NCBI RefSeq assembly: GCF_039654945.1
Contig: NW_027361671.1
Coordinates: 91,512,001 to 91,576,000, forward strand
Reading direction: 5' to 3'
Length of the DNA stretch: 64,000 nucleotides
Source: Dendrobates tinctorius
Taxonomy: Eukaryota
In this document: piece by piece, positions 1 to 64,000 of the stretch
How the letters are laid out: each line of letters opens with the position of its first letter
Numbering within the stretch: position 1 is the first letter of the stretch
Translations under genes and position numbers: made by a program
Notes under the pieces: generated by a model
The model's input: only the letters and a program-made list of their open reading frames with translations
The model's database searches: none
Told to the model about the DNA's origin: nothing

Positions 1-519
1 TATATATAAAGATATAGACCTATAGTACTTAACTATCAATGAGAGCCACCAATGCTATATGTGTTCTCATTTGTTTTTAATACCTTGGGGAATAGGTTCT
101 CTTTAGTTATAGGTGTGACCTATGTATAGTATTAGGGGTCCCTTTATGTATCTACATACAGAGACTTTTTCAGTGACTGTAGGGTGTATCTTGGGATCCT
201 AGGGATAGCCATCGTGGAGCGAGGGCACCAAAACGCTCCCCCAGGGTGCCACCCCCCGCAGTCAGGAAGGTGCAAGCTTAGGCACAGTACTAGGGATTCC
301 TAGGATGCTCCCAGTGTGTTTTTTGCTTTGGTTTTCACAGTGTGTTTGTTTTTGTGGTATGACCCACTGGTTGGTGGATTTTTAATGAGTATAAATAAAA
401 TATATATCTTTTATTGGGTTTCTACATGATTTTTGTTTTCAAAATTTGAAACCCTTGGATTTAAATATACAAAATTCATAATTCTAGTCAGTGTAATCAC
501 CCAAGTAGTGAAGCACCTT

Positions 520-655
520 TGGACCTTATCCACCCGAAAGACTGTAATTAGTAGTAGTGGATAGATTTAGTAAGATAGCACACTTCACTGCATTACCTGC
601 TCTCACTAATGCTAAGATTTTAGCTCAAGTGTTTGTCACTGAGATTGTAAAGCTT
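520..655 (+). pseudogene. Gypsy integrase fragment
   Basis: Manual translation gives VVVDRFSKIAHFTALPALTNAKILAQVFVTEIVKL, the rve core start. Confidence 0.7.
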
Positions 656-725
656 CCTTCTCCAGCATTCTTCCTCATCATCTGACGTCTCAGCGCAGAG
701 GGCATGACATTGTTGTGGCCATAAT

Positions 726-1075
726 TGTTATGATTGGGTCACCGAGGAGGATAGCAGGCCCAGGCTAAGCCACAGAAAACCAGAGAGGTTGGTAACTAAG
801 CGTATTGCAGACCCCTGATCTTATCCACACATCTAGCAGTAGCCGTGGAGCGTGCCTACGATGATCCTAGACGCCTCGGCACAGCCAGAGAACTAACTAA
901 GCCTAAAGCAAGAAGGGGGAAATCTAAACTTCCCCAGAGCAGACCCCAAAGGAATAGATAGCCCCCAAACATATATTGTCGGTGAGACAAGATAAAAACA
1001 CAAACGCAGGCAGGAAAATAGACTGAGCAAATCATGGGGCCCACATTGACAAGACAGGACAGGAAAGGAAATACA
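726..1075 (-). mobile_element. Partial Gypsy LTR (3' part), same family as LTR 54430-55228
   Basis: Reverse complement aligns by eye with ~54880-55228 and ends in the same ...CATAACA terminus. Confidence 0.75.
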
Positions 1076-3599
1076 CTGTTTGCAATCACGCAAAAAACCC
1101 TGCGAAATGTCCAACACGTCTGATGCAAAAAATACTGAAGTCGCACAACTTTGCCCACTATATCAGCACTCTGTGTTAGGAGTCGGATTCCTGCGTTTAC
1201 TCAGCAGGGATCCAGATCCTTACATTCTGCACTTTCCTCCTATTTTTCCACTGCAGAGGAGATTGCAGAGGAGATTGCCTTGCAGCAAACCTCTCCTGAG
1301 GCTAAGTCCTTCTGTCCTCTTACTGGGCAGTTGGGGGAATCACACTGTGTTGGCGTCATCATACTTGTGCATGTAGAGGATACTGTGGAGGAAGTCACTG
1401 TGGGGTTATTATATAGTGTTTGCGTGACACTTTTGTTGGGGAATATAGGGTTTCAGTAGGAGGAAGATTACTTTGTAAAGACTGCAAAGTTATGAGATAC
1501 GTTCTTCTGTGACGATGCTGACTATATTTTTTTTGGGGGGAGCAGGGCCCAATTAGAACTTCTGCTACAGGGCCCCATAATTTCTATGTATGTGCCTGCT
1601 CAATCTGCCTCATTATAGTGAATGGTTCTGTCTGAATCACATTTTTGGGGATTTACATGGAAACCCCGATGTGGACGCTCAGTGCAGAGCGCAGGATAAA
1701 TGTGAACTGGGCCTTATTATGATTTTTGGGAGACAGAATGAACAAATCAACAGCAGTTCGAGAATTTTTTTGATTTTTTTAAGTGATAGTACAGCTTTAT
1801 TTTACGGGTCAATATAATTACAGCAATAACACATTTATATAGTTTGTTATGCTTTTCTACTTTTGCACGGTATGAATAATTTTTTTTTAGAAGAAAGAAT
1901 CACTTGGTTTTGCATCGTTATATTCTGAGAGATCATTTTTTTTATTTGTCCGCCAACAGAGCTCTATGAGGACCTGATTTTTGCTGGACAAAATTACATT
2001 TTCAGTAACTTCAGTAAACACCTATGCTAAAAAAACACATCATTCAAAGGTGCTTTTGAATTCTGGATGAAGTCTTCTGAGCTTTTAACATACAATTCCG
2101 ATATTGTGTTAATCTCTTAAGCTTCTATGATGTAGCGGAGCTGTACCTGTGTGATCACCTCAGGAGCATAAAGTTGAATGACAACCGCGGTTAATATATA
2201 TTGCAGTTCTTGGTTGTGTTTTAGTTACATTTTTCTATTGCAATTCATGCGATTCTATAAGGAATCTTGGAATCACATAATGTATGAATCACGTAACTTT
2301 TATGTGAAAGAAGCAAAACTCTGCAAACCGACAAACGCAGCTACAAAACGTATTTAAAAAGTGCATAAAAAAAACTGTAAAAAAAATGGAGTCAGAGAGT
2401 TTTTCTGCCATAAAGTAGAATAAACACAAATCTTTTCCTGTTATTTAGAAACCTATTAATGTCATCATGTTAAAATATATTAATATATATCACACCAGGG
2501 TTACAAAAAATCAATTTTCTGCTCCATATTTGGAATATAAAAATAGAATTCAGTTATACAAGGGATACCAGCAGTGCCAGATGGACCATATTGACTTGTA
2601 GTGGTGTTACAAAATTTTTGTTATAGTGTCAGTAATAATTTTTGTAATAATAGTGCTGCATGCTGCTCTATTTGTTTTGATAATAATGAATAAATACACA
2701 TTAGAGCCAAGGCATGAACATGCAAGCCTTACCTAAGAACGTTACCATAGAAGAAACTGCAATGGCACTCCAAGAATAATCATCCTTCACAGTATCCTTA
2801 CAACGAAAAAACTAAATGTCTAATGACGTTAATCGATGTAGCTGGTGTCTTGGTGTCAAATGGTGCATCCCATAGAGCAAAGCCAAATGCAAAAAAAACC
2901 TGCATAATAATGCATTCTGTGATTGCATGCCTCTTGCAAATATCCCAATGGCCATATGAGAAAATGATTGCACCTATACATGTATTGCTACAGTGAATCT
3001 AATAAATACCTGTAGTAAGAAAGCTGCAGTGCTCTCCAAGAGTTACTGTCCAAGTCCTAAAGGGAACCTGTAATGCTGAATATGGGATCTGATCAGATTT
3101 GATCTGTCAGCATCATGGTATAAATCAAAAGGAGCTGTGATGGTTAATATATAGTTTTGTAGAAAAAGATTCAGTTTTAACTTGTAATTTTTTTTTATTT
3201 TAATTTCTGCACTTTTTGGGCTTAGGAGTCCAGTTGGAGGTTCTACTCAGGGGCTGACATACCGCGTGTGTAGCCAGTGCACCTGCACTGGGGCCCAGAG
3301 GTGGAGGGGAGCCCCTGCAGAGCGGCTAAAACTGAGGGCAATCTGGCCTCCGGGAGGCCCCTGGCCAGATTGTCCTCATGTGCGGCGGGCAGGGAGCAAT
3401 CCCTGTAGCTCCGCTGCCTACAAGATAAAATGGAAATGGAGCAGAGCTGCAGGGATCCGTCCTGTTTCTTGCATGCGCTTCCTGTCTGACACAGCATTCA
3501 GCGCGCAACTGTGTCAGAGAGAAAGCTGCCAGAGACGAAGATGCTCCGGCTGCAGGGAACGTGCCGAGAGGTGAGTTGTGCTGTGTGTGTGTGTGTGTG

Positions 3600-4310
3600 T
3601 AGATGGTGGAGAAGGCAATGATGGGGTGGTGTGAGAGGAAGTAATGATAGAGGTGATGGAAAAGGCAATGATGGAGGTTATGGGGGAAAGGGCAATCATG
3701 GGTTGATGGGGGAGAAAGCAATGATGGAGGTGATAGAAAGGGCAATGATGGGAGTGGTGGGGGAGAAGGCATTGATAGAGGTGGTGGAAAGGGCAAACAT
3801 GGAGGTGGTGGAAAGGGTAATGATGGGGTGGAGGGGGAGAAGGCAATGATGGAGGTGGTGGAGAGTGAAATGATTGAGGTGGTGGGGAGAAAGCATTGAT
3901 AAAGGTGGTGGAAAGGGAAGTGATGTTGTGGTTGGAAGAAAGCAATGATATAGGTGGTGGAAACTGCAACAATGGTGATGGTGGGGGAGAAGGCAATGAT
4001 GGAGGTGGTGGAAAGGGCAATGATATGGGTGGTGGGGAGAAGGCAATGATGGAAGTGGTGGAGAGGACAATGATGGGGTGGAGGGGGAGAAAAATGATGG
4101 AGGTGGTGGAGAGGGCAATGATGGAGGTGATGGAGAGGGCAATGAAGAGGTGGTGGAGAGGGTAATGATGGGGTGGTGGAGAGGGCAATGATGGGGTGGT
4201 GGAGAGGGCAATGAGAGGGGTGGTGGAGAAGGCAATGATGGAGGTGGTGGGGGAGAACATTGATTGGGGTTGGTGGAGAAGGCAATGATGGAGGTGGGGT
4301 AAATGGCAAT
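3600..4310. repeat. Purine-rich minisatellite, ~21-24-bp unit (GATGGAGGTGGTGGAGAGGGCAAT-like)
   Basis: Directly visible tandem units; source of the Pro/His/Ser-rich spurious ORFs. Confidence 0.85.
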
Positions 4311-4971
4311 GATAGGATGCGGGGGGAAGGAGGATAATGAGGGATGTTAGGGATTGGGATTGGAGGAAGGGGGATAGATAATGGATACATGAACAGGGGG
4401 AGGAGGACGTTAGATATGGATGTAAAATGTATTGGGTGGTGGAGGAGGGTGCTAAGCCCCTGATAGTGTCCTCCTCCATCTCACAATTCATTGTGATGCT
4501 ATCGGGGAGTGAAAGAGGAGGCGATAAGGTGCATAGGACCCTTTATAATGAACTGAAAAGTGGGAGAAGACTCTGTCAGGGATTTGTAATAAATTGAGAG
4601 GTGGCGGAGGATGCTCAGAACCTGAGCATCATAATAAATTTGAAGGTGGGAGAAGAAGCTAAGAAGGACTTGCAATGAATGGGGGGACACAGGACAGGCA
4701 CTATGGCTATGTGCACACATTCAGGATTTGCAGGAGAAAATTCTGCTGCATGTCTTAATGTGTTGGCTGGAAGAAAGTTGTGTAAAATACATTTATTTTT
4801 TTTCCACATTTTGCCAAGTTGTTGTTATTTATTTTTCCCCATTAGTACGGGTGAAATACGCTGCAGGAATTGACATTATGTAGATTTTAATCTGCTGCAA
4901 ATCTGCAAGGTACAAATAAGCAGCGTGTGATTGAGACTTCAGGGATTTCATTCACTTTTCCTAGACTGTGA

Positions 4972-5327
4972 GGCTACGTGCACATGCTGCGGATTGGGGT
5001 GCGGATTTGGCCATGCGGATTTTGTAAAATCCGCAGGTAAATCTGCAGGTCAAAAGACCTGCGGTTTTACCCGAGGATTGCTCTGCGGTTTTGCCCTGCG
5101 GTTTTTCAGGAGATGGCAAACCGCAGCGGAATCCGCAGAAAGAATTGACATGTCAATTCTTTCTGCGGTTTCGAAACCGCGCGGAAAAATCCGCACCGTC
5201 TGCACTGCGGTTTTGTATTCCCATAGGGAATAATGGTACTGTACACCGCAGCAAAAACTGCTGCGGACCCGCAGCGGCCAAATCCGCTGCGGAACCGCAG
5301 CAGAATCCGCAGCGTGTGCACACACCC
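4972..5327. mobile_element. Harbinger-type MITE
   Basis: TIRs GGCTACGTGCACATGCTGCGGATT / AATCCGCAGCGTGTGCACACACCC, palindromic body, TGA/TTA flanks. Confidence 0.75.
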
Positions 5328-5497
5328 TTAGATGTATAACGCAATGACTGGTAATAGAGAATGGGAAAGCTTCTTTTCTAATGGAGGAGTTGATGGACTG
5401 ATCATCTGGTCACCGACTGCTCTATCAGCAGTCATTTTATATCTAACAAGAGAGGGGACTATGTAATAATAAAACAAACAAGAATAACCTACGTTAA

Positions 5498-5890
5498 GGC
5501 CCCGTCACACTAAGCGATATCGCTAGCAATATCGCTGTAACGTCACTGGTTTTGTGACGCAGCAGCGATATTGCTAGCGATATCGCTATGTGTGAATGTG
5601 TGATACTTACCTCCGACCGGCTCCCCCCCCGCTGTCTGTCGCTGATCGCGCGAGAACGGCCTGGGCTGTTTCTCGCCGTCAGCTTCCTGTGGCGCCGACG
5701 AGCGACGCGTGGACGCGGGCGGGACGACGTCAGGATCGCCTCGTCTGACAGGTAAGTAGTGACCCCCGACCGCTGCTATGTCGCTGGTGAGATCTGCCTT
5801 TGTGGCAGCTCACTAGCGACCACTTAGCGATGCATCAGCGATCCATATCGTTGTCGGGATCGCTGGTGCATCGCTAAGTGTGACAGTACC
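5498..5890. mobile_element. Harbinger-type MITE
   Basis: TIRs GGCCCCGTCACACTAAGCGA / TCGCTAAGTGTGACAGTACC with TAA/TTA flanks. Confidence 0.75.
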
Positions 5891-6303
5891 TTAACAAGAG
5901 AGAACGGTATGTAATAAAGACAGGGCTCCACACACATGGTCAAAATTGTTGATACCCCTTGCTTAATGACAGAAAAACCCACAATGGTCACAGAAATAAC
6001 ATGAATCTGACAAAAGTAATAATAAATAAAAAATCTATGAAAATTAACAAATGAAAGTCAGACATTGCTTTTTAACCATGCTTCTTCAGAATTTTTTAAA
6101 AAAAGTAAAACTCATGAAATAGGCCTAGACAGAAATGATGGTATCCCTGAAAATAATGTGACAAAAGGGACATGTTAAATCACGTTGTGTCCACTAATTA
6201 GCATCACAGCTGTCTACAATCTTGGAATCAGTGAGTGGGCCTGTATAGAGGGCTACAGATACTCACTGTGCTGTTTGGTGACATGGTGTGTATCACACTC
6301 AAC

Positions 6304-7327
<1,024 letters not shown>

Positions 7328-8072
7328 GGAAGCTGATGCGAAACGGGCGTCGGGGTTTACCTCTTCACCCTCAGGTATGCATGTGATACTTCACAGGAAG
7401 TTTATTTGCAAGACTATGGGCCATTATGGAAGTGGGCATTGTGCAATAATTGGTGTCTAAATTTCATGGACGCCTGTATACTGGCCTGACACTGGCGCTA
7501 CCAATTGGTATATATTTGATTATACGCCAGCATCTGGGCTAATAGATAAGTGGGCATTGATGCAATAGTATGGTTATGTCAATTTGCTACTATGCGTTAA
7601 CAATTACATATTCCGTGTATTACTATTAGTGTATGCACTTTTTTGGGTATTTACCCTGTATTGGTCTTTGTGACCTCCTTCATATGTACAACATGCACGG
7701 TATATGTATTTTATTTTAACATTTTTTGCGAGTATATCTATGCAAAATAGTAAATGACTATGCACAATGCACCTAGATATGCACATGGCACTTTATTCTA
7801 TCTGCTCTGCTTTCATTTTTAGTGGGTTATAGTTGGAGCCTTTTACTAACATAGTTTATGTGATATTACTGCTGATTGACTCTACTGAGCATATGTACAA
7901 TTTTTTTGGGCTCCTTATTATGTGGCCCATTGATGTATATCCATGTTCTCTATTGGGTGATGTTCACACCTGTTTGTTTCTTCTCCTTGTTGATGCTATA
8001 TGGGCTTTAATAAAATTTATTGCATTTATTTTCATCTCTGATGCGCCTTATTTCTTTGGTTTTGGTATTTAT
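7328..8072 (+). mobile_element. Penelope pLTR-like insertion flanked by a 129-bp direct duplication
   Basis: 7199-7327 is repeated at 8073-8201; the insert starts with a hammerhead 3' half (GGAAGC-TGAT-GC-GAAAC-GGGC-GTC) and has AATAAA near its end. Confidence 0.55.
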
Positions 8073-8536
8073 AAGACATCTGGAGCAGTTTGCTCTTGAG
8101 GAGTAGAACAAAATATCTGTCAAGAGGTGCAGAAGTCTCATTGACAGTTACAGGAATCATTTGATTGCAGTGATTGCCTCAAAAGGTTGTGCAAAAAAAT
8201 ATTAAGTTAAGGGTACCATCAGTTCTGTCCAGGCCTATTTCATGAGTTTTATTTTTTTAAAATTCTATGGAAGCATGGTTGGAAAGCAATGTTTGACTTT
8301 TGTTTGCTCATTTTCATAGATTTTTGATTTATTATTACTTTTGTCAGATTCAAGTTATTTCTGTCACCATTGTGGGCTTTTCTGTCATTAAACGAGGGGT
8401 ACCAACAATTTTGACGTGTATACATAATCCGATATGTAAGGGATGGTGCTGTACATAACAAGAGAGGGCACTGTGTAGTAAGGGATGGCAATATACATAA
8501 TAAAGGAGACTGTAATATATATATGTGTGTGTGTGG

Positions 8537-8589
<53 letters not shown>

Positions 8590-9360
8590 GTTTTGGCGCC
8601 ATAAAAGAAGGGGGACCCAGACACATTTTTTGCACAGGGGCCCCAAGCTGTCAGTGTCTGTCCATGGTTCTACTTATTGACTGAGCGCTTTCTCTCATTG
8701 CACTATATACAAGAAAGGATTAATTAAGTAAAACTAACCAATGAATATGATACCTCGTGAAAATTCTAACTCAATTTAAAGGACTGCTAAACTATTAATT
8801 TTAGCTGGTGTAAGCAGAATTCCAGCTAGTAACATCAGGAAATAGGGCTCATGATATTGCTCATTCAAAAGTGCATGAGCACCAAGAAAGCGGCTCTGCA
8901 ATGGGACACAGGGGCACAACAATAGCTGGTATAGGGGTTGCAGTTACACCTGGGTCCTGGAACTTTTAGGCAAATGGTAGTGTATACAGTATATTTGAAT
9001 TATGATGTATCGATCACCAAGATCTTCATCGGATTACACAGATTCCATAGTGAGTATACATGTGAGAATGACAATCTGTGTGATCTGATTAAGGTCTTGG
9101 TAACCGAAATGTCAAAATATAATGTCAAAATATATATGTACTGGATTGCAATAAAAATTATAACCATTGTTGAACACTAAAGGAGTGCAGCAGTACTTTC
9201 TGGCTTGTGAATTTAGGAGTGGCATCCTACCCGTGCACTCTCATAGTATTCCAAGTAGAGTGATGTTTATTTTCCTAACTGGAGCTTAGCTGGGCCCAAT
9301 AGATCCCTATGGCCCATATGAGAACACCAATCAATGATATTTGGAGGCTCATGAGCTTAA

Positions 9361-9665
9361 AGGGGTTGTCCAGTCTTCTGCTAAAAGTCTGCAGTAACTC
9401 TATATGACTGCAGACTTCTGAATCTTTACAGTGCGCACACCACTTGCTGTCAGTATTCTTCCGTATTTTCAGCAATTTGTATACTGTTGGCCACATTCCA
9501 ACTAGGCATGCTTAGTCTCGCTCAGTCACTTCTACTGAGCAAAGCTGAGTAGGCATGTGATCCCATGTATGCAAATCTCATGATTGTGGTCATGTGACTA
9601 TCCACCATCACCAGCAATACCAGAGAAATGACTGCAGACTTTTTTCAGAAGATTGGACAACCCCT
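9361..9665. mobile_element. Kolobok/T2-type MITE
   Basis: TIRs AGGGGTTGTCCA / TGGACAACCCCT, TTAA on both sides. Confidence 0.8.
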
Positions 9666-10489
9666 TTAAAATTACACCACTGGTGAAACACAATTTACAA
9701 ATCTGTAAGTTTTCATAGTGCTGACAATACATACTCAGGGAGTAGCTCTGAGTGGATTATTTGTGTGCCCATAACTTATTATCACATGATTACTTTTCAC
9801 CCTACGGCTGTGTTACAAGCTGATAAAAGCTTTAGAAGATACCAGAGATTTCTGAATGCTCCCTCTAAGCATTGGTGCTTGCAATGCTACAAACTTTGCA
9901 CTTATTCCCTGCTCAGTTTCACTCACCCCTTATCCTGCCATTTGTGAATTTCCGTCCTTACATGAACCCAGCTACACCCTGTTTGCTGGATCTCATTTAT
10001 TTTTCCTTCAGTTTTTGCCTTAACCCAATCTTGTCTCTGCGTATATTCAGATAGAGTATGGCGTTAATACAAAACTTCTGGTATTCAAACGAAAAATTCA
10101 TTCAATTTACGAAACACAGAATAAGGCGGAATAAAATAAAGGAGACAGTTTCTGAAATGTTTATCAAAAATCTGCCAAAAATAATCAGCCGGGCCTGCCC
10201 ACACAAAGCCAGATTATGTTTCAAATAGCTTGTCAAACTGTGAGTCATCTAGATTAACGCTTTCTCTTTCTTAAAGGGAATGTGTTCTAAAAAATTGACC
10301 TAATTTTAATATCACATTTCTATTTTAAACATAACTTTCATGCTGTTTGTTTCATGTCACTATCTATATTATAATTTTTGATCCGACCCAAGAGCATAAT
10401 ATTAGACCAGTGTTTCACAAACTCCAGCCCTCATGGCCCCCAACAGATCATGTTTTCAGGATTTTCTTGGTATTGCACTAATATTTGTT

Positions 10490-11235
10490 GTGCAATTTCT
10501 CCTGAATACGCCGATACCCCATACCATATGTGGGGGTAAACCACGGTTTGGGCGCACGGCAGGGCTTGGAACGGAAGGAGCACCGTTTGACTTTTTCAAT
10601 GCAGAATTGGCTAGAATTGAGATCGAACGCAATGTCGCGTTTGGAGAGCCCCTGATGTGCATAAACAGTGGAAACCCCAACAAGTGGCACCATTTTGGAA
10701 ACTAGACCCCTTAAGTAACTTATCTAGATGTGTTGTGAGCACACTGAACCCCTAAGTGCTTCACAGAAGTTTATAACGAAGAGCCGTGAAAATAAGAAAT
10801 CATCTTTTTTCCACAAAAATGATTTTTAGCCCGCAATTTTTTATTTTCACTAGGGTAACAGGAGAAATTAGATCCCAAAAGTTGTTGTCCAATTTGTCCT
10901 GCATACCCTGGTATCCCATATGTGGGGGGAAACCACTTTTTGGGTACACGTCGGGGCTCGAAAGGGAAGTAGTGAAGCTTTGGAATGCAGACTTTGATGT
11001 AATGGTCTGCGGGTGTCATGTTGCATTTGCATAGCCCTTGATGTGCCTAACAGTAGAAACCCCCTACATATGACCCCATTTTGGAAACTAGACCCCCCAA
11101 GGAGCTTATCTAGATGCGTGATGAGCTCTTTGAACCCCCAAGTTCTTCACAGAAGTTTATAACGCAGAACAGTGAAAATAAAAAATCTTTTTTTTTCCCC
11201 AAAAATAATTTTTTAGCAAACAATTTTTTATTTTC
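10490..11235. repeat. Internal ~390-bp tandem repeats of a piggyBac-type non-autonomous element
   Basis: Recurrent TTTTGGAAACTAGACCCC unit, the same as in 55229-56810 and, reversed, in 13590-14150. Confidence 0.7.
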
Positions 11236-11252
11236 CTTCTGGGTCTTTTTGG

Positions 11253-11521
11253 TTGCAGAATGTTCTTAAGGATATTGTCTGTAAATGCTATGCCAGGGCT
11301 AAAGCCTCGACTCAAGCTCCAGCGGGTAATCTCTTGCCTAACGAGGTTCCGTCACAGCCCTGGACTCAATTGTCCATGGATTTTACCACCCATTTGCCCA
11401 ACTCTGGCTGTAATACAGTAGTGTTGGTGGTGGTGGACCAGTTTAGGAAGATGGTTCATTTGTCTCCACTTCAAAAATTGCCAGCTGCTAAGAGTTTAGC
11501 AACCTTGTTCATTTCTCAAGT
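11253..11521 (+). pseudogene. Gypsy integrase fragment
   Basis: C-x2-x...PWTQLSMDF...VVVDQFRKMVHL integrase motifs in the ORF track. Confidence 0.75.
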
Positions 11522-11592
11522 ACAGTGACATGTAAAAGTTTGGGCACTCTAAAAGGCCTAAAGTTAAAGATGAGACATTTTCCTTGTATTTT

Positions 11593-11662
<70 letters not shown>

Positions 11663-12759
11663 CGTACTTTTCAGATTATAAGACACTCCGGATTATAAAT
11701 TTTGAGGAGAAAGAATTTTTTTTTAAATAAAATGGTGGTGCTTCTTATAATCCTTGCGTCTTATTGCTTAACAGGGGTGGTGGCTGCGGTGAAGGTGGGT
11801 CCCAGGGTCGCTGCTGGGGGAGGCAGGAGTGGGGTGATGCTGCAGGCCGCAAGCTGGGATGAGGGAGTGTTCTGATGTGCGGAGCGCCACTGCGGGTGTC
11901 TGGTGCTGCTGCAGGTGTCCAGCGCTGCTGCTCATGTCTCTAGTGCTGCGGGTGCCCGGCGGGGCTATGGGGGTGTCTGGCACCGTGGGGGTGTCAGGCT
12001 GCACTGCCCAGTGTTGCTGCGGTGTCTACGGTGCTGCCGGAGCTCTGCTGACCTTTTGTAAAAGGCTAGAGCCCCGGAAGTTCCATGGTTTCCTGTGCGG
12101 TGGACTCCAGGAAAATGGCCTCTGGGGGCAGCGCATGCGCAGATGGAGATCTCGGCACCAAGATCTCAGGTGATGAGATTTCAGTCCTGAAATCTTGGCA
12201 GAGTGGCCTTTCAGCCCATGTTGATTCAGTACTCATTTCACTCTGGATATTGACACAATCTTACCAGCTTCCGCCATCATCTTCATGTGGTCTTTTGCTT
12301 TTGTCCTTGGGTTGATATGCACATGTCGGACCAAAGCACATTCATCTCTGGGACATAGAACCCATCTCCTTCCTGAGAGGTATGATGGCTGGATAATCCC
12401 ATCTTGTTTATACTTGCGTATAATTGTTTGTACAGATGAACAAGGCACCTTCAGGTATCTTGAAATTGTACCTACGGATGAGCCAGACTTGTGCAATTCC
12501 ACAGTTATCTTCCTAATATCTTGACTGATTTCTTTAGACTTTCTCATGATGCTACACAAAGAAGCAGTGTGTTTCAGGTGTGCATTAAAATACATCCACA
12601 GATGTCTCTAAATAACTCATATGTTGACAAAAAAAGCAGAAATCAGAATCTTCCAAACACATGACATTATCATATGGGCAGTCCAGAATTGCTTAAAGGC
12701 ATAGTAATATTAGTGTATGTAAACTTTTAACTTTGCAGTAAGTAATAAAAATGCCTTAA

Positions 12760-14777
12760 CCCCTTAACGACTGCCGATACGCTTTTTAACCACAGTTTAA
12801 ACCACAGTGCCATTAATTAACGGCGCTGAGAAAAAAGTGTATAGCGCCCCCAGAGTCAGAATTTCTCTGGGGTCTCGGCTACCAGGGGTAGCCAAGATCC
12901 CAGAGAACATGATTTTGGTTGTTTTTTACCGACTCCGGGGTTGTGATCGCCATTATTAACGGTATAACGGCAACCACAAAAAAGTCAGATTTGCCATTTA
13001 ATTTCTCCTCTGATGTGATTGCACATCAGAGGAAAGAGAAATAGGGTCCCTGATCCCCCTCCGTTGCCTCCCGGTGTCCCTGGGTCCTCCTGCTTCCCAC
13101 TAGGGCCACCAGCGTTTTCTTGCGGTAAGAAAATGGCGGGCGCATGCGCAGTGCACCCGCTGAGATCGGCCGGCACCAGGCAACAATAGGAGATTTTTCC
13201 TATTGGTTCATTTTGATCACTGTGATAGACCCTATCACAGTGATCAAAATAAAAAAAATAGTAAATAAAACCCTCTTTATCACCCCATTAGTTAGGGAAA
13301 AATAATAAAATAAAAAAAAAGTATTTATTTCCATATTACCGTTAGAGTTGGGCTAAAGTAAGGGTTGGAGCTAAAGATAGGGTTAGGGTTGGGGTTAAAG
13401 TTAGGGTTGGGGATAGAGTTGGGGTTACGGTTGGGATTAGGGTTACGGTTGCGATTAGGGTTAGGGTTGGGATTAGGGTTGAGATTAGGGTTAGGGGTGA
13501 GGTGGGGTTAGGGTTGTGGTTAATGTTATGGTTAGGGTTGGGATTAGGGTTAGGGGTGTGTTGAGGTTAGGGTTGGAGTTAGAATTGGTGGGTTTCCACT
13601 GTTTAGGCACACCATGGGCTCTCCAAACAAGCAATGGCGTCCGATCTCATTTCCAGCCAAATCGGCTTTGAAAAAGTCAAACGACGCTACTTCCCTTCCG
13701 AGCTCTGCCGTGCACCCAAACAATGGTTTACCCCCAACTATGGGATATCGGCGTGTTCAGGACAAATTGCACAACAACTTTAGGGTCTAATTTCTCCTGT
13801 TACCCTTGGGAAAATAAAAATTTGGGGGCAAAAAGATTTTTTTTTGGTATAAACCTCTGTGAAGCACTTGGGGTTTCAAATTGCTTACCACACATCTAGA
13901 TAAGTACCTTAGGGGGATCTAGTTTTCAAAATTGTGTTATTGTGGGGTGTTTCCACAGTTTAGGCACATCAGGGGCTCTCCAAAGATGACATGGCGTCCG
14001 ATCTCAATTCTAGCCAATTCTGCATTTAAAAAGTCAAACGATGCTCCTTCCCTTCCGAGCTCTGCCGTGCGCCCAAACAGTGGTTTACCCCCACATATGG
14101 GGTATCGGTGTATTCAGGAGAAATTGCAAAACAAATTTTGTGGCTAATTTTTTCTTTTTATATTTGTGAAAATAAAAAAACTGGCTCTGAAGTAAAATGT
14201 TTGAAAAAAGTTAAATGTTCATTTTTTCCTTCCACATTGCTTCAGTTCCTCTGAAGCCTTTAAAAGGTTAATTAACTTCTTGAATGTGATTTTTAGCACC
14301 CTAACGGGTGCAGTTTTTAGAATGGTGTCACTTTTGGGTATTTTCTGTCATGTACACCCCTCAAAGTGACTTCAAATGTGATGTGGTCCCTAAAAAAATG
14401 GTTTTGTAAATTTTGTTGTAAAAATTAGAAATCACTGGTCAAATTTTAACCCTTAAAACTTACTAACAAAAAAATGTTGTTTCCAAAATTGTGCTGAAGT
14501 AAAGTAGACATGTGGGAAATGTTATTTATTAACTCTGACATATCTCTCTGATTTAAGGGCATAAAAAGTAAAGTTTGAAAATTGTAAAATTTTAAAAATT
14601 TTCACCATATTTCCGCTTTTTTTTATAAATAAATACAATATGTCACGAAAAAATATTCTTAGAATCAGCGGGATCCATTAAAGCGTTCCAGAGTTATATC
14701 CTCATAAAGTGACGGTGGTCAGAATTGTAAAAATTGGCCTGGTCATTAAGTAGCAAATTGGCTCTGTCACTAAGGGG
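12760..14777. mobile_element. Non-autonomous piggyBac-type element
   Basis: CCCCTTAACGAC...GTCACTAAGGGG termini, TTAA TSD (12756-12759, 14778-14781), internal degenerate (TTAGGG)n and 390-bp repeats. Confidence 0.8.
13340..13590 (+). repeat. Degenerate telomere-like (TTAGGG)n array
   Basis: Directly visible; internal to the transposon. Confidence 0.85.
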
Positions 14778-15519
14778 TTAAACCATTCTCTCTGTCACTA
14801 TTCTGGCATTTGGCAAATATTAATAATTATGGTAGTCCTAATTGACCTAAAATGGGAAAGGTTTATTCTGATTTCATGTTAGATATTGAGAAAAAACATG
14901 CATATGTGTCTTTTTATATAGTAGATCGTAATAGTATATAGTATATAGCTAATTAATCCCAGGACTTCCCTTTCCCTGGTTCTGCTGGGAGGTATGTTAT
15001 GCTGCATAGTTTACCTCTCTTGGGTAGAAGTATTTTTTTGAAATTTTGTGGGATTTGATTGGTAGAACTCGGAGTGTATTTTGTGTTACACTATGGTAGT
15101 TGGTTGGTAGCACTAAGAAGGTGTTTTGTGGAATTGATTTTGCTGTGGGAGGGGGCTACTATCCACTGCATTAATCTAATTTTTGGCACTGCTAGTGTAT
15201 TTTAAGCTTCTTTCTGGTAGGTGATATTGGAATAGTTACAGGGACCCTGATTTTTGAACTGCACAGGGCTAAACTTTTTGTAATAGCTGCCTTGTCTATG
15301 TCCAGTGAACTCTCTGACTACTTCTAATATTCTTAGAGTTTTCAGTGTGGGTACACACATAATGCCATAAACTGCTCATGTTTTCCTGCAGCAGTTTGCC
15401 TTGAATCATTTTTGCAGTGAATGTCTTTTCTTGTGCCAACTAGTAATTGACTGACCTGCAGTGCTTTCTTTGTCTGCAAAGAATACTGTGTCCCAGCTAA
15501 TGTACAATTATACTATATA

Positions 15520-16081
15520 CAGTTAGGTCCATATATATTTGGACAAAGACAACATTTTTCTAATTTTGGTTCTAGACATTACCACAATGAATTTTAAACA
15601 AAACAATGGCCAAGTCAGTCACCTGATCTCAACCCAATTGAGCATGCATTTCACTTGTTAAAGACTAAACTTCAGACAGAAAGGCCCACAAACAAACAGC
15701 AACTGAAAACCACCGCAGTGAAGGCCTGGCAGAGCATCAAAAATGAGGAAACACAGCATCTGGTGATGTCCATGAGTTCAAGACTTCAGGCAGTCATTGC
15801 CAACAAAGGGTTTTCAACCAAGTACTAGAAATTAACATTTTATTTACAATTATTTAATCTGTCCAATTACTTTTGGTCCCTTTAAAAACAGGGTAGCACA
15901 TGTTAAGGAGCTGAAACTCCTAAACCCTTCATCCAATTTTAATGTGGATACCCTCAAATGAAAGCTGAAAGTCTGTACTTCAACTGCATCTGAATTGTTT
16001 TGTTTAAAATTCATTGTGGTAATGTCTAGAACCAAAATTAGAAAAGTGTTGTCTCTGTCCAAATATATATGGACCTAACTG
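15520..16081 (+). mobile_element. Internally deleted Tc1 element
   Basis: TIRs CAGTTAGGTCCATATATATTTGG at both ends, TA TSD, SPDLNPIEH coding remnant; same family as the copy at 61158. Confidence 0.85.
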
Positions 16082-16111
16082 TATCATATAGTATACTGTA
16101 CAGTATATCAT

Positions 16112-16285
16112 TTAGCATATTTCCCAGAGGAGCATTGCGGCTTTAAGTCTCCTCATCTTGACATGCTTAGCATGTCATTCTCCGCAAGGAGAAATTATAC
16201 GTCTTGGATATCGGTCAGACGCCTCTCTCATAGCCAAACCAGATCTCACACTTTGCACTGATGAAGGGCAAAGTTTCCTGAATAC
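16112..16285 (+). ncRNA. Satellite-2/retrozyme-like unit, 5' part (promoter motifs and hammerhead 5' half)
   Basis: Ends in CCAGATCTCACACTTTGCA-CTGATGA-AGGG-CAAAGTT-TCCT-GAA; 16112-16212 is repeated at 21717-21817. Confidence 0.75.
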
Positions 16286-16635
16286 CTTGAGTGCTGTCTC
16301 TTGGCCTTCCTGCATCGCCACTTCAGTGGTAAGCCAGTCGCTGCTTTTGGGAGATAGCCAGGAGGATTCGGGGAGGAGATCCTTGGAACTGTGGACAATG
16401 GGAGTCCGACTTCAATTCTCTGGGACCGGTGATAGCCGGGTCAAAAATGGATTCAGGATTGACATCGCTGAAGATAAGAAGTTGTATTTTTCTCTGGGAT
16501 ATTTGGTCAACATGGTGTTTTATAACAAATATATCGTGGCACTACTGCGTTGGTGCACAAAAGAAGGTTCCCACACCAGTATAGTTAATGAACAAAAAAT
16601 TTTGGCACTCAACTTGTTGCAAAGTGAAGGTTTTA

Positions 16636-16700
16636 TTTGCAGTCTCAAATGTTTAGACGTTTCGGCTTATACAATCAAGCCTTCATCAGTAAGCTGCAAA
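16636..16700 (-). ncRNA. Minimal type I hammerhead ribozyme (inverted copy)
   Basis: Reverse complement of 16964-17028. Confidence 0.8.
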
Positions 16701-16963
16701 TCAGATACAAGTGTACAACACAAGTCAGATGCTACATAATGTACAGTCAAACAGAATAACATCCAATGTATACCAAAACAAATTTATAATAGTGCAATAG
16801 TGATGGAAGGGATGGGTTGAGGTAAAGGGGAATGGGGAAGGGAAAAAGAAAAAAGCCTATAGGAAAAAAGGAAAGTGAAAAAAAAAAGGAAAGTGAAAAA
16901 AAAGGAAAGTGAAAAAAAAAAAAGGAAAGTGAAAGAAAAAGGATGTTGTACACTTGTATCTGA

Positions 16964-17028
16964 TTTGCAGCTTACTGATGAAGGCTTGATTGTATAAGCC
17001 GAAACGTCTAAACATTTGAGACTGCAAA
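16964..17028 (+). ncRNA. Minimal type I hammerhead ribozyme (PLE-type)
   Basis: TTTGCAG-CTTA-CTGATGA-AGGCTT-loop-AAGCC-GAAAC-GTC^TAA...CTGCAAA. Confidence 0.8.
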
Positions 17029-18242
17029 TAAAACCTTCACTTTGCAACAAGTTGAGTGCCAAAATTTTTTGTTCATTAACATGGTGTTTTATGACATCCT
17101 GAAGATTCGGAAGTCTGATATAATATGCCTGCAGGAGTTTAGGAGGGAAGGCAGGTATGTACTGGTGCTATCTTCTATGGCGGCTTGCCAGAATTTGTTT
17201 ACTGCCCTGAAAAATGGAGTTGCAAATCCTTTGCTGGAAGGTCTTACCTTTACTGTGCTGTACTCTAAGGGAGATATCCCTCTTGTAGTTTTCATGCACA
17301 ACCCTTTTGTTTCCCTGGAGGACATTACTTTATTTTTGAAAAGACATTGCATTTATGTTCAGTACTCCCACAGGGTCCTGAATGAAGAAGGGCTCTGGAC
17401 TGGAAAGTACAATTTTTTTGTGAGATTTGGGATGGATCCCCAAGGTCCGGGAGGCATCCATTACACCCCCCTCTTAATTTTTCAATTGGGAAAAATAGTG
17501 GGTTTTTGTTCTTTCCAGATGTCCCTATGTATTGCAGGAGGTGTAAAAATTTCGGGCATACCCACAGATAGTTGCAAGGAGATGCCAACTTGCAGGAATT
17601 GCAGTGCTTCTGGCATATGGCAAAAGACTGCACAAATCCAGTTATGTATAATGCTTGTGGTGAGGAGGGCCATAAGTATTGGGACTGTAAGGCCAGGATC
17701 AGTCCTAGGTCTTACGCTGAGGTCTCAGGTGGGGCAGCTGCGCCCCCTGCTTCTGTTGTTGACATTCCACAGGTTTCAGACCCGGATCTTATTGAGGAAC
17801 CTGAAATCATGGATGCACATGAGGAGACCCTGCCCCAAATGGAGTCTCCCATCCCAGAGGTCGCAGTTTTGGAACTTGCCGATGTTGAATGTGAGCTCCC
17901 TCATCAGTCTGATGTCTGTGGGGAGGGGGAGTTGGAGTGTACTCTTGGCAATACCCCCAGTGTATCTTGGTTCGCTACTGAGGAGGAGTTGGCCAGTTGT
18001 GTAGATCAAGGTGACTTCACTCTTGCAAGGTCCTCTGAGGATGAGGAGCCTGGAACTTCCTGTAAGAAGCCCAGAACTGATTGGGCAGACCCCGGTGAAG
18101 TTGGTTTAAGTCCGGTGAGTGAACGTAGTTACCCTCAGAATGTCTTCTCTCCTGACACCAATGCTTTTTTAGGCATTCCCGAAGACGTAAACAGATTCAG
18201 AGAGTTGCAGTTCCAGATGGAAGATGAAAACGGCTGATATTA

Positions 18243-21200
18243 ATGGGTAACAGGGAGATTAGTTTAGATAGCTACACGGTGGTAGAGGTGGGTAGATGTA
18301 TAGTTGCACATGTTAGCTATAAGGGGTGGCGGGCTAGAATTATTAATGTGTACTGTCCATCAGGGCACGACAGGAAAAAGGAGCATCTGGCTCTTTTGGA
18401 AAAATTAAGTTTGTTTCTTCCGGGCAAAATGCCTACAGTTTAAGTTGGAGACTTTAATTCCGTTACAGAAGGGAATTGTGACATAACTGGAAAAAGTTAT
18501 CCAATCTTATTTCTGATTTTTCCCTTCTAGATGCTGCTGCTCTGAAATTTGGCATCCCACCACCGCCAACGTACCATGCTGATAGGGATGGTATTGCATC
18601 CAGGATAGATAAAAAATTTTCCAAAAATATGTTGTGTATGAATTTTGAACAAAATGCTGTACCTTTTTCTGATCATGAGTGTTTGAGAGGTGTGTTTAGT
18701 GCAATTGATGGCCGTGTGTATGGGGGTGGGGTTTGGAAGCTGAATGTAAGATTGTTAGAAGATGAGGATGTGATGAATGAATTAAAAATAAAGTATAAAG
18801 AGTGGAGAGTATGTAAGAGGGACTTTGTGTGTGTGCTGGAATGGTGGGACTGGGTTAAGGCGTGTTGCAAAAAATTCTTCAAAAAATGGGGCTATAAAAA
18901 AACTGCTATTTATCAGAGTAAATTTAATGATTTAAACAGGCATTTAGACTGGTTAAGAAGTGTGGAGAAAGTGGGATGGATGCGTCTGATCTGCTAGCTG
19001 AGACAAAGAGTGAATTAAAGAGTGTTATGGATGAAAAAGGTAAAGAAATCATCTATCGCACCAAAATAGAACATCAAAGTGCACAAGGTTCTTTTTTAAG
19101 ATAATGAATGGGAGAAAGGTTGATATGGATAAAATCCTGGATAGGAACGGTTTGTATGTGTCAGGTGAGAATGTGATAAAGGAGGTGAATAGGTTCTATA
19201 GCAAGTTATATGATAAAAAATGGATTGATTCAGGTCTTGTTTCAGAAGTGCTGAATGGGGTAGAGAACAAGTTGGATAGTGGAGAATGTGATATTTTGAA
19301 TGAGGATGTAATTATGGAAGAAGTAGAAAACGTGATGAAGAGTGCTATAAAGAATAAGACACCAGGTAAAGACGGATTGCCGGTAGAATTCTATGTGAAG
19401 GCATGGGATTTTCTGGGTGCTGATTTGACTGAGATATGTAAGTATATGTGGGAGAGTGGTAAGTTGTGTGAATCAAGTGAAAGAGGGGATGGTTGTGCCT
19501 GTGCATAAGAAAGGTGAGAGAAAGTGTTTAGAGAATTGGAGACCTATAACATTGTTGAATGCAGATTACAAAATCTACAGCGAATTGTTGGCGAATCGTA
19601 TGCGTGAGGTGATTGGTAGTATTGTGGATGAGGATCAAGTGTGTGCTGTGCCTGGAAGAAGTATGAGTGATAACTTATTGTTATTAAGGGATTTGATTGG
19701 AGACTGCATGGGAAGGAAACAGAAGTGTATGGTTCTGTCAATTGATTTTGAGAAAGCATTTGATAGGGTCTCGCATGTGTTTTTGTTTAAAGTTCTGGAG
19801 AGAATGGGATCTCCTCAAAAATTTGTGAATGGGATAATGTCTTTGTATGATTGTGTGTCAAATTAGTTTCTTGTTAATGGGTGGTTGAGTGAGAAAGTGA
19901 ATATTAAGTCTGTTGTAAGGCAGGGGTGTCCCCTGTCCCCTGTCTTGTTTGTATATGTGATTGAACCTTTGTTGTGCTTGGTGAGACGTGATAATATGAT
20001 GCGAGGTTTGTTGGTACCTGGGAGTGGTGGAAAGCATGTGAAAGTTCTTGGATATATGGATGATGTTGTGGCTGTGAGTGAAAGTGTTGCGTCTAGTAGG
20101 GTTAAGTTGCTTCTGGAGTTTTTCTGTGGTGCATCTGGCTTTAGAGTGAATTGGAATAAATGAGTTTTAAATGTTTTGGGGATAACAGGGTTAAAATGGA
20201 GGGGGTAAAGTGTGAGGAGGGTGCTATCAAAGTGCTGGGAGTATTATTTAATAAGGACTTGGAAGGTAAGGAGAGCTGGGAGGAGTGTGGATTGCACATA
20301 GAGCGTAAGTTGAATTTTTTGCAACTCTCAGACTTCACCTTGAGTGATAAGATTTTGGTCATAAAAGTGGTGATTCTTCCGATTTTGCTTTTTATTGCAA
20401 CAGTTTTTCCACCGTCGTGTAGGAAAATAAAGAGTGGAAAAGTTAGTTTTTACTTTTTTTCTGGAGCAGTAAAATAGAGAAACTTAAGAGAGAAAGTCTT
20501 TTTAAGGCGTGTCACCATGGTGGCTTGGCCTTTCCAAACATTGAGATTTTTCTGGGGCTTCAGTATAGCAAAACTGTTGTTATTTTGCTGAATAAAGGAA
20601 ATAAGTGAGCATATATGGCAAGTTATTCTGCTGGTTGGATGTTATATGGCTTATGTCGGAGAAAGAGGGATTCTAGAATGCCTATTGCTTTCAAGTGTCC
20701 GGTCTGGTCTGAGGTGATGGAGAAGTTTGAGGAAGCATGATTTGCTGAGTGTACCGATGAATGATTTTAGAATGGCTAAGAATGTGATGAAAATAATACG
20801 AATAAATAGAATGATGTGGAATGTAATATTGTGGGGTTGAGAGGGAATGAAATTTTGGTTGCATGGAAGAGTATGGGAACGCACGGGATGTCTAATAGAC
20901 AAAGGGATATTGTATGAATGTCCTTGCACAATATTTTGCCTGTGCGTCAGGTTCAGAAGAGACGAAATCTGACCAGAACTGATGTGTGCCCGAGGGAAGG
21001 ATGTGGTGGATGTGAGACTGTGTGGCATACTATGTGGGACTGTGATTACACGTGCAGTGTGTGGAAGTGTGTAGGTGGGTTGTGTAAGGAGTTAGCAAGT
21101 GTGAGTTTTATTGACTGGCGTGTTGCGATGTTTGGAATTGGTGCATGTGGTCGTGTGAAAAATAGAATCCTATAGTTAATTATGACTTGTGTGATGCAGA

Positions 21201-21385
21201 GTTTGTGGAATGGGAGGAATTTAGGAATTTTCAAAGAGAAGCATGCATCTGTGAATAAGTGTGTCGGGCTGATCCTTTCTAGATTATACTTGATTTATAA
21301 ATTAGACAGCGAAGGCGGTGGTGGTTCTGATGCAGAGGGTGTCTGCAAATTTAAAAAATGGCAGCACCTGATCAAATATCAGTGA
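18243..21385 (+). pseudogene. Tx1 ORF2 (APE endonuclease, reverse transcriptase, zf-RVT), with stops and frameshifts
   Basis: GDFN, SDH, KTPGKDGLPVEFY, WRPITLLNADYK, DFEKAFDRV, RQGCPLSP, YMDD, CPREGCGGCETVWHTMWDC; endonuclease N-terminus appears deleted. Confidence 0.9.
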
Positions 21386-21557
21386 ATTTTAGTGATGTTT
21401 ATTGATGTTTAGGATGTCTTTTGTGTATACCCTTGGTTTGCTATACTAAAATAAATATGAACCATGATGATGAGAGCTGAAACAACGACGTTTAAGTTGA
21501 TGAGCTTATATTGAGTTGCTTATAACTAACCTGAATGGTTTAAAAAAAAAAAAGAAA

Positions 21558-21817
21558 GAAACACAGTGTCTGCAAATTGAGATTCTGGCTGGCTTTTATC
21601 CTAAGTCATGTAACAAGGCTCGTTAAAGGGTCGACATTGACTTTTAGGATTGCTACTTCCAATAGGTGGCACTAGAGTTCTAGTCCTCTTCCTCTCTGAA
21701 GAGATAATTTGCATAATTAGCGTATTTCCCAGAGGAGCATTGCGGCTTTAAGTCTCCTCATCTCGACATGCTTAGCATGTCATTCTCCGCAAGGAGAAAT
21801 TATACTTCTTGGATATC
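21558..21817 (+). ncRNA. Satellite-2/retrozyme-like unit, 3' part (hammerhead 3' half and promoter of the next unit)
   Basis: GAAACACAGT-GTC^TGCAAATTGAGATTCTGG pairs with the 16239-16257 stem I; followed by CTCF-like, octamer, SPH-like and PSE-like motifs. Confidence 0.75.
21659..21803 (+). promoter_or_regulatory. snRNA-type promoter module
   Basis: CCAATAGGTGGCACTA (CTCF-like, 21659), ATTTGCAT octamer (21707-21714), TTCCCAGAGGAGCATTGCG (Staf/ZNF143 SPH-like, ~21726), TCTCCGCAAGGAGAAAT (PSE-like, ~21784). Confidence 0.55.
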
Positions 21818-22030
21818 CTGAAAGATAAAAGAAACGCTTGAGCATGCAACATTAACTATAACAGTTGTAAGTCCAGTGTTCTGGTTGGTAGCCTGGAGTC
21901 CACAACAGTAGAATCATCCATATCCGATTGGAAACCCATCTTTGAATTGGGGAAGCTGCAACATGCAAACACTTCCACCAACCCATCAATCCAATGGTGA
22001 AAGTTCCATGTCCTAACGCAGCTGGAGGTA

Positions 22031-23158
22031 CCGTATTTTTCGGTCTATAAGACGCACCGGACCATAAGACGCACCCCAATTTTCAGAAGGAAAATAGGGA
22101 AAAATATAATGTGTCAAATGAGGGTCCGTCTTACAATCCGAATTCAGCTTACCTGGGAAGGGATCCGGCACAGGTGGAGGAGTGGTCACAGGGGTCATTC
22201 AGTGGTCCAGGCTCGTGCGGTGGCGGCAGGTTGGTTGTACTGGAGCAGCTGGGCTGTGCTGGGGCAGCTGGGCTGGGCTGTGCTGGGGCAGGTGGGCTGT
22301 GCTGGGGCAGCTGGGCTGTGGCAGCTGTGCTGGGGCAGCTGTGCTGGGGCTGGGGCAGCTGGGCTGGGCTGGCGCAGCTGTGCTGGGGCTGGGGCAGCTG
22401 TGCTGGGGCTGGGGCAGCTGGGCTGTGCTGGGGCTGGGGCAGCTGGGCTGTGCTGGGGCAGCTGGGCTGTGCTGGGGCTGCTGGGCTGTGCTGGGGCAGC
22501 TGGGTTGTGCTGGAGCAGCTGGGCTAGCTGTGCTGTGCTGGGGCTGGGGCAGGTGGGCTCTGTGGGGTGAGGGTGGCAGCTCTCTGTGCTCCGGTGCAGG
22601 GGCGGTGGATCCGCCGGCATTTCCTCCAAGCCCGGAGGCCCCCGCACATCCCTTGCTGGCCGCCGCCATGTTGCGGTGGCCTCCGGGAACATGGACGCCG
22701 GGAAGATGGCCGCCGGTCCGGGGACGGCGCATGCGCTGGTTTAGATCTCATCCCGAGATCTCGGGGGACGAGATTCAAATCTCGGCAACGAGATCTCGTC
22801 CCCCCGAGATCTCAGGATGAGATCTGAACCTGCGCATGCGCCGTCCCCGGACCGGCGTCCATCTTCCCGGCGTCCATGTTCCCGGAGACCACCGCAACAT
22901 GGCAGTGGCCAGCAAGGGACGTGCGGGGGGCCTCCGGGCTTGGAGGAAATGCCGGCGGAGCCGCCACCCCTGCACCGGAGCACAGAGATCCGATACCCCT
23001 GCACCGGAGTACAGCCCGCTGCCACCACCGCACTACAGAGCCCCCGCGGCACCTGCACCAGCCTCGAAGGTTAGTACATTGCGACCATAAGATGCACCCC
23101 CCACTTTCCCCCAAAATTTTGGGGAAAAAAAGTGCGTATTATGGTCCGAAAAATACGG
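22031..23158. mobile_element. Tc1/mariner-superfamily MITE
   Basis: TIRs CCGTATTTTTCGG(T)C(T)ATAA, TA TSD; internal GC-rich minisatellite 22245-22550 and palindrome 22581-22988. Confidence 0.85.
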
Positions 23159-23920
23159 TATATAGCGGTATGCTCCCTGCTGTAAGCACTGCACGGCCTT
23201 CACTGACAGGTTTAGGAGAATTTTCTATACTTGAATGTGCATTGCATTCTTCTAAAATTACAGACAGGTTGCACTGTGCATATAGATACATCTCTATATG
23301 GGAGGCATGCATACAGTGCTCTCCACTGATCAATATGTTGAAGTTTCTGTCCGCAAAAAAGCAGGATTCTGACTGGAAAGCCGACAGAGCCAGGTACTTG
23401 ATTAAAGCATATGGAGTCACTATGGATACTGACCTCTATCCTCGGAGTGTTCCTTTTCAGACATACAGAAAAACGTAGTCTGTTTGGGTTCCTGTCACAA
23501 TCTTGTCTTTCTGGAGATCCGGCAGAAACCCTTTGCTCAGTGGAGAGCATTGTACGTGTGTGAACCAAGCCTAAACTTTAAGCAGCTACAACATAGAATA
23601 TATAAATTGATATTTGTGTGTGTGTAACTATGAAAATAGATACACCCATCTGTATTTAGGAAGGGGGCCAAAAATGGATTATTTCTTGCCTGTGTTTACT
23701 TGGCAAAATACTCATATAATTGTGAGTCACTGACAGACACAGCAGAAATGCAATCTCATCATGACGTGAAAATTTTAGCTGGAACAGAAACAAAGGAGAC
23801 TAAAGTTTATAGTTTATCTATCTATCTATCTATCTATCTACAATTAGGTCTAGAGGTACAAAAAATAGGAGCAGCACACCATAATGAATTAAATGGAGCT
23901 ATTTTATTTTAGCCCATAAT

Positions 23921-23959
23921 GGCGACGTTTCGGTCCTGAGTGCAAACCTTTCTCAAGCA
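23921..23959 (-). ncRNA. Hammerhead-like motif (CUUGAGA variant) in Penelope pLTR
   Basis: Minus strand: GC-TTGAGAA-AGGT-loop-ACC-GAAAC-GTC-GC. Confidence 0.5.
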
Positions 23960-24671
23960 ATAGGTATGTGCAAATGCTGAACATTTATAGGGTGTATATG
24001 ATTAGAGTATTTAACAACATTATTACAAAAAAAGAGTGTGACTTTTTACCATACAAAGTGCACAAAAAGTGCATGATGTTATGTATACAAATATATGGTA
24101 CATCGTATAAGGTGCAGTGCATATCATGTAAACACACAGAATTGAGTATAGAGTGCATTACAACACTAATTGATAATAACAGTGCAGGTGCAAAGCATTC
24201 GACTTAATTATAAACACGCTCCATGGCTTACCCCATATAACATAAAATACATACGTCTGCCGGCGTCCTGTAATGCTCAGTGCGCATGTCAGGAAACAGA
24301 ATGAAAGCGCTACCCTGCGCTTGCACAATAGTGATGAGAATCATCAAACACCATCTTGGTTTCAGGCAAAAGGAGCATAAGACCACGCAGTCCAAAGAAG
24401 AAACCAGGCGCATGCGCAGTAAAGATGCACATAGGAAAAACATTACCATGCTTCAAAATGAAAATTCTGCGCATTGAAACAAGAATCCATGGCGAAAAAA
24501 ACATGCAATAGATCAGCAAAAGGCTCTCAGCACAGATAATGTGTACAAAAACACTTTTTCTTGCCCTTTTTTCTTTTTTTGCTGTTTTTTCATCAGGTGG
24601 TGATTCAGATGTGCCCAATATGATTTGTTTTACTTCTGAAGATGAAGAGAGGATTTTAGGAAGGATAGAAG

Positions 24672-27036
24672 GTGATGCCAATTTTTTTAAGTACTCCCTC
24701 AATCATGGACTTAAAACGTAAATATGGTAATGATAGTAAATGTTTGGTTACACTACGGCTACACTCAATGACCCTAAAAGAACATTATAAGCACAAGCGA
24801 ATTCCAAGAGGCTTGCATTCTAATGTGCGCCCTAACCTTTTTTCTACCAATAATGGTTTTTTTTAACTTTTTTTGCACTATCTAATACATTTGCAATGGA
24901 CATTCTGCTCTTAAATATGGAATTTTTACAGAAAGAGATCCAGGATCTCACTGCAGTGATTCTTGAAACTGAAGGTGATCTTAAGAAGCAACTAAATGAT
25001 GATTTATGGAAACAATTCAGGGATATGATTGACTTGCGCTTGAAGAAAATTAGGGGAAGAGTTAGAGGATGTCAAAAGAAGAAAATGGAATAGAGATGCT
25101 GAGGACTATCGTTTTGGAAACATTTATAATTGGCAGAAGGAGAATGTAAAATCTCCAAGAAGTAGTTATAAAATATATCAATCTGAAAAATGTGATTTTT
25201 CTTCCAGTTAGAATTCTAAAAATCGTAATCTGATTGTTTAGACTCTGATAATAAGATTTTTTTAGAGGATGTATTGGACGTCCAAGCAAGAGGACCAGAA
25301 GAGGAGGCCGAAAACACCAACGTGATAAAAAAGAGATAAAAAGCAGAGAGTGCGTGTACTTCCACAGCGGCAAACCACGATGAAAAAGAAAGACTGATCC
25401 TTGTGGTAAATTTGTCTTCAAAATCCTTATCTGCTAATCAAATGTCAATCCTGATTTAAGGTCTTTATTTTTGTCTGAGCCAACATATAGATTGATTTCA
25501 ACTTGAAATTGAATTGTTTAAATTTTTTAGGGCAATTAAATTAAAATATTGGTATGCACAAAAATCCTTTTGAAACTGATTTCAACCGATGTTGAATTCA
25601 GTTCCAAGCAGCTTATGCTCTATAATAGAAGTGACTTTGTACCCATTTTAAATGTTCCTGTTATTGATGCTTTCATTGCTGTTGTAAACAGAGACATTGC
25701 TCATTTGAAACAAACTCATGATAAAGGTTTCTTTCGGAAACCTAATGTGACACGAGAAGAGGCCTTGGCTCTGTCTGAACTTGTCCGTGACGACGGCATC
25801 ACCATCAAGTCGGCTGACAAGGGTGGTGGTGTCATTGTCATGGATACTTGTAAATATGTGGCTGAAATCATGCGTCAATTGTCTGATGTGAATGTCTATA
25901 GGAAACTACCGGGGGACCCAAAATGTGATATCGATAGGAAACTCAAAATGGATCTAGATCAAGCCAAACAATTGCATATTGTGGATAATAATCTATATAA
26001 CTATTTAATAGTAGATAAGCCAATTACATCTGTAATATATGTATTGCTGAAAATACACAAATCTTTGGAGAACCCCCCCGCCGCGGTAGGCCGATTGTAT
26101 AAGGTTGTGATTCAATTTTTAGTCATATAGGTATTTTCCTTGATAAACTATTGGGTCCACTTTCTAGACAAACTGCATCCTTCATAGAGGATACAACAGA
26201 TTTTCTATGTAAATTGAAAGAGGTCATTCTTGATTCCGATGTTATATTGGCATCTTTTGACGTTATTTCATTATATACTTTCATCAATCATGATTTGGGT
26301 CTTGCAGCCATGTGAAGGAAATTAAATGGCACCACATATTCTCCAGAAACTGTGGACTTTATTTTGAATTTATTGGAGGTTGTTTTGAGGAACAACTATT
26401 TTATATTTAGGGATGAATTTTATATGCAAGAAAGGGGTACAGCAATGGGCGCTAATATGGCGTCGGCATATGCAAATTTGGTCATGATGGCGATGGAGGT
26501 GGACCTTATCTATGTATCCCACCACTTTGATAATGTTATGAAGTAGTGGAGATACATAGATGATGACTTCCTTCTTTGGAAAGGTACAGTCACTGAACGT
26601 GAGGATTTTAAGTCCTTTCTCAATGGTTTGGATCAGGAAATTAAATATGCATTGTTTTTTTCAAAGGAGGAAATCCAGTTTCTGGATGTCCTTGTTAAAT
26701 ATAATGGAAGATTGTTTTCTATGGAAATATTCATAAAACCTATGGATAAAAACAATCTGTTAAGGTTTGATAGATCACATCCACGTAACTTAATTGAAGC
26801 TTTACACTATAGTCAATATTTGAGAGTGAACAAAATTGTAAGTGATGATTCCATCTGGATACTTCTTTAAAACATATGACAGAGAAATTTAAACAAAGGA
26901 ATTACCCTAATAAAGTGTTGAAAAAATGTGAAAATAGGATGAGAGAAACCAATAGGGATGATTTGCTGTACAAAAAGGAAAGGAGAGCTGATATATCATT
27001 AAGAATTCCCTAGGCAACTACTTTTTGCGAAGAGAG
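24672..27036 (+). pseudogene. Penelope ORF, N-terminal and RT part
   Basis: KRIPRGL, IKSADKGGGVIVMD, KIHKSLENPP, GTAMGANMA, RYIDD, IQFLDV motifs with stops. Confidence 0.85.
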
Positions 27037-27771
27037 CAAGTGTGGGGAAGGTGACCAGACGGACTGACTTGTCAGTAGGAAGAAGGGACAGTATGTGTAC
27101 TTTAGATAGATGTTTGTAATGACAGAAGGAAAACAGCTGGAAAAGTGTAGATTGAGTGCAGTATCTTGGGTTGACCACAAGATGGCAGGGGGAGTGTGAG
27201 TTCAGGACTTGACAGCAACTTATGGCTTTAGCAACCGTTGGTCATGGGGGGCCCGAGTTATAGGGAACCGGGAAAGTTATAAATAGGACAGGAGGGTTCC
27301 AGAAAGTTCCAGTCCCGGGAGGAGCTCAAGAGGAGAGGAGTCTGTGACGGAGTGTGTGCTGTGTGGAGAGCTTAACTAAGGGGACTGAGGAGAAGGGAAG
27401 TCAGGGGGGTGGCCCCGACACGAAGAACCGCAGAACAGAACAGACGAGGCCCCGGGGGTACCAAATTGACGACGACCTCTGACCGGTGAAGTGCTGGCGG
27501 TGGAAAGGCCTAGGGCAGCCCCAGTAGTTGAGCCATAAAGAAACGTCACTACAACAGAAGAGAAGTGCAGGTACCCGGGCCTGAATACAGAGAGCTGTGG
27601 AAGTGTTGCGGTGGATTGCTGAGGTTGTCAGGAAGACGGCCAATAAACTCGGACCTGTTGTACCTAAAAATCTGCCTCCGTCTCGTGTCTTTATCGTCTG
27701 TTCGTCTATCTTTATCGTCTGTTCGCGGTGAGCAGGGGACCACCCCCCAGTCCGGCCCACCCTACTACATT

Positions 27772-27789
27772 TGGCGTAGTCGGCAGGAT
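27772..27789 (+). other. Primer binding site, tRNA-Ser
   Basis: TGGCGTAGTCGGCAGGAT is complementary to the tRNA-Ser 3' end (...CCUGCCGACUACGCCA). Confidence 0.8.
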
Positions 27790-28078
27790 AGCCGCCACCA
27801 ATACTTCAACTTCAGTGGCAAGCCTATGACAGAGGAAGGCAAAAAGACTTGAGCTGCCCTACTTGTGGATTACAAATTTGGGACTTGATTTCTGTCACCA
27901 GAGGAACTGGAGCGGTATAACAACTGGAAAAATGGCTGTGGCAATTTGGCATCAAAAGAAAGAGACACAAGCGTTTACAATTGAACTGGATGATCCGGGG
28001 CTATATCAAACCCACCCGTGGGGGAAGCGGTGTTCAATTGAAGGAGATCGCCCCCTCATTTAAGACCCTGGAAGATGG

Positions 28079-29154
28079 GTGGAGAAGCCGACCACCGCCC
28101 CACCCAAGAACGGGAGTGGCCCTAGTGGAGAGACCTGCTGCGGCTGTTTGGCGCCATTCAGCTACTGGACACCGGACGGAATGAGACACTGCAGCTGTCG
28201 TGGTATTGGATGCCTGGAATGGCGGTGGCGCCAGGAAATGGAGACTCATCGGGAGACCTGCCCAGGGAGCCTCCCCGCGGAACTGTTGGGCCTGGAGGCC
28301 GGCCCTGCCGGACGGCGGGGTGAAAACCAATGGCTGGAGAAGGAACGATGGGAAAGTTTGCTGGGAGCCGTGGCTGCTGGGAAGGTGAGCGTATCCCCGG
28401 CCCCGCCGGCGTCACCCCAGGCAAACCCCGTCCCCACGTTTTATGTACCAGACAGACCTCGGGGCCCTGACACCGGCCCTCGGCCTCCCCGCCTGACTCC
28501 TCACACTGCGGTGTCTCCCACTCTGGACGACGGCGTGACCCCCACCAAGTTGACTGCCGCTACATCGGCCCCACTCCCGGTCACTGCTGTAATCGGGTCA
28601 TCAGCCGCCGCGGTTGACTCACCGGGGTCTGTGGTTGCTGCTCCATCTGCGGTCCTGCCTGTGGTTGATTTGCCGGAGCTCGTGGCTGCCTTGGTTCCAG
28701 CTGCAGCCTCCCCCACGGCCCCGCCGACTTCACTGTTAAAGCTGGCTGCAGCCTACTCACCACCGGAGCCTGCGGCCGCTTCTGCCCCGCCCTCGACCGC
28801 AGCCCGCCCACCGGACTCTGCGGCCTATACCGGACCCTCCGCTGGGTTGCGGAGGTCATTGAGAAAAAGAAGGCCAGAGAGCGGGAGATCTGGGAGCTAC
28901 TTCATGAGAAAGGGGAGGCTGGCATGGCGGTTCCACGTTCCATCGGGCGGCTGGTGCACACGAACAGGGAGAAAGGTTATGGGTTCATACGGGACCTCGC
29001 CACTGGTCAAAAGGTGTATCTGAATGTGGCTTCCATCCGTCACGGCCGGTCTCTGCAGGAAAGAGACTGGGTCTCTTATTACAAGGAGTACTGCCCCTGA
29101 GGCTACTATGCCGTTGCAGTGATCGCTTGTCCTGAAGACTACATGCTCCCGTAA
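28079..29154 (+). pseudogene. Cys-rich / Pro-Ala-rich protein with C-terminal cold-shock-like domain (one frameshift, one stop)
   Basis: Frame from 28861: ...MAVPRSIGRLVHTNREKGYGFIRDLATGQKVYLNVASIRHGRSLQERDWVSYYKEYCP*GYYAVAV. Confidence 0.65.
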
Positions 29155-30677
29155 AAGGACTCACAGAGATACCCCAAGAATCCCGGGACTTCATGGCTAT
29201 GGAGTCCCTTGCTGAGTTGGCGGAACACCGGCCGTCAGGAGATGGCCCAGACTACCGGGATTTCGATGCACTGTTAGCAGTTCACAGGACAGTTCTACGT
29301 CCATGTTAAGAGAAATGTTTTTTTTGTGTTGAAAGATGTTTTCTCCTGACACAGAGGGGATGCATACGGGGAAGTACTTATGTCAAAGGAAGGGGGAGTA
29401 TGCATGTTTTGTTTTTATGTTGGTTTAAAAAAAGAAAGAAAAAAAGGGGTTACTTATGCTATTAGAAAGTTAGTTTAATGTATAATATGCATAAGAAATA
29501 TGCAACAGGTCCCGGGTATGGGGGTCTGTGTGACCGAGACACCGACCATGACTTGTTTTAAAGTAAAGGATAAAGAGACGGAAGATATGGAATCAGACAG
29601 GTGGTCCCAAGCCAGGTCCCTGACACCCCAAGAGAATAGGCGGACGCTGACAATGACCTGGTAGGCGTAAGGCTTCGGTCATGGTGTTCCGGACAGTTGA
29701 GGGTGACAGAAGGGGAGAGTAGTGGGAGGTACACGCCGTAGAGTAATCTGGGTGTACCTAGCCCAACTTGAAAGAAGTTGTCATATGGCATGCGTGCCGG
29801 TGAGTAGCAGTAGGCTTCTCGGAGCATGGTGCTCCTGGTTTTGTTCGGCCCCTGTATATGGCGGGTTTGACCCAACAACCGGTCCGACAACAGACAGTAG
29901 AAAAGTTTCAGAACGACGAAGGTAGGGAATATGATTGTCGAGGACGACAATAGACAAAGGAAGGAGGAGTGTGGGGAAGGTGTCCTGATGGATGGACTTG
30001 TCAGTAGGAAGAAGGGACGGTATGTGTACTTTAGATAGATGTTTGTAATGACAGAAGGAAAATAGCTGGAAAGGTGTAGATTGAGTGCAGCATCTTGGGT
30101 TGACAACAAGATGGGGGAGTGTGAGTTCAGGACTTGACAGCAGCTTATGGCTTTAGAAACCGTTGGTCATGGGGGGACGGAGTTATAGAGAACCGGGAAA
30201 GTTATAAATAGGACAGGAGGGTTCCAGAAAGTTCCAGTCCCGGGAGGAGCTCAAGAGGAGAGGAGTCTGTGACGGAGTGTGTGCTGTGTGGAAAGCTTAA
30301 CTAAGGGGACTGAGGAGAAGGGAAGTCAGGGGGGGGTCCCCGACACGAAGAACCGCAGAACAGAACAGACGAGGCCCCGGGGGTACCAAATTGACGACGA
30401 CCTCTGACCGGTGAAGTGCTGGTGGTGGAAAGGCCTAGGGCAGCCCCAGTAGTTGAGCCGTAAAGAAACATCACTACGACAGAAGAGAAGTGCAGGTACC
30501 CGGGCCTGAATACGGAGAGCTGTGGAAGTGCTGCGGTGGATTGCTGAGGTTGTCAGGAAGACGGCCAATAAACTCAGACCTGTTGTACCTAAAAATCTGC
30601 CTCCGTCTCGTGTCTTTATCGTCTGTTCGCGGTGAACAGGGGACCACCCCTCAGTCCGGCCCACCCTACTACACAAG

Positions 30678-31260
30678 GATGTGGTGGGTATAGTAAGGAA
30701 ACACTGGCCTATGCTTAATAAATGTCTTCCTTAGATAGTGGAGTTTAAATCATCTCCATTGGTATCTTATAGGTGCTGTAACAATCTTAATGACAGATTG
30801 GTCCATGCAGATATCGGTCCAAAAAAATCCTTAACTAAACTGTCACTCACAGGCAAACATAGAATGGGTTGTTATCCATGTTTGGGATGCATTAAATGTA
30901 TCAATATGTTGAAGGGTGAGAGTTTTTGTCATCCAATAACAAATTAATTATTTTTTATTAGACATTAACATGTTCATGTGAATTTGTGGTTTATTTATTG
31001 AAATGTCCTAGTAAATTGTGGTATGTGGGCGAAACCACATGGGATTTTAAAACCCGTGTAACTCATCATAGATATACCATAAGGAAGAAAAAAACTTGAT
31101 TTACCGGTTCCAAAACATTTTGTTGAACAAGGTCACACTGAGAAAAATTTGAAATTTTGAATCTTTGACCATATTCCTCCCCTAAGACAGGGTGGCTATC
31201 AAGTTAAATTGTTAAAAATAAGGGAATTATTTTGGATCCAAAAGTTAAACACTTTGAAGC
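30678..31260 (+). pseudogene. Penelope ORF, C-terminal GIY-YIG endonuclease part
   Basis: GCYPCLGCIKC; VVYLLKCP...YVGET...RELFWIQKLNTLKP by manual translation. Confidence 0.8.
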
Positions 31261-32043
31261 CTTTTTTGCATACAGTCTTGTAAAGATCTGTTTTATTTTT
31301 GGTGTTGCCTCTTTTTCAATTAAGATCTTCTCTTCATATTTCGTATTGTAATTTTTTCTTTTTTCTGTTTCTTTCAGATTTCTGAAATTGTACTCCATGG
31401 CTTACCCCTTTAACAGAATCAATAAAATCCATAGAAATAATCATTACATAATACAACCATCTACAACAAGAATCCTTAATGTCCAGCATATATCTTCTTG
31501 TGGATTACATAGCTTTTATTAGGAGGAATTTTTTCCCCTTTGTATGATTTTTGAATTCGTGGCATGAAGGGAACATTACACCCAATGAAATTTGGGGTTG
31601 AGACATGGACCTCAAAAAGGCCTCTTTCACACATCAGGTTTTCGCCGTCAGGCGCGATCCGGCGCTTTGACAAAAACCGGATCCGGCGAAATGCAATGCC
31701 GGATCCGGTTTACCCCCCATTGACTTGCATTAGAGCCGGATCGAGCCGGATGGCCATGCGTTTCATCCGATTTTCGCCGGATCCGGCAATGTGACGCGAT
31801 CCGGCGTCTGGAAAAAACGGCTACTGTAACGTTTTTTGTCTCCGGCGAAAAAGCCGGACACGCCGGATCCGGCGTGTCCGGCTTTTTCATACAATGAAAG
31901 CCTATGAGCGCCGCAATGCGCCTGATCCGGCGACAGCCGGACCCGGTGGCCGGATCCGTTTTTTTTGGTCTGAGCATGCTCAGTAGCTCTGCCCACAAGA
32001 CATATATAAAAGCAAGACAGTGTGACCCTCAGCCACACCCAAC

Positions 32044-34587
32044 ATGCCACCCAAGCCAAGAACCAGGAGCAGGAGAAGGCAGCAGACATCTGCAGCAGCA
32101 GCACCATCAGCACCACCCCAAATGGAGCAGCATGCTGAACAACGGGAGGGGAGTCCAGCAGCAGATGAGAGACGGTAATTATCAAATCCCCCATTCCTCC
32201 AAACTAGGGCTATGGAATATCAAGATATTCATTGGCCCTTTGTTTCTCTTTATTCAACAGCCGCCCAATAGATGCAGCAGCAGCAGCAGCAATGGCAGCA
32301 GCAGGAACACCACCCACAGCCATGGAGTCTGGCCATGAGGAAGACAGCACATCTTCTTCTGGGAGCCCTCCCTCACATCGTCAGCGTTTGACGGTAAGTT
32401 TTTATTTCCAAAATCCATCATCTCTGGAATATATGTCTATTCATTGCCTTTTATTTCAAAACAGGAATCACAAGATGAAGAGGAGCTCCCAGAAGAAGAA
32501 GGAAGGGGTGGACAGACACTTGGAGTGGGCTCACAATTGGTAAGTTTTTTGCATCAAACGCAGAAACACAACATCACACTACACACAACACATAGAAAAC
32601 AATGTTCTGCAGACCACACACAGCAAACAAATGCCTACATCCAAAGACATAACATTTTTTGTTTTCTTCTCTAGTCTTCCCAATCTGGTGCTCGGCCAAG
32701 AGGTCCTCGCAGTGCCTCCCGGGGTCGTCGGCGACAGCAACGCGGCGGTCACCAGCGTGTAAGTATAAATATTTTTGCTTTGTTTTTTTTGCACTTTTTA
32801 TTTCATTTCTTTTGTGGAGGCTAATTATGTTATTTTTGTCTTTTTCTTTAACAGCCTTCACAGCGTGCTCCCGACTCTGACGGTGAGGATGGAGGGATTG
32901 ATGTGGACCGCCTCATCGATCTCGTCAGAGAAAGGGAGCCGCTCTGGAATATGGCTGACCGCCGCCACGCTGACCTTATCGTTACCCGACGACTCTGGGA
33001 GGAAATCTGTTCGCTCCTTGTGGACCGCTGGGAGGACCTCGAAGCTCGGGCCCAGATTAAAGAGCGTAAGTATATACAGTACCGGTTGCTTGAACCAGTG
33101 TTTCCCGAACTCCAGTCCTCGTGGTCCCCACGGATCATGTGTTCAGGATTTCTATTTACTTTGGAAATCCTGAAAACATGACCCCTGGGGACCATGAGGA
33201 CTGGAGTTTGGGAAACACTGATGTTGTATACTAACCACTTTGTCCTTTCTCGTTTCAGGGGAGAGAATTGTGAAGCGGTGGCGGTCTGTGAGGGATCGTT
33301 TCAAGAAGGAGTTCAATAAAGAGATGCGGGCCCCGAGTGGATCTGGAGGACGCAGGAGCAAGTACAAGTACGCACGAGCCCTGTCGTTCCTCCGGGAGAC
33401 AATGCTCACCAGAAGGTAAATATTACACACCACATGTGACAAAAAAATGTTTAGATGTAACTTTTTTTTTTTCAGCCAGGGCCATACCATGTCACTATTT
33501 TAATTGTTTTTTTTTCTCTTTATTCCACAGCACGGTGAGCAGCACTCGGGAGCCTGCACGATTGGACCCTTCTGAGGCGATCCCTGAGGAGACTGTCACC
33601 GAGGGACACTTCGACCGCCCCGGTACATCTGCACCTTCCCAGCCTTCCCACACATTCGACCCATCTGTCCCATCCACCAGCACAGGAGCATCGTGGCCGC
33701 CTACATTACATGAAGCTGCTGGTGAGGAGATCGCTTTCCCTTTACCCCACCCTTCTGCCCCTGCCACCTCTAGTACACCTGCGGGTACTGGGCGGCGGCG
33801 GCAGAGGGGTCAGGAAAAGACTTATGCGCCAGAGTTCTTGCATCTGAATGCATCTTTCCAGAACTGTCTAAAAGTCTTGTCAGAGCAAATCTCCGCAGGC
33901 TTTCAGCAGATCAACTCCAGCATTCTGGAGGTGAAGACACTTCTGCAAACCATGCATTCAGAAGCAAGATCTTCGCCAAACCACACCTTTTTCAGGTCTG
34001 TTATGGAGCGCATGGCAACACTATCTCCTACCCAGCAGATGCATGTAATGCATTCGTGCCACGGTGCTCTACAGCAGGTTACCTCCCAACCTCCACCTCC
34101 CACCACTGTAGTTCCTCCACCTGCACCCCCTCCAGCCACTTTCCATCCTCCCCCTCCGATTACATCTGCACCCCCTCCAGCCACTTTCCATCCTCCCCCT
34201 CCTATTACATACCAGCAACCTCCCCAGTACCAGCAACCTCCCCAGTACCAGCAACCTCCCCAGTACCAGACATCTCCCCACTTCCAGCAACCTGCCCCGT
34301 ACCAAACTCCTTCCCCGTACCAAACTCCTTCCCCGTACCAAACTCCTTCCCCATACAACTTTCCATCAACATCATCTGCTCCTACAGTCCCTGCCCAACC
34401 CTCCACTCCACCGCCCACCACCTCTTCTGCCTCCCACATGTCCACCCATTCTGTAGCTTTTTCCACACCATCACCTCTAACTGTTCCTTCCCCACCACGA
34501 TCCCAGTCCTCTCTCCACACTCCCAGTGTCGAAGTGTCCCGCAGCCCCTCCAGCAGTATTTCCACCCCACACTACACAGATTTGTAA
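32044..34587 (+). CDS. Harbinger MADF/Myb-SANT-like DNA-binding protein, 7 exons, ~615 aa
   Basis: Exons 32044-32174, 32261-32393, 32465-32539, 32675-32758, 32855-33065, 33259-33415, 33531-34587, all GT-AG and in phase; MADF motif LIDLVREREPLW...LWEEI...KRWRSVRDRF; TATA box ~32003, AATAAA ~34599. Confidence 0.85.
33096..33220. mobile_element. Small palindromic hAT-type MITE in intron 5 of the MADF gene
   Basis: CAGTGTTTCCC...GGGAAACACTG termini; related partial copy at ~10409-10480. Confidence 0.7.
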
Positions 34588-35083
34588 TGTGTGTTTTGTA
34601 ATAAAAATGCCCAGTTTTTTTTCAAACCTTTATTAAAAAAGTTTTTTTAACTTTAAAAATAGTTTACAAAAAAAAATATTTTAAATAAAAGTTAAATTAT
34701 TGTTTACACTGGTTGTCTGTCATTTCTTTCTGCGGCGAAATATGTTTAAAAAAAAGGTTAAATACAGGGTATTTAAAAGGTAAAAAGGTATTCAAAACCA
34801 GGTATATAACTGTGGGTAAATTTTAGCTTTTTGCCACAGTTGTGTTCCTGGTTGTGTTTGAAGCAAAGTATTTCACCTAAAAAGTTGTGTTTATTGTTGG
34901 TGATTTCCTATCAATGTACACAACTTTTGTTAAAAGGTGAAATACTTTGCATAAAACACAACCAGGTACACACCTGTGGCCTAAAGCTAAAAATAGAGAC
35001 CATGACAAGATAGCCAACTTTGGTTGGCAAAGGTATATACTGTTGGTACAGAATGTACACAAGTTTGGTTGGGCACAAATCTT

Positions 35084-36466
35084 TCACACTCTGTCATCCT
35101 GCCAGTGTACTCTGCCTTGAGGTGACATAAAGTATAGTGCAAAATTGTCCCTCATTACTGAAACCGACACAGAACTTCTAGTGGTAATGTCATGGTAATC
35201 TTGCAAGGTGGTTTCTTCAGAGGTGTCCTCAATGGAAATGGGTTCCTTGCAGATAACAAAATTGTGGAGTACCACGCAAGCTTTGATCACCTCGTCAACA
35301 GTTTCTGTCTTGAGGTTGATCGCAGTCAATAGGACCCGCCATTTGGCTGTCAGAATACCAAAGGTACATTCAACCATTCTTCTTGCTCTTGTGAGGCGGT
35401 AATTAAAAATGCGTTTTGGTCTTGTCAATCCTCTGCTAGAGTACGGTTTCAAAAGGTGTTCTGACAGCTGGAAGGCTTCATCCCCTACACAGACAAATGG
35501 CATAGGTGGACCAGATGTTTGCGGCAGCGGTCTAGGTGGTGGGAACTGGAAGGTGTTTCCATACAGTTTACGCCCCATGGCAGACAGTTTGAAAACTTGA
35601 GAGTCATTGGAGCGGCCATAGGCCCCAATATCAACAGCAATAAATTTGTATTCCGCGTCAGCGATGGCCATGAGGACAATTGAAAAATATTTCTTGTAAT
35701 TGAAATATTCCGATCCCGATCCGGCTGGCTTTACAATGCGGATATGTTTCCCGTCCACAGCGCCCAAGCAGTTGGGAAACTGACATATCTGTTGAAACTT
35801 GTCAGCAATTTCAATCCACCTCTCTGTTGTGGGCTCTGGTAAAAACTCTTCAGCTAAGGAGTCCCACAGTGCACGGCATGTGTACTTCACTATTCCAGAT
35901 ATGGTGGAAATCCCGAGTCTGTACTGGAAATGCAGTGACGAAAGGGATTCTCCAGTTGCAAGAAATCTGTGGGGAATTAAAAAACAATAAATTAGTTTTA
36001 AATCACAGCATTACATACCAAAACTCAGCTATAACACTTGGAGATACAAACTACCACCAACAAGATTGCAGTGAGAGTGTGCTCTGATGCGAGCATATCC
36101 AATAAATGTGGCTTACCTTAAAGTCACCATCAGACGCTCTGCGGGTGAAACAGAGAAGCGGCAATAGGTGTCCGCTTTTCTTATGAGGTGTGCAATGCGC
36201 TCCACCAAGTAATCAAAAATCTCCATTTTCATCCGAACATATCCAAAAAATTTATCCGGGTTTCGTCGAAGGTCCATGCAGAGTGTAGAATAGACCCCAC
36301 GCGTCATTCTCTTGGCTGTGATGGGGTGGATCCACAAACGTCGTCTACGATGCCTGATGCACTGCTGTCTCGCTCTCTCCTTCTCCAGAACAATCACCCT
36401 CAAACGATTCGCCTCCGCTATAAAATCCGCCAAATTCTTCAAAATATTTCCAATCACAACATCCAT
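35084..36466 (-). CDS. Harbinger DDE transposase (HARBI1/ALP1-like), 2 exons, ~410 aa
   Basis: Exons 36466-36117 and 35966-35084, 150-nt GT-AG intron at ...VTLR|FLATG; catalytic GAVDGKH, GDEAF and RRMVECTFG motifs, no stops. Confidence 0.92.
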
Positions 36467-37462
36467 CTTGGCCAGTAACTTGCTCTTCTCTCCAACCTGC
36501 ACTTTCTCCTCTCCAACCTGTCAAAGAAGGGCTGTAGGAACACGCTATATATAGTTTTCCAGTAGCCAATCCCGTTCGGAAGGCCACAAGGGTCAATTTT
36601 AAAAACCGGATCCGGCGTAATCCGTCGAAAAACGGATAGAAAAACGGATGAACCGGATGAGACGGATCCGGTTTTTTCTGTCAAGAACAAGACGGATCCG
36701 GCAGAAAAACGGATCCGGCACATCAGGTTTTACAAAACATTTGCCGGATCCGGCGTTCCGGCACGACGCCGGATCGCGCCTGATGCCGAAAACCTGATGT
36801 GTGAAAGTAGCCAAAGAAGTTGGTGTTTCCCCCATTTTCTTGTGTGGGTTACCAGCCCCAGCAAATTGGGGGTGTTCTCACGCATTTGGGTATATCTCTC
36901 ATCACTCATATTCATATTATTCATATTCATTGATTATAATTATGGGGTTCCTCCTAGTTGGTTTTATGCCTTAAAAAACTTTTGCGTTAAGTGTTTTTGT
37001 ACACATTATCTGTGCTGAGAGCCTTTTGCTGATCTATTGCATGTTTTTTCTCCATGGATTCTTGTTTCAACGCACAGTATTTTCATTTTGAAGCGTGGTA
37101 ATGTTTTTCCTATGTGCATCTTTACTGCGCATGCACTTTGTTTCATCTTTGGACATGTGTGGTCTTATGCTCCTTTTGTCTGAAACCAAGATGGCGTTTG
37201 ATGATTCTGATCACTATTGCGCAACAGCACAAGAAGCAACAAAAACCGACCATGTCCGAAATAGATAAAATAAATTTTATTGGTATGACAGGAAAATTAA
37301 TAATGAAGCAAGTAACAATCTAATATATAATTACCTTGTAATGTCTTCACATCCTGTTTCATCCAGATGTCTCCGGATCCCAGAATTCCAAGCGGAGGAA
37401 GTTCACCGACCGCCATATTGGGACACCCAAGTGAAACTGCTGGTGGTACCAGCCTCTTGCGC

Positions 37463-37591
37463 NNNNNNNNNNNNNNNNNNNNNNNNNNNNNNNNNNNNNN
37501 NNNNNNNNNNNNNNNNNNNNNNNNNNNNNNNNNNNNNNNNNNNNNNNNNNNNNNNNNNNNNNNNNNNNNNNNNNNNNNNNNNNNNNNNNNN
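37463..37591. other. Assembly gap (N run)
   Basis: Run of N. Confidence 1.
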
Positions 37592-38040
37592 ACACACACA
37601 CACTGTATACACCACACAAACACACACACAGTATACGCCGTATGCATCACACACATACTGTATACGCCATATGCACCACACACACACATACACACTATAT
37701 ATTCCGTATGCAACACACACACACACAGACACACACTGTATACGCCGTACGCAGCCTCTTGAGCGAAACCACCAGCGGAACACTGTCGCACCACACACAC
37801 ACTATATACTCCATACGCGCCACACACACTGTATACGCCGTGCGCACCACACACACACTGTGTATGCTGTACACACACACTGTATACGCTGTACACACCA
37901 CACACAGACTGTATACGCCATAGGCACCACACACACATTGTATACGCCGTACGCACCACACACACTCTGTATATGCCGTATGCACCACACACACATACAC
38001 ACTGTATATGCCGTACGCAGCCTCTTGCGCGATACCACCA
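37592..38040. repeat. CA-rich minisatellite (CACACACTGTATACGCCGTACGCA-like)
   Basis: Visible tandem units next to the gap. Confidence 0.85.
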
Positions 38041-40548
38041 GCGGAACACCGTCGCAAACACGCCGCTGCCGGGATCAGCCGAATGATTCACTGACCACCG
38101 CCATCTTTGTACAGGAGGAGCACATGTGCAGTTTTTATGTGACTGCCGCTATCTGTCTGCTCAAAGATGGCGGCGGTCTGATTTACTGCGCATGCGTGAA
38201 TTCCGCGCTGGTACTGTGAATCATACTGCTGATCCCGGCCGCAGATGCGCGACGTGTCTACAGGCAGAGGAGGCTGGTCACACTAAAGGGGTTTTTCCAC
38301 AAGCGAAAGTTCATTTAAAAAATTGTATGTGTCTGACCGTGTATTGAGCATACCACATCTTCTCTCTCTCTCTCTCTCTCTCCCCGGCCAGCGGTTCCTT
38401 TAAACTTCCTCATTTTGCGGATCCGTCAAAAAACGGATCCTGTGGCATCCGTTCACATCAGTTAAGAACGGATCTGCTTGTCCGCCTTTTTGGCGGATTG
38501 TAACTGACACAAAAAACTGAAGTGTGAAAGAGGCCTAAGCAAGTGAGAACATTAACCCTACATATAAAGGGAATAATGGCAATAAAAAATAATAGTACAT
38601 TATAAAGTGCAAAAGAATGATGAGTGTGCAAACGTGAAAAAAGAGCAAAATTGGGATACATAAATATAATAAAAGAAAATAAACACAATAATAATAGTCC
38701 GGTTAAAAATCCAGACAAAATACATAGATATACAATATATATAGTACAATAAATGCATGAGATACACAGTGAATAACAATGGTGTGACATGTCAATGTGT
38801 AATATTCTTTCTTCCGTCAATTCTTTTCAGGTCCTCCAGAAGCTTGAAAAGAGGACACCGGAAAAACAATCCCCACCAAAGTCCGAAACACCACCCAAAA
38901 ATTGAAGAAAAATACAGAAAAGAATTGCTGAAAATAAAATAAAATAAGAAACAGGTGAGTATAAATGTAAAATAATAGAAATAAAATGGCACCCACAAAT
39001 GTAATAATAATCATAATAAAAATACATAATTATACCATACATATTATGTTTTTAATATACGCTATATACTGTATGTGAGACAATAAAAAGGTTAAAAAGA
39101 TCACCCAAAGGCACAAATATAAAAATCAGAGAAGTTTTAAACAAATAAGCATACAATAAACAATCATACTGTGGTCAAAGAAATGGGGCAAAACTATTGT
39201 TCTCATTGAGACCGAATGGTATGAATCTTAAAGTCTAAATGTTGACTTTAAGGTTCATACTGCTATTTAAAATAATTAGTTCTCATCCAACCAGCTATTT
39301 GTGGACTCCAGAAATTTTTTTTATTATGTTTTATGATTTTGTATTGTTTATAGGGATATGCTGTGGTATTTATGTCTGTGAATGTCCCTAATGTTATATT
39401 TCTTATTTTTCCAAATGCACCACTACTTTCCACTATCTGACACGAGTTGTATTCACCTTGGGAAAACATAACAGCATGGAGGACGGATGATATTTTTTTT
39501 TCTTCAGTTATATAATTTATTAAAAAATAATTTTTTCTTTACATTTTTTTTTGAGAATTTAATTATTAATTTTTTGTCACTAAAATACTAGATTGTTGGC
39601 CAATGAACATATTTGGATTAAATTGGGACTTTGGTAATAATAAATAATAACTAAAAGATATGTATTCCCTTTATTTCTTTGAAGTGCATTTGATTGCCGG
39701 GACAATGGTGCAACTACCTTTTAGTTGTCACATTTGTGACTTTTTGACATGGAGGGCCATCTGTAACATTTAGACACTATTTGACTCCCAGAGACAGCCT
39801 GAGTAAGGTGTCATCCGGTGCGTCAAGGTAGATCTTAACACCTATGAAGTCCAGGAGGCATTTAATAAATTGCACGATATCTTTAAATAAGTTTCAATGA
39901 GAATGTCAGGATGTAGGAAGGATAATGGAATTGACCTTTAAAAGGAACCTGTCACCCCCCCCAGGGCGTGTTTCAGTTAAAGAGCCACCTTCAGCAGCAC
40001 TAAGGCTGCATTCTGTGAAGGTGGCTCTTCTTTTTCTGACCCCTGGTAACGCTGAAATATCGACTTTTATAAATAGCTCCTCATACCTGTAATGTGTCCC
40101 ATAGGTATGGTGTGTCCCCCTGTATCAGCCGCCTACCATCCGTCCACCATGCCTCTGTCCTGTGTCTGGGCGCCTCCCACCATCCGTCCATCATGATGCC
40201 CCTGTGCGTCGCTGCCTCCTCCTGTTTTGAATGCCAGCGCCTCCTCTGTGACAAGAGTTCTCGGGCATGTGCAGTGCGCGCTGCCCGAGAACCGACATCA
40301 GGCTATTGCTCCTGTGTGTTGTGGAGGCCCCAGATCCCGCCCCGCAGTGTATTATGATGTATTCACACTGTGCAATAGCCTGATGTCGGTTCTCGGGCAG
40401 CACGCACTGGGGCATGATTGACGGATGGTAGGCGGCGTCCAGACACAGGACAGAGGCATGATTGACGGCGGGGAGGCGGCTGCTACAGGGGGAAACACCA
40501 TACCTATGGGACACATTACAGGTATGACGAGCTAGTTATAAAAGTCGA

Positions 40549-43500
40549 TGTAACGGGGTCTACCAAGTTGGGGTACCTCTTTCAGTGCCACCCCGTGTTT
40601 TCGGAGGTCCACTCTGCGTTGGCTGGAGTCTGAATGAATGACGCTGGCTGGAATTCCTTGGTTACATGGGCGCATATAAAAGATCACTGCTTCTCCATGT
40701 ATTTCCAGTCTGACAACACTTTACTCACAGGACACAGAATATATCACACAGATACAGAGGGCAGGCCAATAGAAAAGCGGCAGGCCAGACATACATTACA
40801 AAAGCCGCAGGTGGCCGGAGCCTGCCGATGTTTACTGTGGGAATTACAAAGGTGGGGGGAGGGCGGACAAAAGGAGAATATCGTGTCCCGTCTGCCCAGG
40901 GGCGCAGCCTGTGAACTGATGCATCTCACAAGGAACCTATTATACATACATATAACTGCACAACATATTCTGGGTGCTGAGTGGTTCTGTAGCGCGTAAC
41001 ATGGCTCCCCCTTTTCAGTGACGCGATCGGCATACACAGTCTGATCCTCAACGGATCGGTTTGGGGATGACCGAAGTTTATGGGGTTGGTACAAGTTCCG
41101 TTTGTCGACTTAGTCCATCGACGTTACCGTTTTGTTTGCCGGGTCTATGGTGGATGGTGAAGTCCAGAGGTTGTAGAGCTAAACTCCACCGCAGCAATCT
41201 GGCGTTGTCTCCGGAGACCCGATTAAGCCAGACTAGGGGATTATGGTCCGTTAGGAGGGAAAACTGTCGTCCATACAAATATGGTTGCAACTTCTTGAGT
41301 GCCCATACTACCGCCAAGCACTCCTTCTCGATGGCCGCATAGCTTACTTCACGGGGCAGTAGTTTCCGACTCAGGTAAGCTACCGAGTGTTCTTGGCCGT
41401 CCGGCCCGACTTGGCTCAGTACTGCCCCCAATCCAAACATAGAAGCGTCTTTGTGAACAAGGAAACGTTTAGTTGGATCGGGTGCGGCCAATACAGGGGT
41501 ATTGGTGAGGGCGTCCTTTAGTTGGCGGAAGGCTTCCTCACACTCTGAGGTCCAGGTTACCTGGCGGGGTTGGTTCTTACGGGTCAGATCAGTGAGGGGC
41601 TTTGCTATGCTGCTGTAATTGGGAACAAATTTCCTGTAATACCCCGCTGTCCCTAGAAATGCCATGATCTGGGTTTTAGTGCGTGGGATGGGCCACTTGG
41701 CTATGGCCTCAATCTTGGCTGGTTCTGGTCACTGTTTCCCACTTCCCACCAAATGCCCTAAATACTGAAACTCTGCTTTGCCCACGTGACACTTGTTTGG
41801 GTTCAGGGTGATTCCGGCCTGGTGGATCCTGTCCAATACTGTCTCTAGGTGATTTAGATGCTCTTCCCATGTCGCACTGTAGATGGCGATGTCGTCCAGG
41901 TAGGCACAAGCATAGTCCTGGAGACCATCCAGAAGCTGGTCAGCCAGCCTTTGAAAGGTCGCCGGGGCATTCTTCTTCCCGAATGGCATAACTCGAAACT
42001 GGAATAAGCCGAACGGGGTGACAAATGCCGACTTGGGAATAGCGTCAGGACTAAGGGGAATCTGCCAGTAGCCTTTGCATAGATTGATGGTGGTCAAATA
42101 CTTTGCCCCCGCCAGCCGGTCTAACAACTCATCCACACGCGGCATGGGGTATGCATCCGTCACTGTTTTCTCATTGAGCCTACGATAGTCTACACAAAAC
42201 CGTGTAGTCCCATCCTTCTTGGGCACTAACACTAAGGGGGATGCCCAGGGACTATCTGACTCTTCAATGACCCCTAAATGCAGCATCTCTTGTATCTCTT
42301 GTCGTATCCTCTCTCGTACAGACTCAGGGATGCGGAAGGGGTTTTGTCGCAGGGGGGTCTGATCCTGGGTCTCAACCTTGTGTTGTGCCAGGCGAGTGTA
42401 CCCTGGTCTCCCCGAAAACATCCTCTGTCGCTGCCTCAACAACTCCGCCTGCTGTCTCTCCCGGGGGCCTAGGTCTTCACCCAAGTGTACCTGGCCCCAT
42501 GTTTTAGACTGAGTCCTTTCCCCTAAGACATCTGGCAAGGCAAGTCCGGCTAAATCCTCTGCTTCAGGTGCACAGATGGTCACTACCTCTTCAGGACGCT
42601 CCCGGTAGGGCTTCAGCATATTCACGTGGAACATGCGGATAACCCTGGGGTCGTCACAATCGGCGAAATTATAGGTTGTGTCGGCTATTTTCCCCACTAC
42701 CTTGTAGGGCCCCTGCCATGCAGCTTGAAACTTATTCTGCTTAGTGGGCTCTAACACCAGGACCTTCTGTCCTATTTCCAAAGTGCGCTCTCTGGCCCTC
42801 CAATTGTACCATATGCGCTGGCGCCACTGGGTCGCCTGCATGTTCTCATGTACAGCCTGAGTCAGCTCCTGAGGGCGGTCCCGGAATTCCAGCACATAGG
42901 GTACAATAGGTACCCCTTCTATGAGGCCCTCCCCTTCCCAGTGTTCCAGCACTAAGTCTAGGGGTCCCCTTACCCGTCTCCCGTATACCAGCTCGAACGG
43001 GGAGAACCCCGTGGATTCTTGGGGCACCTCCCGATAGGCAAACAGGAGGTGTGGCAAGAATTTCTCCCAGTCCCTGTATGTCCTGGTAAAAGTCCCAATG
43101 AGCTGTTTTAATGTCCCGTTAAAGCGTTCACACAACCCATTGGTTTGCGGGTGGTACGGGGCGCTTCTAATGGACTTTACGCCGCACAGCTTCCACAGTT
43201 GGTTGGTCACCTCTGCTGTAAACTGGGTACCCTGGTCCGAGATAATCTCCCAGGGAAATCCAACCCGTGAGAACACCTGGAGCAGGGCGGCCGCCACCGT
43301 CTCTGCCAGTATGTTAGGTAACGCAACCGCCTCTGGATACCATGTGGCATAATCTACCACTGTCAATATATACTTTTTCCCTGATGGACTGGGTTTGGCT
43401 AACGGCCCTATCAGATCGACCGCTACTCGGCTAATTGGTTCCTCCACAATGGGGAGGGGCGTAATTTGGCCTTGCATCGATCCCCCCTCTTGCCAATGCG

Positions 43501-46078
43501 CTGGCAATTGTCACAGGTCTGGCAGTACTGACGAACATCATAGGTTACCCCGGCCAAAAGAAGTTTTGTGTCAGACGATGCCTGGTGCGACTGACGCCGA
43601 AGTGCCCGGCTAAGGGTATGTCATGAGAGATTTGCAGTAGCTCCTGCCTATACTTCTTGGGAACTACCAGCTGTCATTTTATAGTGGGGCTCGTCCCTGT
43701 GTGGTGCTGCTCTGTGATCCGGTAGTGGAGTCCCTGCTTCCATACAAACTGTTCCCCTTCCAGTACCCCTCTACCCTCCTGTGCCTTCCCACGATATCCC
43801 TCTAATGAAGGATCCTCAAGTAACTCCCTCTTAAATTCATCTGGGGTGGCCCAAGAAATGTGTCTGGCTATGGGAATACGTGTAGGGCTGGGATGTCTTA
43901 CATGGGCCTCCCCTGAGTGTGATTCCGCCTCCGCAGCTCGAGCTTGTCTCCGGGTGGTCACAGGATATGTCTCAGGCAGAGGGGCCACCGAGAATGCAGA
44001 CAACATGGGCCCCAAGTCATTTCCCAGCAAGACGTCTGCAGGCAAATCCTCCATCAAGCCAACCTCAACAAGGCCATCCCCGACTCCCCAGTTCAGGTGA
44101 ATCCTGGCAGTGGGCAGTCGATGTATGGCTCCCCATGCTACACGGACTGCCACTGTCCGGTCCTTCTCCTCTTGGTCCTGGATGAGATGAGGCTTCACAA
44201 GGGTCAAAGTTGCTCCGGAATCTCTTAGTCCCTGCACACATTTCCCATTAACCCACACGACCTGTCGATGCTGTTGTCGATTTTCTGCCTGGGCTGCCTG
44301 CACGGGGTCTACTTCATGCAGCACTTCCTCCATCTCTTCCACCCCTTGGTTAGTCGTAGCCCCCAATGCCGGGTCAGCTTCGCCTTGGTAGGAGTGTACA
44401 GCAGCCCGGCTGAAGGTAGCTGTTCCCGCCTTTGGCCACTGGGTATGCTGAGTCCGGTTGGGACATTGTCTTTGCAGGTGGTCCAGCTGACGGCAGGTGT
44501 GGCATCGCACCCCAGGGGGACTGTGGTAGGCCGGGTTTCTATCTGGTCCCCCTACAATCTTCGGTGGTTTGGGGCCCTCCAGGTCCATGGGCGGGCCCCT
44601 AGTGACCATCTTTGATCCGGACAACTGCGGCCTCCTGGCATCATGATGTTCATCGGCCAGACGAGCGGCTTCCTCAAGAGTCGTTGGCCGCCTGTCCCGA
44701 AGCCATTCCTGTGTCTCGGGGGTTAGTCCATTAAAGAATCATTCTAACAAGAAGAGCTGGAGGACGTCCTCCTTAGTGGTTGCTTGGCTTCCTTGTACCC
44801 ACTGTAGCAGTGACCGCCGTAATTTACAGGCCCATTCAGCGTGGGTATCGGTTACGCGTTTTATAAGTCCGCTGAACTTTTGGCGGTATGCCTCTGGTGT
44901 CAGCGCATACCGGGCCAAGATCACTTCTTTGATCCGCTCATAGTCCATACAGTCCTCATCAGGTACCGTGCGATAGGCGTCCGCTGCCCGGCCTGTCAGC
45001 TTGCTGGCCAGAATCTGAACCCGTTCCTCCGGCTTCACTCGATGAAGGGCACACTGCTGCTCAAAGTCCTGCAGAAAGCCATCAATGTCTTCCTCTGCCT
45101 CCCCCAACTGTCGGAAGGCATTATTCTGGATCTTTTTGTGGCTTACTGTTGAAGGTACCTGGTTGAAGGCCAGAGCTCCCCTACTCGCTGACTCTCCTCT
45201 CTCCGCTCTGCCATCTCCATCTTGGCAAGCTCCACTTTGGTCCGCTCTGCCATCTCCATCTTGGCTAGCTCTATCCTGGTCTGCTCGGCCATCTTTTCCT
45301 TCAGATCAGTACGCACATCAGCCATCACCTCTCGTATGATCTCTACCGCAGCGTTTGGGCCATAGAACGCCAATCTGTTCTTTACCTCCCTCTGGAATTC
45401 GGTCTCCTCCATGTTCACATTGGGGGGCGCTGCACTGTCGTGTTCCATGATGGCTGCTATCAAATCCGCTTTTGTTTTGTTGCTGGCGATCAACCCTCGG
45501 GCTTCCACCAGATCTTTTAATGTAGTCCTCTTTAACTTCTGGTAGTTGTTTTCCATTCATTCCTTTCCTCCTGTAGAAGGGGTATCATATCCCGCTGCTG
45601 CCACCAGTGTAACGGGGTCTACCAAGCTGTGGTATCTCTTTCAGTACCACCCCGTGTTTTCGGATGTCCGCTCTGCATTGGCTGGAGTCTGAATGAATGA
45701 CGCTGGCTGGAATTCCTTGGTTACATGGGTGCATATAAAAGATCACTGCTTCTCCATGTATTTCCAGTCTGATAACACTTTACTCACAGGACACAGAATA
45801 TATCACACAGATACAGAGGGCAGGCCAATAGAAAAGCGGCAGGCCAGACATACATTACAAATGCCGCAGGTGGCCGGAGCCTGCCGATGTTTACTGTGGG
45901 AATTACAAAGGTGGGGGGAGGGCAGATAAAAGGAGAATATCATGTCCCCTCTGCCCAGGGGCACAGCCTGTGAACTGATGCATTAGGAATATGCATCTCA
46001 CATGGAACCTGTTATACATACAGTACATATAACTGCACAACATATTCTGGGTGCTGAGTGGTTCTATAGCACGTAACA
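40549..46078 (-). mobile_element. Full-length Gmr1-type Gypsy LTR retrotransposon, degenerate
   Basis: LTRs 40549-41001 and 45608-46078, TSD GTCGA, PBS TGGTGGCAGCAGCGGGAT (tRNA-Leu-like), PPT GAAAAGGGGGAG; domain order gag-PR-IN-RT-RH. Confidence 0.92.
41078..45556 (-). pseudogene. Gag-pol (SAP-like, SCAN-like, zinc knuckle, protease, integrase, RT, RNase H) with stops and frameshifts
   Basis: CHTCRQLDH, LRDSGAT, VAVDLIGP...ISDQG...ERFN, YLDDI, DAS...EKECLA...TDH motifs. Confidence 0.9.
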
Positions 46079-46900
46079 GTCGATATTTCAGCGTTACTGG
46101 GGGTCAGAAAAAGAAGAGCCACCTTCACAGAATCCAGCCTTAGTGCTGCTGAAGGTGGCTCTTTAACTGAAAAACGCCCTGGGGGGTGACAGGTTCCCTT
46201 TAAAATTACGTTAGAGAGTATTTGGAACTTGCTATAAAATATGGAGCATTTGTACCAAATAATGAGGTGGCATAATGCGCTTTTACGCAAGCGCCAATGA
46301 GCGCTTTAAATATGTTAAAATATTTGACGTATCGCCGTTATGAAACATTTTTCTGATATGCCACAACCAATATGGCGATACAATGCGCTAATGCGCATGC
46401 GCAGACCGGTAAATGCCACACAAGTTATGCGATTGGCCAAAAGTCTATTACTCAGTGATGACGCGCTTGGACATGTGCAATGAGTGTAATGGTACGCTGT
46501 ATAGCGTTAATGGCATCTTCCATGAGGAGACATGTGATCCCCAGGGGGTAAGATAAAATATAATATGAAATTGAATGCTGGGCTAGACAGTAACTGAACG
46601 ATTCTAATAACAAATAATCAATGTATTGTTTTTACATAAGCATGGAGCACTTTGGCACTTATATGTGATATATGAGCTATATGAAATTGAATTATGCAAT
46701 AACGCACTTTAATGATTTTGTAATATGATATGATGTAATGCACTTTTATGAATGTATAATGTGATTGATTGCAATTAAGGATTGTTAAGATATAAATATA
46801 CACTTTTTTATGATACCCACTGCTTGAGAAAGGCTCAGTCAGAGCCAAAGCTTTGCTCAGACATGTGGGTTGAATAAATCCTGCACGTTTTTTCAGCTAA

Positions 46901-47780
46901 CGCTATGTGCACCCGTCGCGGTTTTTTCGCGGCGGTTTTAAACTCGCGATTTTGCCGCGAAAACGCGAAAAATAAGCATCCCATGCAATCCTATGGGATT
47001 CCGCAATGCTGTGCTAATGCTGCGTTTTTTTCCGCGGCGGAATCGCTTCGCGGTAAAAAACGCAGCATGCTCATAAATTTAGCGAAATCGCGGCGATTCC
47101 GCACCCATAAGATTGCATTGTTCCGCTTACTTCCCGCATGTGGCTGTGCCCACCATGCAAAAAGTAAGCAGAACATTTGCGGATGGTACCCACGGTCCGG
47201 AGGAGAGGAGACTGTCCTCCAGGCTTTGGGTACCATATCCCTGTAAAAAAAAAGAATTAAAATAAAAAATATTGTTAATCTCACCTTCCAGCGTCCCGCG
47301 CAGCCTTCCCGCCTCTCTCCACGCTCCCCGTCCCAGTAATCCTCTGCGAGAATGACCGCGAGACGTTGCACTCCCCGCGAGATCTCAACGTCTCACGGTC
47401 ATTCGAGCAAAGGATTACTGGGACTGGGAGCGTGGAGAGAGCCGGGAAGGCTGCGCGGGACACCGGAAGGTGAGAATAACAATATTTTTTATTTTTTTAA
47501 TTATTTTTTACATTTTATCTTTCTACTGACGCTGCATAGGCAGCCTCAGTAGTAAAAAGTTGGTCACACTCGTCAAACACTATGTTTGACGGGAGTGACC
47601 AACCTGTCAATCAGTTCTCCAAGCGATGCTCCAGATTGCTTGGAGAACGCTAGCATGTTGCAAGCTAATTACGCTTGCAAATCGCTAGTTTTTCCACCGG
47701 AAAATCGCTGGAATTTAAAATGCGAATCTGGGATTCTCGCGGTAACTTCCGCGAGAGTTCCGCTACGTGTGAACGTAGCC
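46901..47780. mobile_element. Harbinger-type MITE
   Basis: GCTATGTGCAC...GTGAACGTAGCC termini, TAA TSD; related to 59015-59828 in the opposite orientation. Confidence 0.8.
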
Positions 47781-48411
47781 TAAGAATATGGAATGCTGCC
47801 TTCATTTTTGAATCTGTACAATTAGGTCCAGAAATATTTGGGCAGTGACACAAGTTTTGACATTTCAGCTGTTTACCAAAACATATTCAAGATAAACTGA
47901 TATAATCAATGTGGGTTTAAAGCGCAGAATCTCAGTTTTAATTTGAGGGTATTCACAACCTAATTGCAGTAAGGGTTTATGGATTGAAGCTCTGTAATAT
48001 ATATGTGCCTCTTTTTAAAGAGACCAAAAGTAATTTGACAATTATCCCAAAAGCTATTTAACCCCTTTCCGACATCGGGCGTAATAGTACATGAGCCCAC
48101 ATCTTTTCCGGGACATGTCAGCTGTTTTGAACAGCTGACATGTGCCCACAATAGCCGCGGGTGGAATCGCAATCCACCCGTGGCTAATAACCAGTTAAAT
48201 GCCGCTGTCAAACTCTGACAGCGGCAGTTAAAAAGTGCTTCCGGCAATCGCGACGGAAATACACCCACCAGTGACCAGTGTCACGTGATCGCGCGTCACC
48301 GGTGTGTTGGCAATGCAACCGGAGGTCTCCGACCTCTATGGTTGTAAGTGTCGGCTTGCTGTGAGCACCACCCAGTGGTCGGCGCTCATAGCAAGTAAGC
48401 AAATCTGCTAT

Positions 48412-49913
48412 TGTGGCGCCCCTGGGGGTTCAGTCACCACAGAGGTACTGCACCTCACCCAGAGGTGTGGTTTCCCACATCCCAGGTAAGATGGAGGCGC
48501 CTGACAGGACTCTTAACACCTGGATGTACCCTACGGGAGGATGATCTCAACTCTGCCTGGGTGTTAAAGGGTGTTGGGAGGTGGGTGGAGCTAGTAGAAT
48601 GAGAGCGGGAGAAGAAAGTTGAGTCAGGGGAAGTCCACCCTGAGGGGAGGAAGTGGAAGGACATGTGTGAAGCAGCTCCGTATCAGGAGGAACTGTTTGG
48701 AAGGAGAGAGACTGAAGGAAGCTCCCTGAAGAGGGAAGGGATCCTAGAGGCACGGGCAGTGACCATACTGTCCGTGGGGCTCGTTCCACGCCAGTCAGCG
48801 TCGGGTGGAGGGATCAGGTCGCAGTATAGGGACTGGCCCTAAAACTAGTGGAGTGGACAACTGACTCAGCACGATCAACCAGAGGCTACGAGCATTGCAA
48901 GTGCTGCAGCCAAATCCACAATTATTCGCTGAAAAGGCAGACACATAGGATTCAGGGACCTAGAGGTTATTCACAACAAGATCTGAGTCTGCTGGCTTGG
49001 GACACTGTTTGTGAAGGTGCTGGACAGGAGGGAGAAAATCAGCACAAGGAGACGGCCAGGAAAGGAACACACTGAAGGGAGTTCTGGAAAGGTGTTCTCC
49101 ATCTGCCTGGGAGTTTGCTGGACCCCTCACCTGGAGGACGCAGCGCCAAGCGGGTATTCGTGTACACAGGAACTGTGAGTAAAGCTTTGGAACTGCACCC
49201 TACTGTGTCCTCCAATTCTTCCTGCGTCACCTACCTAACTCTGCTACATCTATCCTTATCAAATACAACATCTATTCTATCACTACTGCCATGGGACAAA
49301 AGATCTGCCTTTGGAGAGCTATTCCAACTCTGCTGCATCACACCATCAGTCCCAGAGGATCTGCACTGCAGCACTGGTCTCCTCTGACCAGAAACCACAG
49401 GTGGCGTCACAAACTTATCTGCACATAGACTTTATTTCTCATTAATTCTTATTTTTGTACAAAAGAGAAAAAAAGTGATGGCACTCACCGTTCAGTTGTG
49501 AAAATTCTTTATTAATTAAAAGGCATTGGCACGGGAGGAACGTACAGAGAGTGGACAACGGCCATTTCACGCACTTGCGCTTCAACGGGTCCTGAATTTT
49601 CACAACAGAACGGTGAGTGCCATCATTTTTTTTTCTCTTTTGTACAAAATCAGATTACATGTTTGCTTTTCTGGATTGAGCACCCATTCTGACGGTATTT
49701 TGGCGGTCAGTCCAGGTGTGTGATTTTCGACTTGAATAGCAGTCATGGAACTGCTTTGGGGTTAAGGAGCAGTGCCGAATCTTCTGTCTCTCTTATGTAA
49801 TTCTTATTTTTACCCATGGACGCTCAGGGCCATGGACCGGTCACTGCTGCCGTGACACATCCCTTTAAGTACTGACCCGGTACCGAGTAACCCACAGCAC
49901 TGGGGGTGCTCCA
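48412..49913 (+). mobile_element. Solo LTR
   Basis: TGTGGCGCCC...GGTGCTCCA termini with 4-bp TSD CTAT (48408-48411, 49914-49917). Confidence 0.8.
49457..49797. mobile_element. Penelope-derived hairpin insertion
   Basis: 14-bp TSD TAATTCTTATTTTT; ~55-bp inverted arms; hammerhead-like motif on the minus strand at 49553-49592. Confidence 0.7.
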
Positions 49914-50560
49914 CTATATAGAAGTGACCTGATCATCACCTCTATCTGATTATGGCAGCTTCTAGTCTCCTATCGAGACTATTGAAGCATGGCAAAAGTA
50001 AAAAAAAAGATGAACAGTCTGCAATAATTTAACATACCTGCAAGCTTTTGTTCCAAGCCCGGATGAACACTTTAACACCTTCCTCCGTAGTTAATTTTAG
50101 TTACAATTTCTAGTGTTTTGATTTCTTCTTTCGTGGCATTTTTATCGATTGGGTTAATTAATTTTATATTTTGATCGACCAGACTTTTATAAGCCCAGCG
50201 AAACCAAATATATATTTTTTTATTTTCTTATTTCTTTTTTTTTAATGGGGGAAAAGAGGAGGTAATTCAAACTTTCATATTTTGTAATTTTTTCACAAAG
50301 TTTTGTTTCTATATTTTTGTCCTCGCAGGATACTTGAACGTGTGATCAGCCAATCGCTTATACTATATACTACATTACAATACTATTTCAGTATTGCAGT
50401 ATATAGTGTAAATCTCGGTCTCTTTTGAAGCTCAGCATATAACTAAGCTTCAGGGGAGGACCAAGCAATGGGAACCTTCCATATGGCATGTTGGTTTTTG
50501 TTTTGAAGGTAATTTTTGTAAAAATGCAAGTAAGTCTAATGAGCTTACTTGAGGACTTGA

Positions 50561-50956
50561 AGGGGTATTCTCAAGTTAAGAAGTTATTCCCTATCCTTAG
50601 AACAGGGAAAAACTTCCCGATTGCTGTGAGTCTGGCTGTCGAGACCCTCAGCTATTATGAGAACCTGGACTCTTGAATGGAGAAGTGGAAGACCACGCGT
50701 ACTGCCACTTCACTCATTCCTAACGGGACCGCAGGACGTAGCCGAACATAGTGCTCCGTTGGTCTTCAGCATTCCCAGAAGGAATGAATGGAGCAGTATT
50801 GCGCATGAGAAACCATCGCTCCATTCGCACGGATGTCTTCAGAGCACCATTCTCTAGATTTATGGGAATCCTATTGTTCTGACCCCCAGAAATTGTGGGA
50901 ATCCTATTGTTCTGACCCCCAGCAATTGGGAAGAATACCAACTTGAGAATACCTCT
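50561..50956. mobile_element. Kolobok/T2-type MITE
   Basis: AGGGGTATTCTCAAGTT / AACTTGAGAATACCTCT TIRs, TTGA/TTAA flanks. Confidence 0.7.
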
Positions 50957-51838
50957 TTAAGCAAAAATATTTTAAATGCGTCATAATGAGACCAATCACT
51001 TTCTTTTATCTGTTAATAATTCTATCTGTATCCTTTATTATTGTGCGCCCTCTGCTGGCAAAAGTGAAACAATAACTAACACGGAAAAACTATCCAATAA
51101 TTGGGCCAAAAATATAAGGTATCTCCTATATAATTACTAACTCATCATATCAAGAACTGGAGAACTGTATATGAGTTCTATGTATTGGGATCAATAAATT
51201 CCCTCCTTGTCTTCCATAATAAATAACCCTTTCAAAATTCTGCACAAGCAGCTTTAGGATTCTATATAAAAAACAAAAAAATATTTTCTATTACAAAAAT
51301 TTTAATGTAGTCCATGTGTAAAGATTTTCTGAAATTTTATATGTCTATTTGATTTGAAGAAATAGTATATGACCTACAAATGAAACTTACCTTCTATGTA
51401 ACATAATAAAATAACATCCTTTATTATATTAATTTATGCCACTTGTTTACTAGAGTGTATCATGTGTTGTCTTATCATGCACTACCTTACAACCCTTATG
51501 GTTTTTTTTTAAATTGCCATTATATGTAATAAAGATTTTTGTACTGTCATTTTAAACAGAGTTGTCCAGTCCTTGATAGGATGAGTTAATAAATAACACA
51601 GATCTACAAAAAAATCAAAACACATTTTCCTCAGGTGTCAAGTTTTTTTGAAAGGATTTAGGGTATTTTGAGGGTGCTGAATTCAAAATTCCACTAGTTT
51701 TGCTGAAAAGTTTTTGAGATAATTCATCCATGAAAATAATGAATTACCCTCAATGTGACTTGTGTGTGATAACAAATGCAATAACTTTTGGTGTTTTGAC
51801 TCTTTAACAATGTCTTAGATAATGAAACATCCAATATC

Positions 51839-54400
51839 ATGGCAATTACTCTGATCTGCTCCCTGTCCACATTTTCCGCCAAGGCTTTTGTGGATTCGGG
51901 AGCAGCCCTGAACCTAATGGACTTGGATTTTGCTAAACGTTGTGGATTTCCGATGACACCTCTGCGGACGCCTATCCCTTTGAGGGGGATTGATGCTACT
52001 CCTTTAGCGAAAAATAAACCTCAGTTTTGGACCCAGGTGGTAATGCGGGTCGCCCCAGACCATCAAGAAAATTGCAGATTTTTGGTGTTGCATAATTTAT
52101 ATGATACCATTGTTCTGGGGTTTCCCTGGTTGCAAATTCATAATCCAGTTTTGGATTGGAAATCTGTGTCGGTGGTGAGTTGGGGTTGTCGGTGTGCCCT
52201 TAGTGAGGCTCCATTTTTTTCCACCTCTCCTCAGTCGCATGATGTTCCTGACTATTTGGCGGACTTTTATGATGTATTTAGTGAGAATGAGTCTGCGTCT
52301 TTGCCTCCTCATAGGAGTTATGACTGTGCAATTGAACTGAGCCCGGGGTGTAAATTTCCCAAGGGTCGGCTCTTCAATTTATCTGTACCCGAGCACGAGG
52401 CTATGTGATCCTATATTAAGGAGGCATTGGAGAAGGGTCATATTAGACCATCCTCTTCACCCTTAGGTGCCGGGTTTTTTTTCGTGGCCAAAAAGGATAG
52501 TTCATTAAGGCCTTGTATTGATTATCGTGCCCTCAACAAAATTACTATTAAATATCAGTATCCGTTACCCCTGATTTCGGATCTATTCTCCAGAGTTAAA
52601 GGTGCTTGCTGGTTTACCAAGCTTGACCTCAGGGGGCGTATAATCTTATCCGCATTAAGCATGGGGATGAATGGAAGATGGCGTTTAATACTCCGGAGGG
52701 ACATTTTGAGTACCTGGTGATGCCTTTTGGGCTCACTAATGCCCCTTCTGTCTTCCAGTGCTTCATGAACGACATTTTCCGAGACTTTGTGGATAAATTT
52801 TTGGTTATCTATCTGGATGATATTTTGATCTTCTCCAAGGATTGGGACTCTTATGTGGAACATGTTCGGACTGTGTTCCGGATCTTGAGGGAAAATTCCC
52901 TATATGTCAAAGGATCGAAATGCCTTTTTGGGGTACAGAGGATTTCATTTTTGGGATTCATTTTGTCTCCGTCAACTATTGAAATGGACCCGGCCAAGGT
53001 ACAGGCCATTTATGATTGGGTTCAGCCCACTTCTTTGAAGGCCCTCCAGAAGTTTTTGGGTTTTGCTAATTTTTATCGGAAATTTATAGCAAAATTTTTT
53101 AGTATTGCCAAGCCATTGACTGATCTGACTAAGAAGGGTGCTGATGTGTTGAATTGGTCTCCGGAGGCTGTTTCTTCCTTTCAGGAGCTGAAGCGAAGAT
53201 TCACTTCTGCCCCGGTTTTACGGCAACCTGATGTCTCACTCCCGTTCCAGGTAGAGGTGGACGCTTCTGAGATTGGTGCAGGAGCTGTTTTGTCCCAAAA
53301 GGATCCTGTAACATCTAAAATGAATCCATGTGCTTTCTTTTCCCGAAAGTTCTCTCCATCTGAACGTAACTATGATGTGGGGAATCGGGAACTGTTAGCC
53401 ATGAAATGGGCATTTGAGGAGTGGAGACATTGGTTGGAGGGAGCTAAACATCAAGTCGTGGTCCTCACTGACCACAAGAATTTGATTTACCTGGAGTCGG
53501 CCAAACGCTTGAACCCTAGACAGGCTAGGTGGGCCTTGTTTTTTACACATTTTGATTTTGTGGTCTCTTTTCTTCCTGGCACTAAGAATGTCAAGGCAGA
53601 CGCCCTCTCTAGGAGCTTCTTTGCCGATTCTCCTGTGGTGACCAAGCCTGCTACCATCTTAGGCGAAGGGGTAGTTCTTTCTGCCATCTCGCCCGATTTG
53701 AGACGTGCTCTGGAAGAGTTCCAGGAGGACAAACCGGAGCGTTGTCCCAGTGGAAAGTTGTATGTTCCTGACCAGTGGAAGAAGAGAGTGATGTCTGAAT
53801 TTCATTGCTCTGAGCTAGTTCTGCCACTTTGATATCACCTTTTTTTTGTAACTTTGGGTTTCATCCTCGATTTTCTTCAGGGCAGGTGGAGCCTTCTGCC
53901 TGCCCAGGTGTTGACACTGTGGTGGAGAGAATGCACCAGATTTGGGACCAAGTGGTGGATAAGTTATCTCTCTCTCAGGAAAAGGCCCAGCGGTTTTCCA
54001 ACCGACATAGGACCATTGGTCCCCAGTTTAAGGTGGGTGATATGGTTTGGTTATCATCAAAAAATATCGCTATGAAGGTGGCTTCTCCTAAGTTTAAGCC
54101 TAGATTTATTGGACCTTACAAGATTTTGGAGATTATTAATCCGGTCTCTTTTCGTTTGGCTCTTCCTGTCACATTTAAAATTCATAATGTGTTTCATAAG
54201 TCCTTGTTGAAGAGGTTTGTTGAACCAGTTGTTCCTGGGGTGGCACCTCCGGACCCTGTATTAGTTGAAGGTATGAAGGTAACATGGAATATGAGGTAGA
54301 GAAGATACTGGATTCCCGTCTGGCTAGACGGAGACTCCAGTATTTGGTTAAGTGGAAGGAATTAAGTGGAAGTGATCGTCCTGGTGGCGTGGATGAGGGT
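51839..54400 (+). pseudogene. Chromovirus-type Gypsy pol (PR, RT, RH, deleted IN, chromodomain)
   Basis: [24 protein letters not shown]...RELLA...TDHKNL, FIGPY, EYEVEKILDSR...QYLVKWK. Confidence 0.9.
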
Positions 54401-54429
54401 TCGGTGACCCCTCCTCAAGGGGGAGGTAC

Positions 54430-55228
54430 TGTTGTGAGTTCATTTTCCCCTTCACCATTGAGGTCTGATGAACTCCCTCTTCTGGTGAAGGAAGGTAGTG
54501 AGGCTGATTACAAAGCACTTGAGCAGAATGATGATGACTGGGTGACTGAAATTGCTGACTGGATATAAGGCAGCCGACACCCTTCTGCCTTGCGGGTGAT
54601 TTCTCTGAGGGATTCTAGGAGACCTGTCTGATTCCTGCTCCTCAAAAGCTAAGTTTTCTGCTCTGCTTTTTGCATTTGTGTTTTGGTTTTGTTTTGCCTT
54701 GTTTTTCTGGATTTCTGCCTTCCCCTGCTGGGTGAGCTGAATTCCTTTTTGCTCTGTCTCCAGAAAATACCTGAGTACTGATATAGTCTTTTTGAAGCCT
54801 AGCGTCTTCAGGGCTTTTTTCCCTATCAGTCTGTTGGCTCTTGTTTTTGAGAGGGTTTTGGCGGATTGCAGACAGCAGCTTTTCTATTCTGTCCTATTTA
54901 GTTAGCTTGGGCCCCATCATTTGCTCAGCCTATCTTTCTATCTGTGTGAGTGTTTTTTCATCTTGCTTCACCGTCATTATATGTTGGGGGCTGCCTATTG
55001 CTTTGGGGTCTGCTCTGGGGCAGTTTAGATTTCCCTTTCTGTCTTTAGGCTATGTAGTTCTCCGGCTGTGATCGAGGGGTCTAGGGCACCGTAGGAACCC
55101 CCCACGGCTACTGCTAGTTGTTGTTGTTAGGTTCAGGGGTCTGCAATCCGATAGCTGCCAACTTCTCTGGTTTTCTGGACTTAGCTAGTATTTCTGTTTT
55201 TGCCTCCTACGGTGACTCATTCATAACA
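54430..55228 (+). mobile_element. 3' LTR of the chromovirus element
   Basis: PPT AAGGGGGAGG precedes TGTTGTGA; ends TCATAACA. Confidence 0.85.
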
Positions 55229-58200
55229 GGGAGCCCCTGATGTACCTAAACAGTGGAAATCCCCCACAAGTGACCCCATTTTGGAAACTAGACCCCCCAA
55301 GGAACTTATCTAGATATGTGGTGAGACCTTTGAACTCACAAGGGCTTCACAGAAGTTTATAACATACAGCCGTACAATTAAAAAATCATATTTTTTTCAC
55401 AAAAATGATCTTTTCACCCTCAATTTTTATTTTTCCAAGGGTAACAGGATGCCAAAAGTAATTGTGCAATTTGTCCTGAGTACGCTGATACCCCATATGC
55501 GGGGGTAAACCACTATTTGGGCGCATGGCAGAGCTCGGAAGTGAAGCAGCGCCATTTGACTTTTTTGGCTGGAATTGTGATTGGACGCCATGACGCGTTT
55601 GGAAAGCCCCTGATGTGCCTAAACAGTGGAAACCCCCACAAATGACACCATTTTGGAAACTAGACCCCCTAAGGAACTTATCTAGATGTGTGGTGAGCAC
55701 TTTGAGCCCCCCAGTGCTTCATAGAAGCTTATAACGCCCAGGCATGAACATAAAAAAATCATATTTTTTCCACAAACATGGTCTTTTAGTCCCCAATTTA
55801 TTTATTTTCCCAAGGGTAACAGGAGAAATTGGAGCCCAAAAGTTGTTGTCCAATTTGTCCTGAGTACCCTGATACCCCATATGTGGGAGAAAACTACTGT
55901 ATGGGCACATGTCGGGGCTCGGAAGGGAAGTAGTGACGTTTTGGAATGCAGACTTTGATGGAATGGTCTGCTGGTGTCATATTGCCTTTGGAGAGCTCCT
56001 GATGTACCTAAACGGTGAAAACCCCTCACAAGTGACCCCATTTTGGAAACTAGACCACCTAAGGAACTTATCTAGATGTGTGGTGAGCACTTTGAACCCC
56101 CCAGTGCTTCACAGAAGTTTATAACGCCCGGGCGTGAAAATAAAAATATCATATTTTTTCCACAAACATGGTCTTTTAGTCCCCAATTTTTTTATTTTCC
56201 CAAGGGTAACAGGAGAAATTGGACCCCAGCAGTTGTTGTCCAATTTGTCCTGAGTACGCTGATACCCCATATGTGGGAGAAAACTACTGTATGGGGACAC
56301 GTCGGGGCTCGGAAGGGAAGTAGTGACGTTTTGGAATGCAGACTTTGATGGAATGGTTTCGGGTGTCATGTTGCGTTTGGAGAGCCTCTGATGTACCTAA
56401 ACAGTGGAAACCCCCCACAAATAACCCCATTTTGGAAACTAGACCCCCCAACGGAACTTATCTAGATGTGTGGTGAGCACTTTGAACCCCCAAGTGCTTC
56501 ACAGAAGTTTATAACGTCCGGACGTGAAAATAAAAAAATCATTTTTTACCACAAAAATGATATTATGCCCCCAATTTTTTATTTTCCTAAGGGTAACAGG
56601 AGAAATTGGACCCCAAAAGTTGTTTTGCAATTTGTCCTGAGTAGGCTGATACCCCATATGTGGGGGTAAACCACTGTTTGGGCGCATGACAGAGGTTGGA
56701 AGGGAAGGAGCACCATTTGACTTTTTCAATGCAGAATTGGCTGGAATTGAGATCAGACGCCATGTTACGTTTGGAGAGCGCCTGATGTGCCCAAACAGTG
56801 GAAACCCCCCAATTCTAACTCCAACCCTAACCCCAACACACCTCTAGCCCTAACCCTAGTCCTAACCCTAGCCCTAACCCTAGCCCTAACCCTAGCCCTA
56901 ACCGTAGCCCTAACCCTAAAGGGAAAATGGAAAAAAATACATTTTTTTTAATTTTATTATTTTTCCCTAACTAAGGGGGTGATAACGGGGGGTTTGATTT
57001 ACTATTTATGGTGGGTTTTTATGTTTGGCAGCTGACGCACGCTAAAAGACGCTTTTTATTGTAAAAATAGTTTTTGCATCACCACAGTTTGAGACCTATA
57101 ATTTTTCCGTATTTTGACCCACAGAGTCTTGTGAGGTCTTATTTTTTGCGGGACGAGTTGACGTTTTTATTGGTACCATTTTCGGGCACGTGACATTTTT
57201 TGATCGCTTTTTATTCCAATTTTTGGGACGCAAAATGAACAAAAGCCAGCATTTCAAGAATGTATTTAGGGGGGTGCGTTTAAACTGTTCCGCGTGCAGT
57301 AAAATTGATAAGGCGGTTTTATTCTTCGGGTCAGTACGGTTACAGCGATACCTCATTTATGTCTTTTTTTATGTTTTGGCGCTTTTATGCAATGAAAACA
57401 ATTTTATATAAAAAATAATTATTTTTGCTTCACTTTATTCTGCGAACTATAACTTTTTTATTTTTTCGCTGATGACGCTGTATGGCAGCTCATTTTTTGC
57501 GGGACAAGATGATGTTTTCAGCGGTACCATGGATATTTATATGCGTCTTTTTGATCGCGCGTTATTGCACTTTTTGTTTGGCGATATGATAATAAATCAT
57601 TATTTTTTGCTTCGTTTTTTATTTTTATTTTTTAAGGGGTTCGCTAAAGGGGTTAGCTAATGAGACAGTTTTATAGGGCGGGTCGTTACGGAGGCGGCGA
57701 TACCAAATATGTGTACTTTTATTGGTTTTTTTTTATTTGCAAAAAATGAATTTATTAGGGAATATTTTTTTTTTTTATTTACTGAGCGATTTTTTAAAAA
57801 TTATTTTTACTTTTTTTTTTAACTTTATTACATTGTCCCAGGGGGGACATAGCTGTCATGTGACAGATCGCTGATCTGTCACATCACAAGATCACTGTGA
57901 CAGATCAGCGATCTGTCACAGGCATAGAAACAGACTTCCTCATGCTTGCGCTTTGCAGGCACTGAGGAAGCCAGCTCCCTGCCAGCCCCCGAAGGTCCCC
58001 GTCACCATCTTGGCTCCGGGGACCTGCAGGGAAGGAGACCCCCGCAGCAGCGCTGCACATTGCGCTGCTATGGGGGGCTCAGGGAAGCACGGAGGGAGCC
58101 CCTCCCTGCCAATGCTTCCCTTTAATCCCCGGTACACCACGATCGTGTTTGATCGCGGTGTGCAAGGGGTTAACGTGTCGGGGGCGGTCCGTGACCACCC

Positions 58201-58311
58201 TTGACACATAGTGCTTTGTGTCAGCTGTGATAATCAGCGCTAGACATACTATCCCGTCCATGGGCATAGGGGCCCGGATCCCATGGATGGGATTCTGATG
58301 TCAGAAAGGGG
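55229..58311. mobile_element. piggyBac-type non-autonomous element (one end) with ~390-bp tandem array and (CCCTAA)n
   Basis: Unit anchor at 55279, 55651, 56041, 56430; telomere-like 56815-56920; ends AAAGGGG-TTAA. Confidence 0.75.
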
Positions 58312-59014
58312 TTAAAATACAAATTTACAATAAACAACATTTCAGCACAGAGAAAATATTATTGGACTATTACAAAATAAACTGAGAAATATTCACGGCA
58401 CACTCTTGATAGATGTTTGTGAAAATTTTATTGTATAGATGCAGCAAAAACACAATTCAGGTGCAGGGATAGAGGAAATGGTGAGGTGACAACAACATAC
58501 TGTAACATTTCGACCCTCACAGGGTATTATTCCTACAGTCGCTGTAGAAGAAAAACTAGGTATGAGAGATCAATTCCGTAATAAAAACTACTAATAAAAT
58601 TACAAATAAACTACAAATAAAATTACAAACAAAAAAAACCAGATAAATAAAATACAAGTATACACCTGGTAAAAAAGATTACAAGAAGCAAAGTAATGAT
58701 GATTCAAAGCATAATTGTAGTCATGTATAGGTCTGGAATACGCCATAGGAACCATTAAATAACGTGGCAAAACAAAAAAAGGCAAAAAAAATTGCAATCC
58801 CTTAAAGGGAAAAGGGTACAAGACTCAAATGTCAAGATCAATATGACTGGATATTTTTAAATATAGGGGAATTCCCCCCAATTGACAGTGTCATAAATAC
58901 TTGGTAGGGTGTATAACCTTATCCTAAGATGTGCCCAATCAATGTCAAGTTAAATCAGAGTAAGGAAAGATGTAGCCCATACTACCTGTTGGCAAGGTTC
59001 ACTGAACGGTTTAA

Positions 59015-59828
59015 GGCTATGTGCACACGTGGGAAATCCGCATGCGGAATTCCCGCGAAAAACTAGTGTTTTGCAAGTGGAATTAGCTTGCAGAATGCTA
59101 GCGTTTTCCAAGCGATCTGTAGCATCCCTTGGAAAACTGATTGACAGGTTGGTCACACTTTTCAAACATAGTGTTTGACAAGTGTGAACAACTTTGTACA
59201 ATTGAGGCTGACTATGCACCATCAGTAGTAAAAAGATAAAATGTTAAAAATAATTTAAAAAAAAAAAATTTGTGATATACTCACCTTCCGGCGTAACCCG
59301 CAGCGTTCCCAGGCCTCAGAGATGCTCCCGGCAAGTCCCGTTCCCAGCGATGTCTTGCAACAATGACACCAGATGACGTAGCATCACACGAGACCGCTAC
59401 GTCATCACAGGTCATTGTCGCAAGGTATTACTGGGAATGGGACTTACCGGGAGCATCGCTGAGGCCTGGGAATGATGCGTGGGATGCCGGAAGGTGAGAA
59501 TATCACGATTTTTTATTTTAATTCTTTTTGTAACAGGGATATGGTACCCAGGACCTGGAGAAGAGTCTCCTCTTTTCCAGACCCTGGGTACCCTCCGCAC
59601 ATGATCCGCTTACTTTGCGCATGGTGAGCATAGCCACATGCGGAAAGTAAGCAGATCAATGCTTTCCTATGTGTGCGGAATCCCCGCGAATCTGCACAAA
59701 GAATGAGAATAATACGCAGCAATAGCACAACATGGGCGGAATGCCATTGTATTCAATGGGTTGCTTTTTATATGCGTTTTTGCGGCAAAAAAAATGCGGC
59801 ATAAAATCGGAAACGTGTGCACATAGCC
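59015..59828. mobile_element. Harbinger-type MITE
   Basis: Perfect TIRs GGCTATGTGCACACGT, TAA/TTA flanks. Confidence 0.85.
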
Positions 59829-60289
59829 TTAGGGATATTCTGATTGCAAAGGACACCTGTTGTAGGAAAGGGGATTTAGTGCTCATAGGAAAAATAAGCA
59901 GAGTGGATTGTAGGCTGCAAAGTGCAGTATGGATGCATGGGTGGCTATAAATAGTGTGCTGAAGAGGCCACCTGACCAGCAGTGTGCAGGTGAGTTCACG
60001 CCCCCAAGAAATTATGTCGTTGCCGAAATAACCCGAATGAGGCTTGGAACTAAAAAAAAAACGCAAAAAGAATTGTGGCATGAACAGTGGTATAACCACT
60101 AAAGTAGACCAGATAACTGGTTCTACAAGTGATGAAATCACAAACATGATGCTAGATGGGACCAATCTGTAAACGATTACCTGTCATATGAAAGGGACAA
60201 AAAGAGCAATGTCCACATTTGTGATTGCCTTTTGCGGTACTTGGTCTCAGCCAGTCCCTCTGATCATTCCTAACCCGATTCCGCATTAA

Positions 60290-61155
60290 AATGTCCCTCA
60301 GACTAGTCGAACATCTACATGCAAAAAAGAGGACCCGTTGCCACGATTTCCGATGTCACACCATCTTTTTCAAACATGTGCCAATTTTTTCCGGATTATA
60401 GACCGAATGCTATTGTCCATAGGACCAAATTTAAAGCTGAAAACAAATCTTTTCTCTTTTTTCCGCTTGTTTTTTTGTTGATCCAGACAGAGACTACCAT
60501 TTAAAGGGTTCTGCGAAATATTAACCGTTCTACCCAAGGCTAAATCTAAGGTCGATTTAGGATATCCTCTGTTTTGGAATCTTTGATAAAGATCCAAAGA
60601 TTGATTTTTAAAACTCTCAACTGCTATTAATTCTCTTGAGTCTCATAAATTGGCTGTACGGTAACAATTGTTTAGCGTAATAAGCATGAGCAATATTAAA
60701 ATATAAGAGGGCATTGCTTGAGGACGGTTTGCGGTAAACCACAGTGACAAAAATTCCAATGAAGATCCCCCAAATTTGGATATAAATTTCATATTCATAT
60801 CATTGGAACGGTTCAGGTGCTCCACAAAATTCGTGAAGGTCTCCTCAGAACTGTCCCACACCATGAAGACATCGTCCACAAATTGTAAATAAAGTTTTAT
60901 GTGTTTCAAATATTCGTTCCTTGAAGAATATACATATCTTTCCTCAAAAACTGCGAGGAATAAATTTGCAAAAGTACATGGCACTAGGGTCCCCATCACG
61001 GTACCCATCCTTTGTATATACCCTGTATCACCAAATTTAAAGGCATTGTGTTCAAGTATGAATTGCAGACCTTCGCCCACAAAATTTACAAAATCTAATC
61101 CCTTTTTTGTATTAATCAAGATTTATCTAATATCCTCCACTCCTTCCTTTTGTGG
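60290..61155 (-). pseudogene. Penelope RT fragment (pLTR remnant extends to ~58460)
   Basis: ILEHNAFKF, GTVMGT, FANLFL, FVDDVF and RFQNRGYP motifs. Confidence 0.8.
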
Positions 61156-61157
61156 TA

Positions 61158-62055
61158 CAGTTAGGTCCATATATATTTGGACAGAGACAACATTTTTCTA
61201 ATTTTGGTTCTAGACATTACCACAATGAATTTTAAACAAAACAATTCAGATGCTGTTGAAGTTCAGACTTTCAGCTTTCATTTGAGGGTATCCGCATTAA
61301 AATTGGATGAAGGGTTTAGGAGTTTCAGCTCCTTAACATGTGCCACCCTGTTTTTAAAGGGACCAAAAGTAATTGGACAATTGACTCCAAGGCTATTTCA
61401 TGGACAGGTGTGGGCAGTCCATTTGTTATGTCATTCTCAATTAAGCAGATAAAAGGCCTGGAGTTAATTTGAGGTGTGGTGCTTGCATTTGGAAGGTTTT
61501 GCTGTGAAGGAAACACGCGGTCAAAGGAGCTCTCCATGCAGGTGAAACAAGCCATCCTTAAGTTACAAAAACAGAAAAAACCCATCCGAGAAATTGCTAC
61601 AACATTAGGAGTGGCAAAATCTACAGTTTGGTACATCCTGAGAAAGAAAGAAAGCACTGGTAAACTCATCAATGCAAAAAGACCTGGGCGCCCACGGAAG
61701 ACAACAGTGGTGGATGATCGCAGAATAGTCTCCCATGGTGAAGAGAAACCCCTTCACAACAGCCAACCAAGTGAACAACACTCTCCAGGAGGTAGGCATA
61801 TCAATATCCAAATCTACCATAAAGAGAAGACTGCATGAAAGTAAATACAGAGGGTTCACTGCACGGTGCAAGCCACTCATAAGCATCAAGAATAAAAAGG
61901 CTAGACTGGACTTTGTTAAGAAACCTCTAAAAAAGCCAGCACAGTTCTTGAAGAACATTCTTTGGACAGATGAAACCAAGATCAACCTCTACCAGAATGA
62001 TGGAAAGAGAAAAGTATGGCGAAGGCATGGTACAGCTCATGATCCAAAGCATACC
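61158..62055 (+). mobile_element. Tc1 element, 3'-truncated
   Basis: TA-CAGTTAGGTCC TIR; GRPRKTT and WTDETKIN transposase motifs. Confidence 0.85.
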
Positions 62056-62193
62056 AGCGGCCACCGGGGGGAAAAACTGACATTAACCCCCGATGGCCAG
62101 AAAGGAAAAAAGTTTAAATGTGAGTAGCCAAAACTGACAGATCCAAAAATGGATAGTGACAGTACCCCCTTACAATGAGGGGCCTCTAGACCC

Positions 62194-62600
62194 TCAACAC
62201 CTCACCTCTCTGGAAAACCACCTACAGTGAGGATGCCTAGATCCACCAGAGTTCACCTCAGCAACCACCTGACTCTCAGAGTCATGGCAAACATGGACAG
62301 ATGGAGGTGACAATGTATGCTCCGGAGGCACCACAAATCTCCAGAGCGCCGACCTGGGGAATGAGTTGTGTATGGGCATTACTGGGGGTAACTCCAGCTG
62401 GTAAGTCCCCGGGCCGAGAATGGCCGACACACGATACGGCCCGATCACCCAAGAACGCCAGATCCCTGCAGCACACTTCCCCCCAATGTTTTTGGTGGAC
62501 ACCCATACATACTCGTTCACACACAGGTCCGGACCTGAACGTTTATTGCCACACACATGTTTGCCACAAGACGGTGAACTCTTCCAGGAACTGACAACAG
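62194..62600 (-). pseudogene. Gypsy integrase C-terminal remnant
   Basis: VWVSTKNI...IGPY...YQLELP...IHNSF motif. Confidence 0.6.
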
Positions 62601-63489
62601 AGACGTCCCCCAGTGTCATCACACTCACACCCCCACAATTCACAGAGGTAACCACCACCCTCCTCCGACCCCTCCTCCTATGAGGACTCCGCCTCTCAGG
62701 GTTGGCTAATGGCGAGGGCCAGGGCCGGATTAAGGTTGGTGGGGGCCCTGGGCAGAAAATCTGGTGGGGGCCCCCATATCATTAACATTTTAGCCATAAC
62801 AGTAGAGCGCGAACTGTAGCACAGTTGTACAATCTAATCTTATCCTCTTGTTCTGCCACATTCAGATTTACAGTACTACAATAGAGATACAGTCCAGGAT
62901 AACTCAAAGCAGTCCAATTATAGACAGAAAGAGTTACTCACATTTTTTTTATTGAACCCAATGTTAAGACAGCCAAGGAATAATAAAAATGCAGAAAGGG
63001 AAAGTTTTCACCGGCAGCAATTGTTGCTAACTACTGTATAACAATATGCTCTCTATTGTATTATCTCCGGAGTACAGCTCCCCCCCCCACGCAAGGGTAT
63101 ACAGCTCTTGCCCCCTACAAGGGTATACAGGCAGCTTTCCCCCCCATGGGAATACAACTCCCCCCCAACGGGTATACAGCTCTTGCCCCATACAAGGGTT
63201 TACAGGCAGCTGTCCCCCCCCCAAGGTTATACAGTTCTCCAATGTTTCGTCTTTATACAGTTCCCTCCTCCAGGTATACAGGCCCAAATGTACAGCTCCC
63301 CTTTCGCGCATACAGCTCCCCCGATCAATATATAGCTAGCTGGAGCCTGGAGGCAAGGGGGTTAATCACCGTGGCGCTGCAGAGTTGATTGGCTGGTACA
63401 CAGCAGGCGGCGGGCGCACGATGCTCGTGAACGCGGCGAGCAGGCAGAGGAGATCCACAGGACAGGAGGCGTGACAGGAGAGGAGGCGT

Positions 63490-63660
63490 GACAGAAAGAA
63501 AGAACAGAGAAAAAAGAAAACAGAGAAAGAAAGAACAGAGAGAGAGAAAGAAAGAATGGAAAGAAAGAACAGAGAAAGAAAGAAAAGAAAGAAGAAAGAA
63601 CAGAGAGAGAGAGAGAGAAAAAAAAAGAAAGATTAGAGAGATAAAGAAACAGAGATAGAA
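63490..63660. repeat. AG-rich simple repeat
   Basis: Directly visible. Confidence 0.9.
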
Positions 63661-64000
63661 AGATTCTATAAAGATACTATAGCAGCCCGGCTCCCACTGT
63701 AGTGCCCACCTGAGCCTCCCGATGCAGGAAATATAACGATCCGCTCACATGGCCGACATCCCCAAGTTCAAGGCGATCCTGCTGTCCGCGCTGTTGGAGG
63801 AGGACATGGTGATGGATCTGAAGCATTCCCTAAAGTGCCTCCATGGTTCCGTCACAATCTCCTCCCGAAATTACCTAATTTCCGGTCAGCTTCTAGCACA
63901 TCACTTCCGGTGGAACGTCACATGTGAATTTTAAAGTGCTCCTCGGGGCTCCGCCGTGTACTCCTGTGTCCGCACGAAAAGTAAGCTCCCAGCCGGGGCA

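What the first reader, a model, noticed from the sequence alone, without database searches (positions are those of the whole stretch)
16239..21588. Tx1 LINE inserted precisely into the catalytic core of a retrozyme hammerhead ribozyme
Seen: removing the LINE (16286-21557) rebuilds a complete type I hammerhead, TTTGCA-CTGATGA-AGGG(CAAAGTT)TCCT-GAAAC-ACAGT-GTC^TGCAAA, with an extended stem I (CCAGATCTCA/TGAGATTCTGG). The junction is at the conserved GAAA, with a short imperfect duplication (GAATAC left, GAAACAC right). Established: Tx1-clade LINEs are often target-specific for multicopy small-RNA genes or repeats (Keno-U2 snRNA, Mutsu-5S, Dewa/Kibi-tRNA spacers, Tx1L-Tx1D). Inference: this may be a Tx1 family that targets hammerhead retrozymes. 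The insertion would destroy self-cleavage and place the LINE just downstream of an snRNA-type promoter. The LINE could be a parasite of the retrozyme or its mobilising partner. I do not recall such a target being described, but this is one locus.
Basis: partly seen in the sequence, partly recalled or inferred. Interest (0 to 1): 0.88.

Follow-up and report, generated by a model that had tools for sequence, protein, structure and literature searches.

The report
LINE inserted in a hammerhead retrozyme
An old, broken L1/Tx1-type retrotransposon really does sit inside the catalytic core of a hammerhead-ribozyme repeat in this frog genome, but this repeat is so abundant that one such hit is expected by chance, and I could not test whether the whole LINE family aims at this site.

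Summary
Removing 16286-21557 rejoins a 333-nt retrozyme unit and rebuilds a complete type I hammerhead. It has CUGAUGA, a 4-bp stem II, GAA|A, a 2-bp palindromic stem III of the amphibian dimeric kind, GUC^, and a long stem I. Contigs from four public runs show uninterrupted copies of the same repeat.

The insert is a poly(A)-ended L1-superfamily LINE with an RRM/CCHC ORF1, which fits Tx1. Its RT fragment is about equally distant from Xenopus Tx1 (33%) and mammalian L1 (31-35%). This copy is dead: it has at least 8 frame breaks, an internal deletion, and a younger nested hairpin insertion that carries a minimal Penelope-type hammerhead.

The idea of a hammerhead-targeting Tx1 family could not be tested. 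No other copy with flanks could be retrieved, and the read tool masked the poly(A) junction.

Most of the available evidence favours coincidence:
- The retrozyme has tens of thousands of copies and the LINE hundreds.
- The unit has only six A-runs, three of them inside the ribozyme.
- The LINE ends share no sequence with the retrozyme.
- A 13-nt match is private to this copy.

One ambiguous hint points the other way: one of two sampled 31-mers at the 5' junction is multi-copy across species.

Verdict: a real but probably ordinary nested insertion, with about a 27% chance of a true target preference.

The parts
16112..16285 (+). Left part of a 333-nt non-LTR retrozyme unit. The element starts at about 16110-16112.
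   Evidence: 16112-16212 is repeated at 21717-21817 with 97% identity. Summed word depth is 1e5-4e5 in four runs.
16239..16282 (+). 5' half of the type I hammerhead: stem I 5' strand, CUGAUGA (16258-16264), stem II hairpin AGGG/TCCT, and G12 A13 A14.
16283..16285 (+). TAC at the 5' junction. It could be untemplated letters, the start of the LINE, or a mutated duplication.
   Evidence: Uninterrupted copies read ...GAAAC... here (table 5c).
16286..21557 (+). Degenerate L1/Tx1-type LINE in the same orientation as the ribozyme. The 5' end is uncertain (16280-16286).
   Evidence: ORF1 and RT domains. tblastn maps relatives across 16398-21334 in shifting frames. Family word depth is about 2-6 thousand in three of four runs, flat from 5' to 3'.
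16399..18237 (+). ORF1 remnant (RBD_ZCCHC3_2nd fold plus CCHC knuckle). It is interrupted by the nested insertion and by a frameshift near 17600.
   Evidence: PF23058 at E = 3e-16. zf-CCHC is weak. It is 55-65% identical to a 420-aa Ranitomeya imitator protein.
16524..17077 (+). Younger nested 554-nt hairpin insertion with a 15-nt duplication AACATGGTGTTTTAT (16509-16523 and 17078-17092). Its arms are 137 nt and 100% complementary (16584-16720 and 16944-17080), and the loop is A-rich. Each arm carries a minimal Penelope-type hammerhead (CTGATGA at 16975 on +, and at 16683-16689 on the minus strand; GAAACGTC follows).
   Evidence: Other LINE copies lack it, shown by loose ends at 16527 and 17078.
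18243..21385 (+). ORF2 remnants: part of the endonuclease domain, RT, and a C-terminal zinc-binding region. There are at least 8 frame breaks or stops, and the N-terminal ~50 residues of the endonuclease domain are missing, with a rearrangement at about 18236.
   Evidence: RVT_1 at 19456-19866 and 19885-20163. tblastn. Loose ends at 18236 in X1 and X7, and indels against the family. The best PDB match is human L1 ORF2p.
21386..21557 (+). 3' UTR, A12 tail (21542-21553) and GAAA (21554-21557).
21558..21588 (+). 3' half of the hammerhead: GAAAC, stem III/loop ACAGU, GUC with the cleavage site after 21570, and the stem I 3' strand.
21589..21823 (+). Rest of the retrozyme unit (to 21716, including the octamer ATTTGCAT at 21707-21714) and a partial second unit (21717-21823).

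Best explanation
This is an ordinary nested transposon insertion. A 1.3-unit hammerhead retrozyme landed here first. Later one copy of a high-copy L1/Tx1-type LINE integrated into it by target-primed reverse transcription, priming its poly(A) on the short T-run opposite the GAAA of the ribozyme core. That left little or no target duplication. The insertion separates G12-A14 from A15.1 by 5.3 kb, so this ribozyme copy can no longer fold; this step is inferred. The LINE copy then decayed and itself received a younger hairpin insertion. The position in the catalytic core most likely reflects two things: the great abundance of this repeat, and the fact that half of its few A-runs lie inside the ribozyme. 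It does not require recognition of the ribozyme. Shown: the anatomy, the order of events, the copy numbers, and the decay. Inferred: the priming site and the lack of targeting.
For: - The split hammerhead and the continuous 333-nt unit are read directly.
- Uninterrupted retrozymes appear in four runs (tables 5 and 5c).
- Retrozyme word depth is 1e5-8e5. The LINE is about 2-6 thousand in three of four runs (about 100-600 in X11), and low-copy contigs are 4-9. That implies tens of thousands of retrozyme units and hundreds of LINE copies.
- 141 of this genome's scan notes mention hammerheads, across 193 windows. The repeat therefore covers roughly 0.5-1% of the sequence, and some LINE-in-retrozyme events are expected by chance.
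- The unit has only six AAA sites, and three of them (GCAAAG, GAAAC, GCAAAT) are inside the hammerhead.
- The LINE 5' and 3' ends show no significant similarity to the retrozyme. 463 of 500 and 52 of 500 shuffles score as high.
- The 13-nt match GTGTCTGCAAATT at 21339 is private to this copy, because the family reads G at 21346 (table 3).
- One contig in run X7 joins retrozyme position 21716 to LINE position 17405. That is a LINE/retrozyme adjacency at a different place (table 5c).
- No other note in this genome pairs a LINE with a hammerhead.
Against: - No flank of any other copy was seen, so targeting is not excluded.
- One of the two sampled 31-mers in 16256-16316 is held by many runs, including small ones, from at least four organism labels. 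That word is therefore multi-copy. 30 of the 31 possible words include 16283-16286, so it may be a junction shared by the family rather than a LINE-only word.
- The LINE is in sense orientation and has a very short 5' UTR (113 nt). Its family shows no 5'-truncation gradient (table 2). These traits are common in co-transcribed, target-specific LINEs.
- Other first-stage notes place Tx1-type elements of this genome inside tandem repeats. I did not check these notes.
Confidence: 0.6

Rival explanations
1. The LINE belongs to a Tx1 lineage whose endonuclease, or whose co-transcript annealing, prefers the hammerhead core of this retrozyme family. Most copies would then sit at the same GAA|A position, in sense orientation, and could be read through from the retrozyme promoter.
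For: - Tx1 lineages that target U2 genes, microsatellites and other transposons (Tx1D, Mariner-N4_AMi, LTR elements) are established (PMC4494074).
- The ORF1 is of the Tx1 type.
- The LINE is in sense orientation with a 113-nt 5' UTR, and the reading frame is open from 16158 across the junction into ORF1.
- Family depth is flat from 5' to 3'.
- A multi-copy 31-mer lies within 16256-16316.
- No paper in the library describes such a target.
Against: - This is a single locus.
- The multi-copy word may lie wholly inside the LINE if the element starts at 16280-16283.
- The retrozyme region next to the junction is the most variable part of the repeat: alignments of other copies break at 16261-16272.
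- The LINE carries no target-derived sequence at either end.
- The RT fragment does not separate Tx1 from L1.
Confidence: 0.27
2. The LINE is the autonomous partner that mobilises the retrozyme, and the junction is a by-product of that relationship.
For: The 2020 retrozyme paper leaves LINEs open as possible mobilisers (PMC7229834).
Against: - The two elements share no 3' tail or head.
- The retrozyme has no poly(A).
- The junction is 12 nt away from the ribozyme cleavage site, so it is not at an RNA end.
- A 2026 preprint links vertebrate retrozymes to Penelope-like elements by distribution and by sequence.
- Relative abundance differs among species. In X11 the LINE is about 10-20 times rarer while the retrozyme is commoner.
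Confidence: 0.03
3. The arrangement is a chimeric cDNA (template switch from LINE RNA to retrozyme RNA) or an assembly misjoin, not an insertion into an existing retrozyme.
For: L1-type reverse transcriptases can make small-RNA/LINE chimeras. The perfect 137-nt inverted repeat inside the LINE could raise doubts about the assembly.
Against: - The two retrozyme parts fit together to the nucleotide into one 333-nt unit in phase with the next unit. A template switch would not reproduce that.
- The inverted repeat has its own 15-nt target duplication, and its empty site is seen in other copies.
- The only N run is at 37463-37591, far from this locus.
Confidence: 0.04

Closest known systems
Amphibian non-LTR retrozymes / newt satellite 2 type I hammerheads (Cervera and de la Pena 2020, PMC7229834)
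   Same: The unit is about 330 nt and is very abundant. It carries a type I hammerhead with a very short, palindromic stem III, as expected for motifs that act as dimers. It occurs in partial tandem arrangement.
   Different: This copy is interrupted inside the catalytic core by a 5.3-kb LINE. Stem II closes with A-U where G-C is usual. Cleavage and circular RNA were not tested.
Target-specific Tx1-clade LINEs: Tx1L in Tx1D, Keno in U2 genes, Kibi/Koshi in microsatellites, Tx1-Mar in Mariner-N4_AMi (Kojima 2015, PMC4494074)
   Same: The element is an L1-superfamily LINE with an RRM/CCHC ORF1. It sits inside another multicopy element, in sense orientation.
   Different: Those families are defined by many copies at one target position. 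Here only one copy was seen. A hammerhead or retrozyme target appears in no paper of the library searched.
Penelope-like elements with minimal hammerheads (Cervera and de la Pena 2014; bioRxiv 10.64898/2026.07.22.740005)
   Same: The nested 554-nt hairpin insertion carries CUGAUGA...GAAACGUC motifs with almost no stem III. This is the Penelope type.
   Different: It is a non-coding hairpin with an A-rich loop, not a full element. It concerns the nested insertion, not the LINE itself.

Membership tests
Hammerhead ribozyme, type I | Conserved core C3-A9 (CUGAUGA), G12-A14, A15.1-U16.1 and C17 at the cleavage site | tested here: met
   All positions are present once 16283-21560 is removed.
Hammerhead ribozyme, type I | Three helices around the core, with stem I open | tested here: met
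   Stem I is 6 bp, an internal loop, then 10 bp with one bulge. Stem II is 4 bp. Stem III is 2 bp (ACACAGUGU is palindromic). A two-strand cofold was also run.
Hammerhead ribozyme, type I | Score above the Rfam gathering threshold | not testable with these tools
The interrupted locus gives no match.
Hammerhead ribozyme, type I | Self-cleavage | not testable with these tools
   This needs in vitro transcription of an uninterrupted copy.
Non-LTR retrozyme | Unit of about 170-400 nt with a hammerhead, in tandem or partial tandem, at high copy number | tested here: met
   The unit is 333 nt and 1.3 units are present. Word depth is 1e5-8e5 and uninterrupted copies are seen in four runs.
Non-LTR retrozyme | Expressed as linear and circular RNA | not tested
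   No RNA reads were laid.
L1 superfamily LINE | Endonuclease and RT in ORF2, and a poly(A) tail | tested here: met
   RVT_1 matches. The best solved-structure match is human L1 ORF2p at 5e-16, against R2 at 3e-10. tblastn covers residues 53-1135 of relatives. The tail is A12.
Tx1 clade | Type I ORF1 (RNA-binding domain plus CCHC knuckle) rather than Transposase_22 | tested here: met
   PF23058 at E = 3e-16. CCHC is weak. The literature links this ORF1 type to Tx1 in non-mammalian animals (PMC5203782).
Tx1 clade | RT groups with Tx1 in a phylogeny | tested here: inconclusive
   The top Swiss-Prot structural hit is the Xenopus Tx1 149 kDa protein, but at 33% identity against 31-35% for mammalian L1. 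No named reference set was available for a tree.
Target-specific Tx1 lineage | Most copies inserted at one position of one target sequence | tested here: inconclusive
   No other copy with flanks was retrieved. One ambiguous multi-copy junction-region 31-mer was found.

The most novel reading that the evidence does not exclude
A frog Tx1-type LINE lineage of several hundred copies integrates specifically at the GAA|A of the hammerhead core of an abundant retrozyme. It would inactivate the ribozyme and might ride on the retrozyme's transcription. That would be the first retrotransposon known to target a self-cleaving ribozyme element.
Probability: 0.27. Interest if true: 0.7.

Novelty: already known. 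Interest (0 to 1): 0.33.

Why it matters
If the insertion is a coincidence, it is a tidy example of layered transposon history (retrozyme, then LINE, then a Penelope-type hairpin) and nothing more. If the LINE family as a whole proves to aim at the ribozyme core, it would add a new kind of target to the Tx1 repertoire. It would also show an autonomous element parasitising, and disabling, a non-autonomous circular-RNA element. One BLAST of the LINE termini against the full assembly would answer the question.

Tried and rejected
- Rfam on the whole window and on both junction regions found no hammerhead match. This is expected for a split motif and for minimal Penelope-type motifs.
- No other copy of the LINE or of either hammerhead half lies in the 64-kb window.
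- Three protein word searches were run: ORF1, a frame spanning the 5' junction, and the last ORF2 piece. They found only one 59%-identical Ranitomeya protein, whose DNA could not be fetched.
- The exhaustive RT search gave relatives of at most 54% identity, from assorted animals. The nearest one (L003/L004) is about 65% identical in DNA and shows no clear poly(A) and no CTGATGA motif.
- A metagenome scan for the LINE 3' end gave two chance 22-mers.
- Read laying gave copy numbers, uninterrupted retrozymes and the private mutations of this copy. It masked 21536-21568, and almost no contig runs on into unlike flank, so there was no flank test.
- I considered whether the LINE 3' region carries a piece of the hammerhead (13-nt match at 21339). 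I rejected this because the match is private to this copy.
- I considered whether the LINE termini are derived from the retrozyme. I rejected this on alignments against shuffles.
- The Swiss-Prot fold search could not separate Tx1 from L1.
- The scan's own notes, searched by sequence, were blank.
Full report
**What is there**

The left flank reads ...CCAGATCTCACACTTTGCA CTGATGA AGGGCAAAGTTTCCT GAA TAC, followed by the insert. The right flank reads ...GGTTT A12 GAAA, then GAAACACAGTGTC TGCAAATTGAGATTCTGG.

Joining 16282 to 21561 gives a 72-nt type I hammerhead with these parts:
- Stem I has 6 bp, an internal loop, and 10 bp with one bulge.
- The core is CUGAUGA.
- Stem II has 4 bp and closes with A-U.
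- G12-A14 and A15.1 are present.
- Stem III has only 2 bp inside the palindrome ACACAGUGU.
- GUC is present, with the cleavage site after 21570.

The joined sequence folds at -20.1 kcal/mol, z = -2.5. The short palindromic stem III matches the amphibian motifs that act as dimers (PMC7229834).

Each half is unique in the window, and zero matches are expected by chance. The flanks belong to one repeat. 16112-16212 recurs at 21717-21817 with 97% identity, spaced 5605 nt apart, which is 333 nt plus the 5272-nt insert. The locus is therefore a 1.3-unit retrozyme (about 16112-16285 plus 21558-21823) split by the insert. Contigs from four public runs join 16261-16272 to 21590 and beyond, with letters such as GAACCATGAAACACTGTCTGTAAAT between (tables 5 and 5c). 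These are uninterrupted relatives, and they read GAAAC where this locus is broken.

**The insert**

ORF1 (16399-18237) matches the ZCCHC3-type RNA-binding domain (E = 3e-16) and has a weak CCHC knuckle. It is 55-65% identical to a 420-aa Ranitomeya imitator protein. RT matches lie at 19456-20163. Full-length relatives align from 18237 to 21334 in shifting frames. The best solved-structure match is human L1 ORF2p, at 5e-16 against 3e-10 for R2. The top Swiss-Prot structural hit is the Xenopus Tx1 149 kDa protein, but at 33% identity against 31-35% for mammalian L1. The element therefore belongs to the L1 superfamily and has a Tx1-type ORF1 (PMC5203782). RT-level membership in Tx1 remains open.

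The copy is dead. It has at least eight frame breaks or stops. The first ~50 residues of the endonuclease domain are missing, with a rearrangement at about 18236 where other copies read differently. It also carries many private substitutions and indels.

**A nested, younger insertion**

16524-17077 is a 554-nt hairpin. It has a 15-nt target duplication (AACATGGTGTTTTAT), 137-nt arms that are 100% complementary, and an A-rich loop. Each arm holds a minimal hammerhead, CUGAUGA...GAAACGUC, of the Penelope type. Other copies of the LINE lack it (loose ends at 16527 and 17078). Its loop has depth about 430 in run X1 and nearly none in X7 and X11. The order of events is retrozyme, then LINE, then hairpin.

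**Abundance**

Summed word depth is 1e5-8e5 over the retrozyme. It is about 2-6 thousand over the LINE in X1, X7 and X16, and a few hundred in X11. Low-copy contigs have depth 4-9. These depths are rough. They imply tens of thousands of retrozyme units and hundreds of LINE copies, with no 5'-truncation gradient. The scan's notes mention hammerheads 141 times in 193 windows of this genome.

A repeat that fills roughly 0.5-1% of the genome will receive some LINE insertions by chance. Within the unit there are only six AAA sites, three of them inside the hammerhead. A poly(A)-primed insertion that lands in the unit therefore has about a one-in-two chance of hitting the ribozyme and a one-in-six chance of hitting GAAAC.

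**The targeting idea**

I could not obtain the flank of any other copy:
- Protein searches found no member of the family, and the exhaustive search stopped at 54% identity.
- The closest contigs are a different family.
- The Ranitomeya locus could not be fetched.
- The metagenome hits were chance matches.
- Read laying masked the poly(A) junction, and its contigs do not run on into unlike flank.

Evidence against a special relationship:
- The LINE ends show no significant similarity to the retrozyme.
- The 13-nt match at 21339 disappears in the family consensus, which reads G at 21346.
- One X7 contig joins retrozyme position 21716 to LINE position 17405, a different place (table 5c).

Evidence for targeting:
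- The LINE is in sense orientation.
- Its 5' UTR is only 113 nt.
- The frame is open from 16158 into ORF1.
- Family depth is flat from 5' to 3'.
- One of two sampled 31-mers in 16256-16316 is held by many runs, including small ones, under at least four organism labels.

That word is multi-copy. It may span a family-wide junction. It may instead lie wholly within the LINE if the element begins at 16280-16283, which is the reading that needs no mutations in the supposed duplication. I treat it as a modest factor of about three in favour of targeting, not as a test.

**Literature**

Tx1 lineages with target preference, including preference for other transposons, are established (PMC4494074). No paper in the library pairs Tx1 with hammerheads. 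Vertebrate retrozymes are currently tied to Penelope-like elements (bioRxiv 10.64898/2026.07.22.740005). The 2020 paper left LINEs open as possible mobilisers.

The snRNA-type promoter was not verified here. The only ATTTGCAT octamer (21707-21714) lies downstream of the LINE, and the unit upstream of the LINE begins at 16112 without one.

**Verdict**

The most likely explanation is an ordinary nested insertion at an A-run of a very abundant repeat (0.6). A hammerhead-preferring Tx1 lineage remains possible (about 0.27) and can be settled with a single search of the full assembly. The partner, chimera and artefact readings are unlikely.

Noticed in passing
window 16524-17077: A 554-nt hairpin insertion nested inside the LINE. 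It has a 15-nt target duplication, perfect 137-nt inverted arms that each carry a minimal Penelope-type hammerhead (CTGATGA...GAAACGTC), and an A-rich GGAAAGTGAAAAAAAA-like loop. It is far younger than its host. The loop sequence is present in run X1 and nearly absent from X7 and X11.
   Followed up: partly
window 16158-16739 (+): The reading frame of LINE ORF1 is open for about 80 codons upstream of its ATG (16399), running through the 5' UTR and across the junction into the retrozyme. Roughly a 2% chance event. The meaning is unknown.
   Followed up: no
window 15517-16084: Inverted repeat with 91-nt arms (98% complementary, 386 nt apart) just upstream of the retrozyme. A related 37-nt piece lies at 61153-61189. 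Probably another hairpin or MITE-like element.
   Followed up: no
window 22219-22569 and 22571-23043: A G-rich minisatellite (GCTGGGGCAGCTGTG-like units of 14-25 nt), followed by a GC-rich palindrome with arms 22639-22767 and 22801-22929 (94% complementary).
   Followed up: no
window 21707-21714: A perfect octamer ATTTGCAT at the end of the retrozyme unit. It fits the snRNA-type promoter reported for newt satellite 2. That attribution is from my memory and was not checked here. The octamer is absent upstream of the unit that holds the LINE.
   Followed up: partly
run X7, joint 21716 to 17405: A contig of another species joins the end of a retrozyme unit, through CCGGG, to position 17405 of this LINE family. 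This is a second LINE/retrozyme adjacency at a different position.
   Followed up: no
window 16261-16285 and 21558-21589: Across other retrozyme copies, the hammerhead stem II/loop 2 and stem III region is the most variable part of the unit. Alignments break at 16261-16272 and resume at 21590.
   Followed up: no
window 37463-37591: The only run of N in the window (129 letters). I left it untouched.
   Followed up: no
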